Shown: in pieces, positions 1 through 45,104 of the stretch | How the letters are laid out: each line of letters opens with the position of its first letter | Position numbering within the stretch: position 1 is the first letter of the stretch | From: an uncultured Bifidobacterium sp. | Lineage (GTDB): Bacteria; Bacteroidota; Bacteroidia; AKYH767-A; OLB10 | Assembly: GCA_964584995.1 (NCBI GenBank) | Contig: CAZPCA010000006.1 | Span: 1-45,104, forward strand | Direction of reading: 5' to 3' | Length of the DNA: 45,104 bases | Made by a program: the position numbers and the translations under genes | The notes under the pieces: model-generated | What the model saw: the letters and a program-made list of their open reading frames with translations, nothing else | What the model was told of the DNA's origin: nothing | The model's database searches: none

Positions 1-303
1 TAAGATTTCCATGTTGTGTAATGATTTAGAGAATAATTTTTCTGGTTTATTGCTCTTTATTACGCCGAAACTTTACAAAGGTTTCCACCTTGAAATACTT
101 TTTATTCCATAAAACACCTTCGACAAAAAAAACCAACATATTAGAATTATAATACTGTTTATCTGATAGTTATGTCGCGCCAAAGGGCCTGTAGACTGCC
201 TTATCACAGCGGCTGTAATTGCATTAAAACCTTACAAAAGACAGAAATGCAACCTTCCCGTTCCTTCGTGCGTATCCGTGCCTGTAACTTTAATTCCGAA
301 GAG

Positions 304-870
304 ATGAACAGGATTGAACACACCGAAGATTTTTACAAAACCATCCAGGAAAACAGGATGATGATGTATGCCAAGCCCAAACGCTATTTCAACAGGGACG
401 AGCAGCAGGGAAGCGCTTTCAAATTCCTCTTCCTGATTGAAACCATAGTGTTCATTCTGCTCATGGCGGCGGCGAGTTCAGGTATGGCCCAATCACATCC
501 CGGGTTCGAAAATGCCACCGAACTGTCGCAGCCCACGACTCCCAACATCTTCAATTATTCCACCAATTACAACAGCGGAAAGGTTTTCGTCAGCTGGACC
601 TCTAAAAACGAACAAGAGGATTGTGTTTACATTGTGGAAAGAAGTGCCGATGGTCAGGAATTTGTTGCAGTAGGTATCAAAGAGGGTATCGGTGCAGAGA
701 TAGAACTGTACTATTCCTGGATCGATCAAAATCCACCGGCAGGGTTCGGATACTACAGGGTGAAGAAAATCACCAAGGACGGGCAACAGTTGTACAGCGC
801 CACCAATACGGTGATCAATCAGGCCACCAATTTCAGCAACTACGCGCTGGGCGAAGAATCCGCCAAGTAA
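304..870 (+). CDS. Membrane-anchored protein with one Fn3-like extracellular module (hypothetical)
   Basis: Lies in ORF 172..870. I prefer the ATG at 304 because a TAACTTTA box sits at 285-292, 11 nt upstream; ATG 358 is also possible. It has a hydrophobic anchor (FKFLFLIETIVFILLMAAASSGMA). This is followed by a ~90-aa module (VFVSWTS...YIVERSADGQEF...GYYRVKKI) resembling the C-terminal modules of the next gene. Confidence 0.55.
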   Translation: MNRIEHTEDFYKTIQENRMMMYAKPKRYFNRDEQQGSAFKFLFLIETIVFILLMAAASSGMAQSHPGFENATELSQPTTPNIFNYSTNYNSGKVFVSWTSKNEQEDCVYIVERSADGQEFVAVGIKEGIGAEIELYYSWIDQNPPAGFGYYRVKKITKDGQQLYSATNTVINQATNFSNYALGEESAK

Positions 871-913
871 TTCTGGTAGTAACTTTTCACTTTTTAACCC
901 GGGAGCCCACGCT

Positions 914-3900
914 ATGCTCAGAAATCAGATCTGTTTTCTGAAATTGATTTCATTTTCGCTGCTAAATACTCTGGCGGTTCACTTTGCTGCTGCCCAGACG
1001 CCGGTCGCATCTTTTACAGTAAATGCCGACAGCGGATGTGCACCACTGCTGGTGACATTCAACAATACATCTACCGGAGCTGTCGGCTTTCTTTGGAATT
1101 TCGGCAACGGCAATCAATCCACCCTGTCACAACCATCGGCCTCATACGGCACCCCGGGTTCATACACCGTCACCCTGATTGCCACAGCTGCAAATGGTCA
1201 ACGTGACACTGCGACAAGCATCATAACGGTACTGAACAATCCGGTTGCAGACTTCACGGTCAACAGCACAAGCTCCTGTCTGGTCGGTAATCAGTTTTTT
1301 TTCACCAATATTTCTTCCGGTGGACAGTCGTATATCTGGGACTTCGGAGATGGCAGTTCATCCACTTCGATAAACCCCGCACACAGTTATGCAGCACCGG
1401 GCAATTATACCGTGAAGCTGATTGCCACGAATGCTTTCGGCTGCCAGCACATTACGATAAAAAACAACCTGATCACCGTATACCCGCAACCGTCGCCTCA
1501 ATTATCCATCACTCCCAATTCATCCTGTGATGTAAATACGGTGTTCCAATTCACCTGCGGCGGACAGAACATTGCCGGTTGGTCGTGGTATTTTGGTGAT
1601 GGATCCAACGCTGGGTCACAAAACCCAACACACCAATACAGTAATCCGGGATCCTATCCGGTCACCCTTATTGCCAGCAGTATTTACGGATGTACAGACA
1701 CCGTCACCGCAGCGAATCCGGTCACCATCGGAACATCACTCGTGCCTTCTTTCACAGCAAGCGACAGTGCAGGTTGCGCCCCCTTTTCCCTACAATTCGA
1801 TTGTACTGTCCCCAACGCAGTGACATGGAACTGGGATTTCGGCGACGGAAACACTTCCTCTTCGGATTTGGTGAACCATACCTATACACAACCAGGTCAA
1901 TACACCATCACATTGGCAGTGACCACTTCCAACGGATGCAATGGTACCGTAAGCATGCCTGCCATCATTTCTGTTGATGGACCACCCGTAACAAATTTTG
2001 CAGTGGTGCAGGATAGCGGCTGTGCGCCCTTCACAGCACAGTTCGTCAATCTCAGCACCGGCGCCGCTACCTATGACTGGCAATTCGGCAATTCAACCAG
2101 CTCTTCACAGCAGAATCCGACGGCTACATACAGTACAGGAGGATTATACAGTGTTACTCTGACCTCCACCACCCAAAACGGCTGTCAATCCACTATTACG
2201 CGTAACCAACTCATTAAGGTATTCGAACCCAGAGCAAACTTTACCGCATCGCCACAGACAGGTTGTCCCGGAATGACCACACAATTCAGCCATACCGGAG
2301 GAAGTATCAATATCGTCGGGTATTTGTGGAGTTTCGGAGATGGTACCACATCCAACCTTCCCAATCCTACACACACCTTCAACAGCTTAGGAACTTATCC
2401 TATCACGTTAATCGTTACCAATGTCTTCGGCTGCAGGGACACTGTGATTAAACCGAATTACATCCAGGTCATCAGCGGCACAGTACCCTATACTGTTCCG
2501 GACACCATATTGGTGTGTGACGAGAACTCCATTTCATTTGCAGATCCCACCATCGGCTCCAATACCTGGAATTGGAACTTCGGAAACGGTTCGGGGTCAA
2601 CAAGTCCTTCCGCAAGCGTCTTGTACTCGGATCCCGGCATCTACACTGTATCACTTCAAACCAGTATGCCAGGAGGATGCAGCCAGACATTCAATCCGTT
2701 CGCAATCGTAAAAGTATTGCCCTATGATCCAAAACCGATCGACATCAGTGTATCTGCACCCTGTAAACCCTATGTTGTCGATTTCTCTACGCAAACTCCG
2801 GATGTAACAGCTTACTATTGGGACTTCGGTGATGGCAACAGTTCCACGCTGGCCAATCCCAGCCATACTTATCAGCAAGCAGGGACGTATGCCGTAGTGC
2901 TGACCTTACTGATTGGCGAAGGATGCAGCGCACACATTTATACGACGGTCACTGTTGGCCATAGCAATCCTGCCCTGGCAAGTTCAACAGATATTTGTCT
3001 AAGCGACTCTGTACTTTTCAGCCTCAGCGATACTGCAGCCTTCGTACAGGCGACCTGGGTTTTCGGAGACGGCAATAGTATGAACGGACTACAAACCCAG
3101 CATCGCTATGCGCAGGCAGGGACATATCCGGTCTATGTGATTACAACTGATACCGCCGGATGCAGGGACACTTTCAACCTGTACCAGCCGGTGATTGTAA
3201 ACAATCCATTGCCCGCCTTCACCGTGCCGAGTGATGGATGCATAAATGCGCCACTACTTTTTCAAAACCAATCCCTGCAAGCTGACACCTATTATTGGGA
3301 CTTTGGCGATGGGAACTTTTCCAACGAAGCGGTTCCTGAGCACACCTACACTTCAACGGGCACCTACACAGTCATACTCAGCGTTACCAAAAACAATTGT
3401 ACGGTTTCCGCTTCACTCAGCAATGCCATTACTATCCATCAACCTCAAAGCAATTTCTCTTTTTCTGTGAGTGGACCATGTATGCCGGTATCCGCGCAAT
3501 TCAACGATTTGAGCAGTGGATCACCGATCGCATGGCAATGGATGTTCGGTAATGGAGGCACCTCGAACCAGGCTTCGCCTATTTATACCTATCTGACAGA
3601 CCCTTATGACTCCATCCGACTGGTCGTTACAGATGCCTTTGGATGCACCGATACCAGTAAACAAGCACCGTTTCCGTTCTATGCTGCTGCCGCCATAGTG
3701 GATGATGCAACAGGATGTATGCCGCACCCGGCACAATTCACCGATAATTCCAACGGAGCTATTGCATGGCAGTGGCTATTCGGCGATGGCCAACAATCCT
3801 TGTTACAACATCCAGGACACCAATATGCAGCTAACGGCAGCTACACTGTACAGCTGATTGCAACTTTCCCTGGCGGATGTGTAGATACTGCAACGTACTC

Positions 3901-6430
3901 AGATATGGTGATGGTAGCCAGTCCGGTAGCAGACTTCAACTCCCCTACATTAGCCGGTTGTTCACCCACGCAGATTTCCTTTGTGAATACGACTTCGGAT
4001 GCTAACACCTTCAGTTGGTCATTCGGAGACGGTGGCACATCCGGCAATACGCAACCTCAACATGTTTATTACATACCCGGTACTTACAGTGTCACGCTGA
4101 TAGCGACGAATAGTTTCGGATGCTCCGATACGATTACCAAGACCGATTACATTACCATACCGGGGACTTACACACGTTTCTCCATTTCCACCATCAGTGG
4201 ATGCCAGGGAGAGCTTATTCACTTCACGGACTCATCTATTAATGCAAGTAGCTGGGACTGGGATTTCGGTGATGGTTTACTGGATTCCAGCCAACATCCA
4301 TTACATGCTTATGCCGACACGGGTCTATATACCGTTACCCTGATAACCAGAGACTCCATCGGGTGTACATCCTCCTACACTTATCCTACAGCCATCCGCA
4401 TACATCCTCTGCCCATGGCAAGCGCCTCCGTTACGGATACCATCGGCTGTTCTGATTTTCAAACATCCTTTATCAATTTATCATTAGGAGCCTCAGCCTA
4501 CCTCTGGTATTTTGGTGATGGAGATACAAGTACGCAATCTTCTCCTTCCCATACATATTACCAAGCCGGCAATTACCAGGTCTCGTTAATAGCTACTACT
4601 TCATTTGGCTGTCTGGACACGTTTTCACTGGGCAATACCATTCAAGTCCTGCAAAGCCCTGTGGCAAACATCACTGCTACAGATTCAGTAGGCTGTGAAC
4701 CATCCTCCTTTCCATTGACATCCGGTTCAACGCAGCTACAGAGTCCTTCTTACATCTGGTACGATGGCCAGGGAAGTAGCACGACAGGTCCAACCGCCCA
4801 AGCTTATTACACGACACAGGGAACGTACATTGCATCGCTCGCAGTGATTAACGCCAATGGTTGCCGAGATTCTGTCAGCTTGCCGCTGACCGTACATCCG
4901 ACACCAATAGCCTCGGGCTTTACCGATGTACAATCCGGCTGTAACCCGTTGTACGTTCAATTCACACCCGCTAGCATGGGTGCCAATAGCCATGTATGGC
5001 ACTTTGGAAACGGAGACAGCTCAAGCAACCACAATCCCTCCTACACCTATACTGCTGCTGGAACGCTACAACCATGGGTGATTGCCAGTAACACCTTCGG
5101 CTGCATGGATTCTGCCATGCTATCACCGCTGGAAGTACTCTTATCACCTCAAGCATCCTTTACAACCAACCATACATTTGCCTGCTTCGGTGAACAAAGC
5201 AATTTCCAAAGCACCTCTATCGATACCTTATCCCCATCCTATACCTGGGACTTTGGTTTTCTCACATCAAATCTGGCACAGGCAACGGTACAGTGTTCCG
5301 TACCGGGAATCTTTGACGTCACCTTAATCACCACCAACAGCAATGGCTGTTCAGACACCTTGACTCAAAATGATTTCCTGGAAGTAGGCGACACCATCCC
5401 GCCGGCCGCCGATGACGTTGCAGCTGCGAGTGTTATTGGTGACCATGCTGTGCAACTAACATGGTTCAATAGTACAGAAACCGATCTATCCAGTTATCGG
5501 ATATATCGGCAAGTCAATCATTCAGGGCCATGGGTACTGATTCATACAGACTCGCTCCCTGCAAATGCCAGCAACCTGCCCATCAGTGTACACAGCGACA
5601 CTACGGTATCTACATTGAACAATGTATATACTTACAAATTGCAAACTATGGACCGATGCGGTTATGCATTGCCGCTTACGTTGCTGAAAGAACACACGAC
5701 GATGAATGTATCTGCCAGTGCCAACGGCTTGCAAATAAATGTTGAGTGGACTCCCTATGGGGGGTGCCAGCCCGTTAAATACAGCATTTACAGAACCGAG
5801 CGCCCATGGGGAAGTGCCGTAAAAATCGCAGAGACCGATTCCGCTACCACCACCTATCAGGACAACAGCATCACCTGTCCTTTTGAGTACGAATACAGGA
5901 TTGAAGCCGTGGGGTTATGCGGCACGGTTTTCAATGCCTACAGCGATACAGCTGCGGTGTGGCCTGATAATATTTTCGCACAGCAGATCTCGCCGTTGAT
6001 AAGAACAACGGTCGTCGACGACAAACACACTCTTACCGAATGGCAGACACCGACAACTTTGCCGGAAAGAATCTTAGCCTATGTCATTGAACGAAGCCAG
6101 GACGGCTTCAACTTTACGACACTGGATACTGTACCAACAGCCGTACTGAGCTATCTCGACGAGCAAGCAGATGTGCATACGGCCACATATACTTACCGTA
6201 TCAAGGCGGTCAATGACTGCATGTTGTCAGGACCGGCAGGGAACATCGGCAAGAACATTCTTCTGCAAGGCAGCAGGGAAGATTACCGCACGTACCTGCG
6301 TTGGAACAAATACGAACAATGGGACGCAGGAGTAGATCACTACACCATTGAGCAGCAAGACTACCAGGGCAAGTGGATTCCCGTTCGGGTGGTGAATGGC
6401 CAACAACTTTCAACAGAACTGGACGACTGA
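914..6430 (+). CDS. Giant secreted surface protein: signal peptide, 18 PKD modules, ~4 Fn3-like modules, no recognisable T9SS C-terminal domain
   Basis: Uninterrupted 1838-aa ORF with an N-terminal signal-like segment (LLNTLAVHFAAAQ). It carries 18 occurrences of the PKD signature W-x-FGDG/FGNG (for example YIWDFGDGSSS, WNWDFGDGNTS, YYWDFGDGNSS) at ~85-90 aa spacing. The tail has repeated (T/E)W...Y.I.R...Y.YR(I/L) modules. Confidence 0.9.
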   Translation: MLRNQICFLKLISFSLLNTLAVHFAAAQTPVASFTVNADSGCAPLLVTFNNTSTGAVGFLWNFGNGNQSTLSQPSASYGTPGSYTVTLIATAANGQRDTATSIITVLNNPVADFTVNSTSSCLVGNQFFFTNISSGGQSYIWDFGDGSSSTSINPAHSYAAPGNYTVKLIATNAFGCQHITIKNNLITVYPQPSPQLSITPNSSCDVNTVFQFTCGGQNIAGWSWYFGDGSNAGSQNPTHQYSNPGSYPVTLIASSIYGCTDTVTAANPVTIGTSLVPSFTASDSAGCAPFSLQFDCTVPNAVTWNWDFGDGNTSSSDLVNHTYTQPGQYTITLAVTTSNGCNGTVSMPAIISVDGPPVTNFAVVQDSGCAPFTAQFVNLSTGAATYDWQFGNSTSSSQQNPTATYSTGGLYSVTLTSTTQNGCQSTITRNQLIKVFEPRANFTASPQTGCPGMTTQFSHTGGSINIVGYLWSFGDGTTSNLPNPTHTFNSLGTYPITLIVTNVFGCRDTVIKPNYIQVISGTVPYTVPDTILVCDENSISFADPTIGSNTWNWNFGNGSGSTSPSASVLYSDPGIYTVSLQTSMPGGCSQTFNPFAIVKVLPYDPKPIDISVSAPCKPYVVDFSTQTPDVTAYYWDFGDGNSSTLANPSHTYQQAGTYAVVLTLLIGEGCSAHIYTTVTVGHSNPALASSTDICLSDSVLFSLSDTAAFVQATWVFGDGNSMNGLQTQHRYAQAGTYPVYVITTDTAGCRDTFNLYQPVIVNNPLPAFTVPSDGCINAPLLFQNQSLQADTYYWDFGDGNFSNEAVPEHTYTSTGTYTVILSVTKNNCTVSASLSNAITIHQPQSNFSFSVSGPCMPVSAQFNDLSSGSPIAWQWMFGNGGTSNQASPIYTYLTDPYDSIRLVVTDAFGCTDTSKQAPFPFYAAAAIVDDATGCMPHPAQFTDNSNGAIAWQWLFGDGQQSLLQHPGHQYAANGSYTVQLIATFPGGCVDTATYSDMVMVASPVADFNSPTLAGCSPTQISFVNTTSDANTFSWSFGDGGTSGNTQPQHVYYIPGTYSVTLIATNSFGCSDTITKTDYITIPGTYTRFSISTISGCQGELIHFTDSSINASSWDWDFGDGLLDSSQHPLHAYADTGLYTVTLITRDSIGCTSSYTYPTAIRIHPLPMASASVTDTIGCSDFQTSFINLSLGASAYLWYFGDGDTSTQSSPSHTYYQAGNYQVSLIATTSFGCLDTFSLGNTIQVLQSPVANITATDSVGCEPSSFPLTSGSTQLQSPSYIWYDGQGSSTTGPTAQAYYTTQGTYIASLAVINANGCRDSVSLPLTVHPTPIASGFTDVQSGCNPLYVQFTPASMGANSHVWHFGNGDSSSNHNPSYTYTAAGTLQPWVIASNTFGCMDSAMLSPLEVLLSPQASFTTNHTFACFGEQSNFQSTSIDTLSPSYTWDFGFLTSNLAQATVQCSVPGIFDVTLITTNSNGCSDTLTQNDFLEVGDTIPPAADDVAAASVIGDHAVQLTWFNSTETDLSSYRIYRQVNHSGPWVLIHTDSLPANASNLPISVHSDTTVSTLNNVYTYKLQTMDRCGYALPLTLLKEHTTMNVSASANGLQINVEWTPYGGCQPVKYSIYRTERPWGSAVKIAETDSATTTYQDNSITCPFEYEYRIEAVGLCGTVFNAYSDTAAVWPDNIFAQQISPLIRTTVVDDKHTLTEWQTPTTLPERILAYVIERSQDGFNFTTLDTVPTAVLSYLDEQADVHTATYTYRIKAVNDCMLSGPAGNIGKNILLQGSREDYRTYLRWNKYEQWDAGVDHYTIEQQDYQGKWIPVRVVNGQQLSTELDD
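998..5385 (+). repeat. Protein-level tandem array of 18 diverged PKD modules inside the 914..6430 CDS
   Basis: I counted 18 W.FG(D/N)G motifs by eye. The DNA copies are well diverged, so the duplications are old, not recent. Boundaries are approximate. Confidence 0.8.
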
Positions 6431-6441
6431 GAAAATCACCT

Positions 6442-6449
6442 TACCTTTG
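6442..6449 (+). promoter_or_regulatory. Bacteroidota sigma-A -7 box candidate (TACCTTTG)
   Basis: Exact match to TAnnTTTG, 14 nt upstream of the histidine kinase ATG at 6464. Confidence 0.45.
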
Positions 6450-6463
6450 CCTGTAAAAGAGGT

Positions 6464-7450
6464 ATGGCTCGTCCATTAATGATTTTCTACATACTCGTAG
6501 CATATATACTGCTGCAATTCTCGTGGTGGGCTTATTTGCTTATTGATTTGAATCAAGAACTGGTTGAATCAAAGGCTGGCCTCAGCCAACTATTATCCCA
6601 AAACAGGTCTTCGTCCCCTTCAGGTATCGACTATTCAAGTGAATTGAAAAAACGCGTATGGATGGTTTTAGGAGAGGGAACCGTCTTTTTAGGATTATTG
6701 GTTTTCGGGATTTACAAACTCAGAGTGGCCTTTAAAAAAGAAGTTGCCTTGTCGAGGCAACAGAAGAACTTTTTGCTATCCATCACCCATGAGTTCAAAT
6801 CCCCCCTTGCCGCTGTCAAATTGAATCTACAAACATTGCAAAGAAGAGAGCTCGAAAAAGAACAACAAAACAACCTGCTCAAAAGATCACTCATTGAAAC
6901 AGAACGCATACACCTGCTTGTAGAAAACGCCCTCTTCGCCACACGGCTGGAGAGTGGTAATTTCCAGCTCTATTTCGAATCAATCGACCTTTCCCAATTG
7001 CTCGAAAAACTATTCAGAGAGTATGTGGAAAAACAGGACCATCAGCACTCCTTCGTGTCTGAAATAACCCCGAACATCCATATTCATGGAGACCAGCTCG
7101 CACTGAGCTCACTTGTTTACAATCTATTGGAAAATGCGGAGAAGTATTCTCCCGAAAACACAGGCATCACCCTGAGACTTAAAAGATCGGGGGCTGAAGC
7201 CCTCATCGAGGTGCAGGACGAAGGTCCCGGCATTCCCGAAAAAGAAAAATCAAAAATCTTTGAAAAATTCTATCGCCTGGGGAACGAAGACACCCGAAGG
7301 ACAAAGGGTACAGGATTGGGACTATTCATCGTACAGCAAGTTGTTGCACTTCACCGGGGAACCGTCCAGGTTACTGAGAACAGACCACAGGGAAGTATTT
7401 TTGAAATACGGATCAAATTGGAAAAACCAACGACCAAATTGAACAAGTAA
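6464..7450 (+). CDS. Sensor histidine kinase (HisKA + HATPase_c) with two N-terminal TM helices
   Basis: H-box SITHEFKSPLAAV, N-box NLLENAEKYS, G-boxes DEGPGI and GTGLGLFIV. Two hydrophobic helices are present in the first 90 aa. Confidence 0.9.
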   Translation: MARPLMIFYILVAYILLQFSWWAYLLIDLNQELVESKAGLSQLLSQNRSSSPSGIDYSSELKKRVWMVLGEGTVFLGLLVFGIYKLRVAFKKEVALSRQQKNFLLSITHEFKSPLAAVKLNLQTLQRRELEKEQQNNLLKRSLIETERIHLLVENALFATRLESGNFQLYFESIDLSQLLEKLFREYVEKQDHQHSFVSEITPNIHIHGDQLALSSLVYNLLENAEKYSPENTGITLRLKRSGAEALIEVQDEGPGIPEKEKSKIFEKFYRLGNEDTRRTKGTGLGLFIVQQVVALHRGTVQVTENRPQGSIFEIRIKLEKPTTKLNK

Positions 7451-7454
7451 GTTC

Positions 7455-7462
7455 TACCTTTG
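7455..7462 (+). promoter_or_regulatory. -7 box candidate (TACCTTTG)
   Basis: Exact TAnnTTTG match 19 nt upstream of the gpmI ATG at 7482. The flanks resemble the box at 6442. Confidence 0.45.
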
Positions 7463-7481
7463 CTGTTAAAGAGAATTGTTG

Positions 7482-8999
7482 ATGAGGAAAGTCGTATTGG
7501 TAATTCTGGACGGCTGGGGTTTAGCTCCGCCTTCTCCGGGCAATGCCATCACTGCTGCCAGCACACCATTTATGCGGTATGCCTGGGATACGTTCCCGCA
7601 TTCCACACTGATCACCTCCGGAGAAGATGTCGGGCTACCATCGGGACAAATGGGCAATTCAGAAGTCGGCCATTTGAATATCGGTGCTGGTCGTATCGTA
7701 TGGCAAGAGTTGGCCAACATCAACAAAGCAGTCAGGGAAAACACCCTTATTTCCGAACCGGTACTTCGGCAGGCCTTTGATACTGTCAAGCATCGAAATT
7801 GTAAATTGCATTTCATCGGACTGGTTTCAGACGGCGGAGTGCATTCCCACATAGAACATTTGAAACACCTTTGTACTCTTGCAAAGGGAGCCGGCATCAA
7901 CAATCAAGTATATGTGCACGCATTCACTGACGGGCGGGACACCGACCCCAACGGTGGCGAAGCCTATTTGGAAGACCTAGACCGGCATTTGCAACATACT
8001 GTTGGTAAAATAGCCACCGTAACGGGAAGGTATTATGCCATGGACAGGGACAAACGCTGGGAACGTGTCAAAATCGCATACGACGCCCTTGTCCATGGCC
8101 AAGGCCAAAAATGCGATTGGCGGTCCGGAATAAAATCCTCGTATAAAAGTGGAATAACCGACGAATTCATCCTACCTGTTATTTGTGACGAAGAAGGACT
8201 GATAGAGTCGGACGATGTAGTTATCTGTTTCAATTTCAGAACAGACCGCTGTAGGGAAATCACGCAGGTACTAACACAGGAAGACATGCCTGATCTGGGC
8301 ATGGTGCACTTACCCCTCTATTATGTGACAATGACACGGTACGATGACAGGTTTAAAAACGTACAGGTCATCTACGAAAAAGACAATTTAGGCATGACAC
8401 TCGGGGAGGTAATCGAGAAGAGGGGAAAGACTCAAATCCGCATTGCAGAAACAGAAAAATATCCGCATGTCACCTTTTTCTTCAGCGGCGGCAGAGAGCA
8501 GGAATTCAACGGCGAGAAGCGTCTGCTTATCCCTTCACCTAAAGTAGCCACCTATGATCTGAAGCCTGAAATGAGTGCTGTTGAATTGAAAAACACCATC
8601 GTGCCGGAGCTGTTAAAGGCAGAAACGGATTTCGTATGCCTCAATTTCGCCAATGCGGATATGGTAGGACATACCGGTGTCTTTTCCGCTGCAGTAAAAG
8701 CTGTCGAAACGGTGGACACCTGCCTGAAAGAAATCGTAGATGCAGGTACGGCGAATGGTTATACCTTTCTGATCATCGCAGACCACGGCAATGCCGATAC
8801 AATGATCAATCCGGACGGCAGTCCCAATACTGCACATACTACCCATCCTGTTCCTTGTATCTTAGTGACATCAGAAGGCAAGTGGAAGCTGAACGACGGC
8901 AGACTGGCGGATATAGCGCCAACTATCCTGGCACTCATGGACATACCCGTTCCGGAGCAAATGACAGGAAGAAGCCTGTTAAAAGGAATAAATCACTAA
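7482..8999 (+). CDS. gpmI: 2,3-bisphosphoglycerate-independent phosphoglycerate mutase
   Basis: N-terminus VVLVILDGWG...GNSEVGHLNIGAGR, with ADHGNA near the C-terminus. The size of 505 aa is typical. The first ATG lies 6 nt inside the track ORF, which starts at a TTG. Confidence 0.95.
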   Translation: MRKVVLVILDGWGLAPPSPGNAITAASTPFMRYAWDTFPHSTLITSGEDVGLPSGQMGNSEVGHLNIGAGRIVWQELANINKAVRENTLISEPVLRQAFDTVKHRNCKLHFIGLVSDGGVHSHIEHLKHLCTLAKGAGINNQVYVHAFTDGRDTDPNGGEAYLEDLDRHLQHTVGKIATVTGRYYAMDRDKRWERVKIAYDALVHGQGQKCDWRSGIKSSYKSGITDEFILPVICDEEGLIESDDVVICFNFRTDRCREITQVLTQEDMPDLGMVHLPLYYVTMTRYDDRFKNVQVIYEKDNLGMTLGEVIEKRGKTQIRIAETEKYPHVTFFFSGGREQEFNGEKRLLIPSPKVATYDLKPEMSAVELKNTIVPELLKAETDFVCLNFANADMVGHTGVFSAAVKAVETVDTCLKEIVDAGTANGYTFLIIADHGNADTMINPDGSPNTAHTTHPVPCILVTSEGKWKLNDGRLADIAPTILALMDIPVPEQMTGRSLLKGINH

Positions 9000-9005
9000 T
9001 CATTC

Positions 9006-9905
9006 ATGAACCGTACACTTCTTTTTTTTCTCATTCTATTAACCATAGGGCAGCAAAGCCAGAGCCAATCCCGCTGGGGATTATTTGCAGGAGGAGGCAC
9101 CACATGGTATTACGGGGACATGAATGACCGATTGATCACACACGAGAACCTCTTAGGCTATTATTGGAATGCGGGCCTCTTATACAGGGTTTCTCCACGC
9201 TTTCACATCAGTGGCAGGTACGCTGCAGGCAAGGTCGTAGGAGCTGACTCATTGGCGATACAGGATTTCAATAAAAAACGTGATTTGCATTTCCGCAATG
9301 ATATCTGGCAAACGTCGCTTCACCTGGAGTATCGCCTACTTGGTTACAGAAATGGCCGTCCGAGAAAAGTGACTCCTTATCTCATCGGCGGCTTTGCTTA
9401 TTTCCATTATAACCCCGTAGCTATTCTGAACGGAGAAGAGGTGGAATTACAGCCTTTGGGGACCGAGGGACAATACATCGAAGGTGATGGGAATCCTGAA
9501 CCGTATACCTTGTATGACTTTTCGATTCCTGCAGGACTGGGAATAGAATTCAGGCTATCGAATGCTTTCTCGGCTAGGATAGAGGTGATCAATCACTTTT
9601 CCTTCACTGACTATTTTGACGATCTGAGTTCCGATTATGCGGACTCACTGAAACTATCCTCTACACCGAATGGAGCGCTGGCAGTTGCCATGGCCAACAA
9701 CATCGCAAGCGGTTATCCCAGAGAAGGGTTTGGCAGAGGCGACCCTAAGGATAACGATACTTATGTATTTGCCGGAATTTCGCTCATGTGGACACCGGGA
9801 GCGGGCCAGGACGATGGCAACAGAGAAGGTCAAGTCAAAGGCCGCAACAATGGCAGTAGTAGTAGAAAGAAAAAGAAAAAAGCGAATTGTCCGGCATTCG
9901 ACTAG
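9006..9905 (+). CDS. Outer-membrane beta-barrel-like protein (possibly DUF6089-type) with a lysine-rich C-terminal tail
   Basis: Signal peptide (LLFFLILLTIGQQSQS) and alternating aromatic/glycine strand-like segments. The tail is SSSRKKKKKANCPAFD. The family assignment is from memory only. Confidence 0.65.
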   Translation: MNRTLLFFLILLTIGQQSQSQSRWGLFAGGGTTWYYGDMNDRLITHENLLGYYWNAGLLYRVSPRFHISGRYAAGKVVGADSLAIQDFNKKRDLHFRNDIWQTSLHLEYRLLGYRNGRPRKVTPYLIGGFAYFHYNPVAILNGEEVELQPLGTEGQYIEGDGNPEPYTLYDFSIPAGLGIEFRLSNAFSARIEVINHFSFTDYFDDLSSDYADSLKLSSTPNGALAVAMANNIASGYPREGFGRGDPKDNDTYVFAGISLMWTPGAGQDDGNREGQVKGRNNGSSSRKKKKKANCPAFD

Positions 9906-9947
9906 TCCGTTAGCAGTTATCAATTCAGTTTATTATCCGGAAAGGCT

Positions 9948-12900
9948 GTGGAGTTAGCAGAAGTATTGTCCAAAGCACGTCAACAAAATGCGCTTGAGCA
10001 GTTGACGGCCCTTTTACCGAGCTGTAAGAAGTCGGTAATTCACCTGAACGGATTCAGCGGATCCTCCCATGCTTTGTATATTTCTGCTTTCCTGGAAGGC
10101 ATGCCTCAACCCGCGCTTTTCATTTTACCGGACCGGGAGGAAGCAGCCTATTTTCAAAACGACCTGGAGAACATACTGGGCACTGAGAGGGCCCTGCTGT
10201 ATCCCTCATCGTATAAAAAACCTTACCAGCTGGAGCAACCCGATAGCAGCCATGTGCTTCAGAGAGCAGAAGTGCTGACGCGGATCAATAAAAACCCCAC
10301 ACAGTTCATTGTCGTCACCTATCCTGAAGCCGCCCATGAACGGGTCGTGACCAAGAAGACACTTGAAAGAAATACGATGGAAATCCGTATGGGGGAAAAA
10401 TTAGGACTGGATTTTCTGTTTGAGTTCCTGTCTGAGAACTCCTTCGTGCGAAGTGATTTTGTTTACGAACCCGGACAATTCTCTATCCGAGGTGGAATCG
10501 TCGATATCTATTCCTTTGCCAATGATCTCCCCTACCGGATCGAATTGTATGAAGACCGGGTGGAATCCATCCGCAGTTTTGACCCCTCCACGCAACTCAG
10601 CGAAAAAAACCTCGCATTTGTCACCATAATCCCGAATATACAAAGTGGCATGGTCAAAGAGGAGCATGAATCATTTTTCGATTTCTTACCTACGTCCGCC
10701 ACTGTTTATCTCAAAGACGCACCGGTGATCTTTCAAACAATAGAAACTTCGTTGACAAAGCTGACGGAGCTTTATGGAAACACTGTCGCAATCGACGATG
10801 AACAAACTGTGCGCAAAGTGGAAGACCTGTTTGACGATACAGCAGCAGTCAAAGACAAGCTCTCTGCATTCAACCGGATAGAATTCGGCACCAAGCACTA
10901 TTTCGAAAGCCATCATTCCTATACTTTCCATACAAGGCCACAGCCGCACTTCAACAAGAACTTCAACCTCCTCCTGGAAGACCTATATAAAAACCAGCAA
11001 GCGGGTTTTACCAACCTCTTGTTCTCGGAATCCGCCAAGCAAACAGAGCGGATTTATTCCATCTTTGAAGACATACCGCGGCCAGCTGCTTTCAAAGGAA
11101 AAACGCTTCAGTTCCACAGTATACTAACCGCATTGCATCAGGGCTTTTCAGATGAGGATTTGAAAATCACCTGCTACACCGACCATCAGATCTTCGACCG
11201 CTACCACCGTTTCCGGCTCAAGAAAAACTACAGCAAGAGCGAAGCCATCACTTTAAAAGAGCTCTATAGTCTGAAGCCGGGTGATTTCATCACGCATATC
11301 GACCATGGCATCGGCCGTTTTGCAGGTCTTGAGACACTGGATGTGAACGGTAAGCCGCAGGAAGCGATCCGTCTTGTTTACAAAGACAACGACATCTTGT
11401 ATATCAGCATACACTCCCTTCACCGGATTGCCAGGTATACCAGTAAAGACGGGGCCGCTCCGAGTCTGAATAAACTGGGCAGCTCTGCTTGGGCTACGCT
11501 CAAACAAAAAACAAAAAAGAAGGTCAAAGACATCGCCAAAGACCTCATTGCACTTTACGCTAAAAGGCGAGCGCAAAAGGGGGTTGCCTTCAGTAAAGAT
11601 ACTTACCTGCAAACAGAATTGGAAGCCTCCTTCATGTACGAAGACACTCCGGACCAGCTGAAATCCACCCGCGATGTGAAAAAGGACATGGAGAAAGATT
11701 ATCCTATGGACAGGCTGATATGTGGAGATGTGGGATTCGGAAAAACCGAAATTGCCATCCGTGCGGCATTCAAGGCCGTATGCGATGGCAAACAAGTAGC
11801 CATTCTAGTCCCCACCACTATACTCGCCCTGCAACATTTCCGGACTTTCTCGGAGCGCCTGAAAGAGTTTCCCTGTACGGTGGATTACCTCAACAGATTC
11901 AAAAGCACTGCTCAGCAATCAGCCACACTAAAAAAACTGGCAGAAGGCAAAATCGACATCATCATCGGCACCCACCGCATACTAAGCAAAGACATTCAGT
12001 TCAGGGATCTCGGCTTGATGATTATTGACGAGGAACAAAAATTCGGAGTGGCCTCGAAGGAAAAACTCAAATCGATGCGGGTGAACGTTGACACCTTGAC
12101 CCTTACAGCGACTCCTATACCCCGCACCCTGCAATTTTCCCTGATGGGTGCTCGTGACCTTAGCGTAATAAACACCCCTCCGCCCAACAGATATCCCGTT
12201 ACCACAGAAGTACACGTATTCAATGAAAAGTTGATCAAAGAGGCAATAGACTATGAAGTTTCGCGGGGAGGCCAGGTGTTTTTCATTCACAACAGAGTGC
12301 AGGACATACACGAAGTGGCTGGCATGATTCAGAGGCTCTGTCCGGAGGTAAGCATCCTTGTTGGACATGGCCAGATGGACGGTGACAAGCTGGAAGAAGT
12401 ACTTGTCAAATTCATTGAGGGAGATGCAGACGTACTCATTGCTACTACGATAATCGAATCCGGCCTGGACATCAGCAATGCGAATACGATGATCATCAAT
12501 AATGCGCATTATTTCGGGCTAAGCGATCTCCATCAGATGCGGGGGCGGGTAGGACGATCCAACAAAAAAGCCTTCTGTTATCTTTTGGCACCACCGCTAA
12601 GCGTAATCACTCCTGAAGCCAGGCAAAGACTCAAGGCTATTGAGGAACACGCCGAGTTGGGTAGTGGCTTCCATGTGGCTATGCGCGACTTAGATATCCG
12701 TGGCGCAGGCAATCTGTTGGGCGGAGAGCAAAGCGGTTTCATTTCGGAGATAGGCTTTGAAATGTATCACAAGATCCTCGACGAAGCCATCCACGAACTG
12801 AAGGAGAGTGAATTCAGTGATCTGTTTCCGGAGGAGAAAGATGTTTCCTATGTGAGAGATTGCCAGATCGACACCGACATGGAAATGCGTATACCGGACA

Positions 12901-13319
12901 CCTACATCACCAATATTGCGGAAAGGCTAAGCCTCTATAAGGAACTCGACGAGATTTCTACAGAAGAAAAACTGGTCGCTTTCGGTGAACATCTGAGGGA
13001 TCGTTTTGGTCCGATGCCGCACCAGGTAACAGAGCTGATGAATACAATACGTCTCCGCTGGAAAGCAAAACGCCTGGGATTCGAAAAAATCGTTCTGAAA
13101 AACAGAACACTCAAAGCCTATTTCATTTCCAATCAGGAATCGTCCTATTTCCAAAGTGCTCTGTTCAGCAGCATTCTTCGGTTTGTACAGCGGCATTCCG
13201 GCGCCTGCAAGATGAAGGAAGAAAAAGGAAAGCTCAGCATCACTTTTCTAAAAGTTGACGCTATACATGAAGCAGAACGTTTACTGGCCGGCATGATAGA
13301 CGCCGAAGTGCCAGCATAG
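9948..13319 (+). CDS. mfd: Transcription-repair coupling factor
   Basis: 1123 aa with a GTG start. Superfamily-2 helicase motifs GDVGFGKTEIA, DEEQKFG and QMRGRVGR are present, and the overall UvrB-homology/CarD/helicase/TRCF layout fits. Confidence 0.95.
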   Translation: MELAEVLSKARQQNALEQLTALLPSCKKSVIHLNGFSGSSHALYISAFLEGMPQPALFILPDREEAAYFQNDLENILGTERALLYPSSYKKPYQLEQPDSSHVLQRAEVLTRINKNPTQFIVVTYPEAAHERVVTKKTLERNTMEIRMGEKLGLDFLFEFLSENSFVRSDFVYEPGQFSIRGGIVDIYSFANDLPYRIELYEDRVESIRSFDPSTQLSEKNLAFVTIIPNIQSGMVKEEHESFFDFLPTSATVYLKDAPVIFQTIETSLTKLTELYGNTVAIDDEQTVRKVEDLFDDTAAVKDKLSAFNRIEFGTKHYFESHHSYTFHTRPQPHFNKNFNLLLEDLYKNQQAGFTNLLFSESAKQTERIYSIFEDIPRPAAFKGKTLQFHSILTALHQGFSDEDLKITCYTDHQIFDRYHRFRLKKNYSKSEAITLKELYSLKPGDFITHIDHGIGRFAGLETLDVNGKPQEAIRLVYKDNDILYISIHSLHRIARYTSKDGAAPSLNKLGSSAWATLKQKTKKKVKDIAKDLIALYAKRRAQKGVAFSKDTYLQTELEASFMYEDTPDQLKSTRDVKKDMEKDYPMDRLICGDVGFGKTEIAIRAAFKAVCDGKQVAILVPTTILALQHFRTFSERLKEFPCTVDYLNRFKSTAQQSATLKKLAEGKIDIIIGTHRILSKDIQFRDLGLMIIDEEQKFGVASKEKLKSMRVNVDTLTLTATPIPRTLQFSLMGARDLSVINTPPPNRYPVTTEVHVFNEKLIKEAIDYEVSRGGQVFFIHNRVQDIHEVAGMIQRLCPEVSILVGHGQMDGDKLEEVLVKFIEGDADVLIATTIIESGLDISNANTMIINNAHYFGLSDLHQMRGRVGRSNKKAFCYLLAPPLSVITPEARQRLKAIEEHAELGSGFHVAMRDLDIRGAGNLLGGEQSGFISEIGFEMYHKILDEAIHELKESEFSDLFPEEKDVSYVRDCQIDTDMEMRIPDTYITNIAERLSLYKELDEISTEEKLVAFGEHLRDRFGPMPHQVTELMNTIRLRWKAKRLGFEKIVLKNRTLKAYFISNQESSYFQSALFSSILRFVQRHSGACKMKEEKGKLSITFLKVDAIHEAERLLAGMIDAEVPA

Positions 13320-13483
13320 GACCATAGTGACAATCCTATTGCCCCCGAACCTTCCACATGAGGGCAAGACCATTGTCACCAACATACGCCCTTTCACCCC
13401 TTAACCTGCACTTTTTACCAAAAATAAGGCCCTGAAGGGTCGGAAGGGGAAGACCTTTGTCCTGTAACAAACACACAACGCTC

Positions 13484-13576
13484 ATGAAAATCATCTCTAT
13501 CATCATCATCGCACTTGGCATTATCTGCGTCTTCTGGCAGCAATATCTTGAAATCAAGGCCAGGAAAAGCAATTAA
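13484..13576 (+). CDS. Candidate 30-aa hydrophobic mini-protein (MKIISIIIIALGIICVFWQQYLEIKARKSN)
   Basis: ATG...TAA read by hand; it is too short for the ORF track. A near -7 box GACCTTTG at 13452-13459 is followed by CCTGTAA, as at the HK promoter. A weak hairpin plus T-run lies at 13612-13640. There is no homology evidence. Confidence 0.3.
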   Translation: MKIISIIIIALGIICVFWQQYLEIKARKSN

Positions 13577-13651
13577 AACTGAAGTTGGGGCTCTATGCCA
13601 CCCGGCAAGCACCTTCTCCGACAAGGAAGGCCTTTTATTTGAAGGAGCGTG

Positions 13652-13659
13652 TATCTTTG
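13652..13659 (+). promoter_or_regulatory. -7 box candidate (TATCTTTG)
   Basis: Exact TAnnTTTG match only 7 nt upstream of ATG 13667. Confidence 0.35.
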
Positions 13660-13666
13660 CCCGCTC

Positions 13667-14209
13667 ATGAAAAAGCAATCATTTGCAAAAACCATTGGAA
13701 CCGATTGGTTGAAAGTGGTAAAAGTGAAGAAAAGTCAACTTCCGAAGGCCGGCAACGGACTCTTTGTTTTAGCTGAATTCAAGCGAGGTGATATCATTTG
13801 TGAATACGAGGGAGAACTTGTAGACTGGCCAGAATGCGAGCGTAGAGCTCAGCAGGGATTTGAAGGCTATGTTTTTTTCTTTACGAAAAAGCGCTGTGTG
13901 GATGCGTATTTTACTCCCTGGGCTGTCGGCAGATACGCCAACGATGCCCGTGGAATCGGCAGGGTGCCCGGTCTCAGGAATAACGCCCAATACGAAATCA
14001 AGACCAAAGGAGGAGAAAAACGTGTTTACATCGTAGCTACACGAACCATCCGGCCAGGGGAAGAGGTTTTTGTTCATTACGGAGACGACTATTGGAGGTA
14101 TCTGGACAAGACGCGGGAAATTTTCCTGGCGAGAGAGCGGGAAAAGCGCCGCAAGTACGAGCTCAAAAAGAAAAAGACCATGGGGGATTTGACCAGGAAG
14201 GTAAAATAA
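13667..14209 (+). CDS. SET-domain protein (putative protein-lysine methyltransferase) with a basic C-terminal tail
   Basis: GNGLFVLAEFKRGDIICEYEGELV...RYANDA...NAQYEI...ATRTIRPGEEVFVHYGDDYW matches the SET core (GxG, YxG, NH/ND-type motif, ELxxDY-like end). The tail is REREKRRKYELKKKKTMGDLTRKVK. Start taken at the first ATG. Confidence 0.85.
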   Translation: MKKQSFAKTIGTDWLKVVKVKKSQLPKAGNGLFVLAEFKRGDIICEYEGELVDWPECERRAQQGFEGYVFFFTKKRCVDAYFTPWAVGRYANDARGIGRVPGLRNNAQYEIKTKGGEKRVYIVATRTIRPGEEVFVHYGDDYWRYLDKTREIFLAREREKRRKYELKKKKTMGDLTRKVK

Positions 14210-14312
14210 GCCCGGTACATCTTAACAGTTTTTTGTTCAAACTTTACTGCTTCCGTTAACGTTCACTTCACATTTAGGGCTGAGTTTTGCAACAGATACA
14301 AACCTGTTGACC

Positions 14313-14411
14313 ATGACCAGTTTATCCATAGCCATTGTGTGTGTAAGCTTTGCGCTTATCCTGCTGAGCCAAATCATGGACTCTTTCTATCGACGAAAAA
14401 AATCTTCCTGA
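14313..14411 (+). CDS. Candidate 32-aa hydrophobic mini-protein (MTSLSIAIVCVSFALILLSQIMDSFYRRKKSS)
   Basis: Hand-read ATG...TGA. It has the same design as the 13484 mini-ORF: a TM helix followed by a basic tail. GAGTTTTG lies 23 nt upstream. There is no homology evidence. Confidence 0.25.
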   Translation: MTSLSIAIVCVSFALILLSQIMDSFYRRKKSS

Positions 14412-14481
14412 AGTTTCCTCATACGGCGATTAGTTTCGCAAGGTCGAGGTGTCCGTACAGGATAGCCTGGCCACCAACCCT

Positions 14482-14509
14482 ATCCCCCTTTTCGGGGATT
14501 TTCTTTTTT
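14482..14509 (+). terminator. Weak intrinsic-terminator-like hairpin
   Basis: ATCCCC-cttttc-GGGGAT followed by TTTCTTTTTT. Confidence 0.35.
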
Positions 14510-14564
14510 GTGGGCCCGTTTGGCACAGGACTTGGGATTCCGCCTGCATTCCTAACAAAAATCA

Positions 14565-14572
14565 AAGGAGGG
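14565..14572 (+). promoter_or_regulatory. Canonical Shine-Dalgarno (AAGGAGGG) 7 nt before ATG 14580
   Basis: Read directly from the sequence. I saw no comparable SD upstream of the other genes in the window. Confidence 0.4.
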
Positions 14573-14579
14573 TACGATT

Positions 14580-15293
14580 ATGAAAAAGATGATTTCTACC
14601 GGATTGTTAAGCCTTGCTTTCTTTCTGAACAGCATGGCCGACGACAGAACGAGTGATTTGCGGATCCGCTGCTATGACAACCGTACGGTGCTGGTCAGCT
14701 TGAATCACGAACAATACACAGAGCGCGGAAATACCGTTTGGTTCCGTGGCATCTACCCCGGCCGCCATTATCTGCAGGTCTGGGGCTTCCGCCACCACTC
14801 TTTCGGAGTGCATCAGGGTCGCGTTATGTTGTACAGTGGATTCATCGATATTCCATCCAGTATGGAAATAAAGGCCACTATCACCCGAAACGGGTTCTTC
14901 AAAATTGCCCAGATGACTCCACTTCTGACACCCATGGTGGCACCTCCGGCTTGCGTTGCATACCCTGTTGGACCTGCGCATTGCGGAACCCCCTCTTATC
15001 AGGGGTTTGAGGAGACTGAATTCAACGCACTGCTTGCCACACTTGAAAATCAGCATTTCGAAAGCACCAAGCTAACAATTGCCCGGCAAGCCATTCGACA
15101 AAAAGGAGCAATCATGACGCATCAGGTAATTGAAATAATGCGTTTGATGCGTTTCGAAAGCAGCAAACTGGATTTGGCAAAATTCGCCTTCGTGTTCACA
15201 CTTGACAACAACCAATACTACAGGGTGTTCAATGAATTCCAGTTTGACAGCAGTGTCCGCGAACTCAGTGCATTTATGGACCGACCGGTTTAA
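14580..15293 (+). CDS. Secreted DUF4476-like protein
   Basis: Signal peptide MKKMISTGLLSLAFFLNSMA. The C-terminal region F..L...L....FES.KL......I......T..Q...I....F.FES.KL..AKF resembles the DUF4476 repeat as I recall it. Confidence 0.75.
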   Translation: MKKMISTGLLSLAFFLNSMADDRTSDLRIRCYDNRTVLVSLNHEQYTERGNTVWFRGIYPGRHYLQVWGFRHHSFGVHQGRVMLYSGFIDIPSSMEIKATITRNGFFKIAQMTPLLTPMVAPPACVAYPVGPAHCGTPSYQGFEETEFNALLATLENQHFESTKLTIARQAIRQKGAIMTHQVIEIMRLMRFESSKLDLAKFAFVFTLDNNQYYRVFNEFQFDSSVRELSAFMDRPV

Positions 15294-15312
15294 TTTGGAG
15301 AAAACTGTAACC

Positions 15313-15562
15313 TGGCCCCGTAAGGTCACGTTCAACAAGCATCCGGCCCCGTAAGGCCCATGTAATTCCAGCAGACCCCGTAAGGTCTTCTTCAACAAGC
15401 ATCCGGCCCCGTAAGGCCCATGTAATTCCAGCAGACCCCGTAAGGTCTCCTTCAACAAGCATCCGGCCCCGTAAGGTCCATGTAATCCCCACTTACCCCG
15501 TAAGGTAAGATTTCAGACCCCGTAAGGTCTCTTTCAGTAAAATTCCGGCCCCGTAAGGTCGG
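15313..15562 (+). repeat. Tandem hairpin array: three 60-nt units (15313-15492) plus three degenerate units, with 9 copies of CCCCGTAAGG
   Basis: The decamer starts at 15316, 15347, 15376, 15407, 15436, 15467, 15496, 15518 and 15549. Each copy sits in a short inverted repeat. Units 1 vs 2 and 2 vs 3 are each 55/60 identical by hand count. Confidence 0.9.
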
Positions 15563-15613
15563 TGAAACGCACCTCGCAAGGGGCGTTTAATCAGCCAACA
15601 CTTTCGATTTGTA

Positions 15614-15644
15614 CTCCCGGACCCGTAAGTCCGGGAGTTTTTTA
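15614..15644 (+). terminator. Strong intrinsic terminator
   Basis: CTCCCGGAC-ccgtaa-GTCCGGGAG (9-bp stem) followed by TTTTTTATT. The loop is the same as in the upstream array. Confidence 0.85.
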
Positions 15645-15762
15645 TTGTGTAAAGTGCATCTTTCGAGATTGTCGAATTAAGTCATTGAATTGTAAGCTTA
15701 TTAAAACTTGAGCATCTGCTTGCCCGATGAAGAAAAAATATACGTTTTACATAGAGAATACG

Positions 15763-15770
15763 TAATTTTG
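15763..15770 (+). promoter_or_regulatory. -7 box candidate (TAATTTTG)
   Basis: Exact TAnnTTTG match 30 nt upstream of ATG 15801. This argues against the longer ORF start at 15708. Confidence 0.45.
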
Positions 15771-15800
15771 CGCCTTCGAAAGCGAATACCTTTATCGATT

Positions 15801-17645
15801 ATGGCTGAATTAAAACAAGAGGTCCTTGAAAGAGTGATCATCAAATTTGCCGGTGATTCCGGCGACGGTATGCAACTTACCGGTACACAATTTACCAATA
15901 CGGCAGCATTGCTGGGCAATGATCTCAGTACTTTCCCTGATTTTCCTGCCGAAATACGTGCCCCGCAGGGAACGATTCCAGGCGTTTCAGGTTATCAGTT
16001 ACACTTCGGATCCGTGAATATTTTCACCCCGGGGGATGCCTGCGATGTGCTTGTAGCGATGAATGCAGCGGCGCTGAAAGCCAACCTGCGTCATCTCCGC
16101 AAAGCCGGCACCATCATTGCCAATACCGACGGTTTCGACCCCAAAAACCTTCGTCTTGCCAATTACCCTGACGGCGTTAACCCGCTGCAGGATGGATCGC
16201 TCGAAGGGTACCGTCTGGTCACCATGGATGTCACCAAAATGACCCGGGCAGCTCTAACCGAATCCGGTCTTGGCATAAAAGAAATAGACCGTGCCAAAAA
16301 CATGTTTGTGCTAGGGTTCCTCTATTGGATGTATAACAGGGACATGGTCCACACGGAAAACTTTTTGAAGGAAAAATTCAGCAAGAAGCCGGACATCCTT
16401 GAGGCGAATCTCAAAGTCCTGCGTTCCGGCTACAACTTTAGCGATACCAGCGAAACGCTTGCTACCCGCTATACGGTTAATCCAGCACCGACGCCTCCCG
16501 GAACCTACCGGAACATCATGGGCAACCAGGCCACTTCACTGGGACTTATCGCGGCTTCTCAGAAATGCGGGTTAGACCTTTTCCTTGGCTCCTATCCTAT
16601 CACACCGGCCTCCGACATCCTGCATGAATTGTCCAAATACAAGCATTTCGGCGTAAGAACCTATCAGGCAGAAGACGAAATCGCTGCGATTTGTGCAGTC
16701 ATCGGGGCGGCTTTCGGAGGCAAACTTGCCATCACTACCTCATCCGGTCCTGGTATCGCCCTCAAAGGAGAAGCCATGGGTTTGGGCATCATGCTCGAGT
16801 TACCCATGGTCATCATCAACGTACAGCGTGGTGGCCCGTCTACCGGTTTACCCACCAAGACCGAACAAAGTGACCTCTTCCAGGCCATGTATGGTCGTAA
16901 CGGAGAAGCACCAATGCCGGTGATTGCCGCCAAATCTCCTGCGGACTGCTTCGAGGCTGCATTTGAAGCCTGCAGAATTGCCATTGAATTCATGACTCCG
17001 GTAATGCTGCTGACCGACGGATACATCGCCAATGGTTCAGAGCCCTGGAGATTCCCACAATCTTCCGACCTGAAAGACTTCAAAGCCAGTTTCGTCACCG
17101 AAAAGAACGGAGACAAATTCCTTCCCTACAAGCGCGACGAGAAACTTTCACGCCCCTGGGCCATACCTGGCACGAAGGGACTGGAGCACCGTATTGGCGG
17201 ACTCGAAAAACAGCACGAAACGGGCAATATCAGCTACGATCCGGAGAACCACGAGTTCATGGTACACATGCGTGCTGCAAAAGTGGCGAAGGTGGCCGAA
17301 CACGTGCCTGCTCAGACTATCGACAATGGCAGTGAGAAAGGGAAGCTGCTTGTCATTGGCTGGGGATCCACCTATGGCGCTATCAAAGCAGCCGTGAAAG
17401 AAGCACGTGCGAAAGGTCTCGATGTGAGCCATGCGCATATCCGCCACATCAATCCTTTCCCCACGAATCTGGGAGAAATCATCTATGGTTTTGAAAAAGT
17501 GTTGGTGCCGGAGATGAACACCGGTCAGCTGAACTCCATTCTCAGAGACAAATTCATGGTGCCTTCCATTGGTCTTAACAAAATCAAAGGAATGCCCTTC
17601 TCCACTTCAGAGATTCTGGAAAAAATCGAAGAGATCTGTAAATAA
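15801..17645 (+). CDS. korA: 2-oxoglutarate/2-oxoacid:ferredoxin oxidoreductase, alpha subunit
   Basis: The N-terminus VIIKFAGDSGDGMQLTG is typical of KorA. It is 614 aa and is followed immediately by the TPP-binding beta subunit. Confidence 0.9.
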   Translation: MAELKQEVLERVIIKFAGDSGDGMQLTGTQFTNTAALLGNDLSTFPDFPAEIRAPQGTIPGVSGYQLHFGSVNIFTPGDACDVLVAMNAAALKANLRHLRKAGTIIANTDGFDPKNLRLANYPDGVNPLQDGSLEGYRLVTMDVTKMTRAALTESGLGIKEIDRAKNMFVLGFLYWMYNRDMVHTENFLKEKFSKKPDILEANLKVLRSGYNFSDTSETLATRYTVNPAPTPPGTYRNIMGNQATSLGLIAASQKCGLDLFLGSYPITPASDILHELSKYKHFGVRTYQAEDEIAAICAVIGAAFGGKLAITTSSGPGIALKGEAMGLGIMLELPMVIINVQRGGPSTGLPTKTEQSDLFQAMYGRNGEAPMPVIAAKSPADCFEAAFEACRIAIEFMTPVMLLTDGYIANGSEPWRFPQSSDLKDFKASFVTEKNGDKFLPYKRDEKLSRPWAIPGTKGLEHRIGGLEKQHETGNISYDPENHEFMVHMRAAKVAKVAEHVPAQTIDNGSEKGKLLVIGWGSTYGAIKAAVKEARAKGLDVSHAHIRHINPFPTNLGEIIYGFEKVLVPEMNTGQLNSILRDKFMVPSIGLNKIKGMPFSTSEILEKIEEICK

Positions 17646-17681
17646 TATCCAATCCTCATATTTCATCCTATTGACTCTGTT

Positions 17682-18725
17682 ATGTCAACTGTAACCAACG
17701 CTGCAGAAGCTCCCAAATACACCAGTAAAGAACTCGTCACCGACCAGGAAGTACGCTGGTGTCCGGGTTGTGGTGATTACTCCATTCTCAAACAGGTTCA
17801 AACCGTCATTCCCGAACTGGGCATACCCCGCGAAGACATTGTCTTCATTTCAGGTATCGGATGCTCATCCCGCTTCCCCTATTACATGGAAACCTTCGGC
17901 ATGCACAGTATACACGGTCGTGCGGCTGCCATTGCCAGCGGACTGAAAAGTGTGCGGCCTGAACTCAGTGTATGGATGGTTAGCGGTGACGGAGACTCAC
18001 TTTCCATTGGAGGCAATCATTTCATTCACTTGTTGCGTCGCAACTTCGACATCAATCTGCTGTTGTTCAACAACGAAATCTACGGATTGACGAAGGGACA
18101 ATACTCTCCGACTTCCGAAGAAGGAAAAATCACGAAGTCCACTCCCATGGGTTCGGTAGACCACCCCTTCAATCCCATCGCACTGGCTCTTGGAGCTGAC
18201 GGCACCTTTGTAGCTCGTTCCATGGATAGGGACCCTGTTCACCTGAAAGAAATTCTTCGTCGCTCCAATGCACACAAGGGTACCTCTTTCGTGGAGATTT
18301 ATCAGAACTGCAATGTATTTAATGACGGCGCATTTGAAATCTTCACAGAGAAATCCACCAAGAAGGAAGAGACCATTATGATTGAACACGGCAAGCCGCT
18401 CGTTTACGGTCAGAATGGTGACAAGGGTATCAAACTGGACGGCTTCAAGCCTGTCATTGTGGACATCGCTGCCGACCAGAACAGCATCAACGACCTTTGG
18501 GTGCACGATGAGCGCGACCGCGTAAAGGCCGGCATTTTGTCTCGCTTCTTTGAGCGTCCGGTTGATAGCCAAGTTCATTTCCCACGCCCCTTCGGCGTAT
18601 TCTATACGGAAGATCGCACCTGCTACGAGACAGGTCTCAACGCTCAGGTAGACCAAGCCAAGGCCAAGAAGGCTCCGGACCTGGATGCACTGCTGCGTGG
18701 AAGGGAAACATGGGTGATCGGATAA
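17682..18725 (+). CDS. korB: 2-oxoglutarate/2-oxoacid:ferredoxin oxidoreductase, beta subunit
   Basis: Carries WCPGCGDYSIL and the TPP motif SGDGD...GGNH...NNEIYGLTKGQ. Confidence 0.95.
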   Translation: MSTVTNAAEAPKYTSKELVTDQEVRWCPGCGDYSILKQVQTVIPELGIPREDIVFISGIGCSSRFPYYMETFGMHSIHGRAAAIASGLKSVRPELSVWMVSGDGDSLSIGGNHFIHLLRRNFDINLLLFNNEIYGLTKGQYSPTSEEGKITKSTPMGSVDHPFNPIALALGADGTFVARSMDRDPVHLKEILRRSNAHKGTSFVEIYQNCNVFNDGAFEIFTEKSTKKEETIMIEHGKPLVYGQNGDKGIKLDGFKPVIVDIAADQNSINDLWVHDERDRVKAGILSRFFERPVDSQVHFPRPFGVFYTEDRTCYETGLNAQVDQAKAKKAPDLDALLRGRETWVIG

Positions 18726-18747
18726 CCCGACAGTCTAAAATGAAAAG

Positions 18748-18773
18748 AACCGCCCAGCAAGGCGGTTTTTTTA
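18748..18773. terminator. Hairpin terminator between the convergent genes korB and nadE
   Basis: AACCGCC-cagcaa-GGCGGTT followed by TTTTTTAT. On the other strand an A-rich run gives the T-run needed for the nadE direction, though more weakly. Confidence 0.8.
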
Positions 18774-18801
18774 TATGCTACCACACGATCAATTCCTGGA
18801 A

Positions 18802-20451
18802 CTAAGCCTGGTATCGTGCCACCAGTGGCATCCTCCGTCCCCGGCCGAATGCTTTCGGAGAAATGCGCAGAATAGGAGCGAACTGGTGGCGTTTCCATTC
18901 GCTACCATTCACCAATTTCACGATGCGACTTACCAGTTGCTCTTCAAACCCTTCTGCTACGATTGCATCCGCCCCCTTTTGTTCTTCGATGTAACGGAAA
19001 AGCACAGCATCGAGCACGGCATAATCGGGCAAGGAGTCGCTGTCTTTTTGTCCGGGTCTCAGTTCGGCAGAAGGTGGCTTGGAAAGAATATTTTCGGGTA
19101 TGGACTGATTCCGTTCATTGATGTGACGTGCCAGTTCATACACCATCGTTTTATAACAATCCCCGATCACCGACAAACCACCGCACATATCTCCGTAGAG
19201 GGTACCGTATCCGACGGCCAGCTCACTCTTATTGGAGGTGTTGAGTAAGATATATCCTAATTTATTGCTGATGGCCATCAGTGTCAGACCGCGAACCCTG
19301 GCCTGGATGTTTTCTTCGGCCAAACCAAATGGCAATCCGGCGAAATCTTTTTCCACCGCTTGCAGTACCGACTGAAACATCGGCTCAATCGGTATGATTT
19401 CATACTCGCAGCCCAGGCGCTTGACCATCTCCAGCGAATCGCTTACCGAATGCTCACTTGAAAATCCGGAAGGCATCAAAACCGCCCTAACATTTTCAGG
19501 TCCGAGCGCTTCGGCCGCCAGTGCCAACACGAGTGCCGAATCTATCCCCCCCGACAAACCTAATACAGCTTTTGCGAAGCCCATCTTTCTGAAATAATCG
19601 CTGATACCCATCACAAGGGCCTGACGGATTTTCTCCGCTTCTTGCATCTGATTGTCGGAGGAAGGGAGTGCTTCAGAAAATTCCTTACCAGCTTCAAGAT
19701 CCAGTTCCACCAGGGTTGTAGCTTCCCTGAAGTAGGGCAATTCATGCAGGATTGTTCCGGAGGCATCCATCACCATGGATCCTCCATCGAACAACAAATC
19801 GGTTTGTGCACCGACTTGGTTCACGTATACCAGGGGCAGCCGATACTCCAGTACATTCTTGCGCAGGATATTTTTGCGGGCCTCCGCGTGGCGATAATTG
19901 AAAGGAGATGCGGCGATATTGACCATGAGTGCAGGCTGCTCCCGGATCAGTTCCTTCATGGGCCAGAAAGTGTACAGAGGATCATCGTCCATATTCCATA
20001 GATCCTCACAGATCGTTAGCGCGACCTTGATTCCCTTGACCTCCACGCAGCTGAATGAACGGTTGGGTTCAAACCAGCGGTATTCGTCGAACACATCATA
20101 CGTGGGCAGCAGCGTTTTGTGAACTATCTGCTGCACCTTGCCCTTGTGGAGTACCCAGGCAGAATTGAAGAGGTTTTTGCCGTTCAGGTCCGGATTACGG
20201 GAAGGAGCTCCAACAATAACGGTAATGGCACCACACGCTTCAGCGATTTGCCCCATGCAATCGTACACCCTGGTGATGAAGTGTCCGTAATCGAGGAAAT
20301 CAAGCGGCGGGTATCCGCAAAGCGCCAGCTCGGAAAATACAAGCAAGTCTACACCATCTTGCTCACAGTGACGTATTTCAGCAAGGATTTGCTCCGTGTT
20401 GGATTCAAAATCCCCAATACGAAAATTCAGCTGCGCCAGTGCGATTCTCAT
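18802..20451 (-). CDS. nadE: Glutamine-dependent NAD+ synthetase (CN-hydrolase + NAD synthase domains)
   Basis: MRIALAQLNF...E(L)ALCGYPP...ICEDLW forms the nitrilase-type half. LGLSGGIDSA is the PP-loop in the C-terminal half. Length 549 aa. Confidence 0.95.
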   Translation of the reverse strand: MRIALAQLNFRIGDFESNTEQILAEIRHCEQDGVDLLVFSELALCGYPPLDFLDYGHFITRVYDCMGQIAEACGAITVIVGAPSRNPDLNGKNLFNSAWVLHKGKVQQIVHKTLLPTYDVFDEYRWFEPNRSFSCVEVKGIKVALTICEDLWNMDDDPLYTFWPMKELIREQPALMVNIAASPFNYRHAEARKNILRKNVLEYRLPLVYVNQVGAQTDLLFDGGSMVMDASGTILHELPYFREATTLVELDLEAGKEFSEALPSSDNQMQEAEKIRQALVMGISDYFRKMGFAKAVLGLSGGIDSALVLALAAEALGPENVRAVLMPSGFSSEHSVSDSLEMVKRLGCEYEIIPIEPMFQSVLQAVEKDFAGLPFGLAEENIQARVRGLTLMAISNKLGYILLNTSNKSELAVGYGTLYGDMCGGLSVIGDCYKTMVYELARHINERNQSIPENILSKPPSAELRPGQKDSDSLPDYAVLDAVLFRYIEEQKGADAIVAEGFEEQLVSRIVKLVNGSEWKRHQFAPILRISPKAFGRGRRMPLVARYQA

Positions 20452-20456
20452 CCGCG

Positions 20457-20464
20457 CAAAAGTA
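20457..20464 (-). promoter_or_regulatory. -7 box candidate (TACTTTTG on the minus strand)
   Basis: Exact TAnnTTTG match 5 nt upstream of the nadE ATG. Confidence 0.3.
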
Positions 20465-20524
20465 ACGAATCCATCTTTGGCTTCAAGTATACTGCCCTGA
20501 AGCTGTACAATGTACCCCTGCGGA

Positions 20525-21163
20525 TCAGAACAAGATGCCGGCGGAAAGGCCTAAATAGTTGGTTATGCCTTTCTGGTCTCCGCCTTTAAAAATATCTATG
20601 AAGCCGTTGCTGAATTCCAAGCCTCCGAAAGCCACCGTTGAGCCGCTGATCTCATACTCAATACCGGCACCAACAATCATGTTCATATTAATGGGAAAAA
20701 CATCGCTCTTAAAATCTTCATTTTCTTCCACCGGCGTATCCCTCTTGGCTTTCAAATTCAATCCCGGAGAAAATCCGAATTGACCGAAATACCTGATGCG
20801 GTCAAATTTACGGGTCATCATTTTCAGGCAAACCGGTATTTCCAGGTACTGAAGATTGTAGTTGACTGTTACATCCTCTACCTGCGCACCGGAAGCCTGA
20901 TTCCCCGCAAACGAGATATCCCCGTTGCGATAGACCACCTGAACACCAGAGCAAATCGCGTAATTTTCCTGCAACCTGAACTCAGTTTGCACTCCATAAC
21001 CGAACCCAAGCCTGTAGCCTTCCCTCGAAAGACCCTTGTTATCGGGTTTGATCCATGACATACTGGGAATGATTTTCAAACCGAAATGAAATTTCTGATC
21101 CTGAGCAATCGCCGCTCCACGGACAATCAGAAACAACACTACGAACAATACAAGTTTGCGCAT
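20525..21163 (-). CDS. Outer-membrane beta-barrel (porin-family/OMP_b-brl-type) protein
   Basis: Signal peptide MRKLVLFVVLFLIVRGAAIAQ, alternating amphipathic strands, and a C-terminal ...LGLSAGILF ending in Phe. Confidence 0.75.
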   Translation of the reverse strand: MRKLVLFVVLFLIVRGAAIAQDQKFHFGLKIIPSMSWIKPDNKGLSREGYRLGFGYGVQTEFRLQENYAICSGVQVVYRNGDISFAGNQASGAQVEDVTVNYNLQYLEIPVCLKMMTRKFDRIRYFGQFGFSPGLNLKAKRDTPVEENEDFKSDVFPINMNMIVGAGIEYEISGSTVAFGGLEFSNGFIDIFKGGDQKGITNYLGLSAGILF

Positions 21164-21185
21164 CTTTGGTAGTTTTACAACCGCA

Positions 21186-22244
21186 ATGATACGAACAATC
21201 TATCACGGGCTGATCGGACTCCTCTGTATCTTTTTGACCACCGGCTGTGGACAAACCCAGAAAGACGAACGTAAGCCACTACCGATACCGCTTGCCGAGA
21301 GCACAGCAATGATTCAAATCGAGCGATTTGAACAGGACTTGTTCGAAAGTAAAATTCCCATTGATACCAGCAGGATACGTTACCTTGCCAAAAAATACGG
21401 CGACTTCTTCGAATTCTGGTGTGTACAACTTGCCATGATCATCCCCCCTGGCAAGGGCAAGCCTTCCGATGAGCTTATCGCTTACAACCTCAACCAGTAT
21501 GTACAAGACAAGTACATCAAAGAAGTTTACGCAGAAAGCCAAAAGCAATTTGCAGACATTCAATGGCTGAAAAAAGACCTCAGCCCTATCTGGCAACGCT
21601 ACCGTGAAGGTTTCCCGAATAGCACTGTGCCAGCGGTCATCACCTATCTTTCGCCCTTCAGCAGCAACGTCATGGCCATGGATAGCATGCTTGGCATAGG
21701 CCTGCACTTTTATTTTGGGCAAGACTATAAATACTATCCTACCCTTCAATTGCCGGGATACATGATACGCAAAATGGAAAGGGCGTACATCGTCAACGAC
21801 CTGCTGAGAGGGTGGCTAGAGAGCGAGTTCTTTTCAGACAGCGTGGAAAAGAATTGTCTTTCCCAGATGATTTTCCAGGGGAAGATACTTTATGCGAGTG
21901 AAGTCATTGCTCCGGATATTCCGGACACCATCCTGACGGGATATTCGGATCTGCAACTGAACTGGACAAACAACAACGAAGACAAGATCTGGTCGTTTTT
22001 CATCGAACAGGAGATGTTATACAAAACAAACCCGAAGGTGTACCTGAAGTACATTCACGACGGAAATACGACCAGCGGATTTCCAAAGGATGCACCTGCA
22101 AGATTGGGCGGATTCATCGGCTGGCAAATCGTACGATCATATATGCAGGCACATCCAGGGATGACGCTGGAGCAATTGTTCAAAATCATGGACGCACAAT
22201 CCATATTGTCAAATTCCGGATACAAGCCCCGAAAAAGTTCGTGA
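21186..22244 (+). CDS. gldB: Gliding-motility lipoprotein GldB
   Basis: Lipobox LTTGC. IERFEQDLF, FFIEQEMLY..NPK, ARLGGFIGWQIVRSYM and SGYKPRK match the GldB family as I remember the Flavobacterium johnsoniae protein. nadE is a common neighbour of gldB. Confidence 0.8.
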   Translation: MIRTIYHGLIGLLCIFLTTGCGQTQKDERKPLPIPLAESTAMIQIERFEQDLFESKIPIDTSRIRYLAKKYGDFFEFWCVQLAMIIPPGKGKPSDELIAYNLNQYVQDKYIKEVYAESQKQFADIQWLKKDLSPIWQRYREGFPNSTVPAVITYLSPFSSNVMAMDSMLGIGLHFYFGQDYKYYPTLQLPGYMIRKMERAYIVNDLLRGWLESEFFSDSVEKNCLSQMIFQGKILYASEVIAPDIPDTILTGYSDLQLNWTNNNEDKIWSFFIEQEMLYKTNPKVYLKYIHDGNTTSGFPKDAPARLGGFIGWQIVRSYMQAHPGMTLEQLFKIMDAQSILSNSGYKPRKSS

Positions 22245-22249
22245 CCGAT

Positions 22250-22891
22250 ATGAAAATCGCAAGGTTTACCTATAATCCCTTTCAGGAAAACACCTATGTA
22301 CTTTACGACGGCAGCGGGGAATGCGTAATCATAGATCCCGGATGCTATTTTGCCGAAGAAAAGGAGGAGCTGAAGGCATTTCTGGATTCGGAGCAATTAC
22401 GCCCGGTTTTATTGTTGCACACACACTGCCATATCGATCATGTTTTGGGAAATAGTTTCATCCATTCCACCTACGGATTGGTTCCACAGATTCATCCTGC
22501 AGAACAACTCTTGTTGAAATCAGCTGCTTCGTATGGACAGGTATATGGTCTGATGATGGATCCTTCACCGGAGGGTCAAGAAACCCTGAGGGATGGAGGC
22601 ATCGTACGCTTCGGAGAAACCCAACTCCTACAGATTCATGCACCGGGTCACAGTCCAGGGTCCATCTGCTTTTATCACCAGGAAAGCGGCAACCTCATTG
22701 GAGGCGATGTTCTCTTTGAACGCAGTATCGGCCGCACCGATTTACCCGGAGGTGATCATGCTCAACTCTTGCAGAGTATAAGGATGAAGCTATTTTGTTT
22801 GCCGGACACCACCATTGTTCATCCCGGGCACGGGGAACCGACACGGATTGGATTCGAGAAAAGCAACAATCCCTTCCTGAACGACCGATGA
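22250..22891 (+). CDS. MBL-fold metallo-hydrolase (glyoxalase II-like)
   Basis: Carries HTHCHIDH (the HxHxDH motif), HAPGHSPG, and GDVLF...GRTDLPGG. Confidence 0.85.
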   Translation: MKIARFTYNPFQENTYVLYDGSGECVIIDPGCYFAEEKEELKAFLDSEQLRPVLLLHTHCHIDHVLGNSFIHSTYGLVPQIHPAEQLLLKSAASYGQVYGLMMDPSPEGQETLRDGGIVRFGETQLLQIHAPGHSPGSICFYHQESGNLIGGDVLFERSIGRTDLPGGDHAQLLQSIRMKLFCLPDTTIVHPGHGEPTRIGFEKSNNPFLNDR

Positions 22892-24387
22892 CTGCTGCCA
22901 TGGCTATGATCCGTATACTCTTACTTCAGGTTTTCGTTGTAATGATCGACAGCGGCTTGTGCGCGCAATCACTGCAGCTATCCGCCAACCCGATTGATGA
23001 CAATGGCTTCGAACATGTCAAACTGATCGGACAGGACGAGAACGGATTCTATCTTTTGATGAGTAACTTATCTGTAGAAAACAACAGAAGCCGTCAGGGT
23101 CTCCGTGCGAGAAAATATGAAATCAGTTATTTCGACATGGATCTGCAGCCGAAGTGGCGCAAAAAAGCAGATGGATTTCCCGTCAAAGGCAACATAGAAA
23201 GCATCGGCGTTTTTCAGGGTAAAGTAGTCATTTTGTCCAGCGAGGTTTCAAAAGAAAACTATTTCACTTTGTTCCTATCAGTGGTGGACAGGGATGCATC
23301 CGCCATCATCTCATCCCGCGTGGTAGGCCGGTGGGAGTACACAAAAAACCAAGATTACCGAAGTCCGGAACTGCTTATTTCTCCAGACAGGACCCTACTG
23401 GGTGTTTGCACGGCCGTCTACGATGCCGGCCAAGCCGACCTTCAACTCCATGTGCTCGACGAAAATATGAACACACAGCTGCAAAAAAATCACTCAGCCG
23501 TTTTTGATGCACAGGAAGTTTCCGCCGTACAATTTTTGCTCTCCGACAGCTCCTCATTGGTGATGCTCAGCAGAACCATGGAAGAAATACCGGGCCAAAA
23601 ACTAAAGACCGAGCTTTTCACCCTCCATCTATTCGGTTCTGAGAATGCGCAAAAACGAACATTTGCCCTGAATCAGCCCCAGCAACCCATGAGCGAAGCT
23701 GCAATTGCAATTCATTCACCCAGCAACACGGTAGTGGCCACCGGCTTCATCAGTGACAAGACAGCATTCACCGGTGCCAGCCTCTTACTCGCAAAGCTTC
23801 CGCTTTCAAACCCTGATGGTTTCATACGCAGTATAGGAAAGTTCCAAAAGGACACGCAAATCAATTTGATTGGCCAGAGGAACAAAGGTCCGGGATCGGA
23901 TCTGGCTTCTTATCCCATATTGCAGATCGTCCCAAGAAGTGACGGAGGTGTCTTGCTAATCACAGAGGCCGCTTATACCAGCGAGTATAATTTTTACGAT
24001 TATTTCACCCAAACATTCAACCGAAGGATTGAATATCATTATGACAATGTTGTAGTCTTGTCCATCAATGCAGACGCAAGCATCCACTGGAGCCAGGTTA
24101 TACAGAAGGAGCAACGTTCCATGGATGATGAGGGCGTCTTTTCGTCCATCAAAGCCATGATAGGCGAACAATCCCTCTCGATTCTCTACAATATGCAGAA
24201 AGGCAAAGGCAATGAAATGGTCCTCCATGAGATTGATGCTGCAGGCCATATGGGAAATCGTCAAATGATCCGACAAAGCGATAATATATCACTACTGACT
24301 CGTTTCGGCAAACAGGTAGCGCAGAACACGCTTGTTTTTCCGGCATATACCAAGAAGCGACTCTATCTTTTAAAAGCAGTTTTCTAA
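22888..24387 (+). CDS. Secreted hypothetical protein, 499 aa
   Basis: Its ATG at 22888 overlaps the MBL hydrolase stop (ATGA). A signal-like segment IRILLLQVFVVMIDSGLCAQS is present. I recognise no motif. ATGs at 22900 and 22906 are alternative starts. Confidence 0.7.
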   Translation: MTAAMAMIRILLLQVFVVMIDSGLCAQSLQLSANPIDDNGFEHVKLIGQDENGFYLLMSNLSVENNRSRQGLRARKYEISYFDMDLQPKWRKKADGFPVKGNIESIGVFQGKVVILSSEVSKENYFTLFLSVVDRDASAIISSRVVGRWEYTKNQDYRSPELLISPDRTLLGVCTAVYDAGQADLQLHVLDENMNTQLQKNHSAVFDAQEVSAVQFLLSDSSSLVMLSRTMEEIPGQKLKTELFTLHLFGSENAQKRTFALNQPQQPMSEAAIAIHSPSNTVVATGFISDKTAFTGASLLLAKLPLSNPDGFIRSIGKFQKDTQINLIGQRNKGPGSDLASYPILQIVPRSDGGVLLITEAAYTSEYNFYDYFTQTFNRRIEYHYDNVVVLSINADASIHWSQVIQKEQRSMDDEGVFSSIKAMIGEQSLSILYNMQKGKGNEMVLHEIDAAGHMGNRQMIRQSDNISLLTRFGKQVAQNTLVFPAYTKKRLYLLKAVF

Positions 24388-24472
24388 ATCAAAGCAGTAA
24401 TCTAATTGTTTGATTTATAGATTTTTGTATTAAACTTGCAGGCATTCATCCTTCGTTTAGTCCTGTACTGCG

Positions 24473-24480
24473 TATTTTTG
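24473..24480 (+). promoter_or_regulatory. -7 box candidate (TATTTTTG)
   Basis: Exact TAnnTTTG match 10 nt upstream of ATG 24491. Confidence 0.4.
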
Positions 24481-24490
24481 CACCAGCATT

Positions 24491-25567
24491 ATGGCAAAAG
24501 TCACCTTCAACAACAAAAACAGTCCCTTTTTTGATTCATTGCGCGAGAAGATCGACGTCTATTTCAGGGAACATCAAATCAAACCTACAGGCAACTATCA
24601 ACTGTATACGAAAACCATCATTTTGGTGAGTGTAGCCATTCTTGTCTACAGTTGTCTGGTCTTTCTTCAGCTACCAACCTGGTTGTCACTGAGCCTTTGT
24701 AGCATGATGGGACTCACATTTGCAAGTATCGGGTTCAACGTAATGCACGATGGAGCACACGGATCGTACTCCACCAACAAACGTATCAATGCGCTGATGT
24801 CCTATTCCCTTAACCTGATGGGGGGCTCCAGCTTCATGTGGAAAATCAAACACAATCATGTACATCACTCTTTCACGAATATCGACGGGGTTGATGACGA
24901 CATTGACATTCAGCCCTTCATGCGAGTAAACGAACAACAGAAGCTCTATTGGTTTCATCGTTTTCAGCATGTTTACTGGGTGCTGCTTTACGGAGCAACT
25001 TATTTCATGTGGATTTTCTGGATGGATTTCCATAAGTACTTCACACACCGTATAGGACCTACACCCATCCGCAAAATGAAGTTTTCCGAGCACGTAGGAT
25101 TTTGGGTAACCAAAATCGGTTATCTGGGATTGTTCATCGGATTACCTGTTTACTTCAAAGGTTGGTTGGCGACGGTTATTGGTTATGGCGTGATTCTGTT
25201 CGTGACAGGATTGGTAATTGCGGTAGTGTTCCAACTTGCACACGTAGTAGAGGACACCAAGTTCCCGCAGCCCGATGCCAGCACTCAGAAAATTGAGGAA
25301 GAGTGGGCGCTGCATCAGCTGCAAACCACTGCCAATTTCGCAACCAAGAATAAAATCGTCAGTTGGTTCATGGGCGGACTCAATTTTCAGGTAGAACATC
25401 ATCTCTTTCCTAAAATTTCCCACATTCACTATCCGGCCATCAGCAAGCTGGTGCGTGAAACCTGTGAGGAGTTCAACGTTCGTTACATCGAATACCCTAC
25501 CGTAATTTCAGCAGTGCGGGCTCATATCCGGCACTTGAAAAACCTGGGAAGGCCTTCATTTTCGTGA
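24491..25567 (+). CDS. Membrane fatty-acid desaturase, front-end (DesD/delta-6-like) type, with no cytochrome b5 domain
   Basis: Three His boxes: HDGAH, HNHVHH and QVEHH (Gln replaces the first His of box 3). Four or more TM segments. Length 358 aa. Confidence 0.85.
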   Translation: MAKVTFNNKNSPFFDSLREKIDVYFREHQIKPTGNYQLYTKTIILVSVAILVYSCLVFLQLPTWLSLSLCSMMGLTFASIGFNVMHDGAHGSYSTNKRINALMSYSLNLMGGSSFMWKIKHNHVHHSFTNIDGVDDDIDIQPFMRVNEQQKLYWFHRFQHVYWVLLYGATYFMWIFWMDFHKYFTHRIGPTPIRKMKFSEHVGFWVTKIGYLGLFIGLPVYFKGWLATVIGYGVILFVTGLVIAVVFQLAHVVEDTKFPQPDASTQKIEEEWALHQLQTTANFATKNKIVSWFMGGLNFQVEHHLFPKISHIHYPAISKLVRETCEEFNVRYIEYPTVISAVRAHIRHLKNLGRPSFS

Positions 25568-25612
25568 AGATTCCAGTAACGGAGAACAGTTCTACAATCT
25601 TTAATTGTACTG

Positions 25613-26590
25613 TCAATTCTCGCGGGCCATCAAATAATCCGCCAGTGATTTAAGCGGAGCGATTTGTTCAGTGGAAAGTGATAGTGCGTGGAGATGGTCC
25701 AATGCAAGGCCGTAAAGTTCATCCATCTTATTACAGGCGGCTTCCCGTACTTCGAGTTCACCGTAGATGCGTTTTACAGCATTGACTTTGGCACCATGGT
25801 CATCCCCATCATGATTCAGCCATGACCACAGTTCATCCTTGAGTGCTCCTGTAGCCCGTTCTTTGGCAGTGAGAAGAAGATACGTCTTTTTATTGGCAAT
25901 GATATCTCCTCCTTCCTGCTTGCCGAACTTCGCGGCATCACCGAATACATCCAGGATATCGTCTTGCAACTGAAATGCCAAGCCGAGATTGACTCCAAAG
26001 TCATACAAGTGTTTTTGTGCTTCGACCGATGCTTTCGCTACATCAGCTCCGATGGCAAGACTACCGCCCAGCAGTACCGCTGTTTTCAGCCGGATCATTT
26101 CCAGGTATTCGGGAATGGATACATCCGATCGCTTTTCAAAATCCATGTCGAGCTGCTGACCCTCGCACACCTCCATCGCCGTTTTCAAAAACATCTCCAT
26201 CACAGAAGGCATACTGACCGAAGGCACTCCGGACATGAGTTGGCAAGCCTTTACAAACATGGCATCCCCGGAGAGGATGGCAATATTGGGATTCCATTTT
26301 TCATGAACAGTAGCCTTGCCTCTCCGCAAAGGAGCATTGTCCATGATGTCATCGTGCAACAAGGTGAAATTGTGAAACACCTCTATACCGAGTGCTGCAG
26401 GCATGGCATGCATCTCGTTTCCACCGAACATCTTTGATGCCATGAGCACCAGCACCGGACGCATGCGTTTGCCACCGAGGGCCAACATGTACCGGAAAGG
26501 TTCGTAGAGGGAAGCCGGAGATGAAGGGAAGACCAGTCCGGACAAGTTATTCTCCACGTCCAACTGGAGCAGCTCAACGGATTTCTGCAT
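25613..26590 (-). CDS. Polyprenyl diphosphate synthase (trans-isoprenyl diphosphate synthase family)
   Basis: First Asp-rich motif LLHDDIMD and second Asp-rich motif QLQDDILD. GKQEGGDI is also present. Confidence 0.9.
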   Translation of the reverse strand: MQKSVELLQLDVENNLSGLVFPSSPASLYEPFRYMLALGGKRMRPVLVLMASKMFGGNEMHAMPAALGIEVFHNFTLLHDDIMDNAPLRRGKATVHEKWNPNIAILSGDAMFVKACQLMSGVPSVSMPSVMEMFLKTAMEVCEGQQLDMDFEKRSDVSIPEYLEMIRLKTAVLLGGSLAIGADVAKASVEAQKHLYDFGVNLGLAFQLQDDILDVFGDAAKFGKQEGGDIIANKKTYLLLTAKERATGALKDELWSWLNHDGDDHGAKVNAVKRIYGELEVREAACNKMDELYGLALDHLHALSLSTEQIAPLKSLADYLMAREN

Positions 26591-26591
26591 G

Positions 26592-27533
26592 TCAGGCCGG
26601 AACTGAAATCCTTGTATCGATCAACCGCTGAATACCTTCCTCGATGGGGGTCATCGGGCGCTGAAGCAATTGTTTCATCACCGAAATATCGGGACAACGA
26701 CGGGTCATATCCCCTTCCTTCAGCGCTGGCAGAAAAACGATTTTGGATGTCGAATTTGTCAGCTTGATGATTTTCCTGGCCAAATCCAGGATGGTAATTT
26801 CGTAATCGCTGCCAATATTCGCCACATCATTCACTATATAATTACCATAGTATGCATTCAGACAGGCGTCGACATTGTCGTCGATGTAACAGAATGTCCT
26901 TGTCTGGCTACCGTCACCGTAGATAGTGATGTCGTGACCATTCAAAGCGGCATTGATGAAACGGGACATTACAAAATCGGTACTTTGGTTAGGCCCGTAT
27001 GTATTGAAGAATCTGAAAATTGTGTATTCCAGTCCGAACTCCTGATAATACGCCCTCAGATACGCTTCTCCCACGTTTTTCACGATGGCGTAAGGAAGGC
27101 GGGAATTGAGAGGAGTCGTATGTTCGTTTTGCGGGAATTCCACAGGCTCCCCGTAAACCTCTGAACTCGATGAGAAGAAGATGCGCTTGACGCCTGTGTT
27201 TTTACAAAGGTCCAGCACATTGCGTATACCATTCAGGTCGTTCAGGACCATCACCGGGTTGGCGAGTGTCCTCTTGACACCAACCACTGCAGCATAATGG
27301 AATACAAAGTCGAAAGAGAAGGAACAAAAAATCGCGGAGAGGTCGTTGAAATTATTGACATCTGCCTTGATGAATCTGACATTACCATGGCTGGAAACGG
27401 GAATTTTGCGGTAATCACCGGTCAGCAGGTTGTCCACAATCATGACGAAGTTATCCGGATTTTCCGCCAGTCGCAACGCCAGACTACTCGCCACGAATCC
27501 AGCCCCACCGGTAACCAATATTTTAGTTTTCAT
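26592..27533 (-). CDS. NAD-dependent epimerase/dehydratase (extended SDR; nucleotide-sugar modifying)
   Basis: Rossmann motif ILVTGGAGFVAS and catalytic YAIVK (YxxxK). Start taken at MKTKILVTGG. The stop lies 1 nt from the ATG of the polyprenyl synthase gene. Confidence 0.85.
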   Translation of the reverse strand: MKTKILVTGGAGFVASSLALRLAENPDNFVMIVDNLLTGDYRKIPVSSHGNVRFIKADVNNFNDLSAIFCSFSFDFVFHYAAVVGVKRTLANPVMVLNDLNGIRNVLDLCKNTGVKRIFFSSSSEVYGEPVEFPQNEHTTPLNSRLPYAIVKNVGEAYLRAYYQEFGLEYTIFRFFNTYGPNQSTDFVMSRFINAALNGHDITIYGDGSQTRTFCYIDDNVDACLNAYYGNYIVNDVANIGSDYEITILDLARKIIKLTNSTSKIVFLPALKEGDMTRRCPDISVMKQLLQRPMTPIEEGIQRLIDTRISVPA

Positions 27534-27624
27534 CAATCCTGAAGAATATAGCTCAGTACAAAGTAACACTTCGCACCATATACAAAACTAAGAAATCGAC
27601 GTGTAATTCAGAGGCCTTGCAGGT

Positions 27625-27657
27625 AAAAAACAAAGCTGGTTCAGTGGGTTTTCAGCT
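27625..27657 (-). terminator. Weak terminator candidate after rfbA
   Basis: On the minus strand: AGCTG-14 nt loop-CAGCT followed by TTGTTTTTT. Confidence 0.3.
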
Positions 27658-27699
27658 CGTCAGGTAAGCACTTATAGCCATGCCATAGGAGGATTTGGG

Positions 27700-28578
27700 T
27701 CAGATCCTGGCAGACTTATCCTCAGCAACAGACAGCAGATATGCTCCGTAACCGCTCTTCACCAAGGGCTTTGCTAAGGTCTTAAGTCCCTCTTTATCAA
27801 TATACCCCATGCGGAATGCTATCTCCTCAATACAACCTATTTTCAGCCCCTGGCGGGCTTCTATCACCTGAACGAATTGGGCGGCCTGCATCAGGGACTC
27901 GAAGGTGCCGGTGTCGAGCCATGCGGTACCTTTATCCAGGATACCCACTTTGAGCTTACCTGCTTTTAGGTACTCTTTGTTTACATCTGTGATTTCATAC
28001 TCTCCGCGGGCACTGGGCTTCAGATTTTTCGCAATTTGGATTACGTCATTATCGTAGAAATAAAGTCCGGGAACGGCATAGTTCGATTTGGGACTGGAAG
28101 GCTTCTCCTCTATACTGATGGCCTGATTATGCTCGTTGAATTCGACAACACCGTAGCGTTCGGGATCGGACACATGATAGGCAAAAACCACCCCTCCATC
28201 CGGGGCGCTGTTCTCCTGCAACAATTGCTGTAAGCCGGTTCCGTAGAAAATATTATCGCCCAGAATGAGTGCGGCACTGTCGGTGCCGATGAACTTTTCA
28301 CCGATGACGAAAGCCTGGGCCAGACCATTGGGTTCCGGCTGAATAGCATACTCGAAAGTACAACCCAGTGCGTGTCCGTCTCCAAGCAGTTTTTGAAACA
28401 TGGGTTGGTCATGCGGTGTAGTGATAATCAAAATCTCCCGTATGCCTGCCATCATCAGGACACTCAGCGGATAATAGATCATGGGCTTATCGTACACCGG
28501 CATGAGCTGCTTACTAACGGCAATGGTAAGGGGATGAAGCCGGGTTCCCGAGCCACCGGCAAGTATAATTCCTTTCAT
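27700..28578 (-). CDS. rfbA: Glucose-1-phosphate thymidylyltransferase
   Basis: [18 protein letters not shown]...[17 protein letters not shown] is nearly invariant in RmlA/RfbA. Length 292 aa. Confidence 0.95.
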
Positions 28579-28773
28579 ACATCCATATATTTGAAGTGAG
28601 GACAGGATTTCCGGAGTATTTCATCGACCCGGAAGGGTGTCGACTACCTGCCTGACCGTTATACGAAACTACAAAATATAGGGAAAACACCCTCAGACGG
28701 AACTTATCAAGTGTGAATTAAACTAGAATGCCTTTAACAAATTTCAACCGGCTAATCTGTAATTTTACGGCAC

Positions 28774-29796
28774 ATGAACAGGAACTTAAGGGACGGATTG
28801 AATTTCGTGGCGAAGGCGACTCCTGTCAGGATACTGAATGCCCTGAAGGTGGTTTCGTCGTACTATTTTTCGAAAGTAACCGGCCAGGCAAACCAATGGG
28901 GCTTGCCCATTTCCCTTTCGCTGGAACCTACCACTTCCTGTAACCTTCGTTGTCCTGAGTGTCCGAGCGGACTGCGTTCTTTTACGCGTCCAACCGGCAT
29001 GCTGGAAGATGACACTTTTAAAAAAGTGGTGGATGAATTGGGGGATTCGCTGTGGTACCTCATTTTTTATTTTCAGGGAGAACCCTACTTACATCCCCGG
29101 TTCCATGAACTTGTGCACTACGCTTCAGAAAAAGGGATTTACACGGCTACCTCTACCAATGCGCATTACCTGACGGAAGAAAGCGCACGAAAAACCGTAC
29201 TTTCTGGTCTTGACAGGCTCATCATCTCCATTGACGGGACCACACAGCAAGTGTACGAACAATACCGTGTAGGCGGAAATCTGGAAAAAGTCATTTCTGG
29301 TACCCGGGCCATCGTGAAAGCGAAACGTGAGTTGAAATCCTCCACCCCACATATCATTTTTCAGTTTCTCGTAGTAAAGCCGAATGAACATCAATTGGAA
29401 GAAGTGGAAGCACTGGCGAAGGAACTCGGAGTGGACGAAGTCGGATTCAAGACAGCCCAGATATACGATTTCGAACAAGGCAATCCGCTCATTCCTACAC
29501 AGGATCGGTACTCGCGCTATGCCAAACAGTCCGATGGCACCTGGAAAATCAAAAACCAATTGCTACACCACTGCTGGAAACTGTGGCACAGTTGTGTCAT
29601 CACCTGGGACGGGAGTGTAGTTCCCTGCTGCTTCGATAAAGACGCGCACCATAAGCTGGGCAACATGAAAGAAACCTCTTTTCGTGTTTTGTGGCAAAGC
29701 AAAGCTTACGGCGACTTCAGGTCCAGCGTGCTGAGGTCCAGGAGTGAGATAGAGATGTGCAAGAATTGCACGGAGGGCACGAAAGTCTGGGGCTGA
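28774..29796 (+). CDS. Radical SAM enzyme with a C-terminal SPASM-type Cys cluster
   Basis: CNLRCPECPSG is the CxxxCxxC motif. The C-terminal cluster is CWKLWHSCVITWDGSVVPCCFD...CKNC. Confidence 0.9.
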   Translation: MNRNLRDGLNFVAKATPVRILNALKVVSSYYFSKVTGQANQWGLPISLSLEPTTSCNLRCPECPSGLRSFTRPTGMLEDDTFKKVVDELGDSLWYLIFYFQGEPYLHPRFHELVHYASEKGIYTATSTNAHYLTEESARKTVLSGLDRLIISIDGTTQQVYEQYRVGGNLEKVISGTRAIVKAKRELKSSTPHIIFQFLVVKPNEHQLEEVEALAKELGVDEVGFKTAQIYDFEQGNPLIPTQDRYSRYAKQSDGTWKIKNQLLHHCWKLWHSCVITWDGSVVPCCFDKDAHHKLGNMKETSFRVLWQSKAYGDFRSSVLRSRSEIEMCKNCTEGTKVWG

Positions 29797-29863
29797 GCGC
29801 AATTGTCCGTTTTCCAACAGCGAATCATTTTACCGGCTTAACGGGCTTAGCAGGCAATGAAAT

Positions 29864-31177
29864 TTACACTGTATGCCGGTGCGCAGCGGCCTCTCTCATC
29901 AGCTCTTCTATATCCTCCACTTCCAGCGGAATGGACGCCATCAGGTCTACAGGGTCTTTCGTGGTCACAAGGATGTCGTTCTCCAGGCGGATTCCCAGGC
30001 CTTCCTCCGGAATGTAGATACCGGGTTCACAGGTGAAGACCATTCCGGCCTGCATAGGCATGTATCGATCACCGATATCGTGCACGTCGAGGCCCAAAAA
30101 ATGTGAGGTTCCGTGCATGAAATAACGCTTATACAGGGGCATTTCCGGATTTTGCTTCTTCACTTCATCTTTGTTCAGCAATCCGAGCTTGATGAGCTCC
30201 TCCTCCATCACCTTACCCACTTCAACGTGATAGGCTTCGATGGTATTTCCGGGCACCAACATACGTGTTGCTGCTTTCATGACAGTGAGTACGGCATTGT
30301 ACACATCGCGTTGGCGCTGGGTGAACTCGCCGCTGACAGGAACACAACGCGTAAGATCGGCGGAGTAGTTGGCATACTCGGCACCGAAATCCAGTAATAT
30401 CACATCCCCCGACTTGCATTCGCGGTTATTGTCGTTGTAGTGAAGAATACATGCGCTCGGTCCGCTGGCAATGATCGGTGTGTAGGCATGGCCGTTAGCC
30501 CTTTTCCGGATGAATTCATGCGTAATCTCCGCTTCGATTTCGTACTCCATCACCCCCGGTTTCACGAAGCGCAGCACCCTGCGAAAAGCCTTCTCGGTGA
30601 TGTCCATCGCCTTTTGCATCAGCTTTATCTCTAAATCATGCTTGATAGAACGGAGGGAGGCCATCAGTGGTCCGGAGCGTTCAAACGCATGACCGGGATA
30701 AGCGGCCTGCATTTTCTGAGCGAAACGAAGGTCACGGTAGGGCACTTCCGAACTGAAGCGATCGTTTTCGTTGATGTTCACGTATATCCTGGAACAGTGA
30801 TTGAGCAGCATGGGTACCACCGCGTTGTAATCTTCCAGCCACATCACCGTCTGGATGCCGGATGCAGAGCGGGCCTCCTCCTTCGTGTATTTATGCCCTT
30901 CCCAAACAGCGATATGTTCATTGGTCTTACGCACGAAAAGTATTTCCCGGTACTTTGGCAAGGGAGCATCGGGGAACAGCACCAAAACGGTTTGCTCCTG
31001 GTCTATACCACTCAGGTAGAAGAGATCAGAGTTCTGACGAAACAGGTAATTCGCATCACCGTTACGGGGCATCTCATCGTTGGCATTGAAAAAAGCCATA
31101 GAGCCGGGCTGCATTTTAGCGACGAAACGCGTTCTGTTTTCGATGAAAAGTGTAGAGTCAATGGGTGTGTATTTCAT
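29864..31177 (-). CDS. Xaa-Pro aminopeptidase (M24B, aminopeptidase P family)
   Basis: Carries DFGAEY..YSADLTR, HGTSHFLGLDVHD and EPGIY...GIRLEND metal-ligand motifs, plus an N-terminal AMP_N-like domain. Confidence 0.9.
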   Translation of the reverse strand: MKYTPIDSTLFIENRTRFVAKMQPGSMAFFNANDEMPRNGDANYLFRQNSDLFYLSGIDQEQTVLVLFPDAPLPKYREILFVRKTNEHIAVWEGHKYTKEEARSASGIQTVMWLEDYNAVVPMLLNHCSRIYVNINENDRFSSEVPYRDLRFAQKMQAAYPGHAFERSGPLMASLRSIKHDLEIKLMQKAMDITEKAFRRVLRFVKPGVMEYEIEAEITHEFIRKRANGHAYTPIIASGPSACILHYNDNNRECKSGDVILLDFGAEYANYSADLTRCVPVSGEFTQRQRDVYNAVLTVMKAATRMLVPGNTIEAYHVEVGKVMEEELIKLGLLNKDEVKKQNPEMPLYKRYFMHGTSHFLGLDVHDIGDRYMPMQAGMVFTCEPGIYIPEEGLGIRLENDILVTTKDPVDLMASIPLEVEDIEELMREAAAHRHTV

Positions 31178-31391
31178 TGGGTTGTGGTGTGCCGCATGAG
31201 GACACTATGGCGAAAGTACAAAGCGAAAGTGAATGTTGAACCGGTGAGAGAATAATTCTACTCATTCACAGCGGCCAAACAATACCCATTCGGGCTTATG
31301 AACATGGAGATGGGTTAAAAAACTGGTTTTCTGCATTTTACAAGGTGAAAATCTATGCCGACGGATGCGCCTTACATATTGCCGTTCCGAC

Positions 31392-31399
31392 TAAATTTG
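31392..31399 (+). promoter_or_regulatory. -7 box candidate (TAAATTTG)
   Basis: Exact TAnnTTTG match 88 nt upstream of the sdhC ATG at 31488. Confidence 0.4.
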
Positions 31400-31487
31400 T
31401 GGCGCTTCGATCTGAAACCATTTGATTTCACAGTGTGTTATCGGGTTTGAAATTCATCATTATAAACCTCAGTATTCTCATTACGTT

Positions 31488-32279
31488 ATGACGAAATTCT
31501 TTGAGTTTCTTAATTCATCGGTAGGAAGAAAGTGGCTCATGGCGCTCACCGGTCTTTTCCTTTGTCTTTTCCTGGTGGTGCATGTGTCGGGCAACCTGCA
31601 ACTTTTCAAAAAAGACGGCGGACTGGCCTTCAACCAGTACTCGGTCTTCATGACCACCTTCACGCCCATCAAAATCGTTTCCTATCTCTTGTATGCGACG
31701 ATTTTACTCCATGCCATCAATGGCTTTTACCTTGTTTTCCGCAATCAAAAAGCCCGCCCGGTGAAATACGAAGGCAAAAAATCCGGTGCGTCCGCCAGCT
31801 GGGCATCCCGTAACATGGGCGTATTGGGCACTGTACTGCTGATTTTCATTTTCACCCACATGTTTAATTTCTGGTACGCCTATAAGTTCGGATCTATGGA
31901 CTGGAAAACTTACGTCGTGGAATCCACCACAGGCAAACTGCTCGAAGAGCGTACCATTCCGGCAGCAGAAGCGATCCAGCAAAACCTCGTTGCGGCCGAG
32001 CTGGATTACATGGGCAACCGGATCATCATCTGCAAAGACTTATACAGTGTAGTGGCCAGCGCTTTCAAAAATCCTGCACTGAGCGCCTTCTACATCGTCA
32101 GCATGCTTGCGCTCTCTTATCATTTGTTGCATGGATTCCAGAGTGCTTTCCAAACCTTCGGTATCCGCCGTAAAAACTACGAGCGCCTCATCAAAGGGCT
32201 GGGGGTTTCCGTTTTCGGCATCCTAATTCCTGCTCTGTTCGCGGCTATGCCGATTTACTTCCTCCTCATTCAAAAATAA
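31488..32279 (+). CDS. sdhC: Succinate dehydrogenase/fumarate reductase cytochrome b subunit (b558 family)
   Basis: Polytopic 263-aa protein with conserved His in TM helices ([28 protein letters not shown]). It lies directly upstream of sdhA/sdhB. Start taken at MTKFFEF. Confidence 0.85.
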
Positions 32280-32293
32280 GAACCGATATCGAC

Positions 32294-34207
32294 ATGAAAC
32301 TCGATTCCAAAATACCCGCTGGTCCTCTTTCCGAGAAATGGGATCGCCATAAGTTCAGTTGTAAGCTGGTAAATCCGGCCAATAAGCGCAAATACGATGT
32401 CATCATCGTCGGTACTGGTCTGGCCGGAGCATCGGCCGCCGCCTCGCTGGCAGAGTTGGGATACAATGTGAAAACGTTTTGTTTCCAGGATTCCCCACGC
32501 CGTGCGCACAGCATCGCTGCACAAGGTGGCATCAATGCTGCGAAAAATTACCGCAACGATGGTGACAGTATTTACCGCCTGTTTTATGACACTATCAAGG
32601 GAGGCGACTACCGTGCACGCGAGGCGAATGTACACCGCCTGGCTCAGGTCAGCGTGAACATCATCGACCAGTGCGTTGCACAGGGAGTTCCTTTCGCACG
32701 CGAATACGGAGGATTGCTCGATAACCGTTCATTCGGTGGAGCGCAGGTATCCCGTACCTTTTACGCCAAAGGCCAGACGGGCCAGCAGTTGCTGCTGGGT
32801 GCTTACTCTGCCATGAACCGGATGATCGGCGAAGGAAAAATCAAAAGCTACACCCGCCACGAAATGCTGGAGTTGGTGATGGTTGACGGCCAAGCACGCG
32901 GAATCATCGCGCGGGACCTCGTGACCGGCGAGATTGAACGGCACAGTGCCCATGCCGTAGTTCTGGCTACCGGTGGTTACGGCAACGTATTCTACCTTAC
33001 CACCTACGCACGCGGTTCGAATGCTACTGCCATTTGGAGAGCACACAAAAAAGGCGCCTACTTCGGTAATCCCTGCTTCACACAGATCCACCCCACCTGT
33101 ATTCCCGTATCCGGAGATCATCAGTCGAAGCTCACGCTGATGTCTGAGTCCCTGCGTAACGACGGACGTATCTGGGTCCCAAAACAGAAAGGTGACCCCC
33201 GCCGTCCGGAAGCCATCCCGGAGGAAGACCGTGATTATTACCTGGAACGCCGTTACCCCAGCTTCGGCAACCTTGTCCCTCGCGATATCGCTTCACGTGC
33301 CGCCAAGGACATGTGCGACAATGGTTATGGTGTCGGCAAAACAGGATTGGCCGTTTACCTTGATTTCAGCGATGCCATCCGACGGATGGGAGAAAAAACC
33401 GTTGAATCCAAATACGGCAACCTCTTCGACATGTACAAACAAATCACCGGAGACAATCCTTACAAGACTCCGATGATGATTTATCCTGCAGTACATTACA
33501 CCATGGGTGGTTTATGGGTAGATTACAACCTGATGACCACCATCCCCGGCCTTTATGCCTGCGGCGAAGCCAATTTCAGTGATCATGGTGCCAATCGTTT
33601 GGGTGCGTCTGCACTGATGCAGGGGCTGGCCGATGGATATTTCGTTCTCCCTTATACCATTGGTGATTACCTGGCAGATGTTGAGCGCAAGCCGATAGCG
33701 AACGATACGCCTGAGTTCATGGAAGCGGAGAGTGCAGTCAAAGAACGTATCGGTAAGATGCTCGCCATCAGAGGCACCAAGACCGTTCACGAGTACCATC
33801 GGGAACTTGGACTCATCATGTGGAACCATTGCGGCATGGCCCGAAACGAAGCGGGACTCAATGAAGGGATTCAAAAAATACGGGCGCTCCGCGCAGATTT
33901 TTGGAACAACCTTCTCGTACCTGGTGCTGATCAGGAACTCAACCAAAATCTGGAGAAGGCCGGTAGGGTCGCCGATTTGATTGAACTTGGCGAGCTCATG
34001 ATGGTGGATGCCCTGGACAGAAAAGAAAGCTGCGGCGGCCATTTCAGAGAAGAATACCAAACACCAGAGAACGAAGCCCTGCGTGACGATGAGAACTACG
34101 CTTACGTTGCCGCCTGGGAATACAAAGGTGACAATCAACCCCATGCTCTCCACAAAGAGCCGCTGGTATATGAAAATGTCAAATTGACCCAGCGTTCCTA
34201 CAAATAA
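32294..34207 (+). CDS. sdhA: Succinate dehydrogenase/fumarate reductase flavoprotein subunit
   Basis: FAD-binding motif [15 protein letters not shown], covalent-FAD site [19 protein letters not shown], and [10 protein letters not shown]. Confidence 0.95.
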
Positions 34208-34252
34208 TCCATCGACCCCTCACATTCACGGATAACTCAAGCAAGCAAGATC

Positions 34253-35011
34253 ATGAGTGGAAATATGAACCTGACTTTGAAAGTCTGGAGACAAAAAAAT
34301 GCTAAGGAAAGCGGACGTTTTGAAACATACGACGCTAAAAATGTCAGTCCGGACATGTCCTTCCTCGAGATGCTGGATGTGGTGAACGAAGACCTCATCA
34401 AAGCCGGCAAAGAGCCAGTTGCCTTCGACCACGACTGCCGTGAAGGAATTTGTGGTATGTGCAGCATGTACATCAACGGGCGCGCCCATGGACCCAACAA
34501 AGGGGTTACGACGTGTCAGTTGCACATGCGCAGCTTCAGTAACGGCGATACGATTGTTATTGAGCCCTGGCGCGCTGCGGCTTTTCCTGTTATCCGCGAC
34601 CTGGTGGTAGACCGCTCCGCCTTCGACCGTATTCAGCAGGCCGGCGGCTTCGTATCGGTAAATACCGGATCAGCGCCTGACGCGAATAGCATTCCTGTTC
34701 CAAAGGCCAATGCCGACGAAGCCTTCAATGCTGCTGCCTGCATCGGCTGTGGTGCCTGTGTGGCTGCCTGCAAGAACAGTTCGGCGATGCTGTTCCTCTC
34801 TGCCAAGGTATCACAGTATGCTTTGCTTCCGCAGGGACGTATCGAAGCGAAGCAACGAGTAGCCAATATGCTGAAAGTGCACGACGAGGCCGGTTTTGGG
34901 GCCTGTACCAACACCGAAGCATGCGAAGCCGAGTGCCCGAAGGGAATTTCCGTCTCCAATATAGGACGACTGAACCGCGAATGGGCCGGTGCCGCTTTCA
35001 GCGGAGAATAA
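34253..35011 (+). CDS. sdhB: Succinate dehydrogenase/fumarate reductase iron-sulfur subunit
   Basis: Cys clusters [20 protein letters not shown] and C..ACEAECP. Confidence 0.95.
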
Positions 35012-35036
35012 GTACCGACAATACCCATCATGTATG

Positions 35037-35063
35037 AGGAGGGATTGACTCCCTCCTTTTTTT
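35037..35063 (+). terminator. Intrinsic terminator after sdhB
   Basis: AGGAGGG-attgact-CCCTCCT followed by TTTTTTTA. Confidence 0.8.
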
Positions 35064-35128
35064 ATACCCACTTGGTAGATTAAGCTCGGTTTGCTATTAA
35101 CTTAGCATTTTGATTGTCATCCCGACAT

Positions 35129-35671
35129 ATGATGAAGCGCTGGTTGTTTTTATTCTTTCTGTTGATCGGAGTAATAAGTGTGCCGCACACCCTACAAGCG
35201 CAGTGTTTCACTCCCTGTAAGGACTCACTGAAACAGGAAAACCCCTTCTACACTTGCTTCGGAGACTACCTTCCCATCTGTGCTTGTGACGGAAAGACTT
35301 ACCGTAATTCCTGCTTTGCCGAAAACAAATTCGCAATCAGTCAGGGATGTTATACTGATGGTCCGTGCGGGATCTTTGATGTAGATGTCAGTCCCAACGT
35401 CATCGGCGGATATTCCAGTCTTACCTTTCAGTTCGGATTGAGCTTTCAGGTATACAGCAAGGCCCAGAGTTTCCTTCTTGTAAGTATTTTCAACGCGTAT
35501 GGCTACCTTCAAACCAATCAGGTTTTTCCGGTCAGGAAATACATCCAGGGAAACCCGATCGATGCTTTTACAATTTCGACTGCCACCTGGGAAGATGGTA
35601 TTTACATCTGTGAGTTTTTTCTTGAAGGAGAACGAAAAGTGATCAAGGTCTTGAAGCAGCCGGATTTTTAG
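35129..35671 (+). CDS. Small secreted protein: Kazal-like Cys-rich domain plus a T9SS type-A C-terminal sorting domain
   Basis: Signal peptide. YLPICACDGKTYRNSC closely mirrors the Kazal core P-V-C-G-x-D-G-x-T-Y-x-N-x-C. The last ~85 aa (VSPNV...LVSIFNAYG...WEDGIYICEFFLEGERKVIKVLK) look like a Por_Secre_tail. Its stop codon overlaps the acpH stop on the opposite strand. Confidence 0.7.
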   Translation: MMKRWLFLFFLLIGVISVPHTLQAQCFTPCKDSLKQENPFYTCFGDYLPICACDGKTYRNSCFAENKFAISQGCYTDGPCGIFDVDVSPNVIGGYSSLTFQFGLSFQVYSKAQSFLLVSIFNAYGYLQTNQVFPVRKYIQGNPIDAFTISTATWEDGIYICEFFLEGERKVIKVLKQPDF

Positions 35672-36261
35672 ATTGCTTTAGGGATTGCAGAAGCGACCGC
35701 AACGAACTGCCGCAAATCCGGAAAAAAACGTTCGAACTCCATTTCAAAGTCCGCATAGTGCTGCTCCAGGTAATCCGTAGCCCTTTCCATTCCTGAGTCG
35801 AAGGTGGTCCGTTTGGAGAGGCCTGTCAATGCCCTTCGCACGCCCTCGGTGGTTGCATAGTTGAGTAGCCAATTCTGCGCTTCCATGTAGTGCAGCATGT
35901 ACACTGTCCGATCAGGTAGGAGGTGCTGATGGGATCGCAGTAAATCGTACGATTCGCCGGCGAACTGCTGGAGCGAAAGGTGGTGATATTTCAGCCAATC
36001 ACGCGCCAGGAAATGGTCGTAGAAAACATCGACGATAACAGGTGCATACTTACGAAAAACCGGCCGGAGCCTCTCTTTGCTCATCGCTACGACTTCGTGC
36101 GTATCGGTGAAGGTATCGATCTGCCGGTGGAGAAGGATGCCTTCCAAAAACCCTCCCGAATACCGCTGGATCTGACTGCCTTTCACATGGTCGGCGATGA
36201 AATTCCCGATGGTGATTTCCGGGTGGTTTCCTGAGAGATAGAGGTGTGCCAGGTAATTCAT
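35668..36261 (-). CDS. acpH: Acyl carrier protein phosphodiesterase
   Basis: The N-terminus MNYLAHLYLSG....GNFIADHVKG is characteristic of the AcpH family. Length 197 aa. Confidence 0.85.
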   Translation of the reverse strand: MNYLAHLYLSGNHPEITIGNFIADHVKGSQIQRYSGGFLEGILLHRQIDTFTDTHEVVAMSKERLRPVFRKYAPVIVDVFYDHFLARDWLKYHHLSLQQFAGESYDLLRSHQHLLPDRTVYMLHYMEAQNWLLNYATTEGVRRALTGLSKRTTFDSGMERATDYLEQHYADFEMEFERFFPDLRQFVAVASAIPKAI

Positions 36262-36291
36262 CGCTTAGCCTTAGTTACCGTACCGTGCATG

Positions 36292-36323
36292 AAAAAAGGT
36301 GTATTCGCCATGGCGAATACACC
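36292..36323 (-). terminator. Intrinsic terminator after gcvP
   Basis: A perfect 26-nt palindrome GGTGTATTCGCCATGGCGAATACACC (36298-36323) is followed on the minus strand by TTTTTT (36292-36297). Confidence 0.8.
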
Positions 36324-36348
36324 CGATATCTTTTGAACCATTAGCATT

Positions 36349-39237
36349 TCAGGAGTGGACTACCGCATCGGCATAGCTGCTGACATCCGGGCAGCTGCAC
36401 ACGAGGTTACGGTCTCCGTAAGCATTGTCAACGCGCTTCACAGAAGGCCAGAATTTATTGCCCTGCAACCATGGAGCAGGCCAGGCTGCCTGGGTGCGGC
36501 TATAGGGATACTGCCACTGATCAGCAGTCAATTCAGCCACCGTGTGTGGTGCGTTCACAAGGACATTGTTGGTCTTATCAGCTCTGCCCTCTTCAATTTC
36601 ACGGATTTCTTCGCGGATGGAGATCATCGCATCGCAGAAACGGTCCAGCTCGGATTTCGACTCACTTTCGGTCGGTTCCACCATCAAAGTGCCGGCAACG
36701 GGGAAGGCCACTGTAGGAGCGTGGAAGCCATAATCCATGAGACGCTTGGCGATGTCGGTCACTTCGATCCCTGCTGTCTGCTTGAAAGCCCTGCAATCCA
36801 GTATCATTTCATGCGCTACAAAGCCATGGGTACCCTTATAGAGGATCGGATAATGTTGCTCCAGACGCGCTTTCATGTAGTTAGCATTGAAGATCGCGTA
36901 TTCGGTAGACCTGCGCATACCTTCGTTTCCGAGCATACGGATATATCCGTAACTGATCAGCAGAATAAGCGCACTTCCCCAGGGGGCTGCACTCACGGCA
37001 GTGCCTGTACGTTCGCTGTTCACGTTTATCACCGGGTGGTTGGAAAGGAATGGAGCCAGGTGCTTCGCCACACCGATGGGACCCATACCAGGACCACCGC
37101 CACCATGAGGTATCGCAAATGTCTTGTGCAGATTCAGGTGGCAGACATCGGCACCAATCATACCCGGACTTGTCAATCCGACCTGCGCATTCATGTTGGC
37201 ACCATCCATATATACCTGACCACCGTTTTCATGAACGATGCGCGTGAGTTCACGGATACCTTCTTCATACACACCGTGCGTACTGGGATAAGTCACCATT
37301 GCTGCAGCAAGATGATCCTTGTGTAATTCCGCTTTCGTCCTCAAATCGTGCAGGTCGATGTTTCCGTTATCGTCGCATTTGACCACTACGATTTTCCAAC
37401 CCGCCATCACTGCACTGGCAGGATTGGTGCCGTGCGCACTCTGGGGAATCAGACAAACATCACGGTGCCCCTCTCCTTTCGCAATCAGGTAACCACGGAT
37501 CGCCATCAGGCCGGCGTATTCCCCCTGCGCACCGGAGTTGGGCTGCAAGGAGACCGCATCGAATCCTGTCACTTCACAGAGGTAGGCCTCCAGTTCGCGG
37601 ATGATCTGTGCATAGCCTTGGGCCTGGTCCACCGGAGCAAAGGGATGGATGCTGTTCCACAAAGGCCAGCTCAGTGGCATCATCTCGCTGGACGCATTCA
37701 GTTTCATGGTGCAGGATCCAAGTGCAATCATGGAGTAATTCAAGGATAAATCCTTGCTCTCGAGGTAATGGATGTAGCGCAGCATATCTGTTTCGCTACG
37801 GTACTTATTGAAGACCGGATGTGTCAGGAAGTCAGATGTACGGGCGACAGAAAGCTGCTGCTGAATCACCGGCTGAACGCTGTTATCCACACCATTCCGC
37901 TTGTAATCGAAGCCTGCCACCCTTGCGAAAATGGAAATGATTTCCGTTACATCGTCGTGAGTGGTAGTCTCATCCAGATTAATGACGATCCTGTGGTCGG
38001 GTTCATACCTGAAATTCATCATGGCATCTTCGGCCATTTTTCGGATACCCGGCATCTTGTCGCCAGCCTCAACAGCTACTGTATCAAAAAACTGATCGTG
38101 TACCATCTTGTAGCCTTGCTTTTTCAAACCGGCAGCGAGCGTAGAAGCCCTTAGGTGGATGGTTTGAGCGATGGCCTTCAGCCCCTGCGCACCGTGATAT
38201 ACCGTATACATGGATGCCATCACGGCCAGCAACACCTGAGCAGTACAAATATTGGAAGTCGCCTTGTCCCTTTTGATATGTTGCTCGCGCGTCTGTAAAG
38301 CCATGCGCAAAGCCATTTTTCCGGAAGCATCAATACTTACACCGATGATACGGCCCGGTATGTCTCTTTTATACGCTTCCCTGGTTGCGAAAAATGCAGC
38401 ATGCGGACCGCCATAACCCATAGGCACCCCGAATCTCTGTGTAGAGCCCACCACGACGTCAGCGCCCCACTCTCCGGGAGGCGTCAACATTACGAGCGCC
38501 ATGATATCGGCTGCTACCACCACGCGAATCCCGTTGGTATTGCAGGAAGCAGTGAAAGACCTGTAATCCGTAACACGGCCCTCGCGGCCCGGGTATTGCA
38601 ACAATGCACCGTAGAATTCCGCGCTGAAGGTGAAATCCTCGGCTCGTCCGATGACCAGGTCGATTCCCAAGGGCAGCGCACGGGTACGCAAAACATCGAT
38701 GGTCTGCGGGAAGGTCTCATCGCTGATGAAAAACCGATGACATCCGTTCTTTTCCTGTTCTTTTGAACGGGTATGGAACAGCATTGTCATGGCTTCTGCT
38801 GCTGCGGTGGACTCGTCCAGCAAGGAAGCGTTGGCCAATTCCATTCCGGTTAGGTCTTTCACCATCGTTTGGAAATTCAGCAAGGCCTCTAAACGTCCTT
38901 GAGCGATTTCAGCCTGGTACGGCGTATATGCTGTGTACCAACCCGGATTTTCAAATATGTTGCGCTGGATAACTCCGGGAATGATTGTATTGTGATAGCC
39001 GAGGCCAATATAGGTCCTGAACAATTTGTTCCTTGATGCGATAGCGCGTAGATCACTTATATATTCAGACTCGCTCAGGGCTGAGGGAGTATTCAGGAAT
39101 CCTTTGAGGCGTATATCCGAGGGTATGGTTTTCTGGATGAGCTCCTCGATGGAGGAGACTCCGATGGCCAACAACATATCCTGGGTTTCAATAGCATCCG
39201 GACCAATGTGACGGTCGGTGAACTGGTATGTAGACAT
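36349..39237 (-). CDS. gcvP: Glycine dehydrogenase (decarboxylating), single-chain P-protein
   Basis: 962 aa. Starts [13 protein letters not shown] and carries [20 protein letters not shown] and the PLP-Lys region [17 protein letters not shown]. Start chosen downstream of the -7 box. Confidence 0.95.
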
Positions 39238-39255
39238 ATTTTGAGTGATATGTCG

Positions 39256-39263
39256 CAAATTTA
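39256..39263 (-). promoter_or_regulatory. -7 box candidate (TAAATTTG on the minus strand)
   Basis: Exact TAnnTTTG match 18 nt upstream of ATG 39237. It lies inside the longer track ORF, which argues against the start at 39273. Confidence 0.45.
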
Positions 39264-39423
39264 CAAAACACAAGTCGTTTACACACGTCTTTTTTCATCT
39301 ACTATCAAATTGAATTACTGATAATTACAGCAATCATACACAGACGGACACGCAAAGATTTCCTACATAAGCGAAATCAAAGAATTTCTGAATCTCTACA
39401 GCCCTGCACAAGCAGGCATTTCA

Positions 39424-39431
39424 TAGCTTTG
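39424..39431 (+). promoter_or_regulatory. -7 box-like octamer (TAGCTTTG)
   Basis: Exact TAnnTTTG match only 3 nt before ATG 39435. The spacing may be too short for it to be functional. Confidence 0.25.
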
Positions 39432-39434
39432 GAT

Positions 39435-40067
39435 ATGTCCAAGAAACCTCTGATCACCTTCTTGCTCCTGGCAGGTACGATTGCCTGCTATCGTGCCGAT
39501 GCCCAGCAAACGATTCTCCTGCTCAACGGTAAAAAAATCGAGGCGACTGACGTACATGTCGGAGCTGAATATATTCAATATACTTTCAGTAAGAAGCAAC
39601 AGAAAAAAACGAAAGAACTTGACCGTTACGAAGTGTTTTCTATCACCGACGAAAAAGGAACCGAAGATTTCATTTACCAGCCAGCCGACTCTCTGGACTC
39701 CAGCATCACCTACGTCCGCGACTATATCACCGGAATTCAGGCAGCCAGACTGAATTACCGCGACAAGGGATTATCGGTTTCTTCAGCGATTGCAGGCGGT
39801 GCAGCGAATGCCTTATTTCTCGGTCCGGCCTTCCTGTATGCGTTACCCATTCCCATGTTGTTCAGTGCTGCAGCCGTGAACCTCACAGACCGTCAGGTCA
39901 AATTACCGGCAGATACCGATGAGCGTCTGCGCAACTCCCCCGGCTTTGAGGTAGGTTACCGTACGACCACCAAGAACATCCGGCTTCAACAAAGTTTGAA
40001 ATGGGGGTATATCAGCATGGGGATAGGACTTGGTTGGGTGATTTACGGATTGCAGTTAAAAAAATAA
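39435..40067 (+). CDS. Hypothetical envelope protein: signal peptide, soluble domain, C-terminal TM segments
   Basis: N-terminal MSKKPLITFLLLAGTIACYRADAQQ. Hydrophobic stretches AIAGGAANALFLGPAFLYALPIPMLFSAAAV and GYISMGIGLGWVIYGL. No motif recognised. Confidence 0.65.
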   Translation: MSKKPLITFLLLAGTIACYRADAQQTILLLNGKKIEATDVHVGAEYIQYTFSKKQQKKTKELDRYEVFSITDEKGTEDFIYQPADSLDSSITYVRDYITGIQAARLNYRDKGLSVSSAIAGGAANALFLGPAFLYALPIPMLFSAAAVNLTDRQVKLPADTDERLRNSPGFEVGYRTTTKNIRLQQSLKWGYISMGIGLGWVIYGLQLKK

Positions 40068-40117
40068 CAAGAAGCTTGCAGCGCACTCGTCTATTTACAG
40101 GAGCTCACGCCCTGTGC

Positions 40118-40891
40118 ATGGGTATCGCATCTTCCTCGCTGGCTTTCTACTCATTCGAAGCGCTCGACGATTCTTACCCGGTGAGCACTTCGGTTACACA
40201 CATGGCTGTAGTGTTTACATTGACGGTCATTGCCTATATATGGCCGACACTTTATGGTTCAGCCCCGCGCGTTCATCCCTCCTTATTGAAAGCCCCCGGA
40301 ACGTTCCTTATAGGATTCGTCGCCGCAATCATCGCCTGGGCCTACGGGGAATTTTCACTTGCTTTTACCTGGCAACTCTTGTTGGCCGGAGCCATCACTG
40401 TGCTTTACTATGCCACTATTCGCATAGGCGGAAACGAAATCAGGGGTATACGGTCCATAGCAGGGCTGAAAAATTTTGCACTCGCAACAGCCTGGACATT
40501 GGCCACGGTACCAGCCGAGGTGACTTTTATCAATACCACCATCGTATTACAGCGCTTTCTATTCATCTTGATTCTAAGTCTGTGTGTAGACCTGCGCGAC
40601 TTGCAGCAGGACAGATCCTCTGGTATATCGACATTGACTGGCCTTTTCGGGTTCAATAAAAGTAAATTCATTCTATTGATACTCTGCACCTGTCTTGGAA
40701 CGTTATCCTTCCAGGTAAGTATTGGCAACCCCACAGAGGCCTACCGGACGTTGCACACCCTGAGTGCTGCCTTGCTGATGCTGACCATACTATTGCTGCG
40801 CGACGACACCCAACCATCGACCTATACACTGATGTTCGACGGTCATCTGGTAGCGTTCAGCCTAGCGCTCGTGCTTACCATCCAATCATAA
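40118..40891 (+). CDS. Polytopic membrane protein, tentatively UbiA-prenyltransferase-like
   Basis: Six or more hydrophobic helices. CVDLRDLQQDRSSGISTL resembles the second DxxDxxxD motif of UbiA enzymes, and GLKNFALATAW resembles the central LK..N motif. I see no clear first NDxxDxxxD motif. The start is uncertain: TTG 40076 or ATG 40118. Confidence 0.5.
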   Translation: MGIASSSLAFYSFEALDDSYPVSTSVTHMAVVFTLTVIAYIWPTLYGSAPRVHPSLLKAPGTFLIGFVAAIIAWAYGEFSLAFTWQLLLAGAITVLYYATIRIGGNEIRGIRSIAGLKNFALATAWTLATVPAEVTFINTTIVLQRFLFILILSLCVDLRDLQQDRSSGISTLTGLFGFNKSKFILLILCTCLGTLSFQVSIGNPTEAYRTLHTLSAALLMLTILLLRDDTQPSTYTLMFDGHLVAFSLALVLTIQS

Positions 40892-40913
40892 ATCCATGAA
40901 AGTGTAATTTTAC

Positions 40914-41546
40914 ATGGTGAAACGTCGGTACATAATCGTTCTGCTCCTGCTCTATGTGGTACCTTGCAGGGCCCAGCAGACAGGTGAGACCAGCACTGTT
41001 CAGCCATTTCTGCTGCTGGACAATTACTTCTCACTGATTGGCAACAAGAGCGCCGATGTTTGGGGTTTCCGTGCTGGAGTGGAATGGAAAAAAAAGTGGA
41101 GATGGGGGGCTGGATTCAACAAACTGGAGTCCGATATCATTGAGAAAAAAACATTGCCCTCAGAAGAACTTTCGTACTCTGATTTTTCTGTTGTCAAAGC
41201 CAAACTCTATCTACGGTACTATCCTGTCATGGCGGAATACATCTTTTACCGCAAAGACCCATGGCAGTTCAGCTGTCCTGTTCAATTGGGGTACGGACAG
41301 AGTTTTTTCCAGTATTTCGATCGGGACAATTTGGAAAGGGAAATATTCAAAAAGGGTGTTTTTGTTTTTCAGCCCGGTATAAATGCGCAATATAAATTAC
41401 TCAAATGGGTAGGTTTCACCGGTGGCTTTGGCTATCGGCTCATGCTGATCAATAACCAGCAAATAGACACCCGCATGAATTCTCCGGTATTGACCATAGG
41501 TATACGGTTTTTCCCGGGAGAGATCATGAAGACCCTCAAAGAATAA
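40914..41546 (+). CDS. Hypothetical secreted, beta-barrel-like protein
   Basis: Signal peptide RRYIIVLLLLYVVPCRAQQ and aromatic/Gly-rich strand-like segments (GFRAGVEW, GFTGGFGYRL). No motif recognised. Confidence 0.65.
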   Translation: MVKRRYIIVLLLLYVVPCRAQQTGETSTVQPFLLLDNYFSLIGNKSADVWGFRAGVEWKKKWRWGAGFNKLESDIIEKKTLPSEELSYSDFSVVKAKLYLRYYPVMAEYIFYRKDPWQFSCPVQLGYGQSFFQYFDRDNLEREIFKKGVFVFQPGINAQYKLLKWVGFTGGFGYRLMLINNQQIDTRMNSPVLTIGIRFFPGEIMKTLKE

Positions 41547-41591
41547 AGGATTGTCACCTACAGCAAGGTGATGGCTTATCGCAAACCGTAG

Positions 41592-41599
41592 TATCTTTG
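41592..41599 (+). promoter_or_regulatory. -7 box candidate (TATCTTTG)
   Basis: Exact TAnnTTTG match 6 nt upstream of ATG 41606. Confidence 0.3.
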
Positions 41600-41605
41600 A
41601 CGACT

Positions 41606-42067
41606 ATGCGTAAAATCAGTTTTGATGAATTGTACATGGATCTGGCCCACAACCTGGCGCAGAAATCCCACTGTGTCAAAATGAAAGTCGGCGCTGTGAT
41701 ATCCAGGGACACCCGCATCGTTTCTCTCGGATACAACGGACCGCCTGCGGGCACCCATAACTGTGACGAAGAATGGCCTGAAACGGGTTGTCCACGGGAC
41801 AGGAAGGGCGGCTGTTCACTGGCCTTGCACGCTGAGGCCAACGCCATTTTGTATGCAGCAAAAAACCAGCAGACGCTCGAAAACGCTACCTTGTACGTTA
41901 CCCTTGCGCCTTGTCTGCCCTGCGCGCGCATCATTTACACTACGGGGATCCGGAAAGTGATTTTCAGAGACAGTTACGCCGCTTACAAAGGAATCGATGT
42001 AGAAGAAGGTGTTGACTTTCTTCGCCGTTTCGGCATCGAGGTTACACAATTTTCCCAAACAACGTAA
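41606..42067 (+). CDS. Deoxycytidylate (dCMP) deaminase, ComEB family
   Basis: Zinc ligands HAEANAI and PCLPCARII. VGAVI...LGYNG is also present. Length 153 aa. Confidence 0.9.
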   Translation: MRKISFDELYMDLAHNLAQKSHCVKMKVGAVISRDTRIVSLGYNGPPAGTHNCDEEWPETGCPRDRKGGCSLALHAEANAILYAAKNQQTLENATLYVTLAPCLPCARIIYTTGIRKVIFRDSYAAYKGIDVEEGVDFLRRFGIEVTQFSQTT

Positions 42068-42075
42068 TACGAAAA

Positions 42076-43662
42076 ATGGAAAACAGACCAGTCCGCATCC
42101 TATTGCTTCCGTTGCTGCTGGGTCTATGTCTCGCAGCGGGCTTATACCTGGGCAGCAAACTCGGTGGGACGACCGTCGCCAACGACGACAAGATCGCCTC
42201 CATTCTCGATTATATCGAGCTGGAGTATGTGGACACTGTCAATAGAAAAGAACTGGTAGAGTCCTCTATCGTCAAATTACTGGAACAACTTGACCCTCAC
42301 TCCGCCTACATTCCATCCGAGGACCTGAAGGCCGCCAATGAACCGCTCGAGGGTAACTTCGAAGGCATCGGTGTCGAATTCCATATTCAGGAAGACTCCA
42401 TCATGGTCGTTTCCGCCATTTCGGGTGGACCGAGTGAAAGTGTCGGTATTTTGCCGGGGGACCGTATTGTCAAAGTCAACAACAAGAACGTAGCCGGCAT
42501 CGGCATCACCAACGATCAGGTGATGAAGAACCTCAGAGGTAAAGGCGGAACCGAAGTGAAAGTCGCCGTATTCCGACGCGGGCAGAAAAACCTGATTGAT
42601 TTCAAGATCATCCGCGGTAAAATTCCCATCAACAGCCTGGACTACTTCTATATGATTGACGGGAAAACGGGCTACATCAAAATCAGCCGCTTCAGTGCCA
42701 CCACCTACGATGAATTCATAACGGCCATGAAGCAACTAAAACAGAAAGGGCTTGAACAGCTGATTTTGGACCTTCGTGGCAACCCGGGTGGATTCCTGGA
42801 TGCGGCCACCGATATAGCGGACGAGTTCCTAGGCGGCAGAAAGCTCATGGTATATACCGAAGGCAAGGCAAGGCCCAAAGCTGAGTACTTCTCCGGCAAG
42901 GACGGCATGTTCGAACAAGGCAAGATCGTGGTACTGATCGATGAAGGCTCCGCCTCTGCAAGTGAAATCGTTTCGGGAGCCATTCAGGACTGGGACAGAG
43001 GCACCATCATTGGCCGGCGGTCTTTCGGCAAAGGCCTCGTACAAGAACAGACGGTACTGCCCGACGGTTCCGCTCTACGGCTCACTATCGCCCGTTATTA
43101 TACACCCACTGGTCGCAGTATTCAAAAACCTTACGAAAAAGGTGTGGCTGCCTACGAGGATGAAGTTATCGACCGCTACCGCCATGGTGAATTGATACAC
43201 AAGGACAGTATACGGCTACCTGATTCGTTGAAATACAAAACGCCGGCTGGAAGAATCGTGTACGGCGGCGGCGGTATCATGCCTGACATCTTTGTTCCGA
43301 TTGATACCACCTATGAAAGCGATTACCTGAACAGGTTATTTGCCAGCGGTAGCGTCAACCAGTTCTCCTATGATTATGTGGACCAGCATCGGAACGAACT
43401 GAAAAAATTCAGTTCTCCCGCAGCCTTCCGGTCAGGTTTCAAAGCGGATCAGTCATTCATCAACGAGTTCACCCGATACGCGGAAAGCAAGGGTGTACCC
43501 AAAGATGAAAAAGGCCTGCAACAATCACTGCCGGTATTAAGCAACCAACTGAAAGCGTACATTGCAAGACTGATGTGGCGAAACGATGGTCTGTACCCTA
43601 TCCTACACGAAAAGGATCCCGTACTGCAAAGAGCGCTGCTGCAACTGAAAAAGGAAAAATGA
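42076..43662 (+). CDS. S41 carboxy-terminal processing protease with a PDZ domain
   Basis: PDZ segment GILPGDRIVKVNN. LDLRGNPGG, the catalytic Ser region DEGSASASEI and GKGLVQ are present. Confidence 0.95.
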   Translation: MENRPVRILLLPLLLGLCLAAGLYLGSKLGGTTVANDDKIASILDYIELEYVDTVNRKELVESSIVKLLEQLDPHSAYIPSEDLKAANEPLEGNFEGIGVEFHIQEDSIMVVSAISGGPSESVGILPGDRIVKVNNKNVAGIGITNDQVMKNLRGKGGTEVKVAVFRRGQKNLIDFKIIRGKIPINSLDYFYMIDGKTGYIKISRFSATTYDEFITAMKQLKQKGLEQLILDLRGNPGGFLDAATDIADEFLGGRKLMVYTEGKARPKAEYFSGKDGMFEQGKIVVLIDEGSASASEIVSGAIQDWDRGTIIGRRSFGKGLVQEQTVLPDGSALRLTIARYYTPTGRSIQKPYEKGVAAYEDEVIDRYRHGELIHKDSIRLPDSLKYKTPAGRIVYGGGGIMPDIFVPIDTTYESDYLNRLFASGSVNQFSYDYVDQHRNELKKFSSPAAFRSGFKADQSFINEFTRYAESKGVPKDEKGLQQSLPVLSNQLKAYIARLMWRNDGLYPILHEKDPVLQRALLQLKKEK

Positions 43663-45062
43663 AAATGGAAAATCGTCGTACAACGGCGATGCTTGCCTTC
43701 ATTTTATTCTGTACCCGCCTACCGTTTTTGTTTTTCGGCTATGGCAGTGAAGAAGATGCATGGGCCTTGCCACTTGTTGCGGAACGGATTGCAACGAGTG
43801 GACACTATGAGGTAAGCCGTCTGCCGGGTCATCCCGTTCAGGAAATCGTCTATTCCTTGTGCTGGAAAGGTGGACCAGTAGCATTCAATCTACTCACTGC
43901 ACTGATCAGCACGCTGGGCATTCTCGTTTTTCACCATTTTCTGAAGCGGATGAATGTACCTCACCGGCTATGGATTTGTGCTGTGCTGGCTTTTACACCG
44001 GTGGTTTACATCAACAGCACCAATGCGATGGACTACACCTGGGCATTGAGTTTCACCTTGATGGCTATGCATTTCATCTCTACGCGGAACATCCTTTTGG
44101 CGGGCGGGATGCTTGCGCTTGCCACAGGTTGCAGAATCACCGCTGGAGCGATGTACCTCCCCCTCGCCTATCTTATCTGGCAATTGAGCGAAAGGGAAGA
44201 TCGCTTCAAACATCTAGGCTACTTTGCCCTTTCATTTCTCTTTTCCTTAGCCCTCCTCTTCACTCCCGTCGTGCTGGAATATGGCAATGGCTTTCTGACC
44301 TTCTACGAACATTTCCCCCTTCCATCCTTTGCCCGCAACCTGTACAAAGGCAGTATTGGCGTTTGGGGACTTCCGGGTATGGTGACGCTGTTGCTTGTTT
44401 GTATCCCATTGCTGAAGCATATCAGAAAAAACAACTTTGAATTCAGCCAACCACCCCATCGTACTCTCGCCATAGCCTGCATCACGGCTATCTCACTTTA
44501 TACCATCGCATTCATGCGCCTTCCGCTCAAATCGGCTTTTCTGATTCCGGCACTGCCCTTCCTGTATATCCTGCCTGCTTTGTTTTTAAACGAAAAAAAG
44601 ATGAAACTGCTGGCCGGTAGCATGTTACTATCCTGTTTTATCGGAGGGGTCAATCTGGCAGACGACAACAGAGGATCCGGCAAGAGTGCATTGGCACTGA
44701 TAGTTGAAGTGGAAAATCAAGCGATAAGTTTTGATTTATGCAGAGGAATCTTTTATGCCGACATCGTCAAGCGTCAGCAGAGAACAGCCTTCAGCAAACG
44801 GGTACTGAGGAGTCTCTCTGTAGTGCAAGAAAAAACCATCATCATCGCCGGCTGGTGGATGGCCGATCTGCTGGTACTCAGCAGGGATGAACCGCTCAAA
44901 CACGTTACCTTGTGCTATTACCAGGACGAAAAGACGCTTCAATGGTATAAAAAAACGGGGTATGCCATTTATTATCTCGAAGATCAAAACGAGTATAACG
45001 ACCTTCGCTTTGGTAACAATTTCACCCAGCGGTATGCTACCAAATGGAATTTGTCATACTGA
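43659..45062 (+). CDS. Polytopic membrane protein, probable GT-C fold glycosyltransferase (ArnT/PMT-like)
   Basis: Its ATG overlaps the protease stop (ATGA). About 10 TM helices, with an acidic first-loop motif GYGSEEDAW as in GT-C enzymes, and a C-terminal ~120-aa soluble domain. The family call is tentative. Confidence 0.6.
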   Translation: MKMENRRTTAMLAFILFCTRLPFLFFGYGSEEDAWALPLVAERIATSGHYEVSRLPGHPVQEIVYSLCWKGGPVAFNLLTALISTLGILVFHHFLKRMNVPHRLWICAVLAFTPVVYINSTNAMDYTWALSFTLMAMHFISTRNILLAGGMLALATGCRITAGAMYLPLAYLIWQLSEREDRFKHLGYFALSFLFSLALLFTPVVLEYGNGFLTFYEHFPLPSFARNLYKGSIGVWGLPGMVTLLLVCIPLLKHIRKNNFEFSQPPHRTLAIACITAISLYTIAFMRLPLKSAFLIPALPFLYILPALFLNEKKMKLLAGSMLLSCFIGGVNLADDNRGSGKSALALIVEVENQAISFDLCRGIFYADIVKRQQRTAFSKRVLRSLSVVQEKTIIIAGWWMADLLVLSRDEPLKHVTLCYYQDEKTLQWYKKTGYAIYYLEDQNEYNDLRFGNNFTQRYATKWNLSY

Positions 45063-45104
45063 CAAGAAAAGGGGATCCTCGTAGTCAAGCACCTTTCTCC
45101 GCCA

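Follow-up and report, generated by a model that had tools for sequence, protein, structure and literature searches.

The CsrB/CsrC and RsmX/Y/Z RNAs carry many hairpins that share one loop motif on variable stems, in copy numbers that vary among lineages, and are transcribed from stand-alone genes with terminators. The hairpin arrays described here are alike in these respects, as far as their sequences indicate, and the Csr/Rsm RNAs are the closest analogue of their probable mode of action; however, CsrB and RsmZ loops are GGA or ANGGA whereas those here are CCGUAA, so that the loop typical of these sponges is missing, there is no Rfam match to them, and the hosts are Bacteroidota. CrcZ and CrcY of Pseudomonas and GlmY of Enterobacteria are -24/-12 decoy sRNAs under the control of an enhancer-binding protein; many of the arrays likewise have a TGGCAY-N6-TGM box upstream, and their linkers are A-rich as in CrcZ, although they have neither sequence nor structural homology to these sRNAs, and the array in the 45,104-nt stretch of DNA analyzed here (the window) and those of low-GC lineages are without a sigma-54 box. 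The CcsR or 'cuckoo' RNAs of the alpha-proteobacteria, and NrsZ, consist of tandem hairpin modules with an invariant loop, variable in number and evolving by duplication, as here, and some of them directly follow a small ORF. Long anti-SD-like seeds (CCUCCUCCC) make up the loops of those RNAs and pair with mRNAs, whereas the loops here are 6 nt long and flanked by a conserved adjacent stem; NrsZ has three 60-nt stem-loop repeats and is governed by NtrC/sigma-54. The UCCC-loop sRNAs of Staphylococcus are also multi-hairpin sRNAs with conserved C-rich loops.

Other RNAs share the tandem architecture. ANTAR targets, each a hairpin pair overlapping a terminator with which the second hairpin competes, resemble the arrays in being short tandem hexaloop hairpins that are read through loop positions, and work by Ramesh et al. 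in 2012 is said to have found that the first position of their hexaloops must be A and the fourth G. The loops here read C1 C2 G3 U4 A5 A6, are present in 3 to 20 copies, and are followed by a separate terminator, and they do not qualify as ANTAR sites. A decoy sRNA, EutX/Rli55, is known for an ANTAR system, as an excerpt of PMC3369931 describes. ToxI (type III toxin-antitoxin) and CRISPR arrays also consist of structured RNA repeats in tandem with a terminator at the end, but their repeats are near-identical throughout, those of CRISPR being 24–48 nt long with unique spacers of similar length, and adjoin a toxin endoribonuclease gene or cas genes, whereas the arrays conserve only 8 nt per unit (the loop and its closing pair) and have no conserved neighbor. 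The window array is followed by korA and the relatives' arrays are non-tandem, unlike ToxI; arms that differ, short A-rich linkers, and the lack of cas genes in the window or among the neighbors set the arrays apart from CRISPR. We note that a true CRISPR match (Thermus, L088) looks quite unlike the hairpin arrays.

The window element and its context have the following parts.

14580 to 15293, + strand: DUF4476 gene with a signal-peptide-like N-terminus, the context gene 5′ of the array
15290 to 15297, + strand: TTAATTTG, one mismatch to the Bacteroidetes -7 box TAnnTTTG; from sequence, a candidate weak promoter of the array itself
15313 to 15644, + strand: whole element, an 11-hairpin array ending in an intrinsic terminator (sequence, RNAfold, arms, covariance model)
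15316 to 15506, + strand: tandem 60-nt two-hairpin units (TRF, 92% matches over 3.2 copies)
15313 to 15328, + strand: hairpin 1, TGGCC-CCGTAA-GGTCA, 5 bp with one G-U (hairpins 1 to 9 by arm pairing)
15345 to 15358, + strand: hairpin 2, GGCC-CCGTAA-GGCC
15373 to 15388, + strand: hairpin 3, AGACC-CCGTAA-GGTCT
15405 to 15418, + strand: hairpin 4, GGCC-CCGTAA-GGCC
15433 to 15448, + strand: hairpin 5, AGACC-CCGTAA-GGTCT
15465 to 15478, + strand: hairpin 6, GGCC-CCGTAA-GGTC, one G-U
15492 to 15509, + strand: hairpin 7, CTTACC-CCGTAA-GGTAAG
15515 to 15530, + strand: hairpin 8, AGACC-CCGTAA-GGTCT
15545 to 15562, + strand: hairpin 9, CCGGCC-CCGTAA-GGTCGG, one G-U
15565 to 15588, + strand: hairpin 10, variant loop, AAACGC-ACC-TCGCAA-GGG-GCGTTT (sequence, RNAfold)
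15613 to 15644, + strand: intrinsic terminator with the array's loop, ACTCCCGGAC-CCGTAA-GTCCGGGAGT (stem 15613–15638) and then a T-run

Ten of the 11 hairpins have a CCGUAA loop, the tenth of these being the closing terminator, and one has TCGCAA; this last, visible in the sequence as the preliminary description had said, is probably a decayed or divergent unit. The same description had reported nine copies of the decamer CCCCGTAAGG, all on the + strand, and they lie at exactly the starts it gave; the chance expectation is 0.05, and none of 100 shuffles reaches nine. CCCGTAAG is present 10 times, with the tenth copy inside the terminator. The reported inverted arms border all 10 CCGTAA copies between 15313 and 15638 (4–10 bp), and the remaining 29 CCGTAA/TTACGG hexamers of the window have arms of 0–2 bp with the sole exception of 24993 (− strand), which is antisense within a fatty-acid desaturase ORF and was rejected as a chance occurrence. 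When the hairpin unit is modeled by covariance, the window has 10 matches in the array (E 0.0004–0.03) and one at this chance site (24981–25000, − strand), and nothing else in the rest of the window at E < 1. RNAfold, proposed earlier as a check, recovers every hairpin on the + strand (z = -2.97; 0 of 100 shuffles fold equally well), with z = -1.63 for the − strand. The terminator was confirmed as well, with a 10-bp stem that includes seven G-C pairs and the T-run TTTTTATT, as expected of a Rho-independent terminator, and there is indeed no credible ORF in the block, since the frames spanning it are generated by the repeats. We take the array to be a genuine non-coding RNA under selection, the transcript itself being a prediction from sequence.

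The head-to-tail 60-nt units noticed previously were recovered by TRF and are a recent duplication. Their number in the window may be polymorphic or assembly-collapsed, because another contig of the same species (L006) has four units rather than three, scaffold L001 has an N-gap within the array, and five short-read contigs end ~67 nt past the DUF4476 stop; the array is also known to break assemblies here.

Four loci (L010, L011, L083, and L084) picked by protein homology, and so independently of the hairpin motif, have the SET-DUF4476-[array]-korAB synteny in common with the window. Their KorA, KorB, MFD, and SET proteins are 72–92% identical to those of the window, with KorA/KorB of the close relatives at 86–92%, and DUF4476 is the sole strongly diverged protein (47–49%). 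In the same syntenic position these four have arrays of 13–20 CCGUAA hairpins with different arms, the range over all close relatives being 8–20; arms and linkers cannot be aligned between close relatives, and the loops alone persist. Given the identity of the neighboring proteins, these are therefore close relatives in which, as far as sequence comparison indicates, the arrays have turned over except for their loops. Replacement of the whole DUF4476-array-korA block was ruled out, KorA being 86–91% identical. Across six aligned syntenic arrays, 27 of 65 predicted pairs have compensatory double changes, and the old arrays of L011, L083, and L084 have no tandem identity, with every loop kept and compensatory changes in the arms. 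The earlier suggestion of selection on RNA structure in the + transcript, and not mere slippage, gains strong support from these free arms and fixed loops. L011 and L084 also have a CCGTAA in the leader of korA (CCGTAAATTCGCAC), but it forms no hairpin and falls on the region of the korA -7 box, and we left it out of the counts. Distant DUF4476 homologues in L082 (33%) and L085 (24%) lack both the korAB synteny and an array.

When 185,579 species genomes were scanned with a sequence pattern, arrays turned up in 17 Bacteroidota MAGs, one of them labeled only 'uncultured bacterium', with GC contents of 0.37–0.70; about 11 further arrays are in metagenomes. L089 and L106 derive from a Lake Mendota series and L101 from activated sludge. 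The family is patchy in distribution, as the matches are confined to these 17 genomes, all MAGs. The scan pattern forces neighboring hairpins to differ (R..Y then Y..R), and the presence of at least three loops in each array it finds is fixed by construction. A simpler pattern, in which CCCGTAAG had only to recur three times, was discarded: its 67 loci in viral contigs are all common tandem repeats or repeats within coding sequence, whose 'arms' are identical and form no real stems. The scan pattern matches none of the 67. Array sizes range from 3 to about 20 hairpins, spaced at a median of 31 nt from loop to loop, with A-rich linkers (48% A). Each of the 17 genomes has a single array locus, and the gene contexts are unrelated, such that the implied locus-specific RNA gives way to a hairpin type that is arrayed at unrelated loci in other Bacteroidota.

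The preliminary description had also raised a genome-wide REP/BIME-like element. REP/BIME sequences are similarly clustered short intergenic palindromes able to stabilize upstream mRNA, but they are dispersed in hundreds of copies in both orientations and conserve their stems, whereas the arrays occupy one locus per genome and one strand, with variable stems and a conserved loop. At 20 array-bearing loci, there are 158 hairpins within arrays, all on one strand, as opposed to three in 202 kb of flanking DNA, and this suggestion is not supported.

About 20 arrays together supplied 139 distinct hairpins for a pooled comparison, and the CCGUAA loop is invariant in all 139. The closing pair is C-G in 132 (95%), and the third pair is purine-pyrimidine (G-C, A-U, or G-U) in 134 (96%). 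Stem cells are paired in 90% of cases, compared with 54% in shuffles and 21–43% when partners are slid, and the covariation score is 0.886 versus 0.215 (0/500 shuffles). CUGUAA is the only recurrent tolerated loop variant (L108, L112, L126, L094, and L098); U-to-C variants (CCGCAA) are seen in L011 and L095. A minus-strand reading has a UUACGG loop containing UACG with U-G closing, recalling a tRNA-Arg/TadA-like site, and a slightly tighter fold per hairpin; we rejected it because the + strand is favored by the T-runs, by the promoter boxes, and by G-U outnumbering A-C at pairs 2–5 (36 versus 18). This excess is only ~2:1, and the strand assignment leans mainly on terminators and promoters.

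Many arrays look like sRNA genes, having a sigma-54-type or -7 box in front and a terminator behind. A TGGCAY-N6-TGM box with GG-N10-GC/GA spacing lies 27–100 nt upstream of the arrays in L010, L011/L083/L089, L084/L101/L106, L104, L099, L091/L092, L087, and L094. When we require a TGGCAC-N5-TTGC-like box with GG-N10-GC spacing, 12–24 nt before the transcript start, L010 (TGGCATAGTAATTGCA), L099 (TGGCACGATATCTGCA), and L091 (TGGCACGCGGGATGCA) conform; the candidate boxes of L011, L084, and L104 are TGGCACG-N4-TTGAA, with GA in place of GC at -12. The Bacteroides -7 consensus is TAnnTTTG, and perfect copies are present upstream of the arrays in L119, L095, and L117 (~14–30 nt before the first hairpin) and in L105, L126, and L096 (~50–120 nt). 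Terminators with a CCGUAA loop also end the arrays in L010, L104, L087/L091/L094, L114, and L117.

No conserved neighbor gene that would point to a partner was found across the array loci examined; the neighbors encode GNAT, DUF520/YajQ, deaminase, Hsp20, sulfatase, fatty-acid desaturase, YchF, response regulator, DegT aminotransferase (at three related loci), HxlR, and AAA+ ATPase proteins. Within the 45-kb window there is no rpoN, enhancer-binding protein, csrA, or obvious RNA-binding protein gene. The hairpins of a high-GC group (L086/L090/L102) fall within a probable ftsL-like ORF, which counts against the ncRNA reading. An Rfam hit would, as was remarked at the outset, have meant an RNA already described; Rfam 15 has no matches in the window at gathering score, only sub-threshold terminator-like noise within 15200–15800 at E ≤ 10, and none in the arrays of 13 other loci, where the sole hits are three tRNAs. 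Literature searches for CCGUAA, CCCGUAAG, or CCCGTAAG hairpin motifs found no match, and the arrays are apparently an undescribed Bacteroidota ncRNA family.

We tentatively propose, at somewhat under an even chance, that the members of this new family act as multivalent decoy or scaffold RNAs for a loop- and stem-specific factor, the function being predicted from sequence features. The unit has the consensus 5′-R-N-C[CCGUAA]G-N′-Y-3′, and the predicted RNA has 3 to about 20 short hairpins with one hexaloop, loops ~31 nt apart on A-rich linkers, and a terminal terminator. Arrays would grow by tandem duplication of units of two to four hairpins, after which arms and linkers would drift through compensatory changes while selection maintains three features, namely the loop, C-G as its closing pair, and a third pair of purine-pyrimidine polarity. 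The RNA could then bind many copies of one factor, most probably an RNA-binding protein, serving either as a scaffold or as a decoy that keeps it from its other RNA ligands by titration, and in many lineages it would have its own gene with a sigma-54-type (-24/-12) or housekeeping Bacteroidetes -7 promoter. Against this, no CCGUAA hairpins were seen in the 5′ regions of genes in ~200 kb of flanking DNA, and any mRNA targets of the factor would therefore be without the same high-affinity site nearby.

The alternative that survives best, though we think it improbable, is a base-pairing regulatory RNA in which each CCGUAA loop is a seed that kisses or pairs with UUACGG targets, after the manner of the CcsR and Staphylococcus UCCC-loop sRNAs. 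The repetition of identical single-stranded loops on a variable scaffold is consistent with this, as are the tandem paralogous modules of L091/L087/L094 with their own promoters and terminators, and the conserved unpaired 3′ stretch AGACATAYYATCC of the L095/L115/L119 arrays could serve as a classical seed. However, 6 nt is a short seed, a UUACGG-bearing target is not evident in the DNA examined, and loop-target pairing leaves both the closing C-G and the polarity of the third pair unexplained. We infer that stem conservation beside the loop, copy number, and regular spacing fit protein recognition better than base pairing.

A multi-hairpin 3′ UTR that solely stabilizes or insulates the DUF4476 mRNA, as an exonuclease barrier and terminator backup with no function in trans, is less probable again. 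The window speaks most directly for it, in that the first hairpin begins 20 nt past the DUF4476 stop codon (15291–15293) with no intervening terminator, so that read-through into the array may be possible; three hairpins also directly follow a stop codon in L114, and one follows the Hsp20 gene in L099. A barrier requires stable stems, not a hexaloop that is invariant across GC contents of 0.35–0.70, and at least 10 hairpins are more than protection requires; moreover, most arrays lie behind their own promoter-like box and remote from an upstream ORF. For the family as a whole, the stand-alone sRNA with identical loops suggested previously is the best fit, given the promoter boxes and terminators, but the window array does not share the sigma-54 box, its best candidate (TGGAGAAAACTGTAAC) retaining GG only. 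The near -7 box that had been pointed out is present and overlaps the DUF4476 stop codon, but it is only -7-like, with its mismatch on the conserved A, and no -33 TTTG was found at the usual distance from it. Because of these promoter features and the closeness of the first hairpin to the stop, the window array may be read either as the 3′ UTR of the DUF4476 mRNA or as a stand-alone sRNA; it is probably transcribed together with DUF4476, as the end of that mRNA, or else started at the weak -7-like box, with its 3′ end at the terminator.

We consider it very unlikely that the hairpins mimic an anticodon arm and decoy a tRNA-modifying enzyme, synthetase, or anticodon nuclease, which would be a special case of the decoy model. 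The loop C-Y-G-U-A-A resembles what we take to be positions 32–37 of tRNA-Tyr (GUA) or 33–38 of tRNA-Thr (CGU), it ends in UAA, and CUGUAA is its one recurrent variant; but it is one nucleotide short of the usual 7, most copies have C in place of the universal U at position '33', and the arrays have no linked genes for tRNAs or for enzymes acting on them. A DNA-level repeat (REP/BIME-like, MITE-like, iteron array, or minisatellite slippage) is scarcely credible, for although the window array owes some of its length to a recent duplication whose copy number varies between assemblies, and other arrays too have tandem units, there is a single locus per genome in one orientation with no dispersed copies in the DNA examined, the old arrays keep their loops and compensatory arms without tandem identity, and an asymmetric 8-nt core with variable palindromic arms is unlike duplex-DNA binding sites.

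How Bacteroidota regulate genes after transcription is poorly understood, and Bacteroides is reported to be without the classical hubs, CsrA and Hfq being absent according to an excerpt of a 2026 preprint. Extending the decoy proposal, some Bacteroidota might have an unrecognized global post-transcriptional circuit analogous to Csr/Rsm or Crc, in which sigma-54- or sigma-A-driven sRNAs with 3–20 C[CCGUAA]G hairpins titrate a predicted hairpin-specific regulator. We regard this wider scheme as speculative and rather unlikely, and if it is true, the arrays are a handle for finding the regulator and its regulon. The signature is unusually clear, with a fixed 8-nt loop and closing pair, free stems, up to ~20 copies, and often a sigma-54-type promoter, and is a bait suited to identifying a new RNA-binding regulator and a new sigma-54 regulon. 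Were the arrays only 3′-end stabilizers, they would still be a new and easily recognized annotation feature of these genomes. The turnover of the remaining RNA between species whose neighboring proteins are ~90% identical illustrates that hairpin loops by themselves can be the object of strong purifying selection.

No real ORF crosses the block between the DUF4476 gene and korA, in agreement with the preliminary description, and the nine plus-strand copies of CCCCGTAAGG reported there are present in the window with their start positions correct, on that strand only and against an expected 0.05; CCCGTAAG has its tenth copy in the terminator of the array. The features of the window discussed here are as follows.

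14482-14509, terminator-like hairpin ATCCCC-CTTTTC-GGGGAT with a T-run, between the SET gene and the DUF4476 gene
14580-15293, plus strand, DUF4476 gene
15313-15644, plus strand, array of 11 hairpins, 10 with a CCGUAA loop, the last a terminator
15763-15770, korA leader, perfect -7 box TAATTTTG, 31 nt upstream of the start codon (ATG, 15801)
24981-25000, minus strand, hairpin GTTGCT-CCGTAA-AGCAGC, antisense within a fatty-acid desaturase ORF (24491-25567)

Complementary arms of 4-10 bp flank every CCGTAA in 15313-15638, as had been proposed, and the remaining 29 CCGTAA or complementary hexamers of the 45-kb window have arms of 0-2 bp, with the single exception of 24993 (minus strand). This hairpin at 24981-25000 scores 18.5 bits (E 0.03) with a covariance model of the unit, which finds nothing else in the window beyond the array, and we take it as chance. 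The head-to-tail 60-nt units also hold, with TRF giving a period of 60 nt, 3.2 copies, and 92% matches, and the final hairpin, earlier called a strong terminator, is a textbook intrinsic one. RNAfold recovers the array hairpins, with z = -2.97 against shuffles for the plus strand and z = -1.63 for the minus strand. The copy number of the 60-nt units is uncertain, reflecting either polymorphism or assembly collapse; a JGI contig of the same species (L006, 1084-1460) has four units versus three in the window, a 50.9-kb scaffold (L001) has an N-run inside the array (10807-10906), and seven short-read contigs (L002-L005 and L007-L009) stop about 57-67 nt past the DUF4476 stop.

Pooling 139 distinct hairpins from about 20 arrays yields the unit consensus R-N-C[CCGUAA]G-N'-Y.

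Anatomy of the hairpin unit
Loop, all six positions: invariant (139 hairpins)
Closing pair: C-G in 132/139
Second pair: free
Third pair: 5' purine in 134/139
Stem cells paired: 90% observed versus 54% shuffled and 21-43% with partners slid

In the linkers A accounts for 48% and G for 16% of the bases, and the loop-to-loop distance has a median of 31 nt (interquartile range, 28-35). Just one loop variant, CUGUAA, recurs on good stems. In L108 (5882-6171) and L112 (1-290, both oriented) it replaces CCGUAA in about half of the hairpins, so loop position 2 seems to tolerate U; other substitutions are rare, and isolated CCGCAA and CCAUAA loops, with the UCGCAA of the window, look like decaying copies. 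Arrays grow via duplication of multi-hairpin units; tandem identity is absent from older arrays.

Tandem units within arrays
Window: 60 nt, 3.2 copies
L010: 68 nt, 9.4 copies
L095: 111 nt, 3.0 copies
L117: 95 nt, 2.5 copies

Relatives of the DUF4476 protein are few, forming 11 clusters at E <= 1e-10, and contigs on which it is 47-49% identical keep the gene order SET-DUF4476-gap-korA-korB. In every such contig the gap holds 13-20 plus-strand CCGTAA-loop hairpins with arms unlike those of the window; because the query was the DUF4476 protein, these loci were retrieved independently of the motif. Neither synteny nor array accompanies the more distant DUF4476 homologues. The syntenic carriers are closely related to the window's organism.

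Identity of flanking proteins to those of the window
KorA: 86-91%
KorB: 88-92%
MFD: 73-87%
SET: 72-78%

With flanking proteins so similar, the arrays have been almost wholly rewritten over a short evolutionary distance, with all loops kept. Among 65 predicted pairs in six aligned syntenic arrays, 27 show compensatory double substitutions, and these arm changes, together with the retained loops, uphold the earlier proposal of selection on RNA structure. The secreted-looking DUF4476 protein evolves far faster than its neighbors (47-49% identity versus 72-92% for MFD, SET, KorA, and KorB; window versus L010, L011, L083, L084, L101, L104, and L106), and the adjoining array does likewise. In L010 the stretch between the array terminator and korA (11843-12458) has gained small ORFs, one of which matches PIN_3 weakly, an insertion that looks toxin-antitoxin-like. 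At the position of the korA-leader -7 box, L011 (11459-11472) and L084 (about 1446-1459) read CCGTAAATTCGCAC, which contains the loop hexamer without a hairpin, probably by coincidence.

For a wider search, requiring three copies of CCCGTAAG returned mostly ordinary tandem repeats in viral contigs; this pattern was replaced by one in which neighboring hairpins must differ in arm polarity, which matched none of those repeats. Across 185,579 species (one genome each, three loops per array being fixed by design) it returned 21 loci. Four are not family members (one Thermus CRISPR array and three chance matches); the other 17 are in Bacteroidota MAGs, one of which bears no label beyond 'uncultured bacterium', with a single locus per genome, five being the syntenic locus and 12 lying in unrelated contexts at genome GC 0.37-0.70. 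A metagenome scan added about 11 arrays; all carriers found are MAGs or metagenomes, and the neighboring genes vary between clades. In 202 kb around 20 array-bearing loci, CCGTAA occurs at about the chance rate outside arrays, and arms of 4 bp or more flank just three copies there, against 158 hairpins inside arrays, all on one strand; a REP-like dispersed repeat, as once considered, is thus excluded within the window and this flanking DNA. No Rfam 15 family matches the array of the window or those of 13 other loci, and we did not find the motif described in the searchable literature.

Two further groups were seen. Three Bacteroidota MAGs of GC 0.68-0.70 (L086, about 7150-7780; L090, 2394-3020; L102, 4903-5532; oriented) have 4-5 CCGTAA hairpins each, with stems of 6-9 bp, within the basic N-terminal portion (PRKA repeats) of a probable FtsL-like ORF between rsmH and ftsI. 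Their location in a probable coding region makes the status of this group ambiguous; either the coding sequence contains RNA sites here, or the hairpins merely follow from the repeated peptide. L110, L116, L118, L121, and L124, which have a GC of about 0.6 and come in at least two cases from human-gut metagenomes, have one identical hairpin in common, TGTAGC-CCGTAA-GCTACG, adjoining more CCCGTAAG copies without stems, a repeat different from the array family.

The plus strand was chosen chiefly because of the terminators and promoter boxes, the excess of G-U over A-C being just 2:1. Arrays of the syntenic clade are preceded by a conserved box (TGGCACGAATGTTGAA, TGGCACGGAAGTTGAA, or TGGCACGAATATTGAA) 27-46 nt upstream of the first hairpin, and in L010 TGGCATAGTAATTGCA lies about 100 nt upstream of the array; unrelated clades have TGGCACGATATCTGCA (L099), TGGCACGCGGGATGCA (L091/L092), TGGCACATGAGATGCC (L087), and CGGCATGTGGAATGCT (L094). 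The GG-N10-G(C/A) spacing that marks -24/-12 sigma-54 promoters is preserved in every one of them; our own estimate, not one from a tool, puts a chance match of this sort in 200 nt at around 1e-3 per locus. In L087, L091, L092, and L094 the locus comprises two or three small genes in tandem, each with a box and three hairpins, the third a long terminator with a CCGUAA loop. Low-GC clades have instead a Bacteroidetes -7 box with no mismatch, frequently TATCTTTGATTCATCA, about 14-30 nt (L119, L095, and L117) or 50-120 nt (L105, L126, and L096) before the first hairpin, and in two loci, L114 and L099, hairpins directly follow a stop codon in a 3'-UTR-type layout. L095 (about 5905-6000), L115 (about 255-350), and L119 (about 9395-9495; oriented) share a 3' domain past the last hairpin, running GAGAAAGC..GCTTTC, AGACATAYYATCC, then GGATTYGAACGA plus terminator, and its unpaired part might serve as a base-pairing seed of the classical kind; a DegT-family aminotransferase gene lies near these arrays and that of L126.

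The window has no sigma-54 box upstream of its array. Its flank TTTGG|AGAAAACTGTAACCTGGCC resembles that of L011 minus the box core, and the only promoter-like box left is TTAATTTG at the DUF4476 stop codon, a -7-like sequence with one mismatch. The RNA would be either read-through from DUF4476 or start at ~15300-15306, and given the terminator-like hairpin at 14482-14509, DUF4476, and perhaps the array too, would begin a new transcription unit after 14510.

The array is a structured RNA element, present in scattered Bacteroidota, in which strong selection maintains a specific loop and features of the stem next to it. The fixed loop, conserved closing pair, third-pair polarity, many copies, and regular spacing are what one would expect if a single hairpin-specific factor bound the RNA at many sites, with the RNA then serving as decoy or scaffold. 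We rank the main rival, an RNA that would base-pair through its loops as seeds, below this reading, and likewise a pure 3'-end stabilizer, which leaves the loop invariance unexplained, and a possible resemblance of the C-Y-G-U-A-A loop to an anticodon arm. A DNA-level repeat also ranks lower, with both distribution and covariation speaking against it. The decoy or scaffold function that we infer would work in the manner of CsrB/RsmZ and CrcZ, RNAs to which the array is unrelated by descent.
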